Virus record (IMG/VR): IMGVR_UViG_3300012971_000019
Coordinates: 1 to 64,000 of that record
DNA from: a virus
Lineage: Duplodnaviria; Caudoviricetes
Direction: 5' to 3' (one strand)
Length of the DNA stretch: 64,000 nt
The position numbers and the translations under genes were made by a program. This document shows, in pieces, positions 1-64,000 of the stretch; position 1 is the stretch's first letter; every line of letters begins with the position of its first letter. The notes under the pieces are model-generated. The model saw nothing but the letters and a program-made list of their open reading frames with translations. It did no database searches and was not told where the DNA came from.

Positions 1-150
1 GGCACTGCCCGACCCGCCCTGATTTCATGTGCAACGTCCGGGGGTTAGGTGTCCGTACCGTATTACAGCACCGCAATTTTCCCGCGTAGGAAGCCCGCTG
101 GTGCGTTCTGGTTGGTGGGGGTATGGTGGTGGCGGGGTCCCCGGAAAAAA

Positions 151-532
151 CGCACAGGCGGGCTCGGCTGCTCGGCCTAGCTAGGTTCTACGGGGGCCCT
201 GGCAGAATTCTGGCCCAGCCCCACGCGGGCTGGAACTCGACCCCGGAGGGAGCTGGTGAGGGATGCACGACCCAGCTCGGTTGGGGAGGCCCCGTGGAAG
301 TCGGGGCCACGAGGTTCGCTCCCAGTCGCCCCTACGAACGTGGGAGCGGATGCCCCGGTTCTGACCCGGGGCTGATCGGGAAGGCATGGAAGCGCGGTCC
401 CGTGCGCGCTCACCGGGTTCTTTTCGGGGAGCGTTCTCGCTGAACGCTTTGGGAGTGCGACTGACGGGTTAGAAGGGGTTAGCGCGCGTCCTGATCGGAC
501 GTAGATCGCCGGTTCGAATCCGGCCTGTGCCG
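151..532 (+). ncRNA. Candidate ~380-nt structured non-coding RNA ending in a tRNA-like module
   Basis: No credible ORF. Dense hairpins (215-221/227-233, 250-256/272-278, 288-294/302-308, 315-324/341-350, 352-358/366-372, 391-396/405-410, 431-436/442-447) and a long-range complement GCACAGGC 152-159 / GCCTGTGC 523-530. Confidence 0.45.
486..532 (+). other. tRNA-like 3' half (anticodon arm with GAT, 5-nt variable loop, canonical T arm)
   Basis: GCGTC-ctGATcg-GACGT, AGATC, GCCGG-TTCGAAT-CCGGC. No adjacent canonical D arm or 5' acceptor strand and no encoded CCA. Confidence 0.55.
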
Positions 533-577
533 TTCCTGTTTGACGTTGGGTGCGCGTTGGCTGACCGGCGCGCACCC

Positions 578-841
578 TCACTTGCGAGTGAGGAAGGTTG
601 CGAGGGCGACCACGGCTCCGGTGTTGAGGGCAGCGGTGGTGAGGATCAGGCCGACGATCCAGCGGAAGTCGGTTTTGATCTCTGATCGCAAGTTGGCGAA
701 GTCCGCTCGCAAGCTGGTGAGATCGGCCTTCAATTCGGCGGTGTCGGCTTCAGCGGCTTCCTCGGCGGCGGCACGTGCCATGTCCACTTCCGCACCAGCG
801 GCGATCAGCGCGTGGTAGAGCTTCGACATCATCCGCGCCAT
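578..841 (-). CDS. CCDC90/DUF1640-like coiled-coil protein with C-terminal TM helix
   Basis: LYHALIAAGA...ARAAAE N-terminus, heptad segment, hydrophobic WIVGLILTTAALNTGAVVALA tail. Confidence 0.6.
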   Translation of the reverse strand: MARMMSKLYHALIAAGAEVDMARAAAEEAAEADTAELKADLTSLRADFANLRSEIKTDFRWIVGLILTTAALNTGAVVALATFLTRK

Positions 842-852
842 TGGTTCGAGCC

Positions 853-1080
853 TCAGTGCTGGGTGTCACCTTCGCGGGCGGCGGCTTCGCAGGCGTCGAG
901 GAAGTCCTGGCGGCTGAGGTGAGCGTTGCAGCGCATGATGTAGTTGGCGAGCGAGAGCAGGGCGGCGATGATCTCGGGGATGATTTCGGCGGGCTCGTGG
1001 TGTGCGAAGTCGGCCTGGATCGCCATCACGGCTTCGCCGAGCTTGCGGCGCAGGGCTTTGCGGTCGTCCTCGGTCATCAT
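853..1080 (-). CDS. hypothetical protein
   Basis: 75-aa ORF translationally coupled (ATGA overlap) to upstream gene. Confidence 0.6.
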   Translation of the reverse strand: MMTEDDRKALRRKLGEAVMAIQADFAHHEPAEIIPEIIAALLSLANYIMRCNAHLSRQDFLDACEAAAREGDTQH

Positions 1081-1295
1081 TCTCCGCGGTCCTTCATCGA
1101 GACCCGATACTCGTAGTCATAGCCGAGGGCCTCGCAGATTTGTTCGATCTCCTCGGCGACGACGAAGGTCCGCTCGTCGGTGTCAATGATCGTGCCGTGC
1201 CCTTTTGATCCGGCGGCGGCGAACCGGGTGACGCGCTCGAAATTGATAAACATCGGGCGACCGTTGGATTTGTCCAACAGCAGAACGAACTTCAT
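1077..1295 (-). CDS. FlbD/SwrD-like small beta protein
   Basis: MKFVLL..NGRPMFINFERV...GTIIDTDERTFVVAEEIEQI resembles the FlbD pattern; start reassigned to 1295. Confidence 0.45.
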   Translation of the reverse strand: MKFVLLLDKSNGRPMFINFERVTRFAAAGSKGHGTIIDTDERTFVVAEEIEQICEALGYDYEYRVSMKDRGE

Positions 1296-1537
1296 CGTGC
1301 GCTCCGTCGTTTGACCACCAGGCAGAATACCGTGCCCTCGTCGACGGGCACGATGCTGTGTTTGAACGAGCACCGGGCGGACACGTCGCCGATCGCGACC
1401 TTGGCGATGTCACCCTCACGACACTTGCTGAGATCGGCGCAAACGTGGCTGGGGCCTGGGATCAGGATGATCACGATCGCGACCACCAGGATCGCGAGGC
1501 TGAACATCATCGTGAGCATAAAATGATCGAGCTTCAT
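1292..1537 (-). CDS. small membrane-anchored Cys-containing protein
   Basis: N-terminal hydrophobic helix and four Cys; coupled starts/stops at 1292-1295 and 1534-1537. Confidence 0.55.
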   Translation of the reverse strand: MKLDHFMLTMMFSLAILVVAIVIILIPGPSHVCADLSKCREGDIAKVAIGDVSARCSFKHSIVPVDEGTVFCLVVKRRSAR

Positions 1538-1779
1538 GGGCCGAACAATTTGAGAAAGGCTGCACCTGCCGCGAAGATCGCGGCGCCAGCGCCCATCAAT
1601 GTCGCGGCTGCACCGACGCCTGCCAGGATCAACTGCCAGGGTGCGAGGCGAATTTCTTGCTGAGTCCGCGAGACTTGAGTTCGTGATCGATCGATATCCG
1701 CAAGCATCTGATCGATGTGGGCGATCTTCTCGCGAATATCGAGCGGCTTGAGTTCGTCGGCTTCGATCGTGTCGGTCAT
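1534..1779 (-). CDS. coiled-coil protein with C-terminal TM helix
   Basis: IDQMLADIDRS coil followed by PWQLILAGVGAAATLMGAGAAIF. Confidence 0.65.
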   Translation of the reverse strand: MTDTIEADELKPLDIREKIAHIDQMLADIDRSRTQVSRTQQEIRLAPWQLILAGVGAAATLMGAGAAIFAAGAAFLKLFGP

Positions 1780-2099
1780 GCTGGTTCTCCTTCGAGGCGT
1801 TCGAGGCGCCCATCGATCGTGTCGAGTCGCCGCTCAATCACATCGAGCCGATTTTCGACAACGTCGAAGCGTTCGCCGTTTTTCTTTTCGAAACCCTCAA
1901 GGCGATGCGCAAGACTGATGACGAGGTTGTCAGTAACCCCGATGCGGCGTTCGACGGATTCGAAGCGAAGCTCCGTTCTGATGCGGAAGTCGTCGAGCCG
2001 CTGACTGAGGTCAGCGATGTCGGCTCGCGTAGCGCGCGCCTCGTCGAGCATTTCCTTTGCGATGCTTTGCATCGCGGTGACATCGACGTTGTCGGTCAT
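1776..2099 (-). CDS. coiled-coil protein
   Basis: heptad repeats RFDVVENRLDVIERRLDTIDGRLERLE; GGAGG RBS. Confidence 0.7.
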   Translation of the reverse strand: MTDNVDVTAMQSIAKEMLDEARATRADIADLSQRLDDFRIRTELRFESVERRIGVTDNLVISLAHRLEGFEKKNGERFDVVENRLDVIERRLDTIDGRLERLEGEPA

Positions 2100-2154
2100 G
2101 TGTCAGGCCTCCGGTTCGAGGTGAAAATATCCCACGCGTGAGGGAGGTTCAAGG

Positions 2155-2532
2155 ATGGCGGTAGCTCATTCAACGGCCGCGCGCGATGCGATGACGAACG
2201 CAGTTTGCGTAAAGCTCGACGCGGGTGCCGGCAACGGCAAGGTCGTGTACCAGACCGCGGGCGCGCAGGTCGTGGCGACGCTGTTGTTTACCAAGCCGGC
2301 GTTCGCCGCGTCGGTCAGCGGGCTCGCGACCGCGGCAGCGATCTCATCCGACACCAACGCGATCGGCGGCACGGTGGCCAAGGCCTCGATGCAGGACTCG
2401 ACCGGGCTCGAAGTGTTCAACTGCTCGGTCACGCTGCCGGGCGGTGGCGGCGACATCACCATGACATCGCTGATCATCTCCCCGGGTCAGACGGTTTCGC
2501 TTTCGGGATTGACCTACGCCGCGCCGGTGTGA
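2155..2532 (+). CDS. putative virion/tail accessory protein
   Basis: Ala/Thr/Gly-rich beta protein (AVAHSTAARDAM...ATLLFTKPAF...GQTVSLSGLTY) of the class found beside phage tail fibres; GGAGG RBS. Confidence 0.55.
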   Translation: MAVAHSTAARDAMTNAVCVKLDAGAGNGKVVYQTAGAQVVATLLFTKPAFAASVSGLATAAAISSDTNAIGGTVAKASMQDSTGLEVFNCSVTLPGGGGDITMTSLIISPGQTVSLSGLTYAAPV

Positions 2533-2537
2533 GGCCG

Positions 2538-3743
2538 ATGGCGTTCGGGCTCTACTTCAGCGCTGGCATCAACGCCAACCACTCGTCGGGCGGCCAGGCT
2601 TCGTTGGCGGTCACCGCGACCGCGGCGATCGGCGTGACCGACCTGGCGGTCATGTTGGTCGCGGTGGACAACGACTCGACCGTGCAGGACGCCGACGAAG
2701 GCGCGGTCGCCTCGGTCATCGATGAGGCCGGCAACACCTGGGTCAAGGTCGCCGAGATCACCTGCACCGAGGGCACCGGCCCGGCCGACGGCGTGGTGTG
2801 CTCGGTGTGGTACACGACCCCGAAGACACCGATCCTCGTCGGCAACAACGTCACCGCTAATTTCGCGACGCCGCGCTTCGACGCCGCCGTCTCGCTCGCA
2901 GTGTGGCCGTTCGCCGCCAGCTCGACCGTCGCCGTGCATCTCGCCCCGGTGCGCTCGGTCGTCCTCAACGGCGACCCCGATACCCTCGACATCGTGACCG
3001 GCGGTGAGCCGCTGCTGCGGCTGCGCGCCATCGCCAGCGAGCTGAAGAACTCTGCGCTGCTGATCCCGACCCCCGGCCCGGTCATGCCGTACGACGGCGT
3101 GGTGCAACAAGCCTCTGGCAGCGCCACCTCCACGGTCGGCATCCGCGCCGAATATCTGGTCTCAACCACCGACGCAGCTCCCTCGCACCCGACGCTGTTC
3201 GTCGCCGATCACGCCTCGGTCCACGTCGCCTTCATCGAGGTGCCGCCGATCGCCGGCAACGGTGCACTCGAAGCGCAGGCCTCGCACGTCACTGGCTCCG
3301 GGACCTCGAGTTCGACCAGCTCCGGGGCGCTCGTCGCCTCGCCCGCCGCGGTCCACCAGACGGTCGCCTACGAGCGCGCCGCGGTGCAGGCGACCGCCGG
3401 GGGCCAGGCGCACAAGCCGTGGAAATTTTTCGCAGGCGATACGTGGCTGATGGGCTTCGCCTGCGTCGATCAAAGCGGGGTGCCCTACGACCTCACGCGT
3501 GCACTCGCGATCGAGTGGAAGCTCGACGACGCGAGCAGGACCGTCAACAAGTTCACGCTCAACCTCGGCACCGGCGTCTCGGTCGTCGATCCGATCAACG
3601 GTCAGGTGGTTGTCATGGTTCAGCCGGCCTCGACCACCACGCTGCCGGCCGCCGACTACACGGATCAGCTTCGAGTCACGATGGCCGGCGTGACGATGGT
3701 GGTTTCGTTCGGCGTCATCACCGCGGTCGCGCCGCTGGTGTGA
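2538..3743 (+). CDS. putative tail-accessory protein with C-terminal BppU_N-like beta sandwich
   Basis: 401-aa beta-rich ORF. C-terminus FAGDTW...YDLT...DPINGQVVVMVQPASTTTLPAADYTDQLRV resembles BppU-N domains. Confidence 0.5.
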   Translation: MAFGLYFSAGINANHSSGGQASLAVTATAAIGVTDLAVMLVAVDNDSTVQDADEGAVASVIDEAGNTWVKVAEITCTEGTGPADGVVCSVWYTTPKTPILVGNNVTANFATPRFDAAVSLAVWPFAASSTVAVHLAPVRSVVLNGDPDTLDIVTGGEPLLRLRAIASELKNSALLIPTPGPVMPYDGVVQQASGSATSTVGIRAEYLVSTTDAAPSHPTLFVADHASVHVAFIEVPPIAGNGALEAQASHVTGSGTSSSTSSGALVASPAAVHQTVAYERAAVQATAGGQAHKPWKFFAGDTWLMGFACVDQSGVPYDLTRALAIEWKLDDASRTVNKFTLNLGTGVSVVDPINGQVVVMVQPASTTTLPAADYTDQLRVTMAGVTMVVSFGVITAVAPLV

Positions 3744-3756
3744 AAAATTAGCAGCC

Positions 3757-3783
3757 CGGCGGGACCGCTCAACAGTCCCGCCG
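3757..3783 (+). promoter_or_regulatory. 9-bp GC hairpin upstream of BRO gene
   Basis: CGGCGGGAC-N9-GTCCCGCCG; no T tract. Confidence 0.4.
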
Positions 3784-3820
3784 AGCCTCATCACGCAACG
3801 CTATCGAGGAGCGTCACACG

Positions 3821-4669
3821 ATGTCTCAGAATTCTCAGGTTCTCATATTCGAGCGGCACAATGTTCGCGTCGTTCGTAACGGCGAATTGTGGTTTGTCCT
3901 GGCCGATGTATGCGACGTGCTCGAACTCGGCAATGTGACGGAAACCGCGAAGCGACTTGATGACGACGAAAAGGGGTTCAGTAGTATTGAAACCCCTGGC
4001 GGCCAGCAGCGAGTGCTGATCGTCAGCGAGGCAGGTGTCTATAAAATCGCGCACACCAGCCGCAAGGAAGTCGCGAAACGCTTCGTTCGATGGGTGACCC
4101 ACGAGGTGTTGCCCTCGATCCGACGCACCGGCGCATACATTGCACCGGGAGCCATCGCCTTTCAACTCCGCGATCTCGTCGAGGATGTCATCGAGCAGGC
4201 AATGCTGCCATTTGCCGAGCGGCTCGATCGGGTCGAAACAAAAATCGACAAGCTGAATGACGATTTCGGGAAAGTCATCGAATTAAAACGACGCGATCCG
4301 ATCGGGTCAACTCAGCGATTGCATGGCGGAACCATCGGCCATTTTTATTTTGGTCGATGTCCGTGTGGTGAGTGCAGTTTTTTTATTCTCGACGAGCGCG
4401 GACAGTTCACGCGGCGTGGCATCGATTGGGATTATCACCATCAGTTCAATCGAGCCAACAATAAATGGGATGCGACGATCCCGCTGGCAAAGCAATGTCA
4501 CATGAGGATCGAAGCGGATTCGGAAGCACGACATCGCTTTAGCACCGGGGCATTCCCTCGGTGGGTCGAAAACGTGAAGATGCAACGTCGGCGACCGCCC
4601 GAAAAGATTCAGCACCCCGACAGCGATGCTGCATTCTTCTTGAACCTGCGTCAGGGCGAATTGTTCTGA
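3821..4669 (+). CDS. BRO-N antirepressor-like protein with degenerate HNH-like C-terminal domain
   Basis: VRVVRNGELWFVLADVCDVL...GQQRVLIVSEAGVYKIAHTSRKEVAKRFVRWVTHEVLPSIRRTGAY is a canonical Bro-N. Confidence 0.9.
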   Translation: MSQNSQVLIFERHNVRVVRNGELWFVLADVCDVLELGNVTETAKRLDDDEKGFSSIETPGGQQRVLIVSEAGVYKIAHTSRKEVAKRFVRWVTHEVLPSIRRTGAYIAPGAIAFQLRDLVEDVIEQAMLPFAERLDRVETKIDKLNDDFGKVIELKRRDPIGSTQRLHGGTIGHFYFGRCPCGECSFFILDERGQFTRRGIDWDYHHQFNRANNKWDATIPLAKQCHMRIEADSEARHRFSTGAFPRWVENVKMQRRRPPEKIQHPDSDAAFFLNLRQGELF

Positions 4670-4848
4670 TGGTCGTCGATGATCCCGCGCACTGGCGGCA
4701 ACGCGCCGTCGAAGCTCGTGCGCTCGCCGATGACATGCGCGACGACATCTCGCGCAAGACGATGCTCAAGATCGCGGACGACTACGAGCACCTGGCGCTG
4801 CGCGTCGAGGAACGGCTGCGCCGCGAACGCAAACGGATGGAGGATTGA
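4669..4848 (+). CDS. small helical-hairpin protein of a family abundant in soil Alphaproteobacteria
   Basis: DDPAHWRQRAVEARALADDM.D...KTMLKIADDYEHLA pattern. Confidence 0.7.
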   Translation: MVVDDPAHWRQRAVEARALADDMRDDISRKTMLKIADDYEHLALRVEERLRRERKRMED

Positions 4849-5010
4849 ATGCAGAACGTCGGTCTGATCCTGCTCGTGTTCGCGTTTGTCTTCGCCGTGA
4901 TCGCGGCGTGCATCATGCCCGGCCACGGACGCTGGAATTTCGGGTGGGCTGCGGTCGCCTGTTGGATCGCCTCGGAACTCATCGGCGGCCTCGGGAGGGT
5001 ACTTCACTAA
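4849..5010 (+). CDS. 53-aa two-TM membrane protein (not in ORF track)
   Basis: MQNVGLILLVFAFVFAVIAACIMPGHGRWNFGWAAVACWIASELIGGLGRVLH; GGAGG RBS. Confidence 0.65.
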   Translation: MQNVGLILLVFAFVFAVIAACIMPGHGRWNFGWAAVACWIASELIGGLGRVLH

Positions 5011-5246
5011 CCCTCCGTGCTTCTCTCGCCATCCGATCGTTGAGTGCTCGATCGTCGCGCCGCCGATCGAGCGACCGCCACCCGCGATCTGCAACGCTTG
5101 TTGAAGTGGCGAGCGCCGAACGGCATGGATCGTGTGGCTTCCAACTGCCAATTGGCCGAACGAGGCTCGCCGTGCCCGGCACAGACAATTTGGATTCCAG
5201 ACTAATCCTGGCCGAGCGATCGAAGCATACCACGAAGGGTGAAACG

Positions 5247-6680
5247 ATGAAGCTCCTCATCGCGATGCTATGCGCCATCGCTGCCTACGGGTGCCAGCTC
5301 CAGGCCCAGGCGCAAGACTTCGGGAGGATGTTCCCGCAACTCGCGCCGTTCCAGCCGCCCGAGCTGCTGCTCACGAACCTCGCCGCGAGCATGGCCGATC
5401 CCAACGCGCCCGCGGACGATAACCCGGCTGGTCGGCCCAGCATCTTCACGTACTTGGGTCAGTTTCTGGATCACGATTTGACGCTGATGACGCCGCCACT
5501 CGACGAGGCGAACGGCGACCTCTCGGTGATCTCGAACGCGCGCACGCCGCGCCTCGATCTCGACTCGGTCTATGGCGGCGGCCTGCAGGGCTCGCCGAAT
5601 TTCTACGATGCGGCCGGGCGCTTCATCACCACGATCAACGCGAACGGCGTCGAGGACTTGCAGCGCGGACCGGATGGCACGGCGATCTTGATTGAGGGAC
5701 GCAACGACGAGAATTTGATAATCGCGCAAATCCATCTCGCGTTCCAACGGTTTCACAATCACTACGTGGACCAAGGCTACAGCTTCAGCGAAGCGCAGCA
5801 GTTAGTGCGGTGGAGGTGGCAATGGATCGTGGTCCACGATCTTCTGCCCGAGTTCGTGGGTCAGGATGTCGTCGATCAGTTCTTGGTATACAACGGCGCC
5901 GGAAAGCCCAACGTGCGCTATCAAAACTACAAGCCCGGCAATCCCAATCGGCCCATGACCCCCATAGAGTTCAGCGTGGCCGCGTACCGCTTCGGTCACT
6001 CCATGATCCGCCTGGCCTACGTGATGCCGACCGGGAGCGTGACGAAGACGCAGGTTTTCAACGCGGCCGGAAACGATCTGCACGGCTCGCGGCCGATCCC
6101 GCCAAATTTGAAAATCGACTTCCGAAATTTCGTCGAGATACCGGGACAACCGCGCCCGCCCGGCTTCAACGTCTTTCGCAAGATCGATGCGCTGATTTCG
6201 AAATCGGTGGCCGGTGCGGTGCCATCAACGCCGCAGCTTGGCCCGCTGCCAACAAATCCCCCGGTCGTCTCGCCCGCCGACACGCCGCTCGTCACGTCGC
6301 TGCCGGCGCGGAACCTTTTGCGTGGTGCGCGAATTGGATTGCCGAGCTACCAGGATGTCGCCAGCTCGATGGGCATCGCGCCGCTCGGGCTCACGACGTT
6401 GAGCAACCCGAACACGGTGCCGCCGATCGACTTCACCGATCCGGCCTGGGGCGGTGGGAGTCCATTGTGGTTCAGCATCCTGAAGGAAAGCGAAGTCCTC
6501 AAAAACGGCCAGACGCTCGGCCCAACGGGCGGGCGAATCGTCGCCGAGGTCATCCTCGGCCTCATCGACCAAGACAAGACCAGCTACTTCTCCAGCCCGA
6601 GAGCCTGGACGCCGCAGGACGGCTCGATACCGGGCGAGTTTCATGTGTTCGACCTGCTCGCGCTCGCGGGGTCGCTCTAG
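5247..6680 (+). CDS. secreted heme peroxidase (peroxidase-cyclooxygenase / animal-peroxidase superfamily)
   Basis: GQFLDHD (distal His with adjacent Asp), RTPRLDLDSVYG, GRNDEN (distal Arg and Glu), AAYRFGHS (proximal His); signal peptide MKLLIAMLCAIAAYGCQLQAQA. Confidence 0.92.
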   Translation: MKLLIAMLCAIAAYGCQLQAQAQDFGRMFPQLAPFQPPELLLTNLAASMADPNAPADDNPAGRPSIFTYLGQFLDHDLTLMTPPLDEANGDLSVISNARTPRLDLDSVYGGGLQGSPNFYDAAGRFITTINANGVEDLQRGPDGTAILIEGRNDENLIIAQIHLAFQRFHNHYVDQGYSFSEAQQLVRWRWQWIVVHDLLPEFVGQDVVDQFLVYNGAGKPNVRYQNYKPGNPNRPMTPIEFSVAAYRFGHSMIRLAYVMPTGSVTKTQVFNAAGNDLHGSRPIPPNLKIDFRNFVEIPGQPRPPGFNVFRKIDALISKSVAGAVPSTPQLGPLPTNPPVVSPADTPLVTSLPARNLLRGARIGLPSYQDVASSMGIAPLGLTTLSNPNTVPPIDFTDPAWGGGSPLWFSILKESEVLKNGQTLGPTGGRIVAEVILGLIDQDKTSYFSSPRAWTPQDGSIPGEFHVFDLLALAGSL

Positions 6681-6691
6681 GGGAGGCTCAC

Positions 6692-6913
6692 ATGGTTCGC
6701 AAGGCGAAGAAGATCGTGAAGCGCCCGGTGCAAACGCGCCGGCACGATGAGCCCGAGGTCGAGGAAGAGACCGAGACCGAGGAGCACGAGTACGAAGAGA
6801 CCGAGGAGCACGAGGACGAGCCCGAGGTCGAGGCGCAGGCCGAGCGCCACGAACGCCATAACGAAAACCAGTTGATCGATGAGTACGGGGACGCGCCGAA
6901 GGGCTACCGCTAG
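6692..6913 (+). CDS. small protein with basic N-terminus and highly acidic Glu/His-rich body
   Basis: GGGAGG RBS; MVRKAKKIVKRPVQTRR then EPEVEEETETEEHEYEETEEHEDEPEVE. Confidence 0.6.
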   Translation: MVRKAKKIVKRPVQTRRHDEPEVEEETETEEHEYEETEEHEDEPEVEAQAERHERHNENQLIDEYGDAPKGYR

Positions 6914-7182
6914 AGCCACACCTCGATGATCACCGGATCGTCGTCAGGGTGGCGCTCCATGCACTTGAGCCCGGCTTTCCACATCACCTGGCGCAGCGTT
7001 TTAAGATCGTCGTGCGCGAACGCGTGTTCGGTCGGGACGCCGCCCGGTTCACCGCTCAACCGATACTGCCGCGCGACGAAGCTCGTGGGATAGTCGCTCG
7101 GGTGGTCGTAGATCACCCACATCGAGAACTCGAAGTTCGTCCTTATCGCCATGCCTTTGTGGCCACTGCGCGAGTCGGTCAT
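6910..7182 (-). CDS. conserved phage hypothetical protein
   Basis: MWVIYDHPSDYP..FVAR...DDDPVIIEVWL pattern; start could be 7152. Confidence 0.7.
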   Translation of the reverse strand: MTDSRSGHKGMAIRTNFEFSMWVIYDHPSDYPTSFVARQYRLSGEPGGVPTEHAFAHDDLKTLRQVMWKAGLKCMERHPDDDPVIIEVWL

Positions 7183-7388
7183 CGCCGGTCGCGCTCGAAA
7201 ATCTGCGTCATCGTCATCTCGGGATTGACGCGCAGCAGCTCGACGATCTGCACGATCGACTTGTCGGGCGCGTCGGCCGCGACCTCGAAGTGGCATCCCG
7301 GGTGCGCCGTGTCGAAGTCGCGCAGATGCTGCAGCCAGGCGTGCCGCAGCTCCTCGGGGATGTGGGCGATCGTGTAGATTTTGATCAT
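7179..7388 (-). CDS. hypothetical protein
   Basis: coupled ORF MIKIYTIAHIPEELRHAWLQHLRDFD... Confidence 0.6.
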   Translation of the reverse strand: MIKIYTIAHIPEELRHAWLQHLRDFDTAHPGCHFEVAADAPDKSIVQIVELLRVNPEMTMTQIFERDRR

Positions 7389-7774
7389 GGGTGTCCCAGC
7401 TGTGCGAGCCACACGAGGACCACGATCAGGATCGCAATGCGGACCCCGTAGTTGATCCAGTTGGTGAGCGACCAGCTCGTCAAGAGGACCATCATATGGC
7501 CACCGAAAGTCTCGATCGGGGTGACCTGCGAACCACAATGTATGCACACCTTGGCGTCGGGTGAAATCCATTCGGCGCATGCCGGGCACTCCCGTTTGCC
7601 GCGGTGATCCGCGAGCGCCGGGAATAGTATCAGCATGAATCCGGCGATCAGTGGCGAGAGCAGCATGGCGAGCACGAACCAGCCGACACCCAACCGGCCG
7701 CGAGCTGCCGCGGCAATGCCGACGACGACCGAGCCGACAAGCCAGAGTATCAGAAAAAATCCGAGTTCGATCAT
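7385..7774 (-). CDS. membrane protein with double zinc ribbon
   Basis: TM helices (GRLGVGWFVLAMLLSPL), CPACAEWISPDAKVCIHCG. Confidence 0.8.
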   Translation of the reverse strand: MIELGFFLILWLVGSVVVGIAAAARGRLGVGWFVLAMLLSPLIAGFMLILFPALADHRGKRECPACAEWISPDAKVCIHCGSQVTPIETFGGHMMVLLTSWSLTNWINYGVRIAILIVVLVWLAQLGHP

Positions 7775-8050
7775 TTACAGCTCCTTGGTTTTTGGGCGGC
7801 CACGCGGGCGCGCCTCGGGGATCGGATCGAGCTTGGCGATCGCGCGCGCCTGGTCGGGCGTCACGCGATAGCGCGCCATCACGGCGAGCAGCATCAACAG
7901 CGGGGCCGGCACGATGCCCTCGCCCGCACGCCACCGCGAGGGCGTGCGCGCATCGACCTCGCCGAACACCGGGAACTGGGTCGGCGTCAGCCCGAGCCGC
8001 TTGGTCAGCCGTGTGAGCAACTCGACGCGCCGCTTTTGCTCGTCGGTCAT
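7775..8050 (-). CDS. HTH DNA-binding protein with C-terminal AT-hook
   Basis: LGLTPTQF...VDARTPSRWRAGE..VP; PRGRPK tail. Confidence 0.65.
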   Translation of the reverse strand: MTDEQKRRVELLTRLTKRLGLTPTQFPVFGEVDARTPSRWRAGEGIVPAPLLMLLAVMARYRVTPDQARAIAKLDPIPEARPRGRPKTKEL

Positions 8051-8535
8051 TGGATCGTCCCTTTCATGCGAGTTGGCAGCATGTGCGAGATGCGCCCAGC
8101 GAACGCATTGCTATCACCCTCGGGGAAGATTTCGAGCGGACCGAGATAGGGCTTCTTGCCCTTCGGCCGGATGATTGCGCGCCGCGCCAGCGTCGTGCCG
8201 TCGCGGTCCTCGCCGAAGAACATGACGATCTCCTCGCGCTTCTTCTTCAGCGAGGCGACACCGTGCTCTTGCGCCTGGGCATATTCCGCTGTGGTCAACT
8301 CGCCGGCCATCCACGCCTCGTCGATGTAAACGCAGCGCACCACGTCGTTGAGATCGAACAGCGCGCGCACCATGGCCATCGCTTCGTTCTTGTTCTCGCA
8401 CGGTGGCGTGAACACTAGCTCGGGGCCCTGCATCGGCACCGCGTGCCACATCGGGAATACCTGGCCGCGGTGCTTGAATTGCTTCTCGATCAGGCGCGAT
8501 GCGTTGGTGATCAGCTCTTTGAGTTCCGGGGTCAT
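8047..8535 (-). CDS. conserved phage hypothetical protein
   Basis: 162-aa ORF with host-like codon usage, coupled to neighbours. Confidence 0.7.
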   Translation of the reverse strand: MTPELKELITNASRLIEKQFKHRGQVFPMWHAVPMQGPELVFTPPCENKNEAMAMVRALFDLNDVVRCVYIDEAWMAGELTTAEYAQAQEHGVASLKKKREEIVMFFGEDRDGTTLARRAIIRPKGKKPYLGPLEIFPEGDSNAFAGRISHMLPTRMKGTIQ

Positions 8536-9014
8536 AAGTTCCTCTCTTCGCCGCGCAGGATGCGCAGCGCTCTCACGTATCTGCGCCGCAAATACCTGGC
8601 GGCCTCGGGCAGCTCGCGCCGCTCGTCCGCATTGTCCTCACAGTCGGCAATCTTCACCGCGATGGCGAGCGCATTGCCGGATGCCGCGATCGATCTGATC
8701 CAGTCGAGGTAGGTCACGCCCGCCGGGGTGCCGGCCAGCCGCGCCTCGGTCGGCGGCCTGGTCAGCAGCTCGACCGCCTCGACCACTGCGCGCGAGTAGC
8801 CGCGCTCCAGGAGATCGGCGGCGGTGAATTCGGTGTCCTCGATCACGTCGTGCAGCAGCGCCACCTGGCGGGCCTCGTCGCTGGCGTCGGGCCCGAGCCG
8901 GTGCATGACCGAGAGCGGATGCAGCCAGAACGGCTCGCCAGCCTTGTCAACCTGGCCGGCGTGGGCCCGCTGGATGAACTCGATCGTTTCGTTGACCGTG
9001 GGTCTCGTCGTCAT
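8532..9014 (-). CDS. HD-domain hydrolase, RelA/SpoT-HD (Mesh1/small alarmone hydrolase)-like
   Basis: AHAGQVDKAGEPF..HP..V, ALLHDVIEDT, AVKIADCEDN; own RBS (GGAGG) and promoter. ORF is open upstream to 9158. Confidence 0.85.
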   Translation of the reverse strand: MTTRPTVNETIEFIQRAHAGQVDKAGEPFWLHPLSVMHRLGPDASDEARQVALLHDVIEDTEFTAADLLERGYSRAVVEAVELLTRPPTEARLAGTPAGVTYLDWIRSIAASGNALAIAVKIADCEDNADERRELPEAARYLRRRYVRALRILRGEERNL

Positions 9015-9030
9015 TCTTCCTCCACCATTA

Positions 9031-9059
9031 ATATAGGACTTTTTGCCCGCAATTTCCAG
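9031..9059 (-). promoter_or_regulatory. RpoH/RpoD-like promoter CTGGAA-N16-CCTATAT
   Basis: member of five-copy motif family; directly upstream of RBS and ATG at 9014. Confidence 0.65.
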
Positions 9060-9154
9060 GGGGGCGAAGGCCTCGCCACACGTCGTGCACAGGCCATTAA
9101 CGAAGTGATGGCACTCGGCTGTGGGTGGCGCGCCGAAGGTGATGGCGGTGAGTT

Positions 9155-9529
9155 TCATTTGCGGGCCTTCCCGTATCCTGGGCCGATCAGGTTGTGGTCA
9201 CGCGCAGCCGAGCGGCCCATCTGAGCAGCGCAATTGTTGGTACAGAAGAAGTCGTAGCGTGTCTCGTAGCTCGTGCCGTCCCAATCGTGAATCCAAGCGA
9301 TCGACTTACTGCCATCAAGTTCAGCGAACATCTTAACGTGAACGATCGGCCGATCGGTCACCCGCTGCGCGTCCTCGATCGTGCGCAGCGGCTCGTCCAC
9401 TTCGATGTCGCGCCAGAACTGGCCGTTGCTAAGCGTGCGCGTGAAGTCGGGCCTGCGGACATGGACGTTCGTTTTTCGCGTGCGCTTACGCAGCGGCCTG
9501 CCACACCAGCGGCAGCGAGGGGCGGTCAT
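9155..9529 (-). CDS. Zn-binding hypothetical protein
   Basis: CRWCG near N-terminus and FFCTNNCA near C-terminus. Confidence 0.7.
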   Translation of the reverse strand: MTAPRCRWCGRPLRKRTRKTNVHVRRPDFTRTLSNGQFWRDIEVDEPLRTIEDAQRVTDRPIVHVKMFAELDGSKSIAWIHDWDGTSYETRYDFFCTNNCAAQMGRSAARDHNLIGPGYGKARK

Positions 9530-9720
9530 GACTCGATCTCCAAGTCCTGGAGGAAGTTGCGGAAGTCGGTGAAGGCCTCGCGCTCTCCATCGACACGTAG
9601 CTGGTCGCGCTTGCGCTCTTTGTACGGGAGCATTTCGATGCGGCGGTCCAACTCGTGGATCAGTGCCGCGCGCAAGTCCTCCGCGGTCTTGGCGCGCACG
9701 CTATGGGTCACGCTGCTCAT
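9526..9720 (-). CDS. hypothetical protein
   Basis: coupled ORF MSSVTHSVRAKTAEDL... Confidence 0.55.
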   Translation of the reverse strand: MSSVTHSVRAKTAEDLRAALIHELDRRIEMLPYKERKRDQLRVDGEREAFTDFRNFLQDLEIES

Positions 9721-9941
9721 CGTGAGTATCCTTTCACTTTGCCGATGCCGAGGAACTTCATGCGCGCCTTCACCGGCAGTTGGTTGAGGTAGGTCGCGGC
9801 GAGGCGCTCGGCCGCTTGCTCGGGTGTCAACGAGTCGATGAACGCGTTGCGCCAATCGCGGTGCTTGATCGCTCGCGGATCGATCTCGACCTCGGCCAGG
9901 AGTTTGGCGACCGAGGCCTTCCAGGCGGCGAAGTCGGTCAT
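9717..9941 (-). CDS. hypothetical protein
   Basis: coupled ORF MTDFAAWKASV...LTPEQAAERL. Confidence 0.6.
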   Translation of the reverse strand: MTDFAAWKASVAKLLAEVEIDPRAIKHRDWRNAFIDSLTPEQAAERLAATYLNQLPVKARMKFLGIGKVKGYSR

Positions 9942-10099
9942 GGCGTTTCTCCTGTGATCGGGATTGCACCGTCAAGGACGGCGAACATTTTGTTCGCGAG
10001 GTCGCGCCGCTCGTCACCCGTTAAGGGGCGATCATCGTAAAGGCGCGTCATGATCGCCCGCAGGGAAAGGAACGCGGCTTTGTCGATCAGCATGGTCAT
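9938..10099 (-). CDS. 53-aa hypothetical protein (not in ORF track)
   Basis: MTMLIDKAAFLSLRAIMTRLYDDRPLTGDERRDLANKMFAVLDGAIPITGETP; ATGA overlaps at both ends. Confidence 0.55.
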   Translation of the reverse strand: MTMLIDKAAFLSLRAIMTRLYDDRPLTGDERRDLANKMFAVLDGAIPITGETP

Positions 10100-10467
10100 T
10101 CCTTTTCTTTGAGCGCGGCCATTGCCGTTTGCACGTTCTCGGGCGTTTCCGTGAGACCGTGCTCCTCAAGCCACTCGACCACGGCCAGGTTATAGGCCGC
10201 GTCCCACCGGCCGGTCGTGGCCAGCGTGGAAGCTTTGACCGTTCCAAACTCCGTTTTTGGTGCTTCGATCGGATGCACCTCGCAGGTGATGCCGACCGCC
10301 AGCTTCGATTTGCGCGACTTGTTGTCGATGGCTTTGTTGCCGAGCCTGGCGGCCAGGCGATCGACATCGATCGTCAGGTCAACCTGGCAGAACACATCCT
10401 CGTAAGTATGCGGGGAGCCGAGCCCGGTGCGGCGCCGCAGCCTGATCTTGGTGGTGTAGTGTTTCAC
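10096..10467 (-). CDS. hypothetical protein
   Basis: GTG start overlapping upstream stop; VKHYTTKIRL... Confidence 0.55.
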   Translation of the reverse strand: MKHYTTKIRLRRRTGLGSPHTYEDVFCQVDLTIDVDRLAARLGNKAIDNKSRKSKLAVGITCEVHPIEAPKTEFGTVKASTLATTGRWDAAYNLAVVEWLEEHGLTETPENVQTAMAALKEKE

Positions 10468-10679
10468 GGTATCGCTCCCCAGTTCATGTTCTCGGTGCCG
10501 TAGAGATCGAGTATCTCGGCCTCGGTCGCACCGCGTTCGCGCATCGAGTTGACGCATGCCGCACACACGCCATAACCGGTGTCGCGGTTCCAATGCTGCC
10601 GCCAGGTGCCCGCATAGCGTCCGCAGCAGCAGCACGTCATGCGGCGGAAATGATTGTCTTGTCCGACTCGGATGGTCAT
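10464..10679 (-). CDS. small Zn-finger protein
   Basis: TCCCCG...WNRDTGYGVCAAC. Confidence 0.65.
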   Translation of the reverse strand: MTIRVGQDNHFRRMTCCCCGRYAGTWRQHWNRDTGYGVCAACVNSMRERGATEAEILDLYGTENMNWGAIP

Positions 10680-10903
10680 GGCTTTGTGCTTTCGACCGAG
10701 ACGCGCCTCCAGCCATCCGCTTCGAAGAGGATGCGATCGGTGACCGGGTCATCGCACTCGACCACGCGGGTCTCGCGCACGAGGGTCCAACGCATCGAGA
10801 GATCGCGCACCCAGGCCTCCGCTTCTTCGCGCGTCGCGAAACGCAACGCGTTGCCGACAAACTGACCGGACGAGTCAGCGATCACTTCGGGTTTCCAGCT
10901 CAT
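10676..10903 (-). CDS. conserved phage hypothetical protein
   Basis: MSWKPEVIAD.SG...NALRFATREEAEA pattern. Confidence 0.7.
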   Translation of the reverse strand: MSWKPEVIADSSGQFVGNALRFATREEAEAWVRDLSMRWTLVRETRVVECDDPVTDRILFEADGWRRVSVESTKP

Positions 10904-11124
10904 TGTAGCCTTTCCAATGCGCGACCGAGGTTGACACACACGAGACCATCGAAGGTCGCGCCTTCAACGATGCTCTCGACGTAACGGGGTTCGATCACGA
11001 TGGCGTCGCCGAAGCGTTGCGCGTCGTTGGGAATGTGCTCGGCAATCCATGCTGTCGCCAATTCGGTGCGCGGCTCCATCAGCCAGATCGAGCCGTGGTC
11101 GGTGAAGTGCAGGTCAGCGGTCAT
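10900..11124 (-). CDS. conserved phage hypothetical protein
   Basis: DHGSIWLMEP.T..A..WI.E...FGDAIVIEPRY pattern. Confidence 0.7.
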   Translation of the reverse strand: MTADLHFTDHGSIWLMEPRTELATAWIAEHIPNDAQRFGDAIVIEPRYVESIVEGATFDGLVCVNLGRALERLQ

Positions 11125-11366
11125 CGTTTCACCTCGATACCGGCAGCGCCGAAATGCTTCTTGATGATCTCGAAGTCGGCGTCTTGCTGGCGCTTTAACT
11201 CCGCAGTATCAATCGGCATCCCCGGATCGTGCGGCAGCGTTGCCATGAGCACGAGCGTTTGTCCGCGCCGCTGGAAGATTAGTCCGCTGCGAGGAATGCC
11301 CCACGTCCCGCCGTCGGCCATGATCTCGAAATGCGCCTTGCTCCATGCGATGTCTTCGAATGTCAT
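11121..11366 (-). CDS. hypothetical protein
   Basis: coupled ORF, DGGTWGIPRSGLIF. Confidence 0.6.
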   Translation of the reverse strand: MTFEDIAWSKAHFEIMADGGTWGIPRSGLIFQRRGQTLVLMATLPHDPGMPIDTAELKRQQDADFEIIKKHFGAAGIEVKR

Positions 11367-11617
11367 AGCCAGCTCCCGTCGGGTTGCTTGGTCGGCCAGG
11401 GCTTCTCGCCGAACAGGGTGAAGAGGCTCACGCCGTCGACCATGATCCTGCCGACGCCGTCATCACTCACGGCGTAGGTCGAGCCGATCGTCGGGTGCTC
11501 GCCGACCCAGTGCGTGGCGAACGCTCGGGCCCGTGCCAGGGTTTTGAACTTGCGTCGCTTGTGCACGCCATCGATCGAGTCGTAGGTGACGGCAATGAAG
11601 CTCGGGTGCTCGGTCAT
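11363..11617 (-). CDS. conserved phage hypothetical protein
   Basis: VTYDSIDG...RKFKTL..AR.FA..WVGE.P.IG..YAVS.DGVGRI pattern. Confidence 0.7.
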   Translation of the reverse strand: MTEHPSFIAVTYDSIDGVHKRRKFKTLARARAFATHWVGEHPTIGSTYAVSDDGVGRIMVDGVSLFTLFGEKPWPTKQPDGSWL

Positions 11618-11631
11618 GATGCGACCTCCGT

Positions 11632-11856
11632 TTACGCGATGTGCAGGAGCAATTCTTCCGCCCCGTACACCGCTCGTTCGCCGCAGCTCTCGCACACGTA
11701 CTTGCGGGCGTCGGGCTCGCAGCCCTCGGCCTCGGCACCGCACGCGATGCAGAACCCGGGATTGTCGAGCGACACCATCGAGCGCTCGGCCGCTTCGAGA
11801 ACCTTTGCCGCCGTGACGCTTTTGTGGACCTCTCGGCCGTCAACTTTCATGGTCAT
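11632..11856 (-). CDS. small Zn-ribbon protein
   Basis: GFCIACG...EPDARKYVCESCG; RBS and promoter upstream of ATG 11856. Confidence 0.75.
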   Translation of the reverse strand: MTMKVDGREVHKSVTAAKVLEAAERSMVSLDNPGFCIACGAEAEGCEPDARKYVCESCGERAVYGAEELLLHIA

Positions 11857-11873
11857 TTCTCCCTTCACTTCTA

Positions 11874-11902
11874 ATATGGGGCGTGGCGCCCACATTTTCA
11901 AG
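11874..11902 (-). promoter_or_regulatory. RpoH-like promoter CTTGAA-N16-CCCATAT
   Basis: five-copy motif family, GGGCGCCACGCCC core. Confidence 0.7.
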
Positions 11903-12086
11903 TGTTGTTTGCCTCCATCGCCAGGCCGGCGAGCACGGCGTCCACTTCGCCCAGCATGCGCTGGGCCTCGGTGAACCGCGCGACCAGGCCGGGAAATTTT
12001 TCGTGGTCATCCAGGTCGTCGGGATCGTTGTTCTCGACGAATTGGCTGAGCGCTTCGGACAGCATCAGGACGCGGTTGAGGGTCAT
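11898..12086 (-). CDS. hypothetical protein
   Basis: coupled ORF MTLNRVLMLSEAL... Confidence 0.55.
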   Translation of the reverse strand: MTLNRVLMLSEALSQFVENNDPDDLDDHEKFPGLVARFTEAQRMLGEVDAVLAGLAMEANNT

Positions 12087-12748
12087 CGGTTGTCTCCTTT
12101 CAGCAGGTGGTCGCTGATCTCCTGGAGATCGCGCAGCACCGAGTTGAGCGCCCTGACGCGCCCTTCGTGGTCGCGCTGCGCGAGGTTGATCGCCTCGTTC
12201 TCGGCGTAGCCAGGGATGGTGTAGTAGTCGCGTCCGTGCGGTGCGGCCTTGCACAAGGCGTCCATCGCGATCTTGATCTGGATGTGCGCCTCGCGGACTT
12301 GCGCGAGTAGCTCGTCGCGTGACGTGCCGTTGAGATGCACCTGGGGGAGCATCACGCCGCGCGCAGTCCGCGCCGACTTGCGGACGTTCTGTTCGCGCTC
12401 TTTGGCGAGTTGTTCTTCGCGGTGGATTGCCGCACGCAGAGCGCCGTCGCGGAGATACTTGCTCGGCACCGAGTCATAGATGCCGGTGCGGACAGTGAAC
12501 CATCCGCCGCGCGGCGAGTAGCTCATGCGCGAGGTGATCTTGAGTGCCTCGGTCGCAGCGTTGTAGCGCGCAACGATCTCCTCGGGCTTGACCGATCGCG
12601 CGTTGGCGCGCTCCTCCAGCTCGGCCAACTCGCGTTCGAGCGGCTTGTATGAAAGCGGTCGCGAGTCCTTCCAGCCCTGGCGGGACATCCGCGTCAGCCC
12701 GGCGCGCAGATGGCTCGCGCGCTCGCGTTCTTTCTTGGTCATCGTCAT
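12083..12748 (-). CDS. two-domain phage hypothetical protein
   Basis: C-terminal PQVHLNGTS...APHGRDYY domain typical of phage early genes. Confidence 0.65.
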   Translation of the reverse strand: MTMTKKERERASHLRAGLTRMSRQGWKDSRPLSYKPLERELAELEERANARSVKPEEIVARYNAATEALKITSRMSYSPRGGWFTVRTGIYDSVPSKYLRDGALRAAIHREEQLAKEREQNVRKSARTARGVMLPQVHLNGTSRDELLAQVREAHIQIKIAMDALCKAAPHGRDYYTIPGYAENEAINLAQRDHEGRVRALNSVLRDLQEISDHLLKGDNR

Positions 12749-12765
12749 CGTCGTTGCTCCTTTTA

Positions 12766-13275
12766 TCATCCGGCGTAGAAAACCCACGTGTCGCCATCAT
12801 GCTCGACGAAGTAGTGATCGCCCCGGGCGTCGCGCGCGTAGGCCTCGTAGTCGAAGTAGTACCGGAGGTTCTCGGGGATTTTTTCCAGCGCGCCGGTCGA
12901 GTCCAGGAACTCCTCGGCCCAGGCCTTCGGACTGTCGTAGGTCCCGGCGTAGGCCTCGCGCGCCTGCTCGATCGTGCCGCTCTGATCGACGCCGTCCTGG
13001 TAGACGGCGAGCAGCTCGCGGTCGTTCTCATCGAGGGCGAGCCAATCGAACAGCTCATCGCTCACGTACGACTCGGAGTACATCGTGCGGGGGAAACCCT
13101 CGAAGTCCTGGAACATGAACTCGGGGTCGTCCTCGTCCTTGTGCAGCTCGGCGCAGGCCTTGAGGAAATCCTCCTTGTCGGCGTAGTCCTCCAGGTCGAG
13201 CCACTTGCCGGCGAGCGACCCGTTGTTGTACTTGGCGTAGGTCCCGACGTAGAGGCGGGGTGTTGTGTCGGTCAT
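12766..13275 (-). CDS. ardA: ArdA antirestriction protein (acidic DNA mimic)
   Basis: LYVGTYAKYNNGSLAGKWLDL, PEFMFQDFEG, IPENLRYYFDYEAYARD. Confidence 0.92.
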   Translation of the reverse strand: MTDTTPRLYVGTYAKYNNGSLAGKWLDLEDYADKEDFLKACAELHKDEDDPEFMFQDFEGFPRTMYSESYVSDELFDWLALDENDRELLAVYQDGVDQSGTIEQAREAYAGTYDSPKAWAEEFLDSTGALEKIPENLRYYFDYEAYARDARGDHYFVEHDGDTWVFYAG

Positions 13276-13279
13276 GGCG

Positions 13280-13624
13280 TCAGGCGTCTCCTTTCGTGAA
13301 CAGCGCGGTGAATTTTTTGTCGGCGTCGATGCGGCGGATGATTTCGGCCTTGGGCAGAAACCGAACGTCGACGTACTGGTAACCGTCGTAGTAAGGCAGG
13401 TGGACCAGGATCGACTTGCGGCCGTCACCGAGCATGTACTCGGCGTAGCCATCAGCGACTGGAAATCGGACGATCTCGCCGGTGCGCTTGCCGGTGTAGC
13501 CGTTGGCTTTCAGCCACGACGTTAGCCGCAGCTTGTGGGCCTCGATCGCGGCGTTCTCCTTGTCGCGGTCGTAGTTCGCATAGTCCGGTGTGGGGGCCGG
13601 GATGGGGCAGGCGTAGACTTTCAT
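13280..13624 (-). CDS. conserved phage hypothetical protein
   Basis: GEIVRFPVADGYAEYM...L.HLPY.DGYQY pattern. Confidence 0.75.
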   Translation of the reverse strand: MKVYACPIPAPTPDYANYDRDKENAAIEAHKLRLTSWLKANGYTGKRTGEIVRFPVADGYAEYMLGDGRKSILVHLPYYDGYQYVDVRFLPKAEIIRRIDADKKFTALFTKGDA

Positions 13625-13761
13625 GTTCGGTTTCCCTTCTTGCGTTCGAACCAGATTGCGAACAGCCCGACCCGAACGGTTTTCCATCCGGCGGCATGAA
13701 GCCGCTCGGCTTCCTTCTGCCCTTCGAGCGTGTGCGTGCTCACCATTCTGTACTCGGTCAT
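13621..13761 (-). CDS. 46-aa hypothetical protein (not in ORF track)
   Basis: MTEYRMVSTHTLEGQKEAERLHAAGWKTVRVGLFAIWFERKKGNRT; ATGA overlaps on both sides. Confidence 0.6.
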   Translation of the reverse strand: MTEYRMVSTHTLEGQKEAERLHAAGWKTVRVGLFAIWFERKKGNRT

Positions 13762-13976
13762 TCGTCGTCTCCTTTCAGCTCGAACCAGGCGTCAACCACG
13801 CCGGGGTAGACTTCCAGCTCGCTGCCATCAGCCCAAGTCAGCGCTACGTGGCCGCTTGAGCTGGGCTTGTGCGGGGGTCGCATGCCGGTCAGGGTCACGG
13901 TGTCACCGCGAAACGTGACCAGGGTGTCGCCGATGTTCAGCTCGGCGCCATTGGCTTTGCGAAGTTTCCAGGTCAT
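13758..13976 (-). CDS. small beta-barrel hypothetical protein
   Basis: IGDTLVTFRGD...PPHKPSSSGHV...EVYPGV. Confidence 0.65.
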   Translation of the reverse strand: MTWKLRKANGAELNIGDTLVTFRGDTVTLTGMRPPHKPSSSGHVALTWADGSELEVYPGVVDAWFELKGDDE

Positions 13977-14152
13977 ATGCGTTCTCCTTCGGCCTCGGTG
14001 TTCCGCCGCAGGAATTCGGGGATGGCTTCCAGGCCTTCGCCCTCGCCGGCTGGCTTCCAGTTGGTTCGCGTGGCCCAGGCCAGCTCGCGGACGAGGCGCT
14101 CGCGCCTCGCGTCCTCGTTTCGGTAGGGGTGTTTCCACTTCAGGCCGTTCAT
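13973..14152 (-). CDS. hypothetical protein with IPEFLRR tail
   Basis: coupled ORF; C-terminal IPxFLR motif of the kind known to dock on partner proteins. Confidence 0.55.
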   Translation of the reverse strand: MNGLKWKHPYRNEDARRERLVRELAWATRTNWKPAGEGEGLEAIPEFLRRNTEAEGERI

Positions 14153-14298
14153 CGCGCGTGCCTCTCGGCTCGCAGGGCCAGGTGGAGCGCTCTGGCGGGG
14201 ACTGCCTTGGGCTCGGGGCCCGCCGGCAGGAGCGTCTCGGCCCATGCCACCAGGGCGGCGAGGGTCTTGTGCAACCAGGTTTTTCGGGTCTTTCTCAT
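14149..14298 (-). CDS. first early gene, 49-aa hypothetical
   Basis: GGAGG RBS directly after promoter at 14318-14346. Confidence 0.55.
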   Translation of the reverse strand: MRKTRKTWLHKTLAALVAWAETLLPAGPEPKAVPARALHLALRAERHAR

Positions 14299-14311
14299 CT
14301 TTCTTCCTCCA

Positions 14312-14346
14312 CTTGAAATATAGGGCGTGGCGCCCTGATTTTCAAG
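14312..14346 (-). promoter_or_regulatory. quasi-palindromic RpoH-like promoter CTTGAA-N16-CCTATAT
   Basis: CTTGAAATATAGGGCG-tgg-CGCCCTGATTTTCAAG; heads the leftward early operon. Confidence 0.7.
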
Positions 14347-14395
14347 ATGACCGGAGGTGGAATTTTTCCCCTCTGCCAGCGCCCCGGGGCACGAT

Positions 14396-14441
14396 CCCGG
14401 GCACCCCGCTGAGGGGAACCCGGGCACCCCGCTGAGGGGAA
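14396..14441. repeat. perfect 23-bp tandem direct repeat x2
   Basis: CCCGGGCACCCCGCTGAGGGGAA at 14396 and 14419. Confidence 0.9.
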
Positions 14442-14690
14442 AGCAGTCTCGACCCGGCAGCTCGACGGCGAGTCCGCCGAGCGGGACTGGTACGCGGCCC
14501 TTTTCCTCTCATGACCCTTCCGTGGCAGGGATTTTCACCCTTCGCGCCGTTGTTTTGTTCGCTTTTCTCGGTCTACGCTGATCCGCTGTGGGGCCTGCAA
14601 TGGATGTTCCGTCACCCAAACCATTGGGGGAAAGCCCGCACCGTGCAGTGCCTTTCGGATCACTCAGGGGTGTTGGGCTGTTCCCTGACA

Positions 14691-14725
14691 CCTGAAATAT
14701 GGGGCGCCACGCCCGCATTTTCAAG
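14691..14725 (-). promoter_or_regulatory. quasi-palindromic RpoH-like promoter CTTGAA-N16-CCCATAT with core inverted relative to the 14312 copy
   Basis: CCTGAAATATGGGGCG-cca-CGCCCGCATTTTCAAG, 10 nt before late-gene ATG 14735. Confidence 0.6.
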
Positions 14726-14734
14726 GGGCCCGCG

Positions 14735-15331
14735 ATGGCAACGGCAAGCGACTGGCTCACGATCGACATGACGGAAGTCGAGGAGCTGGCGGCGCGCATG
14801 AACGCCGCGGCCGATCAGATTCCGTTCGCGCTCGCCAACGCGATGAACCACGCCGCGTTCGTGACGCGCCAGTTCATGATCGACAACACCTGGCCGCAGC
14901 ACGTTGAGGTGCGCAACCCGAACTTCATTCGGGCGGCGCTGCGCGTCGAGCAGGCGACCAAGCAGAATCTGACCGTGACAATTTTCGACGCGCTGAACAA
15001 ATCGGTGAAGCTGAAGCTGCACGCCGAGGGCGGCACGAAAAGCGCGCGCGGCCGGTTCGCGATCCCCAATCCGAAGTATGTGCGCAAGGATGCGACCGGT
15101 GTCCCGGTTTCGCAGAAGCCGCGGAACCTGCCCGACTCATTCATCCGCGGCAACGTCATCTATCAGCGGGTCGCGCGCGGGCTGCAGATGATGTATGTGC
15201 TGGCGCGATCGATCGTCGAGCCGAAGGACGTGCCGTTCTACGCCGACTTTCAAACGCACATGGCCGACGAGATCATGAAGGCGTTCCCGGATTCGATGGA
15301 GCGCGCGATGAAGACTCGCAGACCGAAGTGA
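14735..15331 (+). CDS. putative lambda gpZ-like tail completion protein
   Basis: QIPFALANAMNHAA...LHAEGGTK...MERAMKT pattern and position just upstream of terS. Confidence 0.5.
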   Translation: MATASDWLTIDMTEVEELAARMNAAADQIPFALANAMNHAAFVTRQFMIDNTWPQHVEVRNPNFIRAALRVEQATKQNLTVTIFDALNKSVKLKLHAEGGTKSARGRFAIPNPKYVRKDATGVPVSQKPRNLPDSFIRGNVIYQRVARGLQMMYVLARSIVEPKDVPFYADFQTHMADEIMKAFPDSMERAMKTRRPK

Positions 15332-15382
15332 GCTGTGGTATGGTGCGCGCTCGACCTCTTTTTGCTTGAATGCACCTCCTTT

Positions 15383-15424
15383 AGCGTTGCCGGGTGAATG
15401 CCAACCCATCCGGCAACGCTTTTT
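15383..15424 (+). terminator. 11-bp hairpin with T tract between gpZ-like gene and terS
   Basis: AGCGTTGCCGG-N16-CCGGCAACGCT-TTTT. Confidence 0.45.
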
Positions 15425-15435
15425 CTTGGGGCCTC

Positions 15436-16002
15436 ATGCCGTTCTATCCGTCTGAAACCATCGCCAAGGTGCTCAAGCTTACGCCGCGCCACGTCACCCG
15501 GCTGGCCGAGCAAGGAGTGATCCCGCTGCCGAACTCGGACGGCAAGTACGATCTGGTGCCGTGCGTGCAAGCCTACATCGAGTTCCTGCGCATGCGGCAC
15601 GGCGGCTCGAAGTCGGTGAAGTCGGCGCAGAAATTTTCCGCCGAACGAGCGCGCCTCTACGAGATGAAGGCCGACATCGCCGAGGTCGAGCGTGCGCGCC
15701 TGGTCGGCGATCTCGTCTCGGCCGAGGAAGTCGAAACGGTCTGGACTGATCTGGTCGCGGTCGCCAAAGCCAGGATGCTCGCGATCCCATCGAAGATGGC
15801 GCCGCGGTTGGCGTTGATCTCCAGCCCGACGAAAATCCGGGAGTTGCTCGACAGTGAACTATCAGCCGCACTCGGCGAGCTTGCAGGAGCTGCCGAAGTC
15901 GATCTCGATCCGGGCCAAGAGTACCCGCGTCGTCGAAATGGTGTGCACCGCGCTAAAGGCGTGGTCGCCGCCGCCAAAGCTGACAGTAAGCCAGTGGGCT
16001 GA
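15436..16002 (+). CDS. terS: terminase small subunit (Nu1-like)
   Basis: N-terminal HTH (IAKVLKLTPRHVTRL...GKYDLVPCVQAY), ERARL..KADIAE coil, ARMLAIP. Confidence 0.88.
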   Translation: MPFYPSETIAKVLKLTPRHVTRLAEQGVIPLPNSDGKYDLVPCVQAYIEFLRMRHGGSKSVKSAQKFSAERARLYEMKADIAEVERARLVGDLVSAEEVETVWTDLVAVAKARMLAIPSKMAPRLALISSPTKIRELLDSELSAALGELAGAAEVDLDPGQEYPRRRNGVHRAKGVVAAAKADSKPVG

Positions 16003-17914
16003 CGTTTATCGCGAGCTGTCGATGGAAGCAGCGGCCGAGCCCGGACGGTGGGTGACGGCGCGCGCTGAGTACCAACGCGGCATCATGGACTCGTTCTCGG
16101 ACCCGACGATTCACACGATCGTGGTGCCGAAGGCCTCGCAGGTCGGTTTCACCGAATGCGTGCTCAACGCGCTTGGGTTCATGGTGCATCAGGACCCCTG
16201 CCCGATCCTGATCCTGCAGCCGACCATCGACGCGGGCGAAACCTGGTCGAAGGAACGGCTGGCGCCGATGGTGCGCGACACGCCGGTGCTGCGCGGGCTC
16301 GTGCGGCAACCGATCAGTCGGTACACGGAAAATTCGCTGCGCTTCAAATCGTTCCCCGGCGGCTACATGGCGATCGTCGGCTCGAACGCGCCCGCGGGCC
16401 TGGCAGCGCGGCCGATCCGCATCGTGTTCGCCGATGAGGTCGATCGCTTCAAGACCTCGGCCGGCACCGAGGGCGATCCGCTGCAGCTCGCCGCGAAGAG
16501 ACAGACCACCTATTGGAACCGCAAGACACTGCTCGGCTCATCGCCGGGGCGAAAGGCCACATCGGTGATCTGGCGCGAATGGCTGAAGTCCGATCAGCGA
16601 CGGTTCTACGTTCCCTGTCCGCAATGCGAAGAGAAGCAAACGCTGCGCTGGGAAAATGTGCGCTGGGATAAAGCGCTCGACGGCGAGAAGCGTGCCGTGG
16701 GCGCGCAGTACTGGCCGCACAAGCCCGAGACCGCCTATTACGTTTGTGAGCACTGCGGCAATCCGTGGGACGATGTCGCGCGCTGGGAAGCGGTGTCGAA
16801 GGGCGAGTGGCGCTCGACCGCGCCGTTCAACGGCACGGCGGGGTTTCACATCCCGGGCTTCATCTCGCCGTGGCTGACGCTGACCGACATCGTGGTCGAG
16901 TTCCTCAAGGCGAAGGACGTTCCCGAGCTGCTGCAGGTGTGGGTCAACACCGTGCTCGGCGAGCCGTGGGAGGAAGCGGCCGAGGTCGTGGAGTCGTCGT
17001 CGCTGGTGTCGCGCGGTGAGCAGTACGGGCCCGAGCTGCTGCCCGATGGCGTCAAGATGATCGTGGCCGGCGTTGACGTGCAGGGCGATCGACTCGAATG
17101 CCAGGTGCTCGGCTTCGGTGTGCGCGAGGAGTGCTGGGCGATCGAGTACCACGTGCTGCCCGGCGATCCGGCGCAGCGGTTGCTGTGGGACGAACTCGAC
17201 GAGCAATTGCTCAAGACCTATCCGACCGAGGATGATCGGACGCTGCGCATCAGCGCGACCTGCATCGACACCGGCGGCCATCATGGCAACCAGGTGTTGG
17301 CATTCTGCAAGGCGCGGCGTGGGCGCAAGGTGCTCCCCATCAAAGGCGTGAGCGGCGCACGCCCGATCTGGCCCAAGCGCGAGAGCAAGGCGAAGAAAGA
17401 CTTCTATGTCGTCGGCGTCGATACCGCGAAGGACGCGATCTACGGGCGGCTGCGTATCCAGAAGCCGGGCCCGGGCTACATCCACTTCCCGGTCGGCACC
17501 GACTTCAATGCGCAGTATTTCGAGCAGCTCACCTGCGAGCGGGTGATCACGCGCTACAGGCTCGGGCATCCGGTGCGGGTATGGGAGAAGCCGGCCGGGG
17601 CCCGGAATGAAAGTTTCGACACCTTCGTCTATGCCCTGGCCGCCCGCCAGGCGCTGCCGGTCCGCTTCGAGCCGGCGCCGGTTCCGATCGAGCCCGCGCC
17701 CGTGGCCAATCGCCCGGCTGAGCCGCCGGTAAAGTCGCTGTTCGGTCCGCCGCCGCCCCAGAGGGTGCCAGAACCGCCTACGGAGCCTCATCCGCTGGCC
17801 GTCCGTGCGCCAGAACCGCCGAAGGCACCCCAGGCCGCCCCCGGCATTCCGCATCGCCCGTGGCGCCCGCAAGGGCGCTGGAGGCGCACCATGCGATCAC
17901 AGTACATGAGCTGA
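15938..17914 (+). CDS. terL: terminase large subunit (lambda gpA family)
   Basis: PPPKLTVSQWAD, KASQVGFT Walker A, VFADEVD Walker B, GVDVQGDR nuclease, RNESFDTFVYA; Pro-rich tail. Confidence 0.97.
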   Translation: MVCTALKAWSPPPKLTVSQWADVYRELSMEAAAEPGRWVTARAEYQRGIMDSFSDPTIHTIVVPKASQVGFTECVLNALGFMVHQDPCPILILQPTIDAGETWSKERLAPMVRDTPVLRGLVRQPISRYTENSLRFKSFPGGYMAIVGSNAPAGLAARPIRIVFADEVDRFKTSAGTEGDPLQLAAKRQTTYWNRKTLLGSSPGRKATSVIWREWLKSDQRRFYVPCPQCEEKQTLRWENVRWDKALDGEKRAVGAQYWPHKPETAYYVCEHCGNPWDDVARWEAVSKGEWRSTAPFNGTAGFHIPGFISPWLTLTDIVVEFLKAKDVPELLQVWVNTVLGEPWEEAAEVVESSSLVSRGEQYGPELLPDGVKMIVAGVDVQGDRLECQVLGFGVREECWAIEYHVLPGDPAQRLLWDELDEQLLKTYPTEDDRTLRISATCIDTGGHHGNQVLAFCKARRGRKVLPIKGVSGARPIWPKRESKAKKDFYVVGVDTAKDAIYGRLRIQKPGPGYIHFPVGTDFNAQYFEQLTCERVITRYRLGHPVRVWEKPAGARNESFDTFVYALAARQALPVRFEPAPVPIEPAPVANRPAEPPVKSLFGPPPPQRVPEPPTEPHPLAVRAPEPPKAPQAAPGIPHRPWRPQGRWRRTMRSQYMS

Positions 17915-17929
17915 TCTCGGAGCTGACCA

Positions 17930-18172
17930 ATGGTCTCGATGAATCCTCCGCTCGACCCGACGACGGCGCCATCCGGGTTTACGCTGGCCGAAAAGATAGC
18001 GCTCGAACAGGCCATCGCGTCCGGGACGCTGCACGTGTCCTATAACGGCAAGAGCGTGACCTATCGCTCACTCGACGAGCTGCGGCTGGCGCTGCACATG
18101 GTCAACAATTACCTGTTCGGCCCGCCGACCCGCACGTTCCTCACCCGCACCAGGGGCTGGAAGGGCCTCTAA
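17930..18172 (+). CDS. head-tail joining protein (gpW family)
   Basis: ALEQAIASG...VSYNGKSVTYRSLDEL between terL and portal. Confidence 0.85.
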   Translation: MVSMNPPLDPTTAPSGFTLAEKIALEQAIASGTLHVSYNGKSVTYRSLDELRLALHMVNNYLFGPPTRTFLTRTRGWKGL

Positions 18173-21100
18173 GTGGACGCTCGCACGAAGGACCCCGCCG
18201 GCATGATGTTCGGCGACGGGGTGAATTCGGCGCGCATCCGGGTTCGGCCGAAGGGCGCGGTGACGAGCGCCAAGGCGCAGCAGGATTGGGCGTGGCAACC
18301 AGGTGGCCCGTGGTGGTCGCCGTCGCAGCAGGGCTTCCAAGCCGCCAACGCGCGCCGCCGGCTGTCGCAGTGGCTCCCGAACAAGGGCACCATCAACACC
18401 CTGGTGACGCAGGGCGGCGAAATCCTGCGCGACCGCGCCCGCGACATGGTGCGCAACAACCCGCACGCGGCATCGGCGGCGGACTCCTATTGCGGCAACC
18501 TGATCGGCACCGGCATCCGGCCATCGTCGCTGATCCCCGATCCCACGCTGCGCACCGAGGTCAACAAGCTGTGGGCGCAATGGGCGTGCGAGTGCGACTC
18601 CGATGGCATGGTCGATTTCTATGGCCTGCAGGAGCTGGTCGCGCGCGCGTTGTTCGAGGCCGGCGAGGTGTTCCTGCGCTACCGGCCGCGTTCGATCGAG
18701 GATGGGCTGTGCGTGCCGCTGCAGCTCCACGTGATCGAGTCGGACATGCTCGATTTCTCGTACAATCTGCTCGCCGAGAACGGCAACCTGATCATGAACG
18801 GCGTCGAGTTCGACAACAGGCACCAACGCGTCGCCTATCATTTTTGGCCGTATCACCCCGGGCAGATCATCATTACGCCGCTGCGCGATTTCCGTTTTCG
18901 GGTGCGCGTGCCGGCCGAGGAGATTCTGCACATCTTCAAGCCGCGGCGGCCCGGTGATGTGCGCGGCGTGCCGATGGTGGCCTCGGCTCTGGTCAAGCTG
19001 TTCATGCTCGATCAGTACGACGACGCCGAGCTGGACCGTAAGAAAGTCGCGGCGATGTTCGCCGGCTTCGTCAAGTCGCCGCAGCCCGAGGAAATGCTGA
19101 TCCAGGATCAGAGCGGGCCGGCGTATCCGTGGGAGCCTGACGAAGGCCTGGTGACGCTGGAGCCCGGGACGATCCAGACGCTACTGCCCGGCGAGGACAT
19201 CACGTTCTCGGCGCCGGCCGCGGTCGGTGGCGATTACGAGCCGTTCCAGTATCGGCAGCTCCTGCCCGTGTTCCAGGCGATGGGCGTGCCGTACACCTTG
19301 GGTGCCGGCGATCTGCGGCATGCGAACTACAGCTCGTTGCGTGGCGCGATCGTCGAGTACCGCCGCCGCCTGGCGCAGGTGCAGAACAACGTCATCGTCC
19401 ATCAGATGTGTCGGCCGATTTGGGAGCGGTGGCTGCGCGATGCGGTGCTCTCGGAGTCGATCGACATCCCGGACTTCGCCAAAGACCCGCGGATGAATCT
19501 CTCCGTGAGATGGATTCCGCCGAAGTTCGAATGGGTTGATCCGCTCAAGGATCAGCAAGCCGAGAAGCTTGCAGTCGATGCCGGCTTCAAGTCGCGCTCT
19601 GACGTGATCGACGAGATGGGCGACGATCCGCTCGACACCGACATGCGGATCAAGCAGGACCATCTCCGCGAAAAGGCGCTCGGTCTCGACTTCCCGGCGG
19701 GCACCGGCAAAGGCAAGCCCGGTGCGCCCGGCCAGCCCGGTCAGCCAGGCCAGGAAGAGGGTGGCGGCAAGGAGTTTGACGGCTCCGACATCAAGGAGAT
19801 GCTCCAGGATCAGGGCATCGATCTCGACGACGATGTGCTGGAGAAGCTCACCGCCTCGATGCGCGAGAGGATCGAGGCCTTCGAGGAATCGCAACATCCG
19901 CGGGTGCCCAAGGGTACGACCGAGGGCGGACAGTTCACGAAGGCGGGCGACGGGGTCGAGACCGGGTCAAAAAAAAAATCAAGCGAGCCCGGCCTGGTCG
20001 GCGACGGCGATCAGCGTCAGACTGTCCCGTTCGGATTAGGACTCCCCGAGGGGTCCCCGCTCCAGAAGGCGATCGGCGCCGGCTCGGTCGGCTATGGCGA
20101 TGCCGAGAAGGTCGCCGAGCAGATTGCCAAGGCGGCCGGCGCCAACGTGCTGGCGACCCATCACGTGGTCGGCGGCTGGACCGACCCCTCGACCGGCGAA
20201 TATTCGTCGGAGCCGACCCTGGTCGGCGAGTTTCACGGGAAACCAACTGACGCGACTTTTGCGGCCGAGGCCATCGCGCATGTGCTCGGCCCGCAGAAGG
20301 AGGTGTGGGTCGTTCGCGATGCCGAGGGCTTCCCGGCCGCGCGCGATCTCCGTCTCGACATCATCCCGACCAAGCCTGGGGTGACGCCGCAGCAGCTCGC
20401 CGAGGTGGCGCGCAAGGTCGATCCTGAGCTGCTCGCCGGCTTCACGCAGACGGTTGACGGCGAGGGTCGCACCGGCATCACGCTGTTGATCCCCGAGGGC
20501 ATCGCGAAGCGCCCGCGTGCGGAGACGACCTCGGTCATGATCAACCCGATGGGCTCGATCCAGCCGATGGAGGTGCTGGTCAATCCGCGCGAGCGCGACA
20601 TCAAGGACTTGCTCAAGAACACGGACTTTGCCGAGGCTCGGGTGATCCGCGATGACGCCGGCAACCTCTATGTGTGGGACGCCTATGAGGCGATCCACCG
20701 ACCGGTGGCAAAGGCGCTCGGCGTCGAGCTGACCAAAGAGAATTATCTTCTCAACACCGACATCTGGACGCTGGTGAATGGCAAGCTCGTCAGCTCGGGC
20801 GTCGGATCGGATTGGATGAAGGAAAAGTTGCCGCGCCGCTGGATCGAGGAAACCCACGCGGTACCCAAGGGCCCGGCGACGATCGCGGATCGTGCCGATG
20901 CGGCGGTGATGAAGCTCGCGGGCGCGCTGGCCGATGCCGGGATTGATGCCGACGTGTTGCCGACCGCGGCGATCGTGGATAAAAGGATCGGCGATGCGAA
21001 AGATTGGCGGGGTTACAGTTCATCCCTTGAACGCGAAGCTGGGGCACATGCCGTCGCGGCGCTCGATGATTATCGTGCCCGGCTCGGCGAAAGCCTCGCC

Positions 21101-23515
21101 CAAGGCCGAGGCGTCCCAGCCTTCACCGAAGACCTCCGAGCCCTCGCGCGAGCCGCCCGACCGCAAGCCGAACCGCTGAAGGTCGCGGCACGGTTTTTCG
21201 CCTTTGATCCTGAGCAGCCGCGCGCACCCAAGGGATCACCCGAGGGCGGCCAGTGGACGAAAGACGGCGAGGAAGGCCTTTACAACGGCCCGACGCAGCC
21301 GGCTTATCACGGATCGAAGCAAGCCGGGTTTGAGCGGTTCACCGTTCCCGATCCGAAGAACGAGTTGATGATCGATCGAGCGATCGGTGTGCATGTCGCC
21401 AAAGACCCGAAGATGGCCGAGTATTTCACCAAGCTTGGTCCAGGCGATACGCGGGCACCGGGTGAAACCCACAAAGGCGGAATTTACGAGCTACGCATTC
21501 CGACTGACGAGCATTTGCTGGAGGTCGAGCAAAAGCACCTGCGGTGGGTCAAAAATCCGGCCGAACCGAAAAAGCCTGGCAACGTCGAGATCGATCAGGA
21601 CAAGATTGCGCGGCTTGTTTACGGCACGGCGTTTCGTGAGGATACCGATCTTTTCGCACGGCAGATCGAGCGAGATTTGCACCTCACCACAGAGGAAGCG
21701 AAGCACGGCGCTGAAGCGCTTGCGCACGATCAACCATGGACGAGCCCTCGGTTTGGCTCGACATATAAGAGCATCGACGAATATCTGGCCGATCGACCGA
21801 GCACGATTTTCGACACTGAGGATCGCGTGAAAGCGGTGGAGTTATTCCACGAGCAGATGGAGCGTCACGGCTATCTCGGGCTCAAGTACATCAACACGGC
21901 GCCGATGGAGACCGAGGGCATTGATGATCCGATCGCCTATGTGATCTTCAATCCGCGCAACATCCGCCACGCATTCACTGGCGCACGGGCGCGCATGCCG
22001 CTCGAAATTTTCGCCAAGGAGTTCGACGAGGCGCAACATCCGCGCGGCAAGACCACGCCCGAGTCGACGCCCGGAAGTTTCGCTCCCGAGGAAGGCGGCG
22101 GCGGCGTTGATCTCGTAGCCGGCCGCGTCGTTTTCCAATCCAAGTCCTCGATCCCGCCGACGCAGAAAGCCGCGACCACGCCGGCCGAGACCGAGGCCGA
22201 GGCGCGCAAGAGCGTCGAGGAATACGCCAAGGCGGCGCGTGACGCCGGCATCAATGTGCTGGTCGGCGGCCAGGGTCATCCGCTGCAAATCTCGACGCGC
22301 CTCCCGTGGGGCGTGAAGGGCAACGTCGAGAATGGCGATGAGGTTTATCTGCATCCCGATCTCGATGCATTGCGCCGCGAGCCGGAAAAGTTCGCGAGCG
22401 ACATGGCGCTGTTCAAAAATGCCGAGGACTATCCCGGTCTGCGACCGGAGGAAACCGATGGCACACCCGAGCAGATTGCGCGCAACGTGATCGACCGGCT
22501 GAAGTCGAACCTGAAATTCCTGTACGAGAACATGCCGACCGACATCCGCGATCGATCGGCCGACTGGTACGCAGGCGCGCGACGCATCGTCGATCGCAAG
22601 GCGCGGCAGTATGGGCTCAACGATGCCGCGGTTGCCGGGGCCTATGCGGCGCTCAGTCCGCAAAAGGATTGGTATCAGAACGTCTACCTGGGCGATCGGC
22701 TGATCGACATCTACCAGACGCAGCAGGACACGGCGTGGTCGCCCGAGATGGAAAAGACCGCCCGTCAAATCTGGAAAACCAAGCCGCAGAAGGCAGTCCT
22801 GAAAACCGTGCGCGGCAAGAAGCTCGGCGAGCTGACCGATCCGGTGCAAAAGGCCGAGTGGATTCGAACCTTTGACGAAACCTATAGCGACCGTTCCTTC
22901 AAGATCGTCACGCCGGAAGGCGAAGAGGACGGCTATGTCAAAACCAAAGCGGGCGAGAATTGGTCGGCGGCTTGGCAAACCAACGTGAACATCGCCAATG
23001 CGGTGATCGCGCTCGAATCGGGTGGCGATCGGAAGATCATCAGCCAGGCGATGGGCGCGGCGCACAAGGTGCGCTCGTTCTACAACAACTTCCTCGACCC
23101 GTACTCGACCAACGATGACGTGACGATCGACACGCATGCGACGGGGGCCGGATGGCTCCAGCCCTATGCCGGATCATCGACGGCGGTGCTGCACAGCCTG
23201 CACAGCAGTCCTCAGAAGGGGGACGCGCCGAAGAATTTCCGCAACGCGAGCGAATCGGCGGCCACCGGCAATTCCGGCACCTATGCGATCTACGCGACCG
23301 CGTACCGCGAGGCCGCGCACGAACTCGGTCTTTCGCCGCGCGCGCTGCAATCGCTCACCTGGGAAGCGCAGCGTGGTCTCTATGGCCGTGAGAGCAAGAA
23401 AGCGCTGGAGCGCACCAACGCGATTTGGACCGACTACCACAACGGCGTGATCGATCTCGATGAGGCGCGCCGCCGGGTCGTGAGCAATGGCTACCGGCCA
23501 CCGGATTGGTACTGA
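18173..23515 (+). CDS. lambda-family portal (aa ~1-510) fused to ~1270-aa tagged multi-effector extension
   Basis: Portal motifs RDRARDMVRNNPHA, PLQLHVIESD, RGVP, DLRHANYSSLRG, WIPPKFEWVDPLKD. The frame continues through three tag motifs and ART-like and HhH-like domains. Confidence 0.92.
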   Translation: MDARTKDPAGMMFGDGVNSARIRVRPKGAVTSAKAQQDWAWQPGGPWWSPSQQGFQAANARRRLSQWLPNKGTINTLVTQGGEILRDRARDMVRNNPHAASAADSYCGNLIGTGIRPSSLIPDPTLRTEVNKLWAQWACECDSDGMVDFYGLQELVARALFEAGEVFLRYRPRSIEDGLCVPLQLHVIESDMLDFSYNLLAENGNLIMNGVEFDNRHQRVAYHFWPYHPGQIIITPLRDFRFRVRVPAEEILHIFKPRRPGDVRGVPMVASALVKLFMLDQYDDAELDRKKVAAMFAGFVKSPQPEEMLIQDQSGPAYPWEPDEGLVTLEPGTIQTLLPGEDITFSAPAAVGGDYEPFQYRQLLPVFQAMGVPYTLGAGDLRHANYSSLRGAIVEYRRRLAQVQNNVIVHQMCRPIWERWLRDAVLSESIDIPDFAKDPRMNLSVRWIPPKFEWVDPLKDQQAEKLAVDAGFKSRSDVIDEMGDDPLDTDMRIKQDHLREKALGLDFPAGTGKGKPGAPGQPGQPGQEEGGGKEFDGSDIKEMLQDQGIDLDDDVLEKLTASMRERIEAFEESQHPRVPKGTTEGGQFTKAGDGVETGSKKKSSEPGLVGDGDQRQTVPFGLGLPEGSPLQKAIGAGSVGYGDAEKVAEQIAKAAGANVLATHHVVGGWTDPSTGEYSSEPTLVGEFHGKPTDATFAAEAIAHVLGPQKEVWVVRDAEGFPAARDLRLDIIPTKPGVTPQQLAEVARKVDPELLAGFTQTVDGEGRTGITLLIPEGIAKRPRAETTSVMINPMGSIQPMEVLVNPRERDIKDLLKNTDFAEARVIRDDAGNLYVWDAYEAIHRPVAKALGVELTKENYLLNTDIWTLVNGKLVSSGVGSDWMKEKLPRRWIEETHAVPKGPATIADRADAAVMKLAGALADAGIDADVLPTAAIVDKRIGDAKDWRGYSSSLEREAGAHAVAALDDYRARLGESLAQGRGVPAFTEDLRALARAARPQAEPLKVAARFFAFDPEQPRAPKGSPEGGQWTKDGEEGLYNGPTQPAYHGSKQAGFERFTVPDPKNELMIDRAIGVHVAKDPKMAEYFTKLGPGDTRAPGETHKGGIYELRIPTDEHLLEVEQKHLRWVKNPAEPKKPGNVEIDQDKIARLVYGTAFREDTDLFARQIERDLHLTTEEAKHGAEALAHDQPWTSPRFGSTYKSIDEYLADRPSTIFDTEDRVKAVELFHEQMERHGYLGLKYINTAPMETEGIDDPIAYVIFNPRNIRHAFTGARARMPLEIFAKEFDEAQHPRGKTTPESTPGSFAPEEGGGGVDLVAGRVVFQSKSSIPPTQKAATTPAETEAEARKSVEEYAKAARDAGINVLVGGQGHPLQISTRLPWGVKGNVENGDEVYLHPDLDALRREPEKFASDMALFKNAEDYPGLRPEETDGTPEQIARNVIDRLKSNLKFLYENMPTDIRDRSADWYAGARRIVDRKARQYGLNDAAVAGAYAALSPQKDWYQNVYLGDRLIDIYQTQQDTAWSPEMEKTARQIWKTKPQKAVLKTVRGKKLGELTDPVQKAEWIRTFDETYSDRSFKIVTPEGEEDGYVKTKAGENWSAAWQTNVNIANAVIALESGGDRKIISQAMGAAHKVRSFYNNFLDPYSTNDDVTIDTHATGAGWLQPYAGSSTAVLHSLHSSPQKGDAPKNFRNASESAATGNSGTYAIYATAYREAAHELGLSPRALQSLTWEAQRGLYGRESKKALERTNAIWTDYHNGVIDLDEARRRVVSNGYRPPDWY
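19969..19978 (+). repeat. A10 homopolymer within the portal-effector junction
   Basis: TCA AAA AAA AAA TCA, ~30 nt after tag 1, in a high-GC gene that otherwise prefers AAG. Confidence 0.9.
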
Positions 23516-24638
23516 TCCGCTCGTCGCGTGGATGCGCGCCAACAGCGTTGCAGTCAATCGCCGGAACTACATCGAGCTGAACTGGGGCGAGGTCCCCAAG
23601 CCATGGACGGTCGAAGACGAGAGCGAGCTGCCGGCCGAGCTGCAGGAGTGGTCGATCTTCGAGCGCGATGGGCCCGGCATTCGACTGCGCGCCGATCCGG
23701 TGACGAAGGCGCCGATCACCGCTGCCTGGATCGATCCGTTCACGGCCGAGTTCGACGAAGCGAAGCACCCGCGCGAGCCGAAGGGCACGAAGGAAGGCGG
23801 GCGGTGGACGAAGGGCGCGAACGAGATCGTCCATAATTACGAGGAGGCGACCAAGAAGCGCCATCACGGCGCGACCAGGCCGCCATCCTCGACGGCGCCG
23901 GAACATGAGCAGTGGCGACAGAAGGGGAAACCGGCAGACCTCGACCGCCAGGCGCAGGAGGCGGTCGTGCAGCTCGGTGGCACGCATCGCGAATATGGCG
24001 TTCTCGTGCAGAAAGGCGGCGATCTTTCCGAGGGCGCGCAGATCACCGTCATTCCCGGTGGAGAGCACAATGTTCCAGTGTCGGACGAGCTGCATGACGA
24101 GATGACGGCGATACCGCATGACTTTCACCACAATCATCCATCGGGCCTGCCGATCTCGACGCAGGACATCAATTATCTATCGAAATCGCCGAATGTCATG
24201 ACGGTGCATGCGCATTCCGGCACCGGCAATGGCACGACCTACTCGGTCTCGATCGCGGGGCGAACGGCCAAAAATCCGACCGCTGTATGGCCGACAAAGA
24301 TGGCCGGGATCATGCGGACGATTGCACGACGCGTGAGTGATCGAGGCTATCCGCTTGGTCCGCTGGGCCGGGCGGCGGTACGCCTCGATGACGAACATGC
24401 GACGACGACGGAGATCAACCACGCGCTCACGAAAATCGATCAGCATGCATTCAACATGGCGGCCGATAAGGCTGGGCTAATCCATTACGCCTACACACAT
24501 TCGCCAGAGGACGAGAAGTTTTTCGAGAAATTTGCCGATGAGCTGAAGGCGCAGGCCGAGATCGCGGACGACACATTCAGCAAGGTTCTGGCGTCACGCA
24601 AGATCGACCCGACCAAGCTGGCGAAGGAGCGTGAATGA
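23487..24638 (+). CDS. small N-terminal module + tag + JAB/MPN-like domain
   Basis: DPLVAWMRANSVAVNRRNYI...ELPAELQ module; EFDEAKHPREPKG...GGRWT tag; REYG...HHNHPSGLPISTQD. Confidence 0.8.
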   Translation: MATGHRIGTDPLVAWMRANSVAVNRRNYIELNWGEVPKPWTVEDESELPAELQEWSIFERDGPGIRLRADPVTKAPITAAWIDPFTAEFDEAKHPREPKGTKEGGRWTKGANEIVHNYEEATKKRHHGATRPPSSTAPEHEQWRQKGKPADLDRQAQEAVVQLGGTHREYGVLVQKGGDLSEGAQITVIPGGEHNVPVSDELHDEMTAIPHDFHHNHPSGLPISTQDINYLSKSPNVMTVHAHSGTGNGTTYSVSIAGRTAKNPTAVWPTKMAGIMRTIARRVSDRGYPLGPLGRAAVRLDDEHATTTEINHALTKIDQHAFNMAADKAGLIHYAYTHSPEDEKFFEKFADELKAQAEIADDTFSKVLASRKIDPTKLAKERE

Positions 24639-25738
24639 GTCTCCTGGTTGACCCACCGCATGAGCTGTTCGGCTCCGAGGCCGAGTGGCGGGCGTTCCTC
24701 GATGAGATGCACGAGGCCTGTGAGGACGGCGAGGACGACGCGCGCGAATACATCGCCATGGCCGAGCGCGTGCTGGCCGAGCGGCGCGACAAGCGGCCGG
24801 CGGTCAAGGTGAGCGCGCGTGGCGAACACGCCGCAGCTCGGGCGGCTCTATTGGCGACCGTCGCCTTCGAAGAATCCGAGCATCCGCGTGTACCGAAGGG
24901 AACGCCCGAAAAGGGTGGGCAGTTCACGAAGAAGGGCGAGGGCGGCGGCGGTGCGTCCGAGCGCAGGGTCGGGATACCGGGTCTCGGTGAGGAGCTGGCT
25001 GAACCGCTTCAGCCTCCGACCACGAAGACGACTGCCGACGATTTCAAGAAGGCCGGCATCGAACTCCTGATGCATCCGCGCGCGCAGCAAAAGTTCCTCG
25101 CCGATTGGAACGAGCGCGTCGATCAACCGCCCGAGCAGTTCCGCAAGGAGTTCCTCAACGGCTTGAACGGCACGATGGAGATCGGCGTAGAGGGCGATGG
25201 CGCGTGGACCCTGAAGGGAGACCTGCGCACGTCTGATGGCGAGAAGATGGGCAGCTATCGACGCGAGATCGATTTCAAACGCAAGGAAGCCGTTGACGAT
25301 TATTTTCGACTGGAAGAGGAGTTCACCGGGCTTTCGATCGGCAAAAAAATGCTCGCCGGAAACATCGAGAAGTACCGCGAGCTGGGTATCCAGTGTGTGG
25401 ACCTCACCGCCAATGTCGATGTCGGCTCTTACGCGTGGGCCCGATACGGCTTTGCGCCGTCGAAGAAGTCATGGGCTTATCTGCGGGACCATTTGCGCGC
25501 TCTCGTCCAGGAGGGCGCCGACGAAAACGAGAAACCAATCATCAAGGATCAGGGCGACCAGCAGCGCTTGCTCGAACTGCTCAAGTCGGACGATCCCAAG
25601 ACGCTGTGGGCGATTGCCGATTCGAAATACGGTAAGGCGTTGCTGACCGACAATTTTTGGGCTGGTCGCCTCGATCTCAATGATCGTGACACCATGCGGC
25701 GGTTCAACGACTACATAGCGAGGGCGTACCGTGCCTGA
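24635..25738 (+). CDS. small N-terminal module + tag + GNAT acetyltransferase-like domain
   Basis: LVDPP...EAEWRAFLDEM module; AFEESEHPRVPKG...GGQFT tag; DYFRLEEEFTGLSIGK...LTANVDVGSYAWARYGF. Confidence 0.82.
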   Translation: MSLLVDPPHELFGSEAEWRAFLDEMHEACEDGEDDAREYIAMAERVLAERRDKRPAVKVSARGEHAAARAALLATVAFEESEHPRVPKGTPEKGGQFTKKGEGGGGASERRVGIPGLGEELAEPLQPPTTKTTADDFKKAGIELLMHPRAQQKFLADWNERVDQPPEQFRKEFLNGLNGTMEIGVEGDGAWTLKGDLRTSDGEKMGSYRREIDFKRKEAVDDYFRLEEEFTGLSIGKKMLAGNIEKYRELGIQCVDLTANVDVGSYAWARYGFAPSKKSWAYLRDHLRALVQEGADENEKPIIKDQGDQQRLLELLKSDDPKTLWAIADSKYGKALLTDNFWAGRLDLNDRDTMRRFNDYIARAYRA

Positions 25739-27641
25739 ACGGGGGGAGCTTTTCTACCTCGACGCTGCCGGCAAGCAGCAGGACGCCAAGCTGCACGAGG
25801 AAATCCTCGCAGGCGATCACGACGATGCGCTTGAGGTCACGCGCGAGCGCCTACGCGCCATGGGATGGGCTGATGACGTGATTGCGGATTTTCTCGGTGA
25901 GAACAGGCCGAGCGCTCGATCGCGCGGAGCTGCGGCGCGAGCCGCCCGCCTGGCGGCAGTTGCCTTCGAGGAGTCTCAACATCCGCGTGGGCCGAGCGCG
26001 CCTGGTCACAGCAGCGGCGAGTTCAAGAAGAAGGGGAACGGCGAAGCCGGTGCTGGCGGCGGCGAAGAGAAGCAGGTTGGCGTGGATGTCGGCGGCGACA
26101 AAAAGGCCTCGCCCGAAGTCCCTGAGAGCCTGGTAAAGGCGATCGAGGATCACGTCGAGGCGATGGCGGGCCGAGGGAGTCGCGCCGGTGCGGCCGACCT
26201 GTCGAAATGGCTGTGCCTCACGCATGGCGATGAAATCGAAAAGCTCGTCGATTCGTATAAGCAGGAGGAAGCGACGACAGTCGGCACCACCCCTCGCTTC
26301 GGGCCGATCCTTCTGCTGCACAAGGGCGATACGAAAAAGGGCGTGCCCACCATGTGGTTGCTCACATGGAGCAAGAACGACATCACCAGCATCCATGACC
26401 ATCTCGAATCCGAGGTCGGCGTTTCGGTGTTGCGCGGCAACGTCGGCAATCGCGCGTATAGTACCGGCGAAGGGTATCTCGACAAAGCGAAAAGCAAGGA
26501 AGGTTTGGAGTCGCGTTTTGGCGAACAAATCCTAAAGCCAAAGCAAACCGTACAAATTAAGTCGCCCTACATTCACGAAATGTATGGCACCGCCGAGTCA
26601 GGCCAGAAGCGCGACATCACCGTGCACGCGTATTATCCGCCGCTCTCGCACATGCACTATTTCAGGAAAGACAAGGACGGCAAGCTGCACTATGCCGGTG
26701 ACTGGGACGAGGATCGCGAACCACAAGACTGCATGATCGAAACCGGCGAGCCGACGAAGGGGCCGTCGAAAGCAACCGCCAGCATGGGCTTTTGTCCGTG
26801 CTGCAGCGTCAAGCGCGAATTGGCCAGATGGGGTGCGGATGCACCGCGTCACGAGCCGAGTGCTCGATCCCGGCGGGCCGAGGGGCGAGCTGCGCGCCTG
26901 GCGGCAATCGCGTGGGATGAATCGAAGCACAAGCGCGGCAAGACTTCACCCGGAACGACGCCGGGGAGCTTTGCCCCGGAGGGCGGCGGCGAGGAAGGCG
27001 GCGGCGAGGCCAAGCGCGAAAAGGCCGCGCCAGAGCGCAAGACGACTGCGGTCAAGCCGTCGATCGCCAACGCCGACAAGATCAAGGCCGCCTGGGTTGC
27101 GGCGTCACCGCACACCTCGGTCGATAGCCTGGTCGAGCATGCGCCCGCCGATCAGGGCGAGCTGGTGACCCTCGCGCAGCAGATCGAGCGCGACACCGGC
27201 GCCAAGCTGCACAATCCTGGCATCAAGAAGCGGGAGCGGATCGAGGAGAAGCTCAAGCTCGCCGGCCGCAAGCCGCAGTCGATCTCCGACGCCGTGCGCC
27301 TCGGGTTCGAGGTCTCATCGCCCGAGCAGGCCGACGCGATCATCGATCGGCTGAAGCAAAAATATCTGGTGGCCGACGAGGGCTGGCAGATGAAGCCGGT
27401 CGGCTACTTCGATCGCAAGGTCACCTTGCGCTTTGCCGATGGGATGATGGGCGAGGTGCAGCTCTGGCCGACCATCATGCTGGTCGCGAAGCAGACGAAG
27501 GGTCACGCACTCTACGAGCGGGCCCGGACGTTGCCGCCAGGGCCGGCGAAAGAAGAAGCGAACCGGGAGATGAGCAGCTTCTACCACGGCCTCGATGTGC
27601 CGAGGGCCTGGAAGGACGAGCTGGGCAGGTTCGGGAGCTGA
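25731..27641 (+). CDS. small N-terminal module + tag + cysteine-dioxygenase-like cupin + tag + RelA/SpoT synthetase-like domain
   Basis: WLLTW..NDITSIHDH...YIHEM...TVHAYYPPL cupin; KKRERIEEK...ISDAVR...GYFDRK...EVQL...GHALYE. Confidence 0.85.
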   Translation: MPERGELFYLDAAGKQQDAKLHEEILAGDHDDALEVTRERLRAMGWADDVIADFLGENRPSARSRGAAARAARLAAVAFEESQHPRGPSAPGHSSGEFKKKGNGEAGAGGGEEKQVGVDVGGDKKASPEVPESLVKAIEDHVEAMAGRGSRAGAADLSKWLCLTHGDEIEKLVDSYKQEEATTVGTTPRFGPILLLHKGDTKKGVPTMWLLTWSKNDITSIHDHLESEVGVSVLRGNVGNRAYSTGEGYLDKAKSKEGLESRFGEQILKPKQTVQIKSPYIHEMYGTAESGQKRDITVHAYYPPLSHMHYFRKDKDGKLHYAGDWDEDREPQDCMIETGEPTKGPSKATASMGFCPCCSVKRELARWGADAPRHEPSARSRRAEGRAARLAAIAWDESKHKRGKTSPGTTPGSFAPEGGGEEGGGEAKREKAAPERKTTAVKPSIANADKIKAAWVAASPHTSVDSLVEHAPADQGELVTLAQQIERDTGAKLHNPGIKKRERIEEKLKLAGRKPQSISDAVRLGFEVSSPEQADAIIDRLKQKYLVADEGWQMKPVGYFDRKVTLRFADGMMGEVQLWPTIMLVAKQTKGHALYERARTLPPGPAKEEANREMSSFYHGLDVPRAWKDELGRFGS

Positions 27642-27802
27642 GGCCAGCGTTCCTCGAACGCTTGCCTGCTCATGACGGCGGCGTTGTAGCCGACCTCGGA
27701 CGAATCGATCTCGTGCCATTTGCCATCGACGAACCACCAGGCCTCACCGTGGGTGTAGAGCGTGGGGTTGCCGTCGAGGCTCGCGTAAACGATGTCAGCC
27801 AT
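27581..27802 (-). CDS. 73-aa aromatic-rich protein convergent on and overlapping the RelA/SpoT domain; putative immunity protein
   Basis: MADIVYASLDGNPTLYTHGEAWWFVDGKWHEIDSSEV...FEERWPQLPNLP looks protein-like; only minus-strand gene in the head module. Confidence 0.65.
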   Translation of the reverse strand: MADIVYASLDGNPTLYTHGEAWWFVDGKWHEIDSSEVGYNAAVMSRQAFEERWPQLPNLPSSSFQALGTSRPW

Positions 27803-27861
27803 GCACCTAGTATTTATTCGCGCCAGGGTGGCGCGTCAAGGCGCAAGCCCAGGAGGCAACG

Positions 27862-29634
27862 ATGCCGATCCCGAAGCCAGGCGGTGGCGAATCCGAAAGC
27901 GACTACGTCAGCCGGTGCATGGAGAAGCTCGCCGACGATTTCCCCGATCAAGAACAGCGGGCGGCCGTTTGCTACCGCACATACCGAGAGGCTAACGCCA
28001 TGCCGAACATCACTGCCCAGGAAGAGGACGACGAGGACGAGCGCCGCCGTCGCGCCCGCGCCCGCAAGGAGGACGATGACGAAGGCGACGACAACGACGA
28101 TGATGATGATGACGAAGAGGAAGGCGACGACGAGGAGCGCGAAGATCGGCGCCCGCGGCGTCGCGGCGGCGAGCGCGAGAGCCAGGCCGGCAACGGCTAC
28201 AGCGCCCGTGCGCCGCGGCCCTGGTTCCAGATGAAGGCCAAGGACGACAAGTCGACCGCGGAGGTGCTCATCTACGATGAGATCGGCCCCGGGATGTTCG
28301 GCGGTGGTCTGTCCGCCAAGGACTTCCACAAGGAGCTGCAGGGGCTGGGCAAGGTCAAGGAGATCATGCTGCGGATCAATTCGCCGGGCGGCAACGTCTT
28401 CGACGGCCTTGCGATCTACAACATGCTCAAGGCTCATCCGGCGCGCATCACCGCCAAGGTCGATGGTGTGGCGGCGTCGGCGGCGTCGCTGGTCGCCATG
28501 GCGGCCGACAAGATCACCATGCCGAAGAACGGGTTCCTGATGCTGCACAAGCCTCAGGCGATGGTCATGGGCGATGTCGACGACATGCGGGCGATGGCCG
28601 ACGATCTCGAACGCATGACCAAAGTTTTCGCCCAGTGCTATTCGGCACGCTCGAACGGCAAGAAGACGGCCAAAGAGATGACGGTGCTCATGGCCGAGTC
28701 GCGGTTGATGGATGCGACCGAGGCGATGGCGTTCGGGCTCACCGACGAGGTCGCGGACCCGGTGAAGATGACGGCGTGCTTCGACATCCGCAAGCTGCCG
28801 ACGAGGGCCGCCCAGGCGCGCATCCAGGCCGAGTTCACTGTGGCGACCGGCTGGGGCATCCCGAAGGACGACGACGAGGATGAGGACGAGAACGTGATCG
28901 AGACCGGCTCGGTCGATCCGTTCGACGACACGGCGTTGCTTCCGGTCGATGAGAACGGCCTGATGGTGCCGCCGGCCAAGGGCGGCAAGAGCGTCGAGGA
29001 GTCGTACGAGAGTGGGCTTTCGACCCCGCCGTTCAACGATCTCGGCAGCGAGCCCGAGGATTTGGACACCGAGTCATCGTCGCTCGACCTTCCGAGGAAG
29101 GGCGGCAAGGGAAAGAGGAGCGCGAAGATGAAGGCGCAGGATGACGATCTCTTCGGCACGGGCTCACCGGGCGATGCCGGCAAGGCGACCAAAAAGGTGG
29201 CGCCGAAGGAGTACGACGACGAGGAAGAGGACGAGGAGTCCGAGCTGTTCGGCGAGGGCGCGGTGAGCACCGAGCGGGCGAGCAAGGCCTCGCGCAAAGC
29301 GGTCGAGGCGCTCCGCGTTGCCGCTGGCGTTCGGCCCTATGGTCGCAAAGAGATGAAGGAGACGATGGAGCTGTGCGCGCTCGCTGGCGTATCGGCCAAG
29401 GTCGCGCACGAGTTCATCGCACAGAAAACGCCGGTCGCCCAGGTGCGGCGCGAGCTGATGGACCGGCGTGTGCTCCGCGACGCCGAGACCCAAATCCTTG
29501 GCCGTCAGCCGGCCTACGACGCCGCGCGCAGCGAAAAGGAATCACAGAACTCTTGGCAGAAAGCGATCAACGAGGTGAACGCAAGAGTCGTGATGCCCGA
29601 GGTGGGGAAAACAATGATCGATCGTTCAAACTGA
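27862..29634 (+). CDS. ClpP-type (S14) prohead protease with N-terminal extension and C-terminal scaffold
   Basis: LIYDEIG, INSPGGNVFDGLAIYN, GVAASAAS (Ser), MLHKP (His); acidic linkers; helical C-terminal scaffold. Confidence 0.95.
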   Translation: MPIPKPGGGESESDYVSRCMEKLADDFPDQEQRAAVCYRTYREANAMPNITAQEEDDEDERRRRARARKEDDDEGDDNDDDDDDEEEGDDEEREDRRPRRRGGERESQAGNGYSARAPRPWFQMKAKDDKSTAEVLIYDEIGPGMFGGGLSAKDFHKELQGLGKVKEIMLRINSPGGNVFDGLAIYNMLKAHPARITAKVDGVAASAASLVAMAADKITMPKNGFLMLHKPQAMVMGDVDDMRAMADDLERMTKVFAQCYSARSNGKKTAKEMTVLMAESRLMDATEAMAFGLTDEVADPVKMTACFDIRKLPTRAAQARIQAEFTVATGWGIPKDDDEDEDENVIETGSVDPFDDTALLPVDENGLMVPPAKGGKSVEESYESGLSTPPFNDLGSEPEDLDTESSSLDLPRKGGKGKRSAKMKAQDDDLFGTGSPGDAGKATKKVAPKEYDDEEEDEESELFGEGAVSTERASKASRKAVEALRVAAGVRPYGRKEMKETMELCALAGVSAKVAHEFIAQKTPVAQVRRELMDRRVLRDAETQILGRQPAYDAARSEKESQNSWQKAINEVNARVVMPEVGKTMIDRSN

Positions 29635-29649
29635 GAATGGAGAGACATC

Positions 29650-30036
29650 ATGGTAACCTTTACCGAACCTCGGCATCCTGGTGAATTCGTGCTCTGGGAG
29701 CAGGGCGGTCATCTGAGCCGAGACAATATCGTCATCGCGTCCGGTCAAGGAGTCGTCAAAGCCGGAACGGTGCTTGGCAAGGTGACGGCGAGCGGCAAAT
29801 ACCTCATTTCCGCTCCTGCCGCGGCTGATGGATCGCAAACGCCGGCAGCACTCAACCTTTACCAGGTTGATGCGACCAGCGCTGATCAGCCGGTCTCGGC
29901 GATCACGCGTGAAGCGGAAATCAACGGGCCGACGATCACCTACCATTCGACCATCAACACCGGTCCGTTGGTCGTGGCAGCAAACGCATCGCTGGCGGCG
30001 GCCCACATCATCGTGCGGTCGCGCACGACACCGTAG
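29650..30036 (+). CDS. head decoration protein (gpD/HDPD-like)
   Basis: SRDNIVIASGQGVVKAGTVLGKVTASGKY...AADGSQTPAA; position before capsid. Confidence 0.9.
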   Translation: MVTFTEPRHPGEFVLWEQGGHLSRDNIVIASGQGVVKAGTVLGKVTASGKYLISAPAAADGSQTPAALNLYQVDATSADQPVSAITREAEINGPTITYHSTINTGPLVVAANASLAAAHIIVRSRTTP

Positions 30037-30063
30037 CGATCAGCCGCATATACGAGCCGCAAG

Positions 30064-30087
30064 GCCGCGCGGGAGCGCGGCTTTTTT
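30064..30087 (+). terminator. intrinsic terminator-like hairpin between decoration and major capsid genes
   Basis: GCCGCGC-GGGA-GCGCGGC-TTTTTT. Confidence 0.7.
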
Positions 30088-30140
30088 GTTGTCCCGAAGC
30101 CCGCCGCGACGGCGCGCATCCCTCGATGGAGTGATTCGAA

Positions 30141-31163
30141 ATGTTACTCGACATCTTCAACAACAACGCGTTCGGGGTGATTGCTCTCACCGACGCGGTG
30201 AACAAGCTCCGCTTTGTCCCAGGACTGCTGGGCAAGATGGGGCTCTTTACGGAAACCTCGATCTCCGTGACGACCGCGACGATCGAAGATCGCCAGGGCG
30301 TCCTGGCGCTGGTGCCACCGACACCACGCGGTGGGCCCGGTCTTGCGATCGACAAGTTCAAGCGTCACCTGTTCGCGATCCCGGTGCCGCACTTCGAGAT
30401 CAACGACTCGGTGATGGCCGAGGAGGTGCAGAACCTCCGGCCGTTCGGTGAATCGACCGGTCTCATGTCGGTGCAGACGATGCTCTCGCAACGGCTGCAG
30501 CAGCATTCGCAATCGGTGGAAGCCACGCTCGAATACTCGCGGGTCGGCGCGGTCAAGGGCGTCATCACCTACGCGGACGGAACGACCCTCGATCTGTTTG
30601 CGACGTTCGGCGTCTCGCAACTCCCCGCGGTGCTGTTCGACCTCAGCAACGCCACGCCGGTCGCGGGTATCGTGCGTCAGAAATGTGCGGGGGCGATCCG
30701 CAGCATCGCGACCCAGCTCGACGGCGTGCCGTTCTCGGGCGTGTACGCGATCTGTGGCGATCAGTTCTTCGACAACCTGATTGCCAACGTCGAAGTCCGC
30801 GCCTCGTTCCTCAATCAAATCCAGGCCGCGGAACTGCGGACGGGATACGTGCATGGCGGCATGTCCTACGGTCGCTTCGAGTTCGGCGGCATCGTGTGGG
30901 AGAACTATCGTGGTTCGGTCGGCGGCCAACTCTTCGTCGATACCGACAAGTGCCACATCATGCCGCTGGTGCCAGGGCTATTCCGCACCGTATACGCACC
31001 GGCGGATTACATCGAGACCGTGAACACGCTCGGGCAGCGCATGTATGCCAAGCAGTTCCCGATGCCCAACGGCAAGGGCATCCATCTCGATACGCAGACC
31101 AACGGGCTTTGCTACTGCACGCGCCCGAACGTGCTGCTGGTTGGCCATATGGGCGCAACCTAA
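30141..31163 (+). CDS. major capsid protein (lambda gpE family)
   Basis: NAFGVIALTDAVN...FTETSI...TLEYSRVGAVKG...FEFGGIVWENYRG...DTQTNGLCYCTRP. Confidence 0.93.
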   Translation: MLLDIFNNNAFGVIALTDAVNKLRFVPGLLGKMGLFTETSISVTTATIEDRQGVLALVPPTPRGGPGLAIDKFKRHLFAIPVPHFEINDSVMAEEVQNLRPFGESTGLMSVQTMLSQRLQQHSQSVEATLEYSRVGAVKGVITYADGTTLDLFATFGVSQLPAVLFDLSNATPVAGIVRQKCAGAIRSIATQLDGVPFSGVYAICGDQFFDNLIANVEVRASFLNQIQAAELRTGYVHGGMSYGRFEFGGIVWENYRGSVGGQLFVDTDKCHIMPLVPGLFRTVYAPADYIETVNTLGQRMYAKQFPMPNGKGIHLDTQTNGLCYCTRPNVLLVGHMGAT

Positions 31164-31174
31164 TCGGTGGCGCA

Positions 31175-31537
31175 ATGACCATCGATTTCAACGCAACCGT
31201 ACTCCAGGCGGCACAGGATGCTTTCGGCCGCCCGGTCTCGATCTTCCCCATTAGATCGCAACCGGGCATGCCGCCTTATACGGTGCGCGGAATCTTTTCG
31301 AGTGATCCGCTTACGGTGGCGACGGAGGGCGGTGGTGCGTTCTCCGACCAGTACACCACGCTCGACATCCGCGACAGCGAGCTGACGGTTCTACCGACGA
31401 CGTACGATCAGGTCACGATCGGCGTCGTGCAGGAGATCACGTCGGGCCTCGGGCAATTCGAGATCGAGGACACACGACATGACGGCCAAGGCGCCACGCA
31501 GCTCGTGCTCAAGCGGATCAAGGTGGCGGCGCCATGA
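31175..31537 (+). CDS. head-tail joining protein (FII-like)
   Basis: AFGRPV...VRGIF...HDGQGATQLVL; position. Confidence 0.75.
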   Translation: MTIDFNATVLQAAQDAFGRPVSIFPIRSQPGMPPYTVRGIFSSDPLTVATEGGGAFSDQYTTLDIRDSELTVLPTTYDQVTIGVVQEITSGLGQFEIEDTRHDGQGATQLVLKRIKVAAP

Positions 31538-32160
31538 ATGCCGTGACCATCAGCGACACGACCAATAGCTATACGCTGCTGATCCGTGACGGGATACTTG
31601 CACGGCTCAAGAAGCTCGGCTTCTTCGTGCCGTTCAAGACCTTTCGCCGCAGTCCGATGCATGTCGTCCAGGATGACGAGCTGCCATACGCGGCAGTTTA
31701 TCTGCTGCCCGAAATACTTGAGCCGTGGGGCGACGCCAATGCCGGCGAGCCGCGCTTTACCCACAGTGCGCAGTTCGGTTTCTCCGTCATCATCCTCAAC
31801 AATGACGACGACACGCAAGAGAACCAGCTCGACACGGCGCACTGGGCGATCATGAGCCTGCTCACCGATGCATCTCTGGTGGGGATGGAGGCAAACTGCT
31901 CGCCCTACCCGACGAGCGAGCCGATCAGGATCGAGGGCGTGACGCGCATTGCGCGCCAGCACATCTACGGCACCATCGGCAAGAGCGAGACGCCGGTGGC
32001 TGAGCTGCGCATGCAGATGACGGTCACGTTCCACAGCGTCTGGCCGCCGGTTGAAAAGGACGACCTCAAGGTCATCCACGTTACGACGGCGTTCCCCATC
32101 GACGGCGACACCGCATCGACGGTGCAGGTGCAGTCGGAATACGACATCCCGCAGAACTGA
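31534..32160 (+). CDS. tail completion/terminator protein
   Basis: position before sheath; ELPYAAVY...ENQLD. Confidence 0.6.
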   Translation: MNAVTISDTTNSYTLLIRDGILARLKKLGFFVPFKTFRRSPMHVVQDDELPYAAVYLLPEILEPWGDANAGEPRFTHSAQFGFSVIILNNDDDTQENQLDTAHWAIMSLLTDASLVGMEANCSPYPTSEPIRIEGVTRIARQHIYGTIGKSETPVAELRMQMTVTFHSVWPPVEKDDLKVIHVTTAFPIDGDTASTVQVQSEYDIPQN

Positions 32161-32168
32161 GGTTCCCC

Positions 32169-32522
32169 ATGTTCATCCATCCGAAGTTCAAAGGCGCGCC
32201 ACCCGCGCCGCCGATGAAAATGATCCGCGTGTGGGCCTCGACCGAGGTGCTGCGCAAGCGCGTGTTTCACCCGAGCGGAATCCGCTTCCAGGCCGACATC
32301 AATCAGTCGGTTGCCTGGCCCGAGGATCAATTCACGCTGCGCCGGATCGCGGACGGTACCGTGCTCACCCATCCGCCCGGAGAGGCCTCGCAATCGAGCG
32401 AGGAGGCTCAGACAGAGCCCGATCCAATGCCCGGGGACTTACCCAAGCCCGTCGCGCCAACCGCGCGTGGCGGGCCGGGCACACCGGCTGAGAAGCCCGA
32501 GAAACCAAAATCCCGGAAGTGA
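32169..32522 (+). CDS. DUF2635 / Mu gp38-like protein
   Basis: WPEDQFTLRRIADGTV motif immediately before sheath. Confidence 0.7.
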   Translation: MFIHPKFKGAPPAPPMKMIRVWASTEVLRKRVFHPSGIRFQADINQSVAWPEDQFTLRRIADGTVLTHPPGEASQSSEEAQTEPDPMPGDLPKPVAPTARGGPGTPAEKPEKPKSRK

Positions 32523-32602
32523 AACGGTTCCTGGGCAGGACCGCTCGGCCCGCGGTGACGCGCGTCATTCCGTTCATGGAGCCCCCCTAAAGGAGAAAAG
32601 CT

Positions 32603-34132
32603 ATGCCGATTAGCTTTGATAACATACCGGCGTCGTGGAAATTGCCGCTCTACTGGGTCGAGGCGGACCCTTCATTCGCTGGCTTACCTATCGTGAAAGA
32701 CCCCGCCCTTATCATCGGCACTATGTCGGCGACGGGGAGCGGTCCGCCCGATGTGCCGACGCCGATCGGCAGTCTTGCGCATGCGCGCGACCTTTACGGA
32801 CAGGGTTCGCAGCTCGCCGGGATGATGGAGGCGTTCTTCAACAACAACTTTGCCCAGGAGACGTGGGCGGTTGGCGTGGCGGAACCTTCAGCCGGCACGG
32901 CAGCGACCGGTACGATCACGGTGACCGGGCCCGCCACCGACGCGGGCAGCGTGTTCTTCTATATTGCCGGCCATCCGGTGCAGGTCGGTATCAGCGTCGG
33001 CGACACCGCTGACGCCATTGCCACCAACATCGCGGCAGCGATCACGGCCGATCCTGACTTGCCGGTTACCGCGGCGGCCACGACCAACGTCGTCACGGTC
33101 ACCTGTCGATGGAAGGGGGCCACCGGTACCGACATTGATCTGCGCGACAGCTACTACGGTGCGCTGGGCGGCGAGACCATTCCGTCTGGCGTGAGCTTCG
33201 CCTATCCGGCCGCCAACAAGCTCACCGGCGGCGCTGGTATTCCGACGTTCACCACCATGATCACCAACCTGGGCGAACAGGAGTTCGATTACATCGCGTT
33301 CCCGTTCACCGACTCCAACAGCTTGCTGGCGATGGAGACCGAGATGGGGTTCGGCGACCTCGGTCGCTGGGGCTGGATGCGCCAGCTCTATGGCCAGCTC
33401 GTCTCGGCGAAGCGGGATACCTTCCCCAACCTGATCACCTGGGGTGCGACACGTAACGCACCGACGACCTCGGTGTGGGCGATCGAGCCCGATGCACCGT
33501 CACCGGTGTGGGAATGGACGGCAGCGATCAACGCGAAGGCCGCGCGTGCCCTGTCCAACGATCCGGCGCGCCCGCTCCAGACGCTACAGCTCACCGGCAT
33601 TCTGCCAGCCAAGCTGCACCAGCGCTTCAATCTCAATGAGCTGAACACGTTCGCCGGCAATGGCCTCGCGACGCAGAAAACCCTGGCCGACAATATCCCG
33701 CAAATCGCGCGGGATACCACGACGTACCAGTACAATCTCTATGGCCAGTCGGACGACGCCTACGAGCTGATGACGACGCTCGCCACACTGGCCAAGCTGT
33801 TTCGCAATCAAAGGCACGCCATAACCTCGAAATTCCCGCGCCACAAACTTGCGAACGACGGGACTCGCTTTGGCGTTGGCCAAAAAATCGTGACGCCGAA
33901 GATCATCAAAGCCGAGCTGATCGCGGAATACCGCGAGGACGAGTTCAACGGCCTGGTCGAGAACGCGGCGGCCTTCGCAGCTAACCTGGTCGTGGAAAGG
34001 GACCCAAATAACCCCAATAGAGTAAACGTACTATATCCGCCAGATTTGGTGAACCAATTGAGAATTTTCGCAGTCTTAGCCCAGTTCCGCCTCCAGTTCG
34101 ACCGTGGTGTTGACACAGTAATAGCTGCGTGA
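32603..34132 (+). CDS. tail sheath protein (Mu gpL-like)
   Basis: MPISFDNIPASWKLPLYWVE, YGQGSQLAGM, DPARPLQTL, VERDPNNPNRVNVLYPPDLVNQL. Confidence 0.96.
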   Translation: MPISFDNIPASWKLPLYWVEADPSFAGLPIVKDPALIIGTMSATGSGPPDVPTPIGSLAHARDLYGQGSQLAGMMEAFFNNNFAQETWAVGVAEPSAGTAATGTITVTGPATDAGSVFFYIAGHPVQVGISVGDTADAIATNIAAAITADPDLPVTAAATTNVVTVTCRWKGATGTDIDLRDSYYGALGGETIPSGVSFAYPAANKLTGGAGIPTFTTMITNLGEQEFDYIAFPFTDSNSLLAMETEMGFGDLGRWGWMRQLYGQLVSAKRDTFPNLITWGATRNAPTTSVWAIEPDAPSPVWEWTAAINAKAARALSNDPARPLQTLQLTGILPAKLHQRFNLNELNTFAGNGLATQKTLADNIPQIARDTTTYQYNLYGQSDDAYELMTTLATLAKLFRNQRHAITSKFPRHKLANDGTRFGVGQKIVTPKIIKAELIAEYREDEFNGLVENAAAFAANLVVERDPNNPNRVNVLYPPDLVNQLRIFAVLAQFRLQFDRGVDTVIAA

Positions 34133-34878
34133 GTCTTGAGCGGTGCTGCAAGGCGTGCCAAAAGAGCTTTCCTCTCACGCCTGAATACTTCCAGCCTCAT
34201 CGGCGCACCTGTAACCAATGCATCTATGCCGCTCGCAATCGGCGCCGTGCAGAGGACCCGGAGTTTCGTGAAAGGCTGAACGCAAGCTGTCTGCGCAGCT
34301 ATTACCGACATCGTGAAAAGCGGATCGCGGAGGTGATGGAGCGGGAGAGGGCTATTCTCTCGACCAAGAAAGGTCGCGCGCGGCTGCGAGCCCGACAGCG
34401 AGCTGCTTACATAGTTCGAATTCAGGACCCAGCTCAACGCGAGAAGAAACGGCAAACCGATCGCCGTGCCGAGGCAAAGCGGTCTGCCGATCCGCAGATG
34501 CGGACAAAGCGCGCCGCAGTAAGACGGCAGAGCAATGCAGCGGACCCGGCGGCGCACAGGCGCTCCTCACTGGAATGGCAGAGGAATAATCCCGACAAGG
34601 CGCGGGCCATTCGCCAACGGCGACGTGCTCGCGACAATGATGCGCCAGGCACCTTCTCGGGCGAAGACTTTGCCTGGATCGTACGGCACCAGAAGGGTCG
34701 GTGTTTCTGGTGCGGAAGCAAGCTGAACGGCAAGCCTAATGCTGATCACCTGGTACCTTTGGCCAGAGGTGGAACCAATTGGCCAGAGAACATCGTCGCA
34801 TCATGCGCCACCTGCAATCACTGCAAGGGAGCGAAGATGCCCGAGGAGTTCATGTTCTACTTGAAGATGGAGGGCTAA
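34129..34878 (+). CDS. free-standing HNH endonuclease
   Basis: CFWCG...DHLVPLARGGTNWPENIVASCATCNHCKG; Arg-rich helical middle. Confidence 0.93.
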   Translation: MSLERCCKACQKSFPLTPEYFQPHRRTCNQCIYAARNRRRAEDPEFRERLNASCLRSYYRHREKRIAEVMERERAILSTKKGRARLRARQRAAYIVRIQDPAQREKKRQTDRRAEAKRSADPQMRTKRAAVRRQSNAADPAAHRRSSLEWQRNNPDKARAIRQRRRARDNDAPGTFSGEDFAWIVRHQKGRCFWCGSKLNGKPNADHLVPLARGGTNWPENIVASCATCNHCKGAKMPEEFMFYLKMEG

Positions 34879-35241
34879 ATGGCTCAACGGATTGCAGGAA
34901 TCGCGTTTTTGAAGGTCGATGGAGACCAGTTCCCGTTACGCGGGAACTTCACCGTCTCACCATCCCCAGTAGAGCGGGCGATGATAGCCGGGCAGGACGG
35001 AGTGCATGGGTATTCTGAGCTTCCGAGGGTACCTTACATCGAAGGTGATGTAAGCTTAGACCCGGCTTTGAGCACTACTAACACCGAGCTAATCGTCAAT
35101 GCGACGGTTACCGCGGAGTTAGCCAATGGCAAGGTATACGTGCTGCGCCAGGCGGCATGTAAGGCGGCGTTTGACCTCAACGCGCATGACGGCCTCGTGC
35201 GTGTGCGGTTCGAGGGTATCTCGTGCGACGAGGTGGGATAA
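34879..35241 (+). CDS. tail tube protein (Mu gpM-like)
   Basis: RIAGIAFLKVDG...GQDGVHGYSELPRVPYIEG...ELANGKVY. Confidence 0.92.
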   Translation: MAQRIAGIAFLKVDGDQFPLRGNFTVSPSPVERAMIAGQDGVHGYSELPRVPYIEGDVSLDPALSTTNTELIVNATVTAELANGKVYVLRQAACKAAFDLNAHDGLVRVRFEGISCDEVG

Positions 35242-35264
35242 ACTGATTTCGATGGAGGGAAACA

Positions 35265-35615
35265 ATGGCAGAAAAAGAAACGGATGGAGCCGAGATCAAC
35301 GGCGCGGCGGGACCGCTTTCACTGGTGGTCAAACTGCGGCATCCGATCAAGGCGCACGGTGAGGAGCTGCAGGAGTTGAAGCTGCGCGAGCCGACGGCGG
35401 AGGACTTGGAGAAGATCGGCAACCCGGTGATCACCAAGCCGTTCCATGACGGCGAGCCCGAGATCACGTTCGACGAGCAGAAGCTCACGATCATGCTCTC
35501 GACCCTGGCGGCGATCCCGCCGAGTTCGGTGAAGCAGCTCCATCTCAAGGATCGCGGCAAGGCGGGGTGGCTGCTTGCGGCCAATTTTTTTATGCCGGAT
35601 TTGTGGAGCAGTTGA
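35265..35615 (+). CDS. tail assembly chaperone
   Basis: KLRHPIKAHGEELQELKLREPT; ends in AAT TTT TTT ATG slippery site. Confidence 0.88.
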   Translation: MAEKETDGAEINGAAGPLSLVVKLRHPIKAHGEELQELKLREPTAEDLEKIGNPVITKPFHDGEPEITFDEQKLTIMLSTLAAIPPSSVKQLHLKDRGKAGWLLAANFFMPDLWSS

Positions 35616-35767
35616 CGCTCGACTGTTACCGGCTGGCGAAGTTCTACGGGCTCGACCCCGATATGTTCCTGGCGCAGCCGCTGTCGAAGATTCGGCGGCA
35701 TATGTACTGGACGACCAAGCTGGTAGAGCGGATGCAGGCTGAACAGCAGGACGCTGAGCATGGCTGA
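35585..35767 (+). CDS. -1 frameshift extension of tail assembly chaperone (G-T type)
   Basis: T7 run at 35585-35591 leads into -1 frame FFYAGFVEQLTLDCYRLAKFYGLDP... Confidence 0.75.
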   Translation, partial: FFYAGFVEQLTLDCYRLAKFYGLDPDMFLAQPLSKIRRHMYWTTKLVERMQAEQQDAEHG

Positions 35768-38660
35768 TTCTGATGCCCTTCGCATGACGGCCTCGACGGT
35801 CGATAAATCGTCGTCCGTCTGGAAAGCCATCGCGAAGGAAATTCAGCAGGTCGCCAATGCTGGCCGTATGGCTCAGAGTGCGATTGCCGGCTTTACCGGC
35901 GGTCTCGCGAGCGGCGCCGTTCAGCAGCTCTCCAGGGATTTCAACAATCTCACCGCGGCGATCAAGAATCTCGGCACCGCGGCGGTCGAGATGAAGTTCC
36001 TGATGGATGAGACCAGGCTCTCCCAGCAGGAGGTGCTGCGCTTCACGTACGCGGGCGAGCGGCTCGGGCTGACGGCGGGTCAGTCCGAATCCGCGTTGCG
36101 AAGCCTCACCGGCCGCATCATCGATCTGCGCAAGCTGGGTCTGAGCGAGACCTATACCGAATTGCTCAAGTACCAGGGCGGCCCCGAGCTGGCCGAGATA
36201 CTGCGCAAGAAGGCGCAGGCGGGCGATTACGCGGGCGCGATCAGGACGGTGATCGACCGGATGCGCAACGCGCGCGGTGGCGCGGATGCGCGCCGGGAGA
36301 TCGCGCGCATATTCGGCATTCCCGAGCGCCTGGCCGACATGAATCTCGATAAGCTGCCGCAGATCATCGAGCGGAACATCAGGGAAGGCGAGGAATTCCA
36401 CAAAAAGCTGGTTGACCTCGACTGGACGCTCGGCAACGTCGGGACGACGCTCGGCAATACCGTGATGCCGGTGCTCGGTGAGCTGGCCAAGCAGTTCGAC
36501 GAGTATCTCAAAAGCCCGATGATGAAGGGCGTCGTCGAAGACGTGGTGCGCAACCTGGGCGCTGCGATCAGGGCATTCCCGTGGAAGGACTTCGGTCGTG
36601 GTCTCGTCGCGGTCGGCGAGGGTTTTATTTCCATGGGCAAGGGTGCGTTTGAAGCGCTCAAAGTCGTGGCCAGGATTCCGCCAGACCTTCGTGCTGCGCT
36701 GATTGGCAGCGCTGCTGGCGCTTATGTGGGCGGTCGAATAGCAGGTCCCCGAGGTGCCTTGATCGGCGGTGCTGTTGGTGGTGCGGCGGGATTGATTACG
36801 GGCTCGCTTTCACGCTCCAGGGACATAAAGTTTTTGCTCGATCACGCCGAGCTATCGAAGAAGCATGCGCAGGAAGAACTGCAGGTGCTCAAGGAACAAC
36901 TGACGAAAAGCCAGCGGGGCACGGAGCGCTACCGGCAGACCAACCGACACATCGAGGATACGACGCGACAGCTCGACAAGCTGTCGAAGACGATCGAGGA
37001 GCTGAAGAAGCAACAGCAGCAAGGGGGCGTGTCGCCGATCAGCTACGGGTTTGGCGCTGGTCGTGGTGGTGGCATCGGTGGTGGCATCGGTGCTGGTCGC
37101 GGCTATGGCGGCGGTATTACCGGCGGCGGCCAGGGCTATCGCGGCGGTGGTCGCGTCGGTCGCGATGGCGGTGGTGGCCAAGGTGGGCCTGCTGGAACGC
37201 CGAGACCAGAGGGGTTCGGCAAGGGTGGTCCGGTCTATGAGCCGGTCACCGGCACGGGCCTCGGCGGCGGCGTTGGCGGTACCAGCGCATCGATGGGTGC
37301 TGGGCGCCATCAGGGCGACGACATCATGGCGCCGCACGGCTCTCCGGTCTATGCGGCCAAAGACGGTGTGATCGATCACATCGGTCGAGATAATCAAGGT
37401 GGCACCGTCATCGTCGTTCGCCACAGCGATGGCTCGTATTCCCGTTACATGCACATGAGCAAGGTCGGGGTGAAACCCGGCGATCCGGTCACCGGCGGGC
37501 AGGAGATCGGGAAGAGTGGAACCGCGAATGGCGTGCCGCATCTGCACTTCGAAATGTGGAACGGGCGGCCGAATGCGAGGGGGTCGCGGGTACTCAGCCC
37601 ACGCGAAATTTATGGCTGGGGCAAGGGCAACATGCCGCAAGGCGGGCGAGAGGTCGGTGGTCAGCAATCAAAGCAACCATCGCCGCCGTCGCAAGGTTCG
37701 CAAGGTCCGTTCCCGACGACCGGGACCATCAGCGGCACGGCCTCGACCTACGATCCGACCGCGGAATATCCGTCAGCCGATTCCGGTGGCCGTCGCACAG
37801 CTTCGGGTGAGATGTATGACCCGGACGATTATACCGCGGCGATTCAAACAGACTTGCGCGGGCAATTCGGCGGCGTCGGTTACGGCAAGAATTATCGGCC
37901 TGCATACGCGCTCGTCGAATCGCCTGATGGCAAAAGGGCGATCGTCCGCATCAACGATGTCGGCCCGCTGAAACCGGGACGCATCATCGATCTCAATAAG
38001 AAGTCGATGGAGTATTTCGATCCTGGTGGGAAGAAAGGCCTGATTCCGGGCATCAAGGTCACGCCGCTTCCTGGGACCGATTACAAAGTTGGGCCGGTGT
38101 CGGAAAAGACGGGTACGGCCTCGCCCACTGCTACGGCAACGTCTGTATCGTATCGAGATTCTCTACTCGCCGACGAAAGCATTGGCATGAATAGGCTTCG
38201 TGATCCATTTGGACTGAAGGGCCGTGCTCTTGCTAAAGCTGATGCCGAGGGTCGTCAACGTGAGGCGACCCGACGGATGTATAACTGGGGAATGCCAGAA
38301 TGGGATGTTCGAAATGCCACTGTGTGGAGAGGTGGAAATGTTGTCCCAATGGAAGAGATCGGCAGATTAAAGTCGCACCCGGAAACTGATGAAGCGTTGA
38401 TAAGGCGACTAGGAATAGAAAGGGGGATGTCCAAGGGGTTCGCTCCTGGTGATCCAGATGCCGAATACGGTCCTGGCGGCACACGAATTAACCTCGATCG
38501 TGCGCTTGGCCGGGAATCAGCATCTCCTGATCCGTCTGCCAGGCTCAAGGTCAATGTCGATGCGCCGCGCGGTACGACCGTAGACGCGAGCGGTGATGGC
38601 ATCTTCAACGAAACCGAAACCTCGCGCACGCTGCGAGGGTTTGACGCTCCGGTGCCCTGA
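35760..38660 (+). CDS. tape-measure-like protein 1 with M23 peptidase and RlpA-like DPBB domains
   Basis: helical N-half; HQGDD...YMHM...PHLHFE (M23); GTASTY...RTASGE...VRINDVGP..GRIIDL (RlpA). Confidence 0.85.
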   Translation: MADSDALRMTASTVDKSSSVWKAIAKEIQQVANAGRMAQSAIAGFTGGLASGAVQQLSRDFNNLTAAIKNLGTAAVEMKFLMDETRLSQQEVLRFTYAGERLGLTAGQSESALRSLTGRIIDLRKLGLSETYTELLKYQGGPELAEILRKKAQAGDYAGAIRTVIDRMRNARGGADARREIARIFGIPERLADMNLDKLPQIIERNIREGEEFHKKLVDLDWTLGNVGTTLGNTVMPVLGELAKQFDEYLKSPMMKGVVEDVVRNLGAAIRAFPWKDFGRGLVAVGEGFISMGKGAFEALKVVARIPPDLRAALIGSAAGAYVGGRIAGPRGALIGGAVGGAAGLITGSLSRSRDIKFLLDHAELSKKHAQEELQVLKEQLTKSQRGTERYRQTNRHIEDTTRQLDKLSKTIEELKKQQQQGGVSPISYGFGAGRGGGIGGGIGAGRGYGGGITGGGQGYRGGGRVGRDGGGGQGGPAGTPRPEGFGKGGPVYEPVTGTGLGGGVGGTSASMGAGRHQGDDIMAPHGSPVYAAKDGVIDHIGRDNQGGTVIVVRHSDGSYSRYMHMSKVGVKPGDPVTGGQEIGKSGTANGVPHLHFEMWNGRPNARGSRVLSPREIYGWGKGNMPQGGREVGGQQSKQPSPPSQGSQGPFPTTGTISGTASTYDPTAEYPSADSGGRRTASGEMYDPDDYTAAIQTDLRGQFGGVGYGKNYRPAYALVESPDGKRAIVRINDVGPLKPGRIIDLNKKSMEYFDPGGKKGLIPGIKVTPLPGTDYKVGPVSEKTGTASPTATATSVSYRDSLLADESIGMNRLRDPFGLKGRALAKADAEGRQREATRRMYNWGMPEWDVRNATVWRGGNVVPMEEIGRLKSHPETDEALIRRLGIERGMSKGFAPGDPDAEYGPGGTRINLDRALGRESASPDPSARLKVNVDAPRGTTVDASGDGIFNETETSRTLRGFDAPVP

Positions 38661-38663
38661 TCG

Positions 38664-40859
38664 ATGGCAACGCAAACCCACGAAGTCAAAATCCCCGTCA
38701 CGACGGTTGATAAATCGTCGGCGGTTCTGCAGACCATCACCAAGGAGATAAAACAAGCGGCCGAGGCTGGACGCGTTCTGCAGAGCGTGATTGGCGGGTT
38801 CATCGGTGGGTTCGCCGCGGGTGCCGTCCGTGGGCTGAAGGACGAGATCGACAAGCTTGCCCATTCGATCGTTCAGCTCGGCGATGCTGCGGTCGAGATG
38901 AAGTATCTCGGCGAGGAGACGCGACTCTCGCAAGAGCAAATCGCCAAGTTTCAGTACGGGATGGATTACCTCGGCATAAGTGCCGGGGAATCGCAGCAGG
39001 TACTCACCGGGTTAACCGGCAAGCTGATCGACCTGCGCAAGCTGGGTTTGAGCCCGGTCTACAACGAGCTGATGCGGTTTCAGGGCGGCCCCGAACTCGC
39101 GGAGACCCTGCGCAGGCAAGCTCAGTCTGGCAACATCGAAGGTGCAATTCGCACGCTGGTCGATCGCATGAAGAACGCGCGCGGCGGCGCCGATGCTCGG
39201 CGTGAGCTGGCGCGGATATTCGGTATTCCCGAGCGGCTCGCCGACCTCAGCATCGACAAGCTGCCGGCGATCATTTTGCAGAACATCAAGGCCGGCGAGG
39301 AATTCCACCGAAAGTGGGTCGATCTGCGGTGGACGCTGGGCAACATGGGCACGATGATCGGCAACCAACTGATGCCCGTGTTCAAGGAGCTGGCCGAACA
39401 GCTCAACGACTTCTTGAGCAAAAAGGAAACTCAGGACGCGATCAAAGACGCGATCTATGACATCGGGAAGTATCTCAGCGAGGTGCATTGGCACGAACTT
39501 GGCGACGACATTAAAGGGGTCGGCGAATCATTCCTTAGTTTTGGGAAAAACCTAAAGGAGGTTTTCGATTGGATTTCGTCAATACCACCTGAACTCCGCA
39601 ATATGGTCATCGGAGCGTTTATCGGCGGTCCGTTCGGTGCCGGTGCGGGGTTGGGTCTTGGCCTCGCTGAACGGTTCAAGCTCCTTCCCGGGCAAGAGAA
39701 GGAACGCGCCGAGGCGATCGAGCCGCAGTATCGCAAGCAATGGGAGCAGCAGCATGATGCGATACGCGCCGAGCAGCAGCGACAGGAAGCGATCCGCGAG
39801 GGCTTGAGCAAGGCGCAGCAGGGTACGCAGGCCTACGAGAATTTGTTCAAGCAGCTCGAAGAATCGAACAAACGACTTGCCGATATGGCCGAGGCCTTAA
39901 GGAAGCTCGAAGAGGATTTGCATCCATCGCCGATGGGTTTCGAGGGCCTACCGCCCTTTAGCAACGAGGGGCGTGTCATCCCGGCAGCGTTCCATCCTGG
40001 CGCTACTGGCGGGTTTGGGCAGGGCGGTCCATCGGTTGGTCAGGCGCCAGGAGGTCCGCCCGGTCCGACCGGCGGTCCGTCCACCGGTACCGGTCCGGGC
40101 CCCACTGGAGCGCCTTCAGGTGGCCCTACGGGCGGCCAGGGCTCGATTGCCCCGAGCGGTGCTCCTCCCGCCGGCCTGCCGAACCTGGGCAGCTCCCAGC
40201 GCGTGCGCGAGCTGCAGGGACGCGAGGCGGACATCAGAAAGGGAGCGATCTCGCCGACACTCCGCGCGCAATTGGACTTCGCCGCGCAGGAGACCGGTCT
40301 GGAGGCGCATGTCACGTCGGGCGGTCAACCAGCGCATGGCATCTATGGCCGCGAACGTACCGGATCGCATCGCCACGATCTCGGCGGTGCCGGTGATTTG
40401 CGGCTATGGGACCCGGTGGCAAAGCGCTACCTCGACATGCGCAATCCCCAAGATGCGGCGCGCATGGAAGAGTTCGTTGCGCGATCCGTTCAAGCTGGTG
40501 CGACCGGCGTCGGTGCTGGGCTTGGCTACATGAAAGCGCGCACGATGCACATCGGTGGTGGCCCTGGCCCGGAAGGATTTTGGGGCGGGGCTCCCTGGAT
40601 CGGCCGCGCGTATCGTCGCGGCGTTGCGATGCGCAACCAGTTTGCCGCCGATCGCGCCGCGCTCGATCGCATGAACGGGGCTCGCGCGTTCGGTCCGACG
40701 AACATGCTCGGCAACGCGATGGTCAATGTGAAGGTGCGCTCGTGGGATGAGGCGACGCCATCACAGCAATCGTTCAGGGAAATCAGGATGGAGAAAACGC
40801 CGCAAATGGCGAACTCCGGGGCTGACGGCGGCGGCTGGAACAATTGGTCCTACGAGTAA
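38664..40859 (+). CDS. tape-measure-like protein 2 (paralog) with M15-like peptidase domain
   Basis: N-half aligns to protein 1; VTSGGQ...SHRHDLGGAGD...GATGVGAG.GYM...MHIG (H-x6-D...H). Confidence 0.8.
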   Translation: MATQTHEVKIPVTTVDKSSAVLQTITKEIKQAAEAGRVLQSVIGGFIGGFAAGAVRGLKDEIDKLAHSIVQLGDAAVEMKYLGEETRLSQEQIAKFQYGMDYLGISAGESQQVLTGLTGKLIDLRKLGLSPVYNELMRFQGGPELAETLRRQAQSGNIEGAIRTLVDRMKNARGGADARRELARIFGIPERLADLSIDKLPAIILQNIKAGEEFHRKWVDLRWTLGNMGTMIGNQLMPVFKELAEQLNDFLSKKETQDAIKDAIYDIGKYLSEVHWHELGDDIKGVGESFLSFGKNLKEVFDWISSIPPELRNMVIGAFIGGPFGAGAGLGLGLAERFKLLPGQEKERAEAIEPQYRKQWEQQHDAIRAEQQRQEAIREGLSKAQQGTQAYENLFKQLEESNKRLADMAEALRKLEEDLHPSPMGFEGLPPFSNEGRVIPAAFHPGATGGFGQGGPSVGQAPGGPPGPTGGPSTGTGPGPTGAPSGGPTGGQGSIAPSGAPPAGLPNLGSSQRVRELQGREADIRKGAISPTLRAQLDFAAQETGLEAHVTSGGQPAHGIYGRERTGSHRHDLGGAGDLRLWDPVAKRYLDMRNPQDAARMEEFVARSVQAGATGVGAGLGYMKARTMHIGGGPGPEGFWGGAPWIGRAYRRGVAMRNQFAADRAALDRMNGARAFGPTNMLGNAMVNVKVRSWDEATPSQQSFREIRMEKTPQMANSGADGGGWNNWSYE

Positions 40860-40862
40860 CCC

Positions 40863-41378
40863 ATGGACATCCGCGATCCTCGGCTCTTGCGCCTCAATCC
40901 GTGGCGCGAACGGTTGATGCTCGGATGGTCGTTCCGTGGCGTACCTTTTTGGGTGGAACAACAGGCGCGGCAGTCCGGTCGCCGCAATGTCGAGCACGAA
41001 TATCCAAAGCGAAACATTCCTTACGCGGAGGACATGGGTCGCCATGCGGTGCGCTATACTATTCAAGGATTTCTGATCGGTCCGAATTACCTGGCAGAGA
41101 AGTCGAACCTTCTTAACGCGCTTGAGGCCGACGACGCCGGCATATTGGTCGATCCAATGGTCGGATCGATGCTGGTGATGTGTGAGAGATACTCGGTCAC
41201 CGAAACTCGTGAGCGCGGCGGCTATTGCGTGTTCGAGATGGCATTCGCCGAGGCCGGCGTGCCGGGCAACAGTCCACCCACGCTGTTGTTGTCCACCCGC
41301 AATGAGGTGAATACAAACGCTGACAATGCGGCTGGTGCCGCAAGTCGAAACCTCGACCAGGAACTAGTCTCGACGTAA
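40863..41378 (+). CDS. DNA circularisation protein N-terminal domain (Mu gp43-like)
   Basis: SFRGVPFWV...GRR.VEHEYPKR.IPYAEDMGR. Confidence 0.92.
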   Translation: MDIRDPRLLRLNPWRERLMLGWSFRGVPFWVEQQARQSGRRNVEHEYPKRNIPYAEDMGRHAVRYTIQGFLIGPNYLAEKSNLLNALEADDAGILVDPMVGSMLVMCERYSVTETRERGGYCVFEMAFAEAGVPGNSPPTLLLSTRNEVNTNADNAAGAASRNLDQELVST

Positions 41379-41389
41379 AGGGGAAGCTG

Positions 41390-41770
41390 ATGGCCGGAAA
41401 ATGCAATGTGTTCGTCCTCAACAACGGGCTCACCGCGCTCCACAACAATGCGAGCCACATCTACATCTGCTCCGCGGAGCCGACGAATTTTGCCGATGCA
41501 ACGGTGAACTTCGCGCTCGGCAATTATAACTTCGGCCCCGGGCTCGCCGTCAGCACGCCGGTGAACGCGGTGCCGAACGGATCGAAAGTGACGACGACTG
41601 CGGTGACGGCGGGCTCGGTGACGGGCACCGGCACGGCATCGCGATGGGCGATCGTGGACGTGCCGAACTCGATGCTGCTCGTGGACAACGACCTCGCGGC
41701 CTCGCAAGCGGTGACCGCCGGCAACGTCTGGAGCTTGCCAGCCTTCGATTTCAGGATTCCGGGGTCGTAA
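41390..41770 (+). CDS. tail-fibre-associated small structural protein
   Basis: VLNNGL...IYICSAEPT...GTGTASRWAIVD...SQAVTAGN.WSLPAFD. Confidence 0.65.
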   Translation: MAGKCNVFVLNNGLTALHNNASHIYICSAEPTNFADATVNFALGNYNFGPGLAVSTPVNAVPNGSKVTTTAVTAGSVTGTGTASRWAIVDVPNSMLLVDNDLAASQAVTAGNVWSLPAFDFRIPGS

Positions 41771-41774
41771 GCCG

Positions 41775-43406
41775 ATGGCTGCGAAGTTGCTCAAGCATCG
41801 GTTCGTCTCGGCGATCTCGGACGGCACCGACACCACGTTGGTGCGACCAACGAACTGGAACGACGACCATAATCTATGGCTCGGCGGTCGTACGGTAGCG
41901 GGCACGTCGGACACGCTTGCCGACGCCGATCACCTATCGCTGGTGAAGTACAACAACGCGGGGGCGATTGCCGTCACGTTGCCGGCGCCGACCGTATCCA
42001 CGTTTCTTACAGGCTGGGTGTGTTTCATCCGCGATGTCGGGCTCGGCACGGTCACGATCACGCCGAGCGGTGGCGCGACCATCAACGGCGGGGCCTCGAT
42101 CCAGGTGGCCTCGACGCAGGGTGCGATCATCTTCTCCGATGGCACCAATTATGATGCGATCATCACCGGCCCCGCGCCGCTTTTCTCACCGGCTTTTACC
42201 GGCGTGCCGACCGCGCCGACCGCCGCGCTCGCCGACAACTCGACGACTCTGGCGACGACCGCCTTCGTCAAGGGGCAGGCCTACGCGCCGCTCGCCTCGC
42301 CTGCATTCACCGGCACACCAACCGCGCCGACCGCTACGGTCGGGGATAGTTCGACCACGCTGGCGACGACCGCTTTCGTGCAGGGTGCGGCCGGTGGCGC
42401 GAGCATCCGCTACGACATCTCGCAATCGCTAACCTCGGCGCAGCAAGGGCTGGCCTCGCGCAACATCGGCGCATCGTCGGCCTATCTGATCAACGGCAAG
42501 ATCGTTGAGACGCACGCCTCGAATGCCGCCACCTTCTTTCTCAAAACCTTGGCCGGGTCCGATCCGTCCGCGAGCGACCCGGTGCAGGTGTGGTTGCCGG
42601 ATGGCTCGATCTTCACCATCACGGCGGCGCTATCGATTGTCCTGGCATCCGGCTCGACTTTCGCCCTCGCCAACGCGATAGCGTTTCGCCTTTGGTTCGT
42701 CATCATCAACGACGGCGGAACGGCGCGGTTGGGAGTGCGGAATAGCGCATTTTGTTCGACCACCGCACCTTGGAACTACAATTTTTTTGCGCCCAAGCCC
42801 TTTGGTGTTATCAGTTCATCAAATGCGGCCATGACGAACTATGGCACAACCTATACCAATACGGTGAATGTTTCCGACAAGCCTTACCGCGTCATTGCCT
42901 TTGCTGATTACGACAGCGGATTGGCGACCTCGGGCAATTACAATGTCAGCCCGACGCGCATCGTGCTGGTATCTGGCGATACCCCGCAGTCGGGCGCGGT
43001 TGTGTCGGAATGGATTTACGAAACGAATGTACAGACAACAGCGGCGAGCACCACGGCGGTCCAGAGTTCAATCGCCAACACGATTGCTCCGTGGGGATTG
43101 TGTAACTATTTGGATGTTTCCGCGACCTTCGATGTATACTGTGTGGATTCAGCAGTTTTCTGTTCCGGCCAATTCCGACGCGGTGGAACTAGTATCGGTT
43201 TAAGTGGGCAGTGGGGTGGAATATCGAGCAGCGGCGGCAGCGTTGTCGGCGGCGGAATGTTCGGCGGATCGCTTCACACAGTCCTCCGAGTCCCCACTCT
43301 ATCCGCACAGGTTTATGCGGTATTCTTTGGTAACACGACTGGCAGTGCCACGGTCTATCTCCCGGTGACCGAGGGGTGCCTCGTGGTCAGGGAAATCATG
43401 GGGTAG
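41775..43406 (+). CDS. tail fibre protein
   Basis: HRFVSAISDGTD..LVRPTNWNDDH attachment motif; two SPAFTGxPTAPTA...STTLATTAFV repeats. Confidence 0.85.
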   Translation: MAAKLLKHRFVSAISDGTDTTLVRPTNWNDDHNLWLGGRTVAGTSDTLADADHLSLVKYNNAGAIAVTLPAPTVSTFLTGWVCFIRDVGLGTVTITPSGGATINGGASIQVASTQGAIIFSDGTNYDAIITGPAPLFSPAFTGVPTAPTAALADNSTTLATTAFVKGQAYAPLASPAFTGTPTAPTATVGDSSTTLATTAFVQGAAGGASIRYDISQSLTSAQQGLASRNIGASSAYLINGKIVETHASNAATFFLKTLAGSDPSASDPVQVWLPDGSIFTITAALSIVLASGSTFALANAIAFRLWFVIINDGGTARLGVRNSAFCSTTAPWNYNFFAPKPFGVISSSNAAMTNYGTTYTNTVNVSDKPYRVIAFADYDSGLATSGNYNVSPTRIVLVSGDTPQSGAVVSEWIYETNVQTTAASTTAVQSSIANTIAPWGLCNYLDVSATFDVYCVDSAVFCSGQFRRGGTSIGLSGQWGGISSSGGSVVGGGMFGGSLHTVLRVPTLSAQVYAVFFGNTTGSATVYLPVTEGCLVVREIMG

Positions 43407-43410
43407 CGCC

Positions 43411-43860
43411 GTGAACATCGGACCAACCTTCCCCGACGATCTGAGAGAGGCCGGTCTTATCGGTTTGCCGTTTTCGTGGACGCCGGATGGATTGTACGAC
43501 ACGAGCCAACTGACGCCCGAGCAGCTCGGTGCCGTCAACGCCGTGCTCGCCGCGCATGATCCGACCGCGAAGCCAATTCCGATAGGCCTCACGCAGCGCC
43601 AGTTCCATCAGGAGCTTGCCGTGCGCGGCCTGATCACCGAGCAGGAAGCGCTCGACGCCGTGAAGATCGGGACGGTTCCGGCCGAGATACAGGCCTTCAT
43701 CGATACGCTCCCGACCGAGGAGCAGTTCGCCGCCAAGATGAAATTTGCCGCCGAGCCCACGGTCAGCCGGTATGACTCTGTGATCGAGCAGTTCGGCAAG
43801 TACCAGGGCTGGACGACCGCGGAGCTGAACGACTTCTGGCGCTCTGCCGCTGCCCTCTGA
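43411..43860 (+). CDS. tail fibre assembly-like protein
   Basis: follows fibre; AVLAAHDP, LTQRQF...I.DF.WRSAAAL. Confidence 0.6.
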   Translation: MNIGPTFPDDLREAGLIGLPFSWTPDGLYDTSQLTPEQLGAVNAVLAAHDPTAKPIPIGLTQRQFHQELAVRGLITEQEALDAVKIGTVPAEIQAFIDTLPTEEQFAAKMKFAAEPTVSRYDSVIEQFGKYQGWTTAELNDFWRSAAAL

Positions 43861-43876
43861 GCCGAGGGACTGATCG

Positions 43877-45115
43877 GTGGCTTACCCTCCCGCATTTCAA
43901 CAGAATGCGTTCAAGCAAGACGCATTCCAAGCGGGGGCGATGTTCACCACATCGCCGTACTCGCTTGGCTCTCCGGTTTTTGCCACACCCGCGTTAATCC
44001 TTCATCTTACGGCTAATAGCTATTCGCTCGGCTCGCCGGTGTTTGCGACGCCGGTATTGACGACGCTTCAACTCGTCCTTCACGCCAATGCCTATACGCT
44101 CGGCTCGCCGGTTTTTGCGCTTCCGATCCTGCAGCAATCGCAGTTCAGCCCGGCGAACTCCTACACGCTGTCGTCACCGGTTTTCTCGACGCCATCGATT
44201 GCGCAGAACCATACGACTAACACCAATGCCTTTGACATCATGCCGCTCGGTTTTGCGGCGCCGGTGCTCGATCAGCAGTATGTTTTCACAGCTACCCAAT
44301 ACGACCTATCGTCGCCGATTTTCGCGTTCCCCTCGCCGCTTGGTCTCGTCGATTGGTGGCTTACGATTGGGCCGTATTCGCTCGGCTCGCTCCTGTTCGC
44401 ACGCCCGCGCTTGCAGGAGCACGTGTTGCCGGGCCCGCCGCCGTTCTTTCTGGAGACCATCAGCGAGGCGACGGCGATCCTCAACGGCATGCTCGCCGAT
44501 CTGCTCGGCAGCGTGCCATCTTCGGCCGGCGCGACCAGTGCCGATCTCCGTCAGCGGGTGGGCGCGTTGCTCGCTACCGCCGACACCGCAATCCGCACCG
44601 GCACGTTGTCAACGCCGCTGTGGGGATGCTTTGAGGCAGCTCGTAAGGCCGGCGCGACCCTCGATGGAATGGATAAGGTGCGGCAGAATTTGCTCGCGCA
44701 AAATCCGCAAAGCAATCCCGCGATTGCGGTTGTCAATGCGGGTGTCACATTTGCGCTGGCCGAGGACGCGAAGATCATCGTGACCCTGACGTTCGTTTCG
44801 CGCCAGGATGTGGATACGATGATGACGCGCATGCAGTTGGCGTTCGAGCCGGCGATCGAGACCGCGGCCGACAGTCTCGATAGTGCCAGTTACCAGACGA
44901 TCCTCGCGCTCTACGGGTCGATAACCAATTGGCTGGCGACCACGCAGTTGCCGCTGCCGCGGATGATCAACCTGACCATGGGTGGGCCCAGCCCGGCTCT
45001 CTGGCTTGCCAATCGCATCTATGGCGACGGGTCGCGCTACGATGAGCTGATCGCTGAGAACAACGTGGTGCATCCTGCGTTCATGCGGCGTGAAGTGCGC
45101 GCCCTGAGTGCCTGA
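43877..45115 (+). CDS. repeat protein fused to DNA circularisation protein C-terminal domain
   Basis: about seven Y[ST]LGSPVFAxP repeats, then LPRM...PALWLANRIYGDGSRYDELIAENNVVHPAFM. Confidence 0.8.
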   Translation: MAYPPAFQQNAFKQDAFQAGAMFTTSPYSLGSPVFATPALILHLTANSYSLGSPVFATPVLTTLQLVLHANAYTLGSPVFALPILQQSQFSPANSYTLSSPVFSTPSIAQNHTTNTNAFDIMPLGFAAPVLDQQYVFTATQYDLSSPIFAFPSPLGLVDWWLTIGPYSLGSLLFARPRLQEHVLPGPPPFFLETISEATAILNGMLADLLGSVPSSAGATSADLRQRVGALLATADTAIRTGTLSTPLWGCFEAARKAGATLDGMDKVRQNLLAQNPQSNPAIAVVNAGVTFALAEDAKIIVTLTFVSRQDVDTMMTRMQLAFEPAIETAADSLDSASYQTILALYGSITNWLATTQLPLPRMINLTMGGPSPALWLANRIYGDGSRYDELIAENNVVHPAFMRREVRALSA

Positions 45116-45117
45116 TC

Positions 45118-46221
45118 ATGGCGTTCAAACCGCAAGAGATCGCGGAGCTGTTTGTCGGTGGTGATGTCTACCGCGATTGGGAAAGTGTGCTCGTCAAGCA
45201 TCAGTATGGTGCGACCTTCGCCTGGTTTCGGTTCACCTGCAGCGAGGGGGTACCGCTCGCGAAGAACTTTGCCAAGCTTCGCATCCGGCCCGGCGACGAT
45301 GTTAGTATCCAGCTTGCGGGTATTCCGGCGATCATCAACGGCAAAGTCTATTCCCGGCAGGTGAGCTATAGTGCGCGGCACCACCACATCGAAATCCAGG
45401 GCGTATCGTTTTCTCACGTGTTGAACCAAGGCTCCGTTGTCAACAAAACAGGTGAGTGGAAAAACGCCACCTGGGAACAGATCGCGCGTGCCGTGATGGC
45501 ACCGTTTGGCGTTCCGCTCCGTATAGTAGGAGGTTTGCCTGGTGGTTTGTTCAAACGTATCCATGTCCAACCGGGAGAGAACGCGGCTGAGCTGATCGAA
45601 AGATTGGCCAGGGTAAAGGGTATTGTTCTCGGCAGTGATGGGTCCCGCGACTTGATCGCGACCTCGGGCTTGACGGCTATCGGCATGGATCAGGTCGTCG
45701 AAGGCCAGAACATCCTGGAGGCTCGCGAGATTCTCACAGACAACAGGCCCGAGGGCGGCAATCTCGCTGCTCGTAGTCAGCTCCCCGGCTCCGACGATGA
45801 ATCGATGACGAAAGTTGCCCACCAGCTATTTCAGAAAATGACTCCAACGGGTGGGGTGCTTTTCGGCACCAAGAGCCCGGCCTTGACGAGCCTCACGGAG
45901 GCTGAGGTCCCGTCGAACATGCCGGATTTGTCGAGCCGCAACGATCAAGAAAACTGGGCGCGGAATAACGACCAAATCCATCTCGACATTGTCGTGCAGG
46001 GATGGCTCCGGCCGCGCGGCGGTTTGTGGATTGTCGGCCAGCAGGTTTATGTCTGGTCGCCGATGCTGATCATGGATCAAAGCCTATGGCTCAAGAGCGT
46101 GACGTTCACGCAGGATAACCAGGGCGGCACGCGATCGACGCTGGAATTGGTCAACTTGCTCGGACAACCTGGCAGTGACCTCAGTCCGGGTAGTGGTGGG
46201 TCAGAAACCGAATCGACGTGA
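45118..46221 (+). CDS. baseplate hub (Mu gp44/gpP-like)
   Basis: YRDWESV.V...PGDDVSI...HVQPGENAAELIERLAR. Confidence 0.88.
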   Translation: MAFKPQEIAELFVGGDVYRDWESVLVKHQYGATFAWFRFTCSEGVPLAKNFAKLRIRPGDDVSIQLAGIPAIINGKVYSRQVSYSARHHHIEIQGVSFSHVLNQGSVVNKTGEWKNATWEQIARAVMAPFGVPLRIVGGLPGGLFKRIHVQPGENAAELIERLARVKGIVLGSDGSRDLIATSGLTAIGMDQVVEGQNILEAREILTDNRPEGGNLAARSQLPGSDDESMTKVAHQLFQKMTPTGGVLFGTKSPALTSLTEAEVPSNMPDLSSRNDQENWARNNDQIHLDIVVQGWLRPRGGLWIVGQQVYVWSPMLIMDQSLWLKSVTFTQDNQGGTRSTLELVNLLGQPGSDLSPGSGGSETEST

Positions 46222-46233
46222 GGGGAAAATCAA

Positions 46234-47130
46234 GTGCGATCGAATATCACTGATGCTGCGCGTCGCGCGCAGGCGAGTCTCTCGCGTGTCACGGTGCGCA
46301 AGGTCGATGATGATCACAATTGGCAAGAAGCCGATGTCGATGTGTATCACTCGGAGACCCATACCGGGATCGAGCGCATTCATCACTACGGATTCACCGC
46401 GGTACCGGTAAAGCAGGATCAGGAGCAACAGGAACAGGGCACCTCGACCAGCAGCGCCAACGATGGGCAGTTCAATGAGAACCAACCCAAGGGTCCATGC
46501 GCCGAGGGCGTCGTTGCATATCTCAATGGATCGAGGTCGCACCCGGTTCTCATCGGCATCGACGATCGGCGCTACCGCCCCTATGGCCTCAAGGAGGGCG
46601 AAAGCTTTCAGTACGATCAATATGGCCAGGGCACGTTGATCAAGAATACCGCCACCTATCTCCTCTCGCTCGACGACGAGCAACAGGGCGGCGGCGGTGG
46701 TGGTGGCGGCGGTGGTGGTGGGGGAGGCGGTCAGCAGCAGCAGACGCGCTTCGCTTCGCTGCGTCACGTCAACAAGCAGAAGCAAAAGCGCAAGGGCAAC
46801 CTCTCGAACTACGGTCAGCAGCAGGGCGGTGGCGGCGGTGGGGGCGGTGGCGGTGGCGGCGGTGGGCAACAGCAGGAATACAAGCACGAGGGCGACTCAG
46901 TCAATCACGAGGTCCGCGTCACTAAGGGCCGCATCGAGTTTCGCTCGGGCGACACGGTCGTCGGCTACTACGACGGCCAGAGCAAGACCTGGGTGTTTTC
47001 CGGCAACGTAAAGCTCGGCTCGGAGAACGCGAACAAGCCGGTCGTCGTGCAGGGCGACAACTTCGCGGATGTGAACCAGAAGCAGGTTCTCGCCCATGCC
47101 GGGACGCAAGACCCCAATCTCGTCCGATGA
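46234..47130 (+). CDS. baseplate spike (Mu gp45-like) with two poly-Gly/Gln tracts
   Basis: IERIHHYGFTAVP, GSRSHPVLIGIDDRRYRP..LKEGES..YDQYG. Confidence 0.88.
   Translation: MRSNITDAARRAQASLSRVTVRKVDDDHNWQEADVDVYHSETHTGIERIHHYGFTAVPVKQDQEQQEQGTSTSSANDGQFNENQPKGPCAEGVVAYLNGSRSHPVLIGIDDRRYRPYGLKEGESFQYDQYGQGTLIKNTATYLLSLDDEQQGGGGGGGGGGGGGGGQQQQTRFASLRHVNKQKQKRKGNLSNYGQQQGGGGGGGGGGGGGGQQQEYKHEGDSVNHEVRVTKGRIEFRSGDTVVGYYDGQSKTWVFSGNVKLGSENANKPVVVQGDNFADVNQKQVLAHAGTQDPNLVR
46681..46875. repeat. two GGC/GGT trinucleotide tracts flanked by CAG codons
   Basis: QQGGGGGGGGGGGGGGQQQQ at 46681-46743 and a similar tract at 46816-46875. Confidence 0.9.
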
Positions 47131-47627
47131 CCGACATCCGCATCGTCAACATCACGAATCTGAGCGGCACGACGGCGGACTGGGCTCTGACGCCGCTCGG
47201 TCTGCTTGACGAGAGCCAGGAGCTGGTGAACGCCATCAGGGTTGCCTTGATGACGGATATGCTTGCCGGGCCCACCGAGATTTTGCCCGACCCCGACAGC
47301 ACCGATCGCCGCGGTTGGTGGGGCGACTTCGACGCCGATGTGATCTGGGGCGGCTGGCCGATCGGCTGCAAGAACTGGCTGCTCACGCGCGCCAAGATCA
47401 GCGACTCGGGCGCGGGTGAAGGCGCCACGCTCGCGCGCGCGGAGGATTACACGCGCCAGGCCATGCGGCCGTTCCTCGACAAGAAACTCGCGAGCCGCAT
47501 CGAGGTTTCGGCCTCGCGCGTCAGCATCGAGCGCATCGAAGTGTCGATCACCGTCTATCGTGGGCCGAAGCAAGCCATCGAACTAAGGTACCAAAGCCTG
47601 TGGGATGATTTCGTAGCCGGGAAATAA
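47127..47627 (+). CDS. baseplate protein (Mu gp46-like)
   Basis: DRRGWWGD, GCKNWLLTRAK, AEDYTRQAMRP. Confidence 0.92.
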   Translation: MTDIRIVNITNLSGTTADWALTPLGLLDESQELVNAIRVALMTDMLAGPTEILPDPDSTDRRGWWGDFDADVIWGGWPIGCKNWLLTRAKISDSGAGEGATLARAEDYTRQAMRPFLDKKLASRIEVSASRVSIERIEVSITVYRGPKQAIELRYQSLWDDFVAGK

Positions 47628-47630
47628 ACG

Positions 47631-48722
47631 ATGCCCTGGAGCACGCCGACTCTCCGAGCCGTCCGCCAGATGGTGCGGGACGACGTGACTGCTGCGCTCA
47701 AGGGCGCCGCGATGGTTGCCAACAATGCGCTGCGCGTGATGTCCGACGCGCAGGGCGGTCTTGCGCACCTGATCCTGCGCTACATCGATTGGCTCGCCAA
47801 GCAGCTCTTGCCCGACACTGCCGAGACCGAATGGCTCGACCGGCACGGCAACATCTGGCTGGTCAATTCGGATGGCACGATCGGTCGCAAGGGGGCGACC
47901 TACGCCGAGGGCACGGCGAACTTCAGCGGTCTGCAGGGCCAGGTCATCCCGATCTATACGCAGCTCCTCGCGGCCAACCTGAACTTCCAGACCTCGGAAG
48001 AGATCACCCTCGGCGACGGGGCGACCGAGGGGGCCATCGAGGCGCTCGATGCCGGCGCCGCCGGGAACCTGCCGCCTGGCGCCAACATGTCGTTTGCCGT
48101 GGCTATGAGCGGCGTGGATACGACGATCACGGTGGTCGAGCTGGTGGGCGGGACCGACGAGGAAACCGATGACCAGCTTCGCGCGCGCGTCCTGGAGCGC
48201 ATCCAGAGGCCACCCATGGGTGGCGACGCGGACGATTATGTCCAATGGACCCTGGCCGTCCCCGGGGTGACGCGGGCCTGGTGCGCGCCCAAGGAGATGG
48301 GCATGGGCACGGTCACCGTCCGTTTCATGTGCGATGCTCTGCGCGCCTCGAACGGCGGCTTCCCGCTGCAGCAGGATGTCGATGCCGTCACGGCCTATCT
48401 CAATCAGAAGCGACCGGTGGCCGTGCGCGATTTTTTCGTCGAGATACCGATCGCCGAACCGATCCCCTACACGCTCCACATCATCAACGATAGCCTTTCG
48501 ATCCGCCAGCAGACCGAGCAGAGCGTCGCGGCGATGCTGTTCGAGCGCGCGTCGCCTGCCTATTCGTTCAGCGGCATCCTGCAGCCTGCGCAGACGATCT
48601 ACGCCGCCTGGGTGAGCGAGGCGATCAGTCGGGTGATCAGCGAGTTTGATCTGACGATGGTCGATCACGTCATGCCGAATCACGGCGCTCTCGCCGTGCC
48701 CGGCACAGTGACCTACGTGTGA
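47631..48722 (+). CDS. baseplate J / Mu gp47-like
   Basis: LPDTAETEWLDRH, GGTDEETDDQLRARV...PPMGG..DDY..W. Confidence 0.94.
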   Translation: MPWSTPTLRAVRQMVRDDVTAALKGAAMVANNALRVMSDAQGGLAHLILRYIDWLAKQLLPDTAETEWLDRHGNIWLVNSDGTIGRKGATYAEGTANFSGLQGQVIPIYTQLLAANLNFQTSEEITLGDGATEGAIEALDAGAAGNLPPGANMSFAVAMSGVDTTITVVELVGGTDEETDDQLRARVLERIQRPPMGGDADDYVQWTLAVPGVTRAWCAPKEMGMGTVTVRFMCDALRASNGGFPLQQDVDAVTAYLNQKRPVAVRDFFVEIPIAEPIPYTLHIINDSLSIRQQTEQSVAAMLFERASPAYSFSGILQPAQTIYAAWVSEAISRVISEFDLTMVDHVMPNHGALAVPGTVTYV

Positions 48723-48723
48723 G

Positions 48724-49437
48724 ATGGCGCAGCAGCTCCAGCCGCTCGATCGCCACGTTCGCCGCGGACAGGATGAGTACTTCGTAGCGCTCGAAGAATT
48801 GCTGCCGTACGGCATCGCGTGGCCGCGCGATCCGACGACGGTGATCATGACCATCGTCTACGGGCTCGCGGGCGTCCTCGGGTTTGTCGATGGGCGAGCG
48901 GCGGACCTGCTCGAACGTGAGAGCGACCCGCGCATCACGACCGAGCTGCTGCCCGACTGGGAGCGCAATTGGGGTCTCCCGGACCCGTGCTATGCCGAGC
49001 CGTTATCGATCGGCGATCGGCAAAAAGCGCTCGTGCAGCGGATAACGATCATCGGCGGCCAGTCACGCCAGTTCTTCATCGATGCGGCTGCGTTCATCGG
49101 CTACATCATCACCATCCAAGAATTCCGGCCGTTCATGGTCGGGATCGATCGCTGCGGCGACAATCGAAAGCTGCTCGCCGACGGCTCGCTCGGTCCATGG
49201 CCGAATGACGGCATCGGCGATCCTGCAATGCGGTTTTATTGGTGGGTTCACGTGCACCGTGTTCGGCTCACCTGGTTCCGCTGTTCGAAAGGTCAATGCG
49301 GTGTCGATCCGCACCTGCGCATTGCGCGCGCGACCGATCTCGAATGTTTGCTCAAGCGCTGGTCCCCGGCGCACACCGAACCGCTGTTCGATTATTCCGG
49401 CGTCATCCCGCCTGATCCATTGGCGGGGACACCTTGA
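48724..49437 (+). CDS. baseplate wedge (Mu gp48/YmfQ-like)
   Basis: LLPYGIAWP, ELLPDWERNWGLPDPC, PAHT. Confidence 0.9.
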   Translation: MAQQLQPLDRHVRRGQDEYFVALEELLPYGIAWPRDPTTVIMTIVYGLAGVLGFVDGRAADLLERESDPRITTELLPDWERNWGLPDPCYAEPLSIGDRQKALVQRITIIGGQSRQFFIDAAAFIGYIITIQEFRPFMVGIDRCGDNRKLLADGSLGPWPNDGIGDPAMRFYWWVHVHRVRLTWFRCSKGQCGVDPHLRIARATDLECLLKRWSPAHTEPLFDYSGVIPPDPLAGTP

Positions 49438-49449
49438 AGGAGGGATACC

Positions 49450-50763
49450 TTGCAATATAACCAACCCTACGGCGTGAGCGACCCCAACGCCAGCTATGTC
49501 AACGGCAACCCGGCGATCGGCGTCGAGGGCTCGATCCCGCCCGCGTCATCGATTGAGTACGACCAACGTGAGATCGTCGAGGTCATCAATTGGGCTTGGC
49601 AAAACGGATTGCCGGGATGCAATGCGCCGACAAACGCCGACCTCACGCAGCTACGCAAGGCGATCCAGGGGTTTCTCCAGGCTCGCTATATCGACACGCA
49701 CATCACGAAAACCGTGCATGGTGCTGGCGCGGATTTTGCTAATCTACAGTCGGCGCTTGAATGGCTCGGCCAATATATCATCACGCCGAACGGCCAGGTT
49801 ACCTTTCTGGTTACCAATTCCAAGACGGCTCCAGGTCAGGTAAACTCGTGGGTCTATACGCAAACAATTGAAATCAATCACGCCAACTCCAATCGCGTCA
49901 TTATATCGGGATACCCTTTGATGGCGGCATCGCCAGACCCGGCTAACATCTCGGTAACTGGCTATCACCTGCCGGGGGACGGCACGAACCAAATTAATTA
50001 TCTTAGAGGTATCTATGCCACCGAGTTAAGCTTCTCCGGTGGCGTGACGGGCTTTATGGTCTTTCGAGATGGCTGCACACTGCGCAATTTGTTGATTACC
50101 GGATCGCAGACAGTTGGCCCCAATCCATATGACGGGAATGGTATTTTTGCCCGCGGCGAGATTAGGTTGGATGGCATTTCAATTTGGGGTTTTGGTGGCA
50201 ATGGTATGGCGGCTGTAGAAGGGTCGATTGTTTGTTCAAGCTCGCTTTCTGTGTGCTCGCTATTTAATGGTTATGGCGGTGTGTACTTAGAAAATGCTTA
50301 TGCGTTCTTCACCCCTACCGATCACACAAGCTTTTGCAGCAATTCCCAAGCGGGGGTACTTTTGTGGGGAGGTGCTCTTATGGGTGTCGGCCATCTTGAT
50401 GTTCGCGGGAACAACAACATTGGCTGCACGATTTCGAACGGCTCAGAACTGGTCAGTTTAGCTGGCGGTGTGATCCACTTAAACAACGGAATGGGCATAA
50501 ATCTTAGAGGATCAGCAACGTGTTCTTGCCCATACCACACGATTACAAACAACGCTGGTTGGGGGGCTATCTCCGATGGCGGGACCTTGTATATTGATCA
50601 CAGCTCGTTTGCTGGTAATGCGAGTGGCGATCTTATTTCGATTGGCTATGGGTTTATGAACGCCGTCGCTTCCACGGGGACCAATACGGGAGGCACGCCG
50701 TTTTTAGGCAATCCGGCTAATACCTTTAGCGTTGCCAATGCCGGTGGATACATCCAATTCTGA
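49450..50763 (+). CDS. tail fibre/tailspike with probable beta-helix receptor-binding domain
   Basis: TTG start; QYNQPYG..DPNASY.NGNP...QREIV N-terminus; Gly/Asn-rich lower-GC C-terminus. Confidence 0.8.
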   Translation: MQYNQPYGVSDPNASYVNGNPAIGVEGSIPPASSIEYDQREIVEVINWAWQNGLPGCNAPTNADLTQLRKAIQGFLQARYIDTHITKTVHGAGADFANLQSALEWLGQYIITPNGQVTFLVTNSKTAPGQVNSWVYTQTIEINHANSNRVIISGYPLMAASPDPANISVTGYHLPGDGTNQINYLRGIYATELSFSGGVTGFMVFRDGCTLRNLLITGSQTVGPNPYDGNGIFARGEIRLDGISIWGFGGNGMAAVEGSIVCSSSLSVCSLFNGYGGVYLENAYAFFTPTDHTSFCSNSQAGVLLWGGALMGVGHLDVRGNNNIGCTISNGSELVSLAGGVIHLNNGMGINLRGSATCSCPYHTITNNAGWGAISDGGTLYIDHSSFAGNASGDLISIGYGFMNAVASTGTNTGGTPFLGNPANTFSVANAGGYIQF

Positions 50764-50776
50764 TGGAGGTGCTCAA

Positions 50777-50962
50777 ATGGTGCTGCCGGTAACCGTTGCC
50801 CCGGATATGAAGTGTACCCTCTGCGGTGCGATATGGATACAGATGGTTCCTGCGTGCTCGCACACCGAGGCGGAATGGGACGCCTATAAGACCGCGAACA
50901 GTCTGTCCGATCCCTATCGGCGCTGGACCGACCCGCCGCCGGCCAAGGAAAAAGCAGAATGA
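50777..50962 (+). CDS. small hypothetical protein
   Basis: GGAGG RBS; CTLCG...CSH. Confidence 0.55.
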   Translation: MVLPVTVAPDMKCTLCGAIWIQMVPACSHTEAEWDAYKTANSLSDPYRRWTDPPPAKEKAE

Positions 50963-51156
50963 ATGATGGACCGTCGTTAGCGGACGTGGTGCGCGAAGCG
51001 ATCGACCGCGGCGCCGACGAATACGTGCGCGGGCTGGTCAAGGTCTATATGGCCGAGCACGACGCCGATGATCGGTTCGTCGAAGGCTTGCGCAAGCTGA
51101 AGCAACGGCACACCGCCATGGTCGCATTGGTCGCGCAGGTGTTCGCGGGAGATTAA
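50959..51156 (+). CDS. hypothetical protein
   Basis: coupled helical ORF. Confidence 0.55.
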   Translation: MNDGPSLADVVREAIDRGADEYVRGLVKVYMAEHDADDRFVEGLRKLKQRHTAMVALVAQVFAGD

Positions 51157-51159
51157 CGA

Positions 51160-51441
51160 ATGGCGGGTCCAGTCGAGGAGGCTGGCAAGGTCGCGACGAC
51201 GGTGGTCACCTCGCTCAAGGAGAGCCCGACCGTCCTGGCGATGACGATCTTCAATGTTTTGTTCCTTGGGTTCGTCCTGTGGTCGACGATGGAGGAGCGC
51301 GACTGGCGTGAGCGCGTCGTCCAGATGATGGTCAACCAGCAAAGCGAGTCGGCCAAGCTGCTTTATCAGTGCGTTCCCTACGACCAGGTGCAAAAGTTGT
51401 TCACGACCATCAGAGATTCGACGAAGGACTGGAAACCATGA
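51160..51441 (+). CDS. putative holin / single-TM lysis protein
   Basis: PTVLAMTIFNVLFLGFVLW TM directly upstream of endolysin. Confidence 0.55.
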   Translation: MAGPVEEAGKVATTVVTSLKESPTVLAMTIFNVLFLGFVLWSTMEERDWRERVVQMMVNQQSESAKLLYQCVPYDQVQKLFTTIRDSTKDWKP

Positions 51442-52436
51442 TCCCGGTCGAGGATCGTCCGACGCTCCAGCTCGGTGACAGCGGGCCGGATGTCGAAGAC
51501 TTGCAGCGCATGCTGCCGCGTTTCGATGGCGAGATCGATGGCGACTTCGGCGGCATTACCGAGGAAGCCGTGCTCGATTATCAGCGCACGCGCGGGCTCT
51601 ACGTCGATGGCATCGTCGGCCAGGAGACCTGGACGGCGCTTTATCAGCACAAGCTGCCGCTCCCGCCGCCGGCTCCCCCGCCGCCTGCGCTGACGGACGC
51701 GCAGCAGGAAACGATCAAGCGCATCGCCACCGAGTCGCGCATTGCCCAGTACGATTGGGAGGATCGCGGCGTCGCGCCGACCGGCTACATCCAGGGCATG
51801 GCACTCGCGTTCGCGCAGACGTACCGCAAGCTCAAGGTCGACCATCCGGCGGCGATCGAGATGGCCAGGGCGCGGACCTCATCGGATCAGGACGCCCTCA
51901 ATCTCTATCGCGACGAATTCGATGGCCTCGACATGTCGAACGAGACGAGCGGCATCGATACGCTGCGGCATCTCTACGTCATGATGCTCGGCAGCGGCAT
52001 GCGGGAAAGCTCGGGGCGCCACTGCGAGGGCCGCGACATGAGCGCGGAGAACGTCGAGGCCGATACGTGCGAGGCGGGATTATTCCAGACCAGCTACAAC
52101 GCGCACGGCGCCAGCGATCCCCAGTTCACCGACTTGATGGACGAATACTCGAGCCCGGTCAACGAGGCGACGTGCTACCTCGACGCCTTCGCCGAGGATG
52201 TGGAATGCAGCGAGTCCGAATGGAGCAACTACGGCAGCGGGCTCGGCGCGCAGTTCCAGGAGCTGTGCAAGGTCTGTCCCGCTTTCGCGGTCGAGACGCA
52301 CGGATTGACGCTGCGAAATTTGTGCTCGCACTACGGGCCATGCATCAGGATGGAGATCGAGCTGCGCCCCGAGGCCGATCGGATGTTCCGCATCGTGCAG
52401 GACTTCATCGACGAGTCCGAGCCCTTGGTCGCTTAA
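51438..52436 (+). CDS. endolysin: PG-binding domain + lysozyme-like catalytic domain
   Basis: TLQLGDSGPDVEDLQ...DGIVGQETW (PG_binding_1); MRESSG...EAGLFQTS. Confidence 0.85.
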   Translation: MIPVEDRPTLQLGDSGPDVEDLQRMLPRFDGEIDGDFGGITEEAVLDYQRTRGLYVDGIVGQETWTALYQHKLPLPPPAPPPPALTDAQQETIKRIATESRIAQYDWEDRGVAPTGYIQGMALAFAQTYRKLKVDHPAAIEMARARTSSDQDALNLYRDEFDGLDMSNETSGIDTLRHLYVMMLGSGMRESSGRHCEGRDMSAENVEADTCEAGLFQTSYNAHGASDPQFTDLMDEYSSPVNEATCYLDAFAEDVECSESEWSNYGSGLGAQFQELCKVCPAFAVETHGLTLRNLCSHYGPCIRMEIELRPEADRMFRIVQDFIDESEPLVA

Positions 52437-52536
52437 AAGTTTCGGCGCGATCCCTCGCGTCGTCCGAGCCCACCTGGAGCTACCAAAACCTATCTGCCCC
52501 GGTTCCAGAGTGGGGTTTTCCTCCCTTGAGCCTCGC

Positions 52537-52564
52537 GCCGCCCCTTCGGGGGCGGCCTTTTTTT
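52537..52564 (+). terminator. intrinsic terminator ending the late operon
   Basis: GCCGCCCC-TTCG-GGGGCGGC-C-TTTTTTT. Confidence 0.9.
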
Positions 52565-52832
52565 ATGGCATCAGTGGGCCGAGCAGGAACCAATGTTGTC
52601 GTGTGCTCTCCTGATTGCATGGGTTCGGCGTCGGCGACCCGAGCCCGAGCTTGCTTTTATCGAAGGCTTGCCAGTCGCCGCCGGGCGGGCGGATGGTCGC
52701 ATTGGCGAACCGCACGACCTCGGCCTCGGTCATTGTGAGCGGCGCGCAGACCGAGCACGAGACGTTGAGCAGCGACGCGAAGATCACCGGCTCATCCGGT
52801 GAGGTCAGCGTGATGTGGTCGTGGCGGATCAT
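52563..52832 (-). CDS. hypothetical protein
   Basis: CSVCAP...PNPCNQ..RQHWFL. Confidence 0.6.
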   Translation of the reverse strand: MIRHDHITLTSPDEPVIFASLLNVSCSVCAPLTMTEAEVVRFANATIRPPGGDWQAFDKSKLGLGSPTPNPCNQESTRQHWFLLGPLMP

Positions 52833-53008
52833 TTGTTGTTGTCCTTTTCCAGGTCATCGACGAACTCGCGGATCGTTCGGCAGAACTCGACGACCTCGCG
52901 ACCGCTCGCCGCTTGGCCTGGGAAGCGGGTGAGAAGTTCCTTGCGCGCCTGCCGCGTTGCCTCGGCCGCGATCGTCATGGCGTGGGAGGCGAACTGGACT
53001 CGGGTCAC
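52829..53008 (-). CDS. hypothetical protein
   Basis: GTG start overlapping upstream stop. Confidence 0.5.
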   Translation of the reverse strand: MTRVQFASHAMTIAAEATRQARKELLTRFPGQAASGREVVEFCRTIREFVDDLEKDNNK

Positions 53009-53301
53009 GTGTGTCCCACCGTCTCGGGCTGGCCTTCGAAGCGCTTGATCTGCTCCTTGAGCAGCGTCACCACGTCCTCGCGCACCGCATTGCTCATGTA
53101 ATTGCACCGACCAGGGCCCGCGTCGAAGGGGAACACCATCAGCACCCAGCCGACCGTTTTCTCTTTCGGTGAGTCGTCATTGAAAAAACGATCGAGCGCC
53201 ATGGCGACCGATTTCATCTGGTCGCGATAAGCTTCCTCGATCGGGGCGTCCCCGATGGTGTGCCCCTCGCCTTGCCGGCGTCGTCGGCGCCGCTGTCTCA
53301 T
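53005..53301 (-). CDS. conserved phage hypothetical protein
   Basis: DAPIEEAYRDQM...GWVLMVFPF...CNYMSNA.REDVV.LLKEQI.RFEG. Confidence 0.7.
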   Translation of the reverse strand: MRQRRRRRRQGEGHTIGDAPIEEAYRDQMKSVAMALDRFFNDDSPKEKTVGWVLMVFPFDAGPGRCNYMSNAVREDVVTLLKEQIKRFEGQPETVGHT

Positions 53302-53510
53302 CCCTTGGGCTCCTGGCATAGGTGCTCATCGCCGCCAACCAGCGGCCCGTGGAATTCGATCGTGAGGTCGGGGCCGACGCTGACGCGCCAGCTCTTGTGA
53401 TAGAACCCGCCCGTTGACGTGTGCGTGGTCTCCACGAAGTCGCGGGCCTGGTCTTCCAGGTCTTTGTAGGACGAATAGTCGAGATGCAGATATAGCACGG
53501 TCATGGTCAT
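53298..53510 (-). CDS. hypothetical protein
   Basis: coupled ORF, GGFYHKSWRV. Confidence 0.6.
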   Translation of the reverse strand: MTMTVLYLHLDYSSYKDLEDQARDFVETTHTSTGGFYHKSWRVSVGPDLTIEFHGPLVGGDEHLCQEPKG

Positions 53511-53701
53511 AGCCTATCGATTGCCGCCAGAGCTTCCCGGCGGACTTTCGCCAATTCTTCGCGCGCACGGCCGAGTGCCGCACGAGCCCGCTGGATCAGC
53601 ACCATGGTTTGAGGGTCCTTTTTGTCGAGGGCCGATTCCAGAACTGTAATTGCAGCGTCCGCCTCCTCGATCGCGAGCATGATGTAGCGAGTTGATTTCA
53701 T
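53507..53701 (-). CDS. helical-hairpin hypothetical protein
   Basis: coupled ORF MKSTRYIMLAIEE... Confidence 0.55.
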   Translation of the reverse strand: MKSTRYIMLAIEEADAAITVLESALDKKDPQTMVLIQRARAALGRAREELAKVRREALAAIDRL

Positions 53702-53886
53702 TGGCGCTCGGTCTCCGAGATCACTGCGATCTTCCACCCCTTGGCCGAGCAATAGGCGCGCACCCGCTTGCGCGACCACCTTTTCATGTAGCGCACGATG
53801 TCGGCCGCCTCGACCACTTTGTCGTTGTGCAGCACGATCCCCGCACGGAAGTGCGGCGCCTCGATGTATGCGAGAATTTCGGTCAT
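53698..53886 (-). CDS. conserved phage hypothetical protein
   Basis: APHFRAGIVL...VVEAADIVRYM..W...VRAYC..KGW. Confidence 0.7.
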   Translation of the reverse strand: MTEILAYIEAPHFRAGIVLHNDKVVEAADIVRYMKRWSRKRVRAYCSAKGWKIAVISETERQ

Positions 53887-54089
53887 GGTTTCGGATGCGC
53901 CTTGGCAATGTGCTCGATGGCTTCGTCGTACGTCATCGATGGCCCCGGAGGATCACCATCGTTGAAGGAGAACTCGCCGAAACAGATGCAGCACGAGAAT
54001 CGCTGGACACCATCCGGTCCAGGCCGCGTGGGCATCGGCTCGCGCCAATCCATCCACGGGAACCTCGCTTGGAAATCGATGCGGCTCAC
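53883..54089 (-). CDS. C2H2-like Zn-finger protein (paralog B)
   Basis: FPWMDWREPMP...RFSCCIC...HIAKAHP; GTG start. Confidence 0.6.
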   Translation of the reverse strand: MSRIDFQARFPWMDWREPMPTRPGPDGVQRFSCCICFGEFSFNDGDPPGPSMTYDEAIEHIAKAHPKP

Positions 54090-54292
54090 GGGTGCGCCTC
54101 GAAAATGTGGATGAAGCATTCCTCGAAGCTCGATGTCAGCTTTTCGACATCGATGCCTTTGAGGCCTTTCTCGGCGATACAGATGCGGCACGCGAAGCGC
54201 CGCACTATCAAGCCGTCCGATGCGAACCCGGTCACCGGCACCGGCGTACGCCAGGGGATTTCGGGCCACTCTCTTTCGAATCGATGCGTCAT
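54086..54292 (-). CDS. C2H2-like Zn-finger protein (paralog A)
   Basis: WPEIPWRTPVP...RFACRIC...HIFEAHP. Confidence 0.65.
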   Translation of the reverse strand: MTHRFEREWPEIPWRTPVPVTGFASDGLIVRRFACRICIAEKGLKGIDVEKLTSSFEECFIHIFEAHP

Positions 54293-54915
54293 GCGTGGTG
54301 CCTGTTGGCGATGCGCAGGAACTCATCCTCGGAGGCCTCCAGCATGAGTTTCTGCGCCAGTAGCTGATCGGCCAGCGGGAGACTCAGATCGCAGTGCGCG
54401 CACAGGCGGTGCAAGACGTGATCCGGGAGCTGGCCGAGCACATCGACATTGCCGGCCGCGCTCGATGCGCGGATGCGATAGCGCGTTCGCGATCGGCCGC
54501 CCTCGACGATGAACCAGCCACGGTTCGTGAGCATGGCACGCTGCTCCTCGGTCAGGTGCTGGAGCAGCAACGCCCTGGAGCGCTCGCGTGCCTCCTCGCG
54601 GAGCAGGCGCTCCAGCCGCTCGCGCTCGACCGCCTCAGGATCGGGAGGTCGGTGCAGCACGGCAGGAGCGGCGAGTTGCTCCTGCAGGCGCCGCATGCGC
54701 GGGCCCGGGATCAACGGTTGGCCGTACGGTATGGCCTGCATGGTAGTGAACGTCCCTCCCGTGGTGTCCATGATCCACGGCATCGTGATCGAGTTGGTGG
54801 CGGCGGTCTGGTTAGCGTAGACCCAGTAGGCGGTACTCGCCGTTCCGCAGTCCGTCGTGTAGGTGGCCCAGGTGTTGTTCCTGGGCATCAGCCACCCATA
54901 GATCGGCATGCTCAT
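54289..54915 (-). CDS. partner of GG-terminated protein; low-complexity N-terminus and conserved C-terminal domain
   Basis: ARERSRALLLQHL...WFIVEG...YRI...GNV...RLCAHC...DQLLAQKLMLE..EDEFLRIAN. Confidence 0.7.
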   Translation of the reverse strand: MSMPIYGWLMPRNNTWATYTTDCGTASTAYWVYANQTAATNSITMPWIMDTTGGTFTTMQAIPYGQPLIPGPRMRRLQEQLAAPAVLHRPPDPEAVERERLERLLREEARERSRALLLQHLTEEQRAMLTNRGWFIVEGGRSRTRYRIRASSAAGNVDVLGQLPDHVLHRLCAHCDLSLPLADQLLAQKLMLEASEDEFLRIANRHHA

Positions 54916-55139
54916 CCCCCGGCGATGTGCGGCACGAGCACCATCTCTTCCTCGTCGGGATCGAACGTGTCGATCCGTCGCCCAGGCTTGTCGGCGTCGA
55001 GGCCGACCGCGAACGCGCGGTAGCCCTTCGCCGTCATCTCGTTGAACACCGCCCTGGCGCTCGCGACCTCGGCGTCGTTCGTCGAGTCCCATTGCACTCG
55101 GGTGTGACCGGTGCGATCGAGTACGTGCATTTCGCTCAT
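54912..55139 (-). CDS. 75-aa protein ending in di-glycine (possible ubiquitin-like modifier)
   Basis: MHVLDRTGHT...W...EV..AR..F...KGY.AF...FDPDEEEMVLVPHIAGG-stop; GGAGG RBS. Confidence 0.7.
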   Translation of the reverse strand: MSEMHVLDRTGHTRVQWDSTNDAEVASARAVFNEMTAKGYRAFAVGLDADKPGRRIDTFDPDEEEMVLVPHIAGG

Positions 55140-55263
55140 TGTCTTCCTCCGTTGAAAAAAGCAGGCGGCGGCAAGGATTTTCGGGGTTCCATGGGAATTA
55201 TGGCCGCCGCCGCGTCCCGGCACCTCCCCAGTGGGTTCCAAAGGACTTGCTGGCCGGGCATTC

Positions 55264-55485
55264 TCACGCTCGTGGGCCACCAGCCCACTCCCAAGCTCCA
55301 GAGTGATAGACCATGCTGTGGCTGCAGTAGATGCACTTGAGCTTGTCTCCTTCTTCCGGCGGTCTGTTCGGTCGGCCATGGCGCTCGGGCCAGGTTCTCG
55401 CTTCGTCGAGCACCGCTATGCAGCATCGCATCAGGCCGCCAGGACGTATGCTCCACTCATTTCGCTTCACCTTTCGCAAGAACAT
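55264..55485 (-). CDS. small Zn-binding protein
   Basis: MRCC...LKCIYC. Confidence 0.55.
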   Translation of the reverse strand: MFLRKVKRNEWSIRPGGLMRCCIAVLDEARTWPERHGRPNRPPEEGDKLKCIYCSHSMVYHSGAWEWAGGPRA

Positions 55486-56026
55486 TAACGACCTCCAGGA
55501 ACGAATGACCGGGCACTGTCTGGCCGCCCTCCAACAGCAACCACTTTCCGGTGGGGTTCATGGTGGGCGGGAAAATCGTGACTGTTGACTGGCTTCCTCG
55601 ACGGATCAGCGTGGCCATGCCTTCGAGGCTGCGACGCTGGATGAATCGGAGCAGCCCCTTTTCGAGGAAAGCGTTCGGACGCCGGTGATCGATCCATACC
55701 TGGACCACCGGGATATTGATGCTCTCGCCCGTCTCAGTATTCTGGCGCGTCACAAAATCTGGTGCCGGATCGATCACATAGCCAACACGATCAGGTCGCT
55801 TGAGATCGTCAGTGTCGTCGTTGGTCAACCACCGGCACGACCACAGACGGCACGACATCGGCCGCCGATCGTAGATCAGGCATCCGCCTGGATGCTGATG
55901 CTGATGCGGGCACTTCACGTTCGATGGCTTCTTGATCTCGGGCACGGGGATCAGCTTGCAGCACAGTGTGCAATCGCCGCATCGGCGGGTCCCGGTTTGC
56001 AGCTTGATCGTGATCGTCTGATTCAT
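55457..56026 (-). CDS. YkgJ-like Cys-cluster (Zn/Fe-chelating) protein
   Basis: CGDCTLCC...C...CLIYDRRPMSCRLWSC. Confidence 0.82.
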   Translation of the reverse strand: MNQTITIKLQTGTRRCGDCTLCCKLIPVPEIKKPSNVKCPHQHQHPGGCLIYDRRPMSCRLWSCRWLTNDDTDDLKRPDRVGYVIDPAPDFVTRQNTETGESINIPVVQVWIDHRRPNAFLEKGLLRFIQRRSLEGMATLIRRGSQSTVTIFPPTMNPTGKWLLLEGGQTVPGHSFLEVVNVLAKGEAK

Positions 56027-56132
56027 CCGATTTCACCGAGAAAAGCGGGGACCTCGGTATTCAGGCGGAGGGGTCACGGCCGAGGTCCCCGAAGTTTGGG
56101 CTGTTGGGGATTTGCGGAAACAACAGCCCAGC

Positions 56133-56501
56133 TCACAGCATCGCGTGTATCAGCTTCAGGACGGCGCGGCGCTTCTCCGTCGAGAGGCGTCGCCACATTG
56201 ACATCAATTCGAACGCGCCACGGTGTTGGCTGATGTTGGCGACCGTCCGATCGATTTTCGAAAGCTCGACGCCATCGAGGATCAACTGCTCGATCGGAAC
56301 ATTCAGAACCGTGGCGATCTCCGCAAGGCGTCCAACGCTTATACGGTTTGCGCCCGATTCGTATTTCTGGACTTGCTGGAACGTCAGGCCGATCTCATCG
56401 GCGAGCTTCGATTGCGACATCTTCTGCGCATGCCGCTCCAGCTTGATGCGCGCCCCGACCGCGATATCGACCGCGTTCGGCTTGTTGTTCCGGTCGATCA
56501 T
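56133..56501 (-). CDS. XRE-family HTH regulator (alphaproteobacterial type)
   Basis: VGARIKLER...MSQSKLADEIGLTFQQVQKYESGANRIS. Confidence 0.93.
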   Translation of the reverse strand: MIDRNNKPNAVDIAVGARIKLERHAQKMSQSKLADEIGLTFQQVQKYESGANRISVGRLAEIATVLNVPIEQLILDGVELSKIDRTVANISQHRGAFELMSMWRRLSTEKRRAVLKLIHAML

Positions 56502-56827
56502 GCGCCACCATTCCGTCTGCGCGGCACCGCGTGCACCGGCTTGCGTGTGACCTTGATCTCGTTGCCATCCTGGTCGAGCCACACGCATTTCCCGCCGACC
56601 GCGGCGGCGACCGCCATGATGCAGGCATAGGTCGGCCGGCGCGTTTTGCCGTGGAACCAATTCGAGATTGTGGTCACGCTCACCGAACTCGCCTCGTGAA
56701 TCTTCGAGTACGAGTCACCTGACATATGCACCATGGTGCGGACGACATCGATCACCGGGTCCTTGTCAACGAACGAGTAGGAGCGCAGCACATTGATCGT
56801 GCGCGAAGGTACGACGGGTTTCTTCAT
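56498..56827 (-). CDS. Cro/XRE-like HTH protein
   Basis: SYSKIHEASSVSVTTISNWFHGKTRRP. Confidence 0.8.
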   Translation of the reverse strand: MKKPVVPSRTINVLRSYSFVDKDPVIDVVRTMVHMSGDSYSKIHEASSVSVTTISNWFHGKTRRPTYACIMAVAAAVGGKCVWLDQDGNEIKVTRKPVHAVPRRRNGGA

Positions 56828-56832
56828 CGCCG

Positions 56833-57540
56833 CTACTCCGCAGCGGCGTAAATGTGGTCGTCGCTCTTGGTAACGCGGCCGTTCTTCTGAAGGTCGTGGA
56901 GTGCGGAGCTTACCGAGCCCCCGGCAAACCCGTTTTGCTCAAGCACCTGCGCAAGGCCGGGCCGTTTCATCGGCCCTGACTTCTTCAGCGTCATGAAGAC
57001 CGTCTCGCGTGCTCCAGGCCTGTCGCCGCCGCCGCGCTTCGGTGGTTTCCGCGTCGGTGCGGGCAAAGCTTTCTGTTTTGCTGGCGGTAATGCGTGACTA
57101 TTGACGATCTTGGGAATGTAGAGACCGCGACCGACGCGCTCGATCATCTTTCCCTTGAGCATGTTCGTCAGCGCCGTCGACACTGTCGTTTCGGCCAAGC
57201 TGTGCGACAGAAATACTGCGCGAATTCGTTCGATGGTTGCCGGTTTTTCTCGCGTGTTGTTCTTGATGGCTTCCAGCGTGACCTCCCAGGTGTACGCGAG
57301 TTGACCATCCTTTAGGCGTGTTCGCCTTTGCGGCGCCGCCAGTGCCATGGGCTTGTTGCGTGCGTACCGATGAACCTCGGTGATCATCTCGCATCCGGTC
57401 ACGTTGCACCGATGATCCTCCGTGAGCATGCGGATCGTCGGGCCGACGCGTTCCTCCGTCGTGACGGAGAACGCTTCGATCTCTCCAGCCATGAATGAGA
57501 TTTTGAATCGTGTGACTGTCGGCTTCTTCATGCCGATCAC
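56833..57540 (-). CDS. protein with two winged-helix-like domains
   Basis: ETTVSTALTNMLKGKMIERVGRGLY and GSVSSALHDLQKNGRVTK. Confidence 0.6.
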   Translation of the reverse strand: MIGMKKPTVTRFKISFMAGEIEAFSVTTEERVGPTIRMLTEDHRCNVTGCEMITEVHRYARNKPMALAAPQRRTRLKDGQLAYTWEVTLEAIKNNTREKPATIERIRAVFLSHSLAETTVSTALTNMLKGKMIERVGRGLYIPKIVNSHALPPAKQKALPAPTRKPPKRGGGDRPGARETVFMTLKKSGPMKRPGLAQVLEQNGFAGGSVSSALHDLQKNGRVTKSDDHIYAAAE

Positions 57541-57605
57541 TCCCTTTGCCTAAACCCGCTCGTTTGTTTTGCTTCGCCGGGTGTGCGCGGGCGTTGCCCC
57601 AGCGT

Positions 57606-58589
57606 TTAGCATGCGCCGATCAGATCGTTCGGCGTGATACCCAAAGCTTTGCAGAGTGCTTTAAGCCGCGTCGAGGCAATAGCATCGCGGCCTGTCTCAT
57701 ACTTGTGGACCTGTTGCGCCGTGATCCCGACTTGGAGGGCGACCGCTTCCTGGGTCAGCCCGAGTTCGATGCGGAACCGCCGCAAGCGCTCGCCGATCTC
57801 GATGTCGGTTTTTGCCCCGCGCCTCCGTCGGCGTCGATCGAGCACGGCTAAACCCCACCGTCGCATTACTGTAACACCACATAGCGGTATCATTGCATCC
57901 GTTACGTTTGCAACTAATTTCTTTCGCGTAATCGTAGGTGTCCAATTACCTCCGAGAATCTGCCAGGGCCCGGTCGCGCCCCAGGCGCAGGCACCGCACA
58001 GAGAGGCGCCCAGGAGCAGGAACAGCAGCCGCGCTAGGGTGGGTGGGGAGGTGTCGTTTCGCGCAATGGGCGGCCAGATTTGAGCCTCCAGAGCGGCATA
58101 TTCGGCGGTCTCCGGGTCTTCGCTCGACCTCCGCGATTCGGGCTCCAGTACGACCGGCATCGGCGGCGGCGGATCGAGCACGCGCGGGGGCGGCAGGGGA
58201 TCGAACATGGTTCGCGCCAACATTCTGTGCGCGTAGTCAATAAGCGGAAGCGCATAGATCGGCCCGAGCGAATCAAGCGGCCGAGGTGGCGGCGGCGGCT
58301 CGCGTACGGGCACGGGAACTGGCGCCGGCTTGGAGTGATAGGGCTCGACCATGGGCCGCACGATCGGCCGCGTCGTGAGGACCGGGTTATGGCGCTCGGC
58401 CTGGCGGTGACCTCCGGGGTACCAGCATCGCTCGCCGGCAACCGGGCGATACCGACAATAACCGGCGTCAGCCCTGAGGCACTCAGAGCGCGTCATGCAG
58501 CTTGCGGCCGGCGCGCTCCGCGCCAGCGCCAGCGCCAATAGCACGCCGGCAAGGAGCCAGAACAACAGCCCGAGCGCTTTGCTCAACAT
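57606..58589 (-). CDS. signal peptide/Cys-rich/Pro-rich/TM protein in frame with a C-terminal XRE HTH (HTH may start separately at GTG 57845)
   Basis: MLSKALGLLFWLLAG...; LARLLFLLLGASL TM; IEIGERLRRFR...TQEAVALQVGITAQQVHKYETG. Confidence 0.6.
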   Translation of the reverse strand: MLSKALGLLFWLLAGVLLALALARSAPAASCMTRSECLRADAGYCRYRPVAGERCWYPGGHRQAERHNPVLTTRPIVRPMVEPYHSKPAPVPVPVREPPPPPRPLDSLGPIYALPLIDYAHRMLARTMFDPLPPPRVLDPPPPMPVVLEPESRRSSEDPETAEYAALEAQIWPPIARNDTSPPTLARLLFLLLGASLCGACAWGATGPWQILGGNWTPTITRKKLVANVTDAMIPLCGVTVMRRWGLAVLDRRRRRRGAKTDIEIGERLRRFRIELGLTQEAVALQVGITAQQVHKYETGRDAIASTRLKALCKALGITPNDLIGAC

Positions 58590-58650
58590 GATCGCCTCCT
58601 ACTTTGCTTTTCGGCCTGATTCCGACGTGACGCTTTACAGGTCGCACCCT

Positions 58651-58965
58651 CTACGATTGTTCCACCCAATCCGCTGCGAGCGTCCGCAGCAATTCCGTTT
58701 CCGCTTCGGTGAACTCAACCTTGGACCAGTCCTCGGGGAGCCTCGCGTTTTTGTCGCGTGGAATCTCCATCAGGAAGACTCGTCCTGTGCACTGGCCGAC
58801 GTGATCGATGTATTTTGCGAGCAGGCCACGCAGCCCGGCTTGCTTACGCAGCATGTCAGCCGCCACGCGCAGGTCATCGTCGCGATGCGATCCTTTGGTC
58901 CCCTGGTCGGCAAGAACCCAAAAATCGAGTCGGGCCGCAGCGTCGGTCGCGTTCTCGATCACCAT
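58651..58965 (-). CDS. hypothetical protein
   Basis: 104-aa ORF with phage-like codon usage. Confidence 0.55.
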   Translation of the reverse strand: MVIENATDAAARLDFWVLADQGTKGSHRDDDLRVAADMLRKQAGLRGLLAKYIDHVGQCTGRVFLMEIPRDKNARLPEDWSKVEFTEAETELLRTLAADWVEQS

Positions 58966-59270
58966 TTCGGCTTCTCGGTTCTGGCGATCAGGTCGCCGTT
59001 CTGCTCGACGAAGCCGGCGAAGGATTCGCTGATTCGTTTGGCCATGTCGGTGTACTCGACCATGCGCCCGGCCAGGATGTTACCCTCGGCCTTCAGCCGG
59101 TTCTGGAAAGTCTTGAGCTGCTCGATCGCATGATCGATCTCCTCGATCGCGTCGGCGGTCGCGTTGAGGATGCCGGTCGCGGGCGTGCCGGTGATCCCCT
59201 TGGCTTCGATCGGCGTCGGCTCGCCGTCGAGGATCGGTTCGTCCTCGGGTGGCTGCTCGAACTCGGTCAT
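58959..59270 (-). CDS. coiled-coil hypothetical protein
   Basis: IEEIDHAIEQLKTFQNRL; coupled start at 59270. Confidence 0.6.
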   Translation of the reverse strand: MTEFEQPPEDEPILDGEPTPIEAKGITGTPATGILNATADAIEEIDHAIEQLKTFQNRLKAEGNILAGRMVEYTDMAKRISESFAGFVEQNGDLIARTEKPKW

Positions 59271-59518
59271 GGCATCAGCTCCCTCGCTCGTGCCTTGAAA
59301 TGCTCCAGGATGAACACCCGGATCGATGACGACAGGTTCTTCGAGATGCGTTCCCGCTCGATCGTATGGATCAGGTTCGGCACCGAGACTTGGGCCTCTC
59401 GGGCGATGGCCTTGAGACTTTGCCAAAACGGTTCCTCCAGGGTTAAGCTCGACTTCTTGCCGTGCGTGGTGACGAACGAGCGCTTGGCGATCGGATACGG
59501 GGGACGGCGACGTTTCAT
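59267..59518 (-). CDS. ribbon-helix-helix protein (RHH_4 family)
   Basis: KRSF...GKKSSLTLEEPFWQSLKAIA...NLSSSIRVFIL. Confidence 0.9.
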   Translation of the reverse strand: MKRRRPPYPIAKRSFVTTHGKKSSLTLEEPFWQSLKAIAREAQVSVPNLIHTIERERISKNLSSSIRVFILEHFKARARELMP

Positions 59519-59820
59519 GGGAAACCCTCCTCGGCCGGCGGCGCGAAGGCCTGCCGCACGTAGGGCAGTTGGCCGCCATGGTGATCGGCGAGGTGCATGC
59601 GGAAGTGCTGTTCGGCGGCCTGCCGACAACGGTAGCCGTACTCGGCCTCGCTCGTGAGCATCAGCAGGAAGGTCGAGGCGGCGTAGTAGCCGCCATAGCT
59701 CACGGTCTCACTGTGCGCGATGACGGCGGTCCAGAGGCGATCGATCTCTTCGCGCCACACGTGGATCGGCGGGAGATTAGAGGGCGCTCGGTGGCGGCGG
59801 CGGCGCATCGGGCTCACCAA
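59515..59820 (-). CDS. hypothetical protein
   Basis: 101-aa ORF coupled to RHH gene. Confidence 0.55.
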   Translation of the reverse strand: MVSPMRRRRHRAPSNLPPIHVWREEIDRLWTAVIAHSETVSYGGYYAASTFLLMLTSEAEYGYRCRQAAEQHFRMHLADHHGGQLPYVRQAFAPPAEEGFP

Positions 59821-59826
59821 TGCGCT

Positions 59827-60008
59827 TTAGACACTCGGCCGAAAAAGCCTTTAGAAGCAATGGGTGCGCCAACACCCCTTAGACGAAATAAATTGTGTAG
59901 AATCAGGTCCGAGAGTAATTTTCGGGAAAGTACTCTAGCCATCATGCCCTCCTTGATCTGTAACGGTTTTTCGCCCGAAGTGTCTAATCGAAAAATCCGC
60001 ATTAGACA
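59827..60008. repeat. AT-rich intergenic region with TTAGAC motif cluster and ~20-bp inverted repeat
   Basis: TTAGACACTCGGCCGAAAAA 59827-59846 vs reverse TTAGACACTTCGGGCGAAAAA 59967-59987; further TTAGAC at 59879 and 60002. Confidence 0.75.
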
Positions 60009-60014
60009 TTCCGG

Positions 60015-61133
60015 TCATGGTCTCTCTTCGTGTTCGACCGTGTAGTCGTGGAGCACGAAGCCCAGGCCGGCGTCGCCCCGCTGGTGCTCCGGGATTTTGA
60101 TGCGGATGCCCTTGCAGATCGTGCAGGCCGTGTGATTCGCATCGGTGGCGACGAACTCGTGCTCGCACAGCGGTGACAGCGGGTTCCGCCAGTCCTTCCG
60201 CCAGAACGCGCGGACCATGTGCGCCTTGCGCCGCGTGATCGCGATGGCCTTCTTCGCCGTCGTGCGCCAGCGCTCCTGCGGCACCGTCAGATGAATGATT
60301 TTGTGCTCGACGAACTTGCGGTGCTGGCCACGGCTGATATAGCCGCGATCCGGCTGCACGGTCTGGATGCTCACCGGCAGATCGTTGATGGTCGCCAGCA
60401 GGGCCCACAGGTACCGGAGATCGGAAGCGATCTCGGCGAACACGTTGAACGGTGTGTGCTTGAGATAATTGGTTAGGAATTTATAGGACAGATGCGGAGC
60501 CGGGATGACGCAGACATTGGGATTGCGATACGACCAGACGCCGGTCATCAATCCTTCGATCGGCATCGTCTTGCCACCGATCTCGAACGTTTCGGGCGTC
60601 GGGAACTTCGGCCAGGGCGGCGGCCCATCGTCGGTGCGCCAGGCCACGCTGAACATATTGGGGATCGGCTTGGGTTCGTTCACGCCCGTCGTGTTGTTGA
60701 CCGAGTGGCTCGAAATCGGCAGCGCGAAGAATGCCGTCTCAAGCTGAGGATGCTGGCAGCACAGCCAGCCGTGTCGATCCGGCTCGTCCATTGGCTTGCC
60801 GAGATCGGCGGCGCGGCCGACGACTGCGACCTCGTATTCGCTCCGTGATCGCTGATTGCGGGCCTTCAGATCGAACTCGATCCAGGTGACCGGGTGCGGC
60901 AGCATCGCCGACACGCGCAGCGATTCCAGAGTCCGTTGTGTCTTCTCGGCAGTCTGCCCGATCATGCTGGCGTTGCCGAGATCGCCCATGTATGCCGACA
61001 TGCTCTCGTCGAGCACGAACTTGCGCGCCCCAGCGAGCGCTCTGACCAGGACGCCCGGATCGCCAGTCCGCTTATAGGCCGGGCGCGACCATTCGCGGAT
61101 AGTACCATCGCAGAGTGTCGGGGCTTGCTTCAT
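60015..61133 (-). CDS. conserved phage hypothetical protein
   Basis: 372-aa ORF; H.VRAFWR...EHQRGDAGLG C-terminus. Confidence 0.75.
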   Translation of the reverse strand: MKQAPTLCDGTIREWSRPAYKRTGDPGVLVRALAGARKFVLDESMSAYMGDLGNASMIGQTAEKTQRTLESLRVSAMLPHPVTWIEFDLKARNQRSRSEYEVAVVGRAADLGKPMDEPDRHGWLCCQHPQLETAFFALPISSHSVNNTTGVNEPKPIPNMFSVAWRTDDGPPPWPKFPTPETFEIGGKTMPIEGLMTGVWSYRNPNVCVIPAPHLSYKFLTNYLKHTPFNVFAEIASDLRYLWALLATINDLPVSIQTVQPDRGYISRGQHRKFVEHKIIHLTVPQERWRTTAKKAIAITRRKAHMVRAFWRKDWRNPLSPLCEHEFVATDANHTACTICKGIRIKIPEHQRGDAGLGFVLHDYTVEHEERP

Positions 61134-61140
61134 GTGAAAC

Positions 61141-62415
61141 CTACGCCGCCCGCGGCAGCTTCACGATCTTGCCGGCCGCCTGCTCGGCTCGGAATGCGTT
61201 GACCTTCTCGGCCGTTGCCAGGCTCGCCTTGATCCGGTTGAACCGCTCGAAGTAGGGCTTCGAGGAGTCGATGTGGGCCTGGCCGAGACCAGCCATCAGG
61301 CCGAACGGATCACCGGCGGCCAGTGGCGCTTCCTCGCCGAAGTTCTCGCGGAATGCGTGGGCTCGGTGGGCCTCGGGGATGTTCGCTTCCGCGCACGCCT
61401 TGCCGAAGCTTTTCGACAGGTTCTCGGGTGTGTAGGCTTTCCTGTGTCCGTCGATCAGGAACGTCTTCTGTCCTGGCGGGAGCAGATCGAGCGCCGCCTG
61501 CAGCTCGGGGGTGATCGGCTTGGCGACGATCGCCGTGTCGGGGCTCCGCGTCTCGCTCTTGGTGGCAAACCACACGATCACTTTGCCGGTGAAGCCGTAC
61601 GGTTCACCGTCGTACACGTTCGCCGGGCCGAACTCGGCTACGTCCTCGACGCGGGCGGCGGTGTCGTAGAACAGGTGCAGCGCCAGGTACCACTTCGTGC
61701 CGAGCGGCCACGTGCCTTCGAACTGATCTATCAGTTCCTTGGTCCAGGGCTTCTGGCCAACGGGAACGTAGATCGCCGTCTCCAGGCCGAGCACCGGATT
61801 TTCGGGCACGAGCTTCTCGGCCACCGCCCAGGCGAACAGGGCAGTCAGCTCGCGCTTCATGTTCCGCTGGATCGAGGCCTTGAAGCGGTCGGGGAACGTC
61901 AGGAGACCCTGCAGCTTCGCCCGCGTCAGCATCATGTCGCCATCGGCGTCATGCGTCGGGAGATCACCCCAGCAGACTGGTTGGTTGGTTTTCTCGTCAA
62001 TGCTGGTCATCCGGCAAAACCGGTCGAGGGCCTGCTTGCGGTTCCGCTTCGTGGCCTTTGACGGGATGTTGGCAAAGGCGACGCTCTGGTAATGCGCCAG
62101 GATCAGCTCCTTCACCGTGCGCTTGACCACCCGCTCGCGAGGCGCGTCGGCGGTGGGCTCGTCGCCCTTCGTGGTCTCTCGATCGAGCCAGATGCCGTTA
62201 AGCGCGCTCTGGTAACGCCAGTTGAAGTCGGGCGTATTGAACATGATCGGTAGGTGCGAACCCTTCGGCGCGATGCCGAGCCACATGTCTTTCTGCCAGG
62301 GGGTTTCCTTCGGCCAATTCTTGCGGCGGAAGTAGACGTGCTCGTGATTGCCAGCCGTGTAGGCCTTGACGTACTTCGGGTGGCCGGTTTTCCGTCGTGT
62401 GGTCTCGGTCGTCAT
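61141..62415 (-). CDS. int: tyrosine integrase/recombinase (divergent)
   Basis: HVYFRR N-terminal arm; DTAARVEDV (R), ATKS (K), HAFR (HxxR), LGQ (H/W position) and KPY (Y). Confidence 0.85.
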   Translation of the reverse strand: MTTETTRRKTGHPKYVKAYTAGNHEHVYFRRKNWPKETPWQKDMWLGIAPKGSHLPIMFNTPDFNWRYQSALNGIWLDRETTKGDEPTADAPRERVVKRTVKELILAHYQSVAFANIPSKATKRNRKQALDRFCRMTSIDEKTNQPVCWGDLPTHDADGDMMLTRAKLQGLLTFPDRFKASIQRNMKRELTALFAWAVAEKLVPENPVLGLETAIYVPVGQKPWTKELIDQFEGTWPLGTKWYLALHLFYDTAARVEDVAEFGPANVYDGEPYGFTGKVIVWFATKSETRSPDTAIVAKPITPELQAALDLLPPGQKTFLIDGHRKAYTPENLSKSFGKACAEANIPEAHRAHAFRENFGEEAPLAAGDPFGLMAGLGQAHIDSSKPYFERFNRIKASLATAEKVNAFRAEQAAGKIVKLPRAA

Positions 62416-62609
62416 TTGATGCTGTCCCACGGATTGTGCTTGGGCCTCGGCGCATCTGTAGTCGTGGGCTCAGCCGGTTTCCCGGTGGTCAGGATGATCT
62501 TGCCATCCTTCCCGATCTCAACCCGCACGATCTCCATTCCCGCTGCCTTTGCTGCTTTCAGGGCACGGGTCACGTCCTGTTGTCGAAACGTGGAAGGTCC
62601 GCGACCCAT
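62412..62609 (-). CDS. putative excisionase/RDF-like protein
   Basis: PSTFRQQDVTRALKAAKAAG..I.RVEI..DGKI...NPWD, the small gene typically coupled to this integrase type. Confidence 0.75.
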   Translation of the reverse strand: MGRGPSTFRQQDVTRALKAAKAAGMEIVRVEIGKDGKIILTTGKPAEPTTTDAPRPKHNPWDSIK

Positions 62610-62624
62610 TCCCTCACAGCCTTA

Positions 62625-62653
62625 ATATAGGGCATTTCGCCGCTATTTTCCAG
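62625..62653 (-). promoter_or_regulatory. RpoH/RpoD-like promoter CTGGAA-N16-CCTATAT for xis-int
   Basis: five-copy motif family; RBS GAGGGA then ATG 62609. Confidence 0.65.
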
Positions 62654-62683
62654 TGGGTCGAAAAGTGCAGTGTCTCCCGTCAG

Positions 62684-63052
62684 TTAACTCGCGTCATCGA
62701 TCCTGTCGTGGTCGCCCAGGCGAAGTTTCACATGGCAGTAGTCACATACGAATTTGCCATCTATGCGGGTTTCCTTCCCGCGCACCCCGAGGCGCAGGCA
62801 TCCGTCCATTTCGCAGCGATCCGGCAACAGGCGCCACGCCCATTCGGTCCAGCGCCGCCAGAACGGCTGCGGCTCGTCATCCTCGCGCAGCTCGGTGACG
62901 GCGACGGGGAGAATGTTCCAGCCGATCTGCGTCAAGTCCTGCAGTGCCATGCTGGGCTCGGTCGGCGTGATGCGATAGATCGCACCCTTGCGATCGAGCA
63001 CGACCCACGCTCGCCAGCATCGCGGCGGGAAAGGTCGGCGCGTGTGCCACAT
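62684..63052 (-). CDS. hypothetical protein with C-terminal Zn finger
   Basis: DRCEMDGC...GVRG.E...VCDYCH. Confidence 0.6.
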   Translation of the reverse strand: MWHTRRPFPPRCWRAWVVLDRKGAIYRITPTEPSMALQDLTQIGWNILPVAVTELREDDEPQPFWRRWTEWAWRLLPDRCEMDGCLRLGVRGKETRIDGKFVCDYCHVKLRLGDHDRIDDAS

Positions 63053-63057
63053 CGCTC

Positions 63058-63159
63058 CTACTCCCACATGAGCCACACCAGCACGACGACGAAGATCAGG
63101 AACGCGACCGCGACCGAAATCGCTACGAACCAATCCCGAGTGGGCTCATCGTTGTTCAT
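63058..63159 (-). CDS. 33-aa single-TM peptide (not in ORF track)
   Basis: MNNDEPTRDWFVAISVAVAFLIFVVVLVWLMWE; ATGA overlap. Confidence 0.55.
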   Translation of the reverse strand: MNNDEPTRDWFVAISVAVAFLIFVVVLVWLMWE

Positions 63160-63353
63160 CCGATCGCTCGAAAGCTGCAGCGGTCACACCGAGCGCGCAC
63201 CGAGCGGCGCGAATCCTTCCACCACGAAATCGTCCCGCCGCACGGGCATGGGCACTTGCCGCTGCCGATCAGACCCTTGCAGGCTTTGTCAACGGCCATG
63301 ATTGCCTCGACCGAGCGGTGGAAGTCTGGTTGATCGTCGAGCAGCTTCGTCAT
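63156..63353 (-). CDS. small Zn-ribbon protein
   Basis: KCPCPCGG...ARCDRC. Confidence 0.6.
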   Translation of the reverse strand: MTKLLDDQPDFHRSVEAIMAVDKACKGLIGSGKCPCPCGGTISWWKDSRRSVRARCDRCSFRAIG

Positions 63354-63628
63354 TCAGGCCTCGGCAGAAAGTTGGCGGCGGGCAGCCATCCGCTGGATTT
63401 CACGCGCCAAGCTGGCCCGCCGCCTGGCCCAACATTGCCCGTCGGGATTTCAGCGATGCAATGGTCGGGCTATTCACTTTGTCTCATCCTTTTGACGGCT
63501 TGCGAAGTTTCACCGGCATGAATAACGGGTGCTCGCTCCCGCTCGGGAGGACCGGAGCCTCGCCTTGTTGCGCCTTTTCATCGCGTGCCCGTCGCCGTCG
63601 CGGCTGCAGGTGGAACAACCCCTCCCGA

Positions 63629-63835
63629 CTACTCTTTGAACAACCTGGCACGCACGGCGCAGTCCTTTGCTTCGAGCAGCTTACGCAACGCCGTCGTGCG
63701 TTCGGGATTGCGCGGTAAGCTCTCGGTGATCTCGTGCGCCAGCTTGCAGAACGGCTCGCTGACGGTCGCCAGTTCAGGCGGCAGATGATTGAAGTCGAAG
63801 AATTGCAGCAATGGTTCTGTGTGCATCGGGTTCAT
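63629..63835 (-). CDS. helical-hairpin protein, Acb2/Tad1-hairpin-like
   Basis: LLQFF...HLP..L..VS.PF..LA...P..PE.T.ALRKLLEAKDCAVRA. Confidence 0.55.
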   Translation of the reverse strand: MNPMHTEPLLQFFDFNHLPPELATVSEPFCKLAHEITESLPRNPERTTALRKLLEAKDCAVRARLFKE

Positions 63836-63844
63836 GGTGCCTCC

Positions 63845-64000
63845 TCACGGTTTGTCCTGAAGTCCTCGTCGCGCCTCGCGCTCCAGCCGGCGCGCCAACA
63901 TCATGGCTACGTGCTGGTCTCGATAGAGCCGAGATCGATCGACAACATTGCCGTCCGAGATGAGCACGATGCTGTGCCCGCCCTCGGACGACACTGCCAC
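63845..64000 (-). CDS. partial hypothetical protein (5' end outside window)
   Basis: open frame ...HSIVLISDGNVVDRSRLYRD...QDKP-stop. Confidence 0.45.
   Translation of the reverse strand: MAVSSEGGHSIVLISDGNVVDRSRLYRDQHVAMMLARRLEREARRGLQDKP

Follow-up and report, generated by a model that had tools for sequence, protein, structure and literature searches.

Tag-delimited enzyme modules fused to and following the portal of a lambda-like soil phage: a probable portal-anchored form of polyvalent head cargo

The locus described here belongs to a lambda-like soil phage and comprises a portal gene with three fused enzyme modules and three cargo genes behind it; the window, by which we mean the whole stretch of 64,000 nucleotides that was analysed, is part of an 81-kb record. 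The large terminase subunit gpA, with GpA_ATPase and GpA_nuclease domains, is followed by an 80-aa gene (17930..18172, + strand), which is placed in the lambda W position on the basis of its location between gpA and the portal, and for which a Pfam search gave no match. The portal ORF (18173..23515, +) encodes 1,780 aa, that is, a lambda-type core and a cargo extension. The core (aa 1-569; 18173..19879, +; phrog_21) is a full-length match to the Phage_portal_2 family (PF05136), with aa 61-404 aligned at E 1e-103 to positions 2-354 of the 354-position model (347 bits; gathering cut-off, 32.9), and about 1,210 aa of the protein lie downstream of the first tag described below. The three genes that follow, orf2 (383 aa; 23487..24638, +), orf3 (367 aa; 24635..25738, +) and orf4 (636 aa; 25731..27641, +), overlap and are probably translationally coupled. 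Each begins with a leader (88, 77 and 78 aa, respectively), the three leaders being of unrelated types, and continues with a tag and a module, RadC/JAB-like in orf2, GNAT-like in orf3 and a CDO-like cupin in orf4, which ends with a further tag and a RelA/SpoT-like module. The possibility that each leader neutralises the effector encoded before it was rejected, since the leader type is fixed by gene position and is independent of the neighbouring modules. Downstream, a ClpP-type prohead protease with a scaffold-like C-terminal region (27862..29634, +; CLP_protease E 1e-27; head maturation protease PHROGs) occupies the lambda C/Nu3 position and is followed by a gpD-like (HDPD) and then a gpE-like (Phage_cap_E) gene. 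The order of the head module, gpA, W, portal, cargo, ClpP protease, gpD and gpE, is identical in the relative L015.

The extension and the cargo genes are punctuated by a peptide tag of about 22 residues, [WF]-D-E-S-K-H-P-R-x-P-x-G-x3-G-G-x-[FW], preceded by an Ala-rich helix and followed by a Gly-rich linker. Searching the complete 81-kb record with an HMM of the tag yields seven copies and no more, all on the + strand inside 19850-26993 (E 7e-21 to 3e-14). The portal ORF contains tag 1, of type A (AFEESQHPRVPKGTTEGGQFTK; 19850..19957, +; E 4.8e-19), tag 2 (FDPEQPRAPKGSPEGGQWTK; 21191..21277, +; E 2.7e-14) and tag 3, of type B (FDEAQHPRGKTTPESTPGSFAP; 21989..22102, +; E 2.6e-17). Tag 4 lies in orf2 (23718..23828, +; E 9e-20) and tag 5 in orf3 (24833..24946, +; E 6.6e-21), and orf4 contains tags 6 (25932..26045, +) and 7 (26883..26993, +), both identified with the same HMM. 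A preliminary description of this DNA had reported a portal that runs on, three ORFs behind it and one short tag introducing seven domains, all of which the present analysis corroborates. It had also considered that the fusion might be an assembly artefact, which is contradicted by independent metagenome contigs with the same in-frame fusion. Within the genome, the DNA of the seven copies is 63-88% identical and has no long exact stretch in common; it follows that conservation acts at the protein level.

The tag is widespread. At E<=1e-3 its HMM matches 1,353 protein clusters, and tag-bearing proteins have up to 18 copies each, with a median spacing of 260 aa. Phage_Mu_F is present in 14 of the 31 top matches, and the remaining ones carry ADPrib_exo_Tox, Acb1, ART-PolyVal, GNAT, Zeta_toxin, InPase, CDO_I or Fic. 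Over 494 instances the R and the H/Q are conserved in 100%, the P in 96% and the G(+6) in 91%, and in 70 of 148 proteins (148 clusters below 50% identity) the first tag is found inside the first 40 residues. Arrays bearing the tag elsewhere are located within head modules, near portal, MuF and protease genes, and further tag-bearing proteins, several of them with MuF, contain modules of the ART-like, GNAT-like and CDO kinds. The type of tag is independent of the module behind it, the ART module being preceded by type A here and by type B in the relative L004. The protease beside the tag is of the ClpP type in this phage and Peptidase_S78_2 in 3/4 other contexts; the tag thus accompanies two or more unrelated families of prohead protease, which makes a single protease-specific cleavage site hard to defend. 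The 494-instance profile contains no conserved cut-site residue pattern outside the tag, and a Tyr-Ala cut site ahead of the tag was seen neither in that profile nor in this phage. As 116 of 120 DUF7178 polyvalent proteins do not have the tag, it is not required for polyvalent proteins generally. A tblastn search of GenBank phages with the 26-aa tag, a query too short to indicate absence, returned nothing at E<=1. No description was found in the literature on the tag motif, the processing of polyvalent proteins or DUF7178, and a tag-like motif or linker is absent from Iyer 2017 (PMC5512222) and Jamet 2017 (PMC5576092).

Module 2 (21269..22021, +) resembles the ART-PolyVal ADP-ribosyltransferases, with an insertion of ~80 aa. 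An extended alignment of it matches a 66-domain ART-PolyVal profile at 99.6% in hhalign (E 1e-23), and an alignment restricted to close relatives does so at 92%, with controls below 1%. Module 3 (22091..23512, +) is a DUF7178 domain (PF23802, E 3e-23), for which the AF2 model reached a pLDDT of 91 and a pTM of 0.90. When this model was submitted to a wide search with VIA-align, the top 22 rows were all HhH-GPD glycosylases or QNG1, led by QNG1 7ugk (Z 9.0, rmsd 4.9, 230 aligned) and the Tm1821 OGG (Z 8.7, rmsd 3.9, 185 aligned) and continuing with AGOG, OGG1, MagIII, EndoIII and MutY (further Z 8.4 and 7.5), these Z values being of moderate size for helical proteins. In a Foldseek search of the PDB, nothing reached significance for DUF7178; AGOG, at a probability of 0.3, was the only candidate. 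The predicted structure conforms to the superfamily, which is defined by a two-lobed helical fold with an HhH and then a conserved Asp; an upstream H-K and a V-T-I-D-T-H stretch are invariant or nearly so, and we take the latter to resemble the V-D-T-H motif of EndoIII. The modelled fold of DUF7178 is thus HhH-GPD glycosylase-like, an assignment that is new. Searching for related loci with the DUF7178 alignment retrieved only two close loci.

The remaining modules are found in the free cargo genes. The module of orf2 (23820..24635, +) has a motif, E...HNHPSG(x4)SxxD, that is invariant in three relatives and corresponds to the RadC-like signature E...H-x-H-x(6-7)-S-x-x-D with a loop one residue shorter. 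It matches the RadC-like modules of other polyvalent proteins at 94.5% in hhalign, these modules having been chosen by the motif and one of them having PF04002. The module has no Pfam match, and no homologous protein of similar length was found for orf2; the putative RadC/JAB-like assignment has nevertheless gained support. The GNAT-like module of orf3 (24935..25735, +) is the weakest of the domain calls: hhalign to a GNAT profile gives 90.9% with an extended alignment, over the 44 columns of motif A only, and 0.8% with two sequences, and among its structural neighbours in the Atlas a GNAT-named cluster has a TM of 0.68 and classical GNATs a TM of 0.38. The cupin of orf4 (26034..26912, +) is a family match to CDO_I (PF05995; E 4.9e-10, 39.6 to 41.7 bits, cut-off 23) and also matches CDO chains in the PDB at E 1e-3. 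The last module (26982..27638, +) is a putative Tas1-like RelA/SpoT nucleotide pyrophosphokinase, a call that has gained support from a profile of three relatives matching Tas1 (6ox6; E 4.4e-4, 23 bits, 123 residues), with no Pfam RelA_SpoT match at E<=10. PDB sequence and profile searches gave nothing for the portal extension, orf2, orf3 or the ART-like module, and NCBIfam and PHROGs provided no usable name for any module. Six of the seven domain guesses made in the preliminary description (ART, HhH glycosylase, JAB, GNAT, cysteine-dioxygenase-like cupin and RelA/SpoT) have thereby been strengthened, and the seventh domain, module 1, is still without a match.

Module 1 (m1; aa 593-1010; 19949..21202, +) matched nothing in Pfam or NCBIfam. 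It is conserved at 75-86% in relatives, as strongly as the portal core, which argues that it is expressed and under selection. An AF2 prediction of modules 1 and 2 together from a 5-row alignment had a pLDDT of 41.6. The protein P0274, encoded beside the head genes of an HK97-type phage, reads m1-tag-ART (ADPrib_exo_Tox), so that m1 occupies the place of MuF in the MuF-tag-toxin layout. From its position, m1 looks like a candidate carrier domain, and the notion of a carrier-free array may therefore be wrong. The MuF families PF04233 and PF06152 are without a match at E<=1 across the 81 kb of the record, and hhalign against a 28-sequence MuF profile gave 1.4% for m1 and 0.3% for orf2; m1 and orf2 as divergent MuF domains were thus discarded for want of sequence or profile support. 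The structural neighbours of orf2 in the Atlas include MuF-labelled clusters at TM 0.50-0.59, and a cryptic MuF-like fold may be present in its predicted structure. The earlier claim that there is no MuF domain and that the portal is the carrier consequently stands at the level of sequence for its first half and is weakened for its second, as m1 may be the carrier.

Convergent with the array, a 73-aa gene (27581..27802, - strand) overlaps the 3' end of orf4 by 61 nt. It is intact and 67-74% identical in the relatives L004, L015 and L016, always behind the RelA/SpoT-like (RSH) module. The predicted complex of its product with this module obtained a score of 0.84, the best control reaching 0.01; the mark applied to such scores is attained by 58 of 80 solved complexes and by 2 of 110 mismatched pairs. 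Of the contacts, at least 93% agree, the partner has a pLDDT of at least 80, and the interface covers the GYFDRK strand. A PDB sequence search found no relative of the 73-aa protein. Its predicted binding to the RelA/SpoT-like module, which is new here, makes it a candidate immunity protein, for which the MuF-Apk2 toxins with their protein-binding immunities provide a precedent (PMC12226406).

The junction between portal and cargo is marked by an A10 tract (TCA AAA AAA AAA TCA; 19969..19978, +), a candidate slippage site located 8 codons past tag 1. It is the sole A/T run of at least 8 in the 64 kb and is identical, and in frame, in L004, L001 and L015. In the frame produced by the loss of one A, translation ends 19-21 codons on at a TAG that is conserved through the rare Leu codons TTA and CTA (usage 0.6% and 2.6%). 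Because the DNA around the tract is only ~13% diverged among relatives, this conservation is suggestive and not decisive; the tract, a candidate site new here, may give rise to short and long portals. No A-run is present at the junction in L002, which is without m1, and a portal-cargo fusion without any A-run is also found in P0191. In the relatives, the portal core is 76-84% identical (L004, L001 and L002) and whole modules come and go: m1 is missing in L002, the ART and CDO modules in L015 and the GNAT module in L004, and an extra module of ~600 aa is present in L004 and L015. Every breakpoint of these gains and losses falls at a tag, and in all relatives the array lies between the portal and the prohead protease. 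The expectation that the locus would prove modular, with variable domains behind a constant tag, has been confirmed by these relatives.

We consider it probable that the locus represents a portal-anchored member of the tag-delimited head-cargo (polyvalent) proteins, a reading that covers encapsidation, a signal function of the tag, slippage and a toxin-immunity scheme. In tailed phages, the C-terminus of the portal faces the capsid interior. Modules fused to it would accordingly be built into the procapsid as part of the portal, and the free cargo proteins would be loaded via their leader and/or the tag. It can be hypothesised that the tag serves as a loading and/or processing signal and that the modules are separated in the head, exit with the DNA and act on the infected cell. 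Slippage at the A10 tract would probably give portal subunits of two lengths, ~620 aa and 1,780 aa, and the mixture would limit the cargo per dodecamer. The RelA/SpoT-like module would be toxic, and the convergent 73-aa protein would restrain it in the producing cell. Encapsidation, cleavage, slippage, injection, toxicity and immunity are the elements of this scheme that we infer. As regards packaging, a polyvalent protein, gp47, has been found in phi24B virions by proteomics (bioRxiv 10.64898/2026.04.10.717836). A more ambitious proposition, which we regard as possible and rather doubtful, is that the H-P-R tag acts universally, throughout the tailed phages, as a portable signal for head cargo. 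It would be read by a common component (the portal, the HK97-fold shell or the scaffold core) whatever the anchor or protease, would load proteins into the capsid and would mark the cuts; here the dose would be tuned by programmed slippage at A10, turning a fraction of the portal subunits into 130-kDa cargo carriers.

Other explanations have been weighed against portal-anchored head cargo. The array could be expressed at a late stage of infection, or by a prophage, and stay unpackaged, acting inside or outside the producer as interbacterial toxins released by lysis or as enzymes that condition the producing cell, with the tag as a signal for secretion, processing or regulation that has nothing to do with the capsid. 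The predicted immunity partner of the RelA/SpoT-like module, a hallmark of polymorphic toxins that endanger kin, and the grouping of MuF toxins with the polymorphic toxins (Jamet et al. 2017, PMC5576092) are in keeping with this idea. It is nonetheless unlikely, given that a covalent fusion to the portal, which works only in the capsid vertex, is hard to explain for unpackaged proteins, that the array is flanked by portal and prohead protease in every relative and that tagged arrays elsewhere sit in head modules near portal, MuF and protease genes. We also find it highly improbable that the long portal is spurious or only a minor product, the gene ending ~20 codons past the tract (with A9 or A11 as the true sequence, or with slippage as the rule) and the cargo being separate or hardly made. 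A homopolymer exactly at the portal/cargo junction, a conserved TAG in the shifted frame and the error-proneness of assemblies at homopolymers would all suit this explanation; it is opposed by the in-frame A10 in the window and in the L004, L001 and L015 contigs, by the fusion of portal to cargo without an A-run in L002 and P0191, and by the conservation of m1 to the same degree as the portal core.

The tag itself could be devoid of any signalling role and function as a structural linker or junction, perhaps providing short homology for the recombination of cassettes in the manner of the VENN and PT-TG pre-toxin motifs. Such a role would account for module gains and losses that all end at tags, for a tag type that is not tied to the following module (type A before ART here, type B in L004) and for the placement of the tag between a helix and a Gly-rich linker. 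However, copies of the tag DNA that are only 63-88% identical, without a long exact stretch, are a poor substrate for homologous recombination, and a plain linker would not be expected to keep R and H/Q invariant (100%) and P at 96% over 148 clusters less than 50% identical. In addition, where the first tag falls within the 40 N-terminal residues, as in 70/148 proteins, there is nothing to link, and we judge a tag without a signalling role to be improbable.

Phages inject a few proteins together with their DNA; to our knowledge, the identity of these proteins and the way in which they are selected have been established in no more than a few model phages. A peptide that stands before cargo modules in over a thousand protein clusters would allow injected anti-defence or takeover enzymes to be predicted from sequence alone and would be usable to package foreign proteins. 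Should the tag be a universal signal of tailed phages, it would also represent a novel type of capsid-loading signal. The locus offers a clean test case in this respect, with a portal anchor, no detectable MuF, close relatives distinguished by the presence or absence of entire modules, a predicted immunity partner for one module and a conserved slippery tract that suggests dose control. The HhH-GPD-like fold proposed for DUF7178, a domain known from considerably more than 100 large polyvalent proteins, makes a putative DNA glycosylase activity testable, and a thiol-dioxygenase-like cupin is now among the candidate phage cargo. What is new here is the conserved A10 at the portal/cargo junction, the conserved 73-aa candidate immunity gene and the fold of DUF7178.

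The underlying idea is not new: Iyer, Burroughs, Anand, de Souza and Aravind (2017; PMC5512222) described PBECR, 2H and InPase domains fused to portal domains, and proposed that polyvalent proteins, portal fusions included, are packaged and injected. The preliminary description had presented the locus as a separate kind of system, a view that we do not retain, as the tag is common to more than 1,300 clusters, the majority of them MuF-anchored arrays, those arrays use the same modules and portal fusions had already been described. Similarly to the polyvalent proteins of Iyer 2017, unrelated enzyme domains, at least two of them disparate, share one polypeptide (portal with ART-PolyVal-like and DUF7178 modules; CDO with the RelA/SpoT-like module) encoded among late virion genes, here in the order from gpA to gpE, and the repertoires overlap in ART-PolyVal, RadC, GNAT and RelA/SpoT. 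The present array differs in being spread over a lambda-family portal and three further genes, and in that each module is headed by one conserved peptide that is unmentioned in PMC5512222. The text of Iyer 2017 includes neither a glycosylase fold of the HhH-GPD kind nor a thiol-dioxygenase cupin, and the zincin metallopeptidase proposed there as the processing enzyme was not found here. Likeness to the MuF polymorphic toxins (PMC5576092; Apk2, PMC12226406) is seen in the location directly behind the portal, in variable toxin modules after a constant part and in a RelA/SpoT-type pyrophosphokinase paired with a small protein-binding immunity, which is predicted here; the same tag is shared with MuF-bearing proteins (14 of the 31 scanned). 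Unlike those toxins, the locus has no MuF detectable by sequence (PF04233 and PF06152 absent), its anchor is the portal itself, possibly with m1, and it carries seven modules in place of one toxin tip. The tag can also be compared with signals of other systems. The capsid targeting sequence of T4 (IPI-III, Alt) is an N-terminal cargo peptide that sends proteins to the prohead core and is cleaved off by the prohead protease. It offers a working model for the tag, as a peptide that loads and is then cut, although it is ~10 residues long, N-terminal only and unrelated in sequence, whereas the tag is also internal, is repeated and is found alongside two or more unrelated families of protease. In polymorphic toxins, the pre-toxin motifs VENN and PT-TG form a short conserved boundary for the exchange of variable toxin cassettes. 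They occur once per protein in secreted toxins of the T5SS/T6SS type, whereas a copy of the tag stands in front of each module, and phage head-gene contexts are the only ones in which the tag occurs.

The source record, an IMG/VR virus of 81,049 nt with a completeness rating of 91%, encodes at 18173-23515 (+) a 1,780-aa ORF whose first ~545-570 residues form a lambda-family portal (PF05136, E 1e-103). The ~1,210 residues measured beyond this part correspond to the long C-terminal extension of the preliminary description, which had put it at ~1270 aa. On the same strand, a lambda gpA-type large terminase (15854-17914) lies upstream of the ORF, with an 80-aa gene between the two at the place of lambda W. 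Downstream there are, as had been claimed, three ORFs (orf2, orf3 and orf4; 383, 367 and 636 aa), which overlap; then come a prohead protease of the ClpP type (27862-29634), whose tail is scaffold-like, a decoration protein resembling gpD and a capsid protein resembling gpE. Within the first 110 aa of this protease (27862-28190), aa 50-110 contain an extreme acidic run, DDDEGDDNDDDDDDEEEGDDEE, with Arg-rich stretches on either side, and its scaffold-like C-terminal half has another acidic region. The same fused portal is present in contigs from other metagenomes (1,793 aa in L004, 1,497 aa in L015, cut by contig ends in L001 and L002), and the fusion is therefore not the assembly artefact that the preliminary description had considered. 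In the database proteins P0009, P0011 and P0015, one of the cargo families, DUF7178, is joined without a tag to another portal family (PF06381, Phage_portal_3), so portal-cargo fusion arose in more than one portal family.

Every cargo module is headed by a short conserved peptide, the tag. A regular expression, followed by an HMM built from 16 copies of the window and three relatives (alignment A1), detected seven copies in the full record and no others; they all lie within 19850-26993 (E 7e-21 to 3e-14), in agreement with the seven tagged domains originally described. Three lie in the portal ORF (aa 570, 1011 and 1284), one directly after a 77-88-aa leader in each of orf2, orf3 and orf4, and an additional one inside orf4. 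They come in two flavours, ...HPRxPKGTxEGGQFTK and ...HPRGKTxPxTTPGSFAP, and conservation is at the protein level, since the DNA of the copies is only 63-88% alike. As the proposed modularity implied, the relatives differ by whole modules: the ART module directly follows the portal in L002, neither the ART module nor the cupin is present in L015, L004 has no GNAT module, and L004 (8202-10100) and L015 (15640-17546) carry behind the RadC-like module an extra tag-headed module of ~600 aa, absent from the window and with no Pfam family on record. All breakpoints fall at tags. The leaders of orf2, orf3 and orf4 are of three mutually unrelated types, fixed to gene position regardless of the module behind. 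In L015, a 52-aa ORF (17543-17701) separates the gene with the RadC-like and extra modules from that with the GNAT module; found in the same layout in the related contig L016 and absent from the window, it could encode another small partner protein. L015 also encodes, in its early region and ahead of the terminase, an ArdA anti-restriction protein (PF07275; 4410-4922, -).

The tag is widespread. Among 1.84 billion cluster representatives, its profile matched 1,353 clusters at E<=1e-3, of which 228 reached E<=1e-10, in proteins of up to 7,334 aa with up to 18 copies at a median spacing of 260 aa. Phage_Mu_F occurs in 14 of the 31 top matches, and ADP-ribosyltransferases, Acb1, GNAT, Zeta toxin, InPase, Fic and a CDO are found in others. 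Several of the window's modules are also present in such tag-bearing proteins, and a lambda-type portal is present in only 2 of the 150 top clusters. Tag-delimited arrays constitute a distinct subclass, given that 116 of 120 DUF7178 polyvalent proteins are devoid of the tag. Across 494 instances, R is invariant, H/Q reaches 100%, P 96% and G(+6) 91%, with an Ala-rich stretch before and Gly-rich residues after; the first tag lies inside the first 40 residues in 70 of 148 proteins. A protease-specific cut site at the tag is argued against by its co-occurrence with two unrelated protease families, Peptidase_S78_2 in 3 of 4 other contexts and the ClpP type in the window. In the unrelated Mu-like phage L020, a 2,078-aa tag array is followed by an 890-aa protein (16335-19007) that combines Zeta_toxin, AAA_33 and Peptidase_S78_2; judged from its domains, this is cargo joined to the prohead protease itself.

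The preliminary description had also seen no MuF domain. This holds for sequence comparisons: PF04233 and PF06152 match nowhere in the 81,049-nt record, and a MuF profile compared with module 1 and with orf2 gave negative results. It is less clear-cut structurally, as the Atlas structure neighbours of orf2 include MuF-labelled clusters (TM 0.50-0.59) and module 1 (aa 593-1010 of the portal ORF) appears to behave like a carrier domain. Module 1, for which Pfam and profile searches found no family match, is as conserved among relatives as the portal core, and in the HK97-type phage protein P0274 it lies N-terminal to a tag and an ADP-ribosyltransferase toxin, adjoining head genes. Its central part (its aa ~150-310; about 20400-20880) is repeated two or three times in the large tag-bearing proteins P0157, P0136 and P0238, so module 1 is itself composite.

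Most of the domain assignments received support, to differing degrees. The ART-like module aligned with the ART-PolyVal profile at 99.6% when the alignment was extended and at 92% when it was limited to close relatives (controls <1%), and the cysteine-dioxygenase-type cupin of orf4 is backed by Pfam. The JAB assignment of orf2 is consistent with an invariant E...HNHPSG(x4)SxxD signature and a 94.5% profile alignment to RadC-like modules that other polyvalent proteins carry, and a RelA/SpoT-like nature of the orf4 C-terminal module is suggested by its match (E 4.4e-4) to Tas1, a (p)ppApp synthetase toxin. The GNAT likeness of orf3 stands for motif A and extends no further. The proposed HhH glycosylase-like domain is DUF7178, confidently modelled from a 33-row alignment (pLDDT 91, pTM 0.90). 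Foldseek gave no significant match to this model; in an exhaustive VIA search, the best matches were 22 HhH-GPD glycosylases along with QNG1, an enzyme of queuine salvage (Z 9.0, rmsd 4.9, 230 aligned; Z 8.7, rmsd 3.9, 185 aligned; Z 8.4; Z 7.5), in support of the predicted fold. Its nearly invariant H-K and invariant V-T-I-D-T-H presumably occupy the positions of the EndoIII hairpin Lys and catalytic Asp. Just ahead of tag 7, the cupin is followed by a C-P-C-C motif (26760-26800; orf4 aa ~345-360).

An A10 tract at 19969-19978, eight codons after tag 1, is the sole A/T run of at least 8 in the window and is identical in L004, L001 and L015. Losing one A leads to a frame ending at TAG after 19-21 codons; this off-frame TAG is maintained through the use of TTA or CTA for Leu, which account for 0.6% and 2.6% of the codons for this residue, and AAA represents 21% of Lys codons. 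On comparative grounds, the tract would fit programmed slippage giving short and long portals. At the other end of the array, a convergent 73-aa gene (27581-27802, -) overlaps with the orf4 terminus. Three relatives retain it intact, at 67-74% identity and in each case behind the RelA/SpoT-like module. In the predicted complex, its product sits over the GYFDRK strand of that module, with a score of 0.84 against 0.01 for the best control, contact agreement of at least 93% and partner pLDDT of at least 80; 58 of 80 solved complexes and 2 of 110 mismatched pairs attain the mark for this score. A PDB sequence search found no relative of the 73-aa protein, which makes it less likely that the predictor was reproducing a known complex.

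Given the C-terminal fusion to the portal within a head module, we propose, as the most economical reading of the sequence, that the modules would be encapsidated, processed and injected. Polyvalent proteins and effector-domain fusions to portals were already described in 2017 (PMC5512222); the effector-portal fusion is common to both, and the window array adds a widespread tag for which we found no published description in the literature on polyvalent proteins and MuF toxins. Also known are MuF toxins that have RelA/SpoT-type tips together with immunities (PMC5576092, PMC12226406), to which the predicted RelA/SpoT-like module would correspond; the window locus is portal-anchored with no MuF detected. 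What stands out is this widespread tag, placed here in a MuF-free, portal-anchored array that varies by whole modules among close relatives, to which the slippery tract and the predicted DUF7178 fold assignment are further additions.

Follow-up and report, generated by a model that had tools for sequence, protein, structure and literature searches.

Seven copies of a short peptide motif, hereafter called tags, are encoded in four genes of the window (the whole stretch of 64,000 nucleotides that was analyzed). The motif is most likely a header of head-cargo modules that serves as a docking or loading handle: we consider the tags to be local copies of a widespread and interchangeable header peptide, a docking handle placed before head-cargo effector modules, and give this reading a probability of roughly 0.45. 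As judged from sequence, the seven tags are local long forms (a[WF]DESKHPRxPxGxxxGGx[FW]) of a widespread motif, whose short form is WDESKHPRxxxGxF. The proteins that carry them appear to be of a kind already known, the phage-type polyvalent or head-cargo proteins, and the conserved header peptide itself is undescribed in the limited collection of papers that the literature search covered.

The tagged genes are flanked by the genes for the terminase on one side and for the ClpP-type head protease on the other, and all features described here are on the plus strand. The large terminase (15854-17914) is of the lambda gpA type (Pfam GpA_ATPase, 1.8e-82; GpA_nuclease, 1e-88). It is followed by a gene (18173-23515) for a portal-cargo fusion of 1780 amino acids, in which a lambda-family portal (amino acids 1 to ~545) precedes three tag-headed modules, with ~1,200 amino acids of cargo. 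The portal was identified by matches to Phage_portal_2 (1.2e-103, amino acids 61-404) and TIGR01539 (3.4e-113, amino acids 61-508). Cargo module A (19937-21202, ~420 amino acids) belongs to no known family, with no match in either Pfam or an Atlas search. Module B (21257-22021, ~255 amino acids) is a possible ADP-ribosyltransferase, a lead only, as its Atlas feature match to ART-PolyVal clusters (0.87) is under the reliable range; its AF2 model has a pLDDT of 48. Module C (22082-23512) contains DUF7178 (PF23802, 3.1e-23).

The other three cargo genes are stand-alone. Gene 2 (23487-24638, 383 amino acids) consists of a lead of 88 amino acids, tag 4 and a module without Pfam match, in which an HNHPSG..S..D motif looks RadC/JAB-like by eye only; a homolog of this gene is present in the related locus L004. 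Gene 3 (24635-25738, 367 amino acids) has a lead of 77 amino acids, tag 5 and a module that weakly resembles phage "minor head / morphogenesis" proteins in their N-terminal part. In gene 4 (25731-27641, 636 amino acids), a lead and tag 6 are followed by module F with a cysteine-dioxygenase-type cupin (26328-26666; PF05995, 4.9e-10, amino acids 200-312), and tag 7 is followed by module G (26973-27638), which weakly resembles the RelA/SpoT-type toxin Tas1 (phmmer against PDB 6ox6, E 0.013 over ~126 amino acids). Each of the four cargo frames opens 0-4 codons ahead of its start codon, which makes a frameshift fusion of these genes unlikely. Downstream are the ClpP-type head maturation protease (27862-29634, 590 amino acids; CLP_protease, 1.2e-27; PHROG head maturation protease, 5e-66) and the lambda D-like decoration and E-like major capsid proteins (29650-31163; HDPD, 2.1e-35; Phage_cap_E, 1.2e-90). 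No close cultured phage was identified by megablast with a 13.8-kb query from terminase to protease.

The earlier note had claimed seven motif copies in this region, and all seven were recovered at their coordinates, in frame, in four real open reading frames on the plus strand. The portal fusion contains tag 1 at amino acid 570 (19880-19936; type I, FEESQHPRVPKGTTEGGQF, HMM score 52 bits), tag 2 at amino acid 1011 (21203-21256; a variant with Q for H, FDPEQPRAPKGSPEGGQW) and tag 3 at amino acid 1284 (22022-22081; type II, FDEAQHPRGKTTPESTPGSF). In the stand-alone genes, tag 4 is at amino acid 89 of gene 2 (23751-23807; type I) and tag 5 at amino acid 78 of gene 3 (24866-24925; type I), while gene 4 contains tag 6 at amino acid 79 (25965-26024; type III, FEESQHPRGPSAPGHSSGEF) and tag 7 at amino acid 395 (26913-26972; type II, with HPR replaced by HKR). 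Tags 2 to 7 were each identified by both motif and HMM.

A regular expression for the motif gave exactly seven matches, which are the known tags, in a six-frame translation of the entire 81,049-bp genome, against a chance expectation of 0.135 on average and two at most in 200 residue shuffles. With two tag HMMs, the seven copies scored 27-56 bits and everything else in the genome at most 8 bits; since the copies are included in both HMMs, these scores rule out an eighth copy and do not thereby confirm the seven. On a profile of 130 sequences, 123 from other viral contigs plus the seven local copies, all seven scored 27-42 bits and showed the header-tag pattern [WF]-D/E-x-x-x-[HQ]-P-R ... G-x-[FW]. 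As in the wider family, each heads a domain-sized module and has a Gly-rich tether behind it, in line with the Gly-rich stretch that the earlier note had described; across the family, ~30% of residues at +15 to +17, counted from the invariant Arg, are Gly. By its placement in the sequences, the tag is paired with the downstream module through this tether.

At the DNA level, the copies are 25-78% identical over the first 36 nucleotides, and the longest exact run common to two tags is 14 nucleotides. Identical residues are encoded by different codons in about half of the cases, and the tag is therefore conserved at the protein level; it is under protein-level selection. As had been proposed, the stretches that lead into tags 6 and 7 are homologous also as DNA, with 71% identity over 84 nucleotides (25907-25990 versus 26855-26938).

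We searched for the tag in existing collections and in viral sequences at large. Queried with the tag segments and with all four proteins, Pfam, NCBIfam and PHROGs contain no family that spans the tag; a search of PDB sequences by two tag profiles yielded nothing usable, and tblastn of the short tags against cultured phages gave no match or noise only. A homolog search with the tag region returned the self match only at database-wide E-values. An exhaustive profile search identified 854 protein clusters with the tag, counted by their representatives at E<=1e-3. A single protein has as many as 9 tags, and the median gap between tags is 227 amino acids. The tag was located at most 15 amino acids from the N-terminus in 41 of 149 proteins, and at most 15 amino acids from the C-terminus in none of them.

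The commonest domain on tagged proteins is Phage_Mu_F (25 of 92), which the tag trails by a median of 23 amino acids, and further domains include ART-PolyVal, Acb1, GNAT, Zeta_toxin, NUDIX, Topo IB and LPD1. Among viral contigs that were sampled independently, five portal families accounted for 19 of the 83 Pfam matches on tagged ORFs, a tally in which one ORF may match two families, and terminase, portal, MuF and capsid genes were found as neighbors. Portals with a single tag always have a linker and a small domain after it. Among cultured phages, Pseudomonas phage Orisa03 carries the tag, in the order portal, tag and ART. Free-standing proteins are also represented, such as a tag-glutamine deamidase toxin and an M-x-WDESKHPR-ART protein encoded directly upstream of a terminase gene. 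The tag is present across many phyla, and in head-gene clusters of many of them it occurs on fusions to a portal or to MuF as well as on free-standing effectors. It does not come along with the portal family, since no tags were found among 35 loci with more distant lambda-type portals (43-49% identity).

The earlier note had also proposed that the tag targets its domain to the head. What stands of this proposal is the tie to phage head cargo: the tag occurs on portal fusions, on MuF proteins and on polyvalent proteins of the phage type beside terminase, portal and capsid genes, and free-standing effectors with only an N-terminal tag adjoin the terminase gene, as would suit a targeting role. 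The part that fits less well concerns the portal- and MuF-fused modules, which would enter the head without a handle, so that the tag as a loading signal looks redundant for them. Some N-terminal-tag genes of bacterial genomes are located in mixed mobile-element surroundings (ArdA, recombinases, AbiEii) that may not be prophage head modules, and this observation counts against the docking-handle reading.

According to the docking-handle reading, the header would consist of a short hydrophobic or Ala-rich helix and [WF]-D-E-x-x-[HQ]-P-R, followed by a loop closed by G-x-[FW], and it would stand before each effector module of proteins carried inside tailed-phage heads. The handle may bind a conserved partner within the assembling head, which could be the portal, the scaffold or the shell interior, and each module would thereby be loaded and kept until ejection. 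In this phage, three stand-alone proteins would enter the head alongside twelve portal-fused copies. The portal-fused modules would need to be cut free to reach the host, and the cut is probably made in or next to the tag region. A stronger and tentative claim would make the tag a universal address label of the tailed-phage head lumen, necessary and sufficient for loading and delivery in the phages of most bacterial phyla.

Handles of this mode are known from other systems, and the tag may act in a similar way. The capsid targeting sequence of T4, found on internal proteins and Alt, is a short N-terminal peptide that directs proteins to the prohead, from which the cargo is injected with the DNA. 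It comprises ~10 residues, attaches to the scaffold core and is cleaved off by the gp21 protease at L/I-x-E. The tag is unrelated to it in sequence, longer and repeated inside polyproteins; most tags are internal, L/I-x-E is not consistently found before them, and the protease in the window is ClpP-type rather than gp21-type. Similarly, encapsulin cargo-loading peptides and microcompartment encapsulation peptides are short conserved peptides that bring diverse enzymes into a protein shell by means of a flexible linker, the encapsulin shell having the HK97 fold. These peptides are unrelated to the tag in sequence and are usually single and terminal.

For the proteins as a whole, the closest counterparts are the phage-type polyvalent proteins (Iyer, Burroughs, Anand, de Souza, Aravind 2017, PMC5512222; PMC9503650). 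These combine several enzymes in one polypeptide, their genes adjoin those for portal and terminase, and their packaging and injection are predicted. Their domain repertoire (ART, GNAT, Acb1/2H, NUDIX, InPase, LPD, RadC, RelA/SpoT) is the same as that of the tagged proteins. Here too, single polypeptides combine at least two unrelated domains, with three further modules including DUF7178 on the portal fusion, and a CDO-type cupin and a Tas1-like module in gene 4. The genes are likewise part of a head-morphogenesis cluster that extends from the gpA terminase to the ClpP-type protease, D and E, the first of them being fused to the portal. These papers propose processing by zincin-like metallopeptidases, and term searches in them yielded no mention of a conserved junction or header peptide (PMC5512222; PMC9503650); by Pfam, no zincin-like metallopeptidase is present in the four tagged proteins of the window. 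MuF polymorphic toxins combine a head-associated anchor with a variable C-terminal toxin, and the words motif, linker and cleavage do not occur in the paper on them (Jamet et al. 2017, PMC5576092). Their anchor is MuF, whereas in the window phage it is the portal, and an N-terminal Phage_Mu_F (PF04233) is absent from all four proteins even at E<=10.

We regard it as unlikely that the tag is a processing site only, at which the polyprotein would be cut into enzymes, be it by the head protease, by a host enzyme or by a peptidase domain within the cargo, with loading accomplished by the portal or MuF anchor or by the N-terminal leads. Such a role is consistent with the fact that portal-fused cargo cannot exit the virion uncut and that the tag is the sole conserved element at every junction. 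The earlier note had taken an Ala located 1-3 residues upstream of the tag as the cut site of the ClpP-type protease. This Ala is present in seven of the seven tags in the window, and in 18 of 18 when three close relatives are included, but it is not conserved in the wider family (23-28% at each of the three upstream positions), which argues against the proposed site. Nor does the protease itself go with the tag, which accompanies five Pfam portal families: none of 102 viral loci with tags (868 kb) contains a homolog of the window protease, although many of these loci are short and absence from any one of them is therefore weak evidence. A DUF2213-type head protein was recovered in 19 of the same 102 loci. 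Moreover, the conserved stretch of 20-30 residues, predicted by AF2 with the 130-sequence alignment to adopt a confident small fold (pLDDT 82), is much longer than usual protease sites, and cleavage upstream of the tag is unsupported because many tags follow directly after the start Met, with nothing upstream to remove. Nothing points to either the ClpP-type protease or the Ala as the cutter or the site of the proposed portal-cargo release.

It is rather improbable that the tag works during or after ejection, either as a signal for tail threading or export or as a ligand of some universal host factor. A universal partner, be it the ejection channel or some conserved protein of the host, would be in keeping with the single tag per module, its flexible tether and the extreme conservation across host phyla, and in natural gene splits the tag remains with the downstream module. 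However, there is no candidate partner, and loading explains the head-gene context equally well.

We compared the window to the relatives L002-L004, and the suggestion that tag DNA is also a recombination joint for the swapping of payloads gained support. Modules have been gained or lost precisely at tags; module A, for example, is present in L002 and L004 and absent from L003. Tag subtypes are permuted relative to the flanking domains at four of seven equivalent positions, and the homology of L004 ORF3 to gene 3 stops within the tag, which represents one homology switch inside a tag. The tag is generic, its subtypes being interchangeable between positions, and as a conserved in-frame sequence it would also be a site of module exchange. 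These patterns are also what is expected if the tag is mainly an evolutionary joint, an in-frame linker kept for module shuffling without its own binding or signaling role, but selection acts on the peptide and not on the DNA, and the residue pattern is retained across phyla whose DNA cannot recombine; this alternative is more improbable still. Two further roles were rejected: self-cleavage through D-E-S-K-H, in which Ser and Lys reach only ~50% conservation, and AT-hook-like DNA binding, given the net acidic character of the tag.

Proteins that phages inject along with their DNA are the first actors against host defenses, yet they are difficult to spot by sequence. The conserved header provides a simple sequence handle, in that whatever comes after a tag is a candidate injected effector, and cargo arrays would evolve by the exchange of entire modules at tags. 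If the tag is a loading signal, chosen proteins could be placed in the heads of phages of laboratory strains, and if it should prove to be a universal address label, the tag profile would reveal injected phage effectors in the manner of a signal-peptide predictor.

Seven copies of a short header peptide with the motif [WF]-D-E-x-x-[HQ]-P-R...G-x-[FW] (tags 1 to 7) are present between positions 19880 and 26972, all in frame and where the earlier note had placed them. A regular expression for the motif, applied to the six frames of the whole genome, matched at these seven places only, as compared to a mean of 0.135 and a maximum of 2 in residue shuffles. Two tag profiles scored the seven copies at 27-56 bits, against 8 bits for the best other stretch of the whole genome; since both profiles contain the seven copies, these scores mainly exclude an eighth. 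The tags are real and non-random, and they are local representatives of a header tag that is widespread on phage head cargo. Three local subtypes were distinguished: HPRxPKGxxEGGx[FW]T (I), H.RGKTxPxxTPGSFAP (II) and HPRGPSAPGHSxGEF (III). The proposed DNA homology of the lead-ins to tags 6 and 7 was confirmed (71% identity over 84 nt). Over the first 36 nt, the tag DNA is 25-78% identical between copies, about half of the identical residues use different codons, and the longest exact run common to two window tags is 14 nt. It is the peptide that is conserved, not the DNA; selection acts at the protein level, and the tag is both generic and exchangeable.

The tags lie within a lambda-like head module of the window, which covers the first 64 kb of one 81,049-bp contig. 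This head module contains a gpA-type large terminase (15854-17914), an 80-aa ORF with no Pfam match in the terminase-portal interval, at the position of lambda gpW (17930-18172), a 1780-aa protein with a lambda-family portal in its first ~545 residues (gene 1, 18173-23515), three tightly coupled cargo genes (genes 2 to 4; 23487-24638, 24635-25738 and 25731-27641), a ClpP-type head maturation protease (27862-29634), and D-like decoration and E-like capsid genes. The start codons of all four cargo frames lie 0-4 codons downstream of the frame opening, and the four genes are therefore separate rather than one read-through frame. In each of them, the tags separate domain-sized blocks, referred to as modules A to G after tags 1 to 7. 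In gene 1, the portal is followed by modules A, B and C (DUF7178), preceded by tags 1, 2 and 3, respectively. The stand-alone genes start with leads of 88, 77 and 78 aa (23487-23750, 24635-24865 and 25731-25964), followed by tag 4 and module D in gene 2, tag 5 and module E in gene 3, and tag 6, module F (a cysteine-dioxygenase-type cupin), tag 7 and module G in gene 4.

The sole lead for module B was an Atlas match to ART-PolyVal (0.87). Module D contains HDFHHNHPSGLPISTQD at about residues 205-230 of the gene 2 product, with an HNHPSG..S..D motif that by eye looks like a RadC/JAB metal site, a resemblance for which searches of Pfam and the PDB gave no family support. Module E weakly matched "minor head / morphogenesis" proteins from other phages, in their N-terminal part. 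The C-terminal module G (26973-27638) showed weak similarity to Tas1, a (p)ppApp-synthetase toxin of RelA/SpoT type (PDB 6ox6, E 0.013).

With 18 local tags as query, an exhaustive profile search matched 854 cluster representatives at E<=1e-3, of which 126 reached E<=1e-10; many of the matched proteins are giant and have up to nine tags each. The wider-family consensus is a-a-[WF]-D-E-S-K-H-P-R-x-P-[AK]-G-[ST]-x-x-G-G-[QE]-[FW]-[AT]-P, with a common short form WDESKHPRxxxG[QKR]FG. The Arg is invariant, the position two residues before it is His or Gln in 97%, and Gly is enriched downstream, as had been noted for the window. Among the best 149 of the 854 matched proteins, the tag lies within 15 residues of the N-terminus in 41, of which 32 start with Met, and within 15 residues of the C-terminus in none (median tail 283 aa); tag-to-tag spacing has a median of 227 aa and a 5th percentile of 100 aa. 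A Pfam scan of 92 tagged proteins identified Phage_Mu_F in 25, with a median of 23 aa from the MuF domain to the next tag, as well as ART-PolyVal, ADPrib_exo_Tox, Acb1, GNAT, Zeta_toxin, DUF3626, InPase, topoisomerase IB, CDO_I, NUDIX, ParB-like, LPD1, Portal_Mu and Peptidase_S78_2. No PDB chain contained the tag when searched with tag profiles. From a 130-sequence tag alignment, AF2 confidently predicted a small fold (pLDDT 82), in which an upstream helix and a short turn over the acidic residues would lead into a loop closed by a bridge from the distal aromatic residue to the invariant Arg or a residue adjacent to it.

An independent viral sample, collected with a WDESKHPR DNA pattern, comprised more than 102 stretches. 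In the scan of 83 tagged viral ORFs, five portal families of Pfam accounted for 19 matches (an ORF may count twice); others carried LPD3, PBECR1, ART or MuF; among the matches listed, their neighbors were terminases, portals, MuF, DUF2213, capsid and cement proteins. In long, mostly portal-sized ORFs with a single near-C-terminal tag, a linker always follows the tag, and then a small domain (44-212 aa). The tag belongs to its downstream module and is typical of head-associated cargo. Cultured carriers include Pseudomonas phage Orisa03 gp4 (portal, tag, ADP-ribosyltransferase) and the portal of Xanthomonas phage PhiXhv-5.

In prokaryotic genomes, the same pattern recovered at least 120 stretches, which among the matches listed came from Chloroflexi, Bacteroidota, Firmicutes, Desulfobacterota, Alpha-, Beta- and Gammaproteobacteria, Actinobacteria, Verrucomicrobia, Planctomycetes and Melainabacteria, with full G-x-[FWY] closure in 87 of 118 core matches. 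It was also found in a MAG labelled Thermococci (L180, CAZTOS010000005.1), for which chance, contamination or an archaeal virus might account. Some genes start M-x-WDESKHPR, including one with a glutamine-deamidase toxin domain. Free-standing tagged effectors are most clearly exemplified by a 270-aa ADP-ribosyltransferase starting M-A-WDESKHPR, directly upstream of a Terminase_3 gene in a Clostridia MAG (L220:1220-2029). Ten loci with N-terminal tags (L155-L267) have mixed neighborhoods, with ArdA, (serine) recombinases, AbiEii and housekeeping genes besides terminase/portal-type genes; some tagged genes may thus belong to mobile elements that are not prophage head modules, and a strictly capsid-only tag is not proven.

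The tagged proteins are members of the known class of phage-type polyvalent and portal-/MuF-fused effectors (PMC5512222; PMC9503650; PMC5576092), and term searches of those papers did not find the tag. A full-text literature search with motif strings gave nothing relevant; the tag itself appears to be new, provisionally, as literature coverage was incomplete.

We compared the window to 38 viral contigs with a related portal. Tags were found only in the three closest (L002-L004, 80-85% portal identity) and in none of the other 35, with portals at 43-49% identity. In L003, a single tag links the portal straight to module B, so that module A is absent. A module of ~600 aa with no known family, not present in the window, follows the tag after module B in L003 (3400-4489) and module D, in another gene, in L004 (8325-10100). 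In ORF3 of L004, which lacks module E and the gene 4 lead, modules F and G are joined straight to the gene 3 lead; as this lead is retained at 75% identity on a different payload, lead and tag behave as a unit. Homology to gene 3 stops ~20 nt into the tag, a tag 7-like stretch follows, and homology to module F restarts past the linker. At four of seven equivalent positions, the L004 tag is nearest in DNA to a non-equivalent window tag, for example with tags 6 and 7 exchanged before modules F and G; tag subtype is independent of the flanking domains. Modules are shuffled at tags among these genomes, which makes the suggested role as a payload-swapping joint plausible.

Our leading reading, to which we give a probability of about 0.45, is that the tag is a docking handle that loads each module into the assembling head and holds it there. 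That it serves processing only is doubtful. Cleavage somewhere would be required if the portal-fused modules leave the virion, and the tag region would be the obvious place. A cut by a ClpP-type protease at the upstream Ala, as first proposed, is unsupported because this Ala is local (in the wider family, each of the three positions ahead of the aromatic residue has Ala in only 23-28%), five Pfam portal families are found with the tag, and 102 tag-bearing viral loci, 868 kb in all, encode no homolog of the window's ClpP-type protease; 19 of these loci encode a DUF2213 protein, annotated in one record as a head maturation protease. Action during or after ejection is unlikely. A mere recombination joint is less likely still, given the codon-level divergence between copies and the conservation across phyla. 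The docking-handle reading accounts for free-standing effector genes that carry a tag and lie next to packaging genes, such as genes 2 to 4, which have no portal or MuF anchor, and the tag resembles known cargo-loading peptides in its N-terminal bias and flexible tether. The roles of loading handle and joint are both plausible, and docking to the assembling head would load each tagged module and keep it there.
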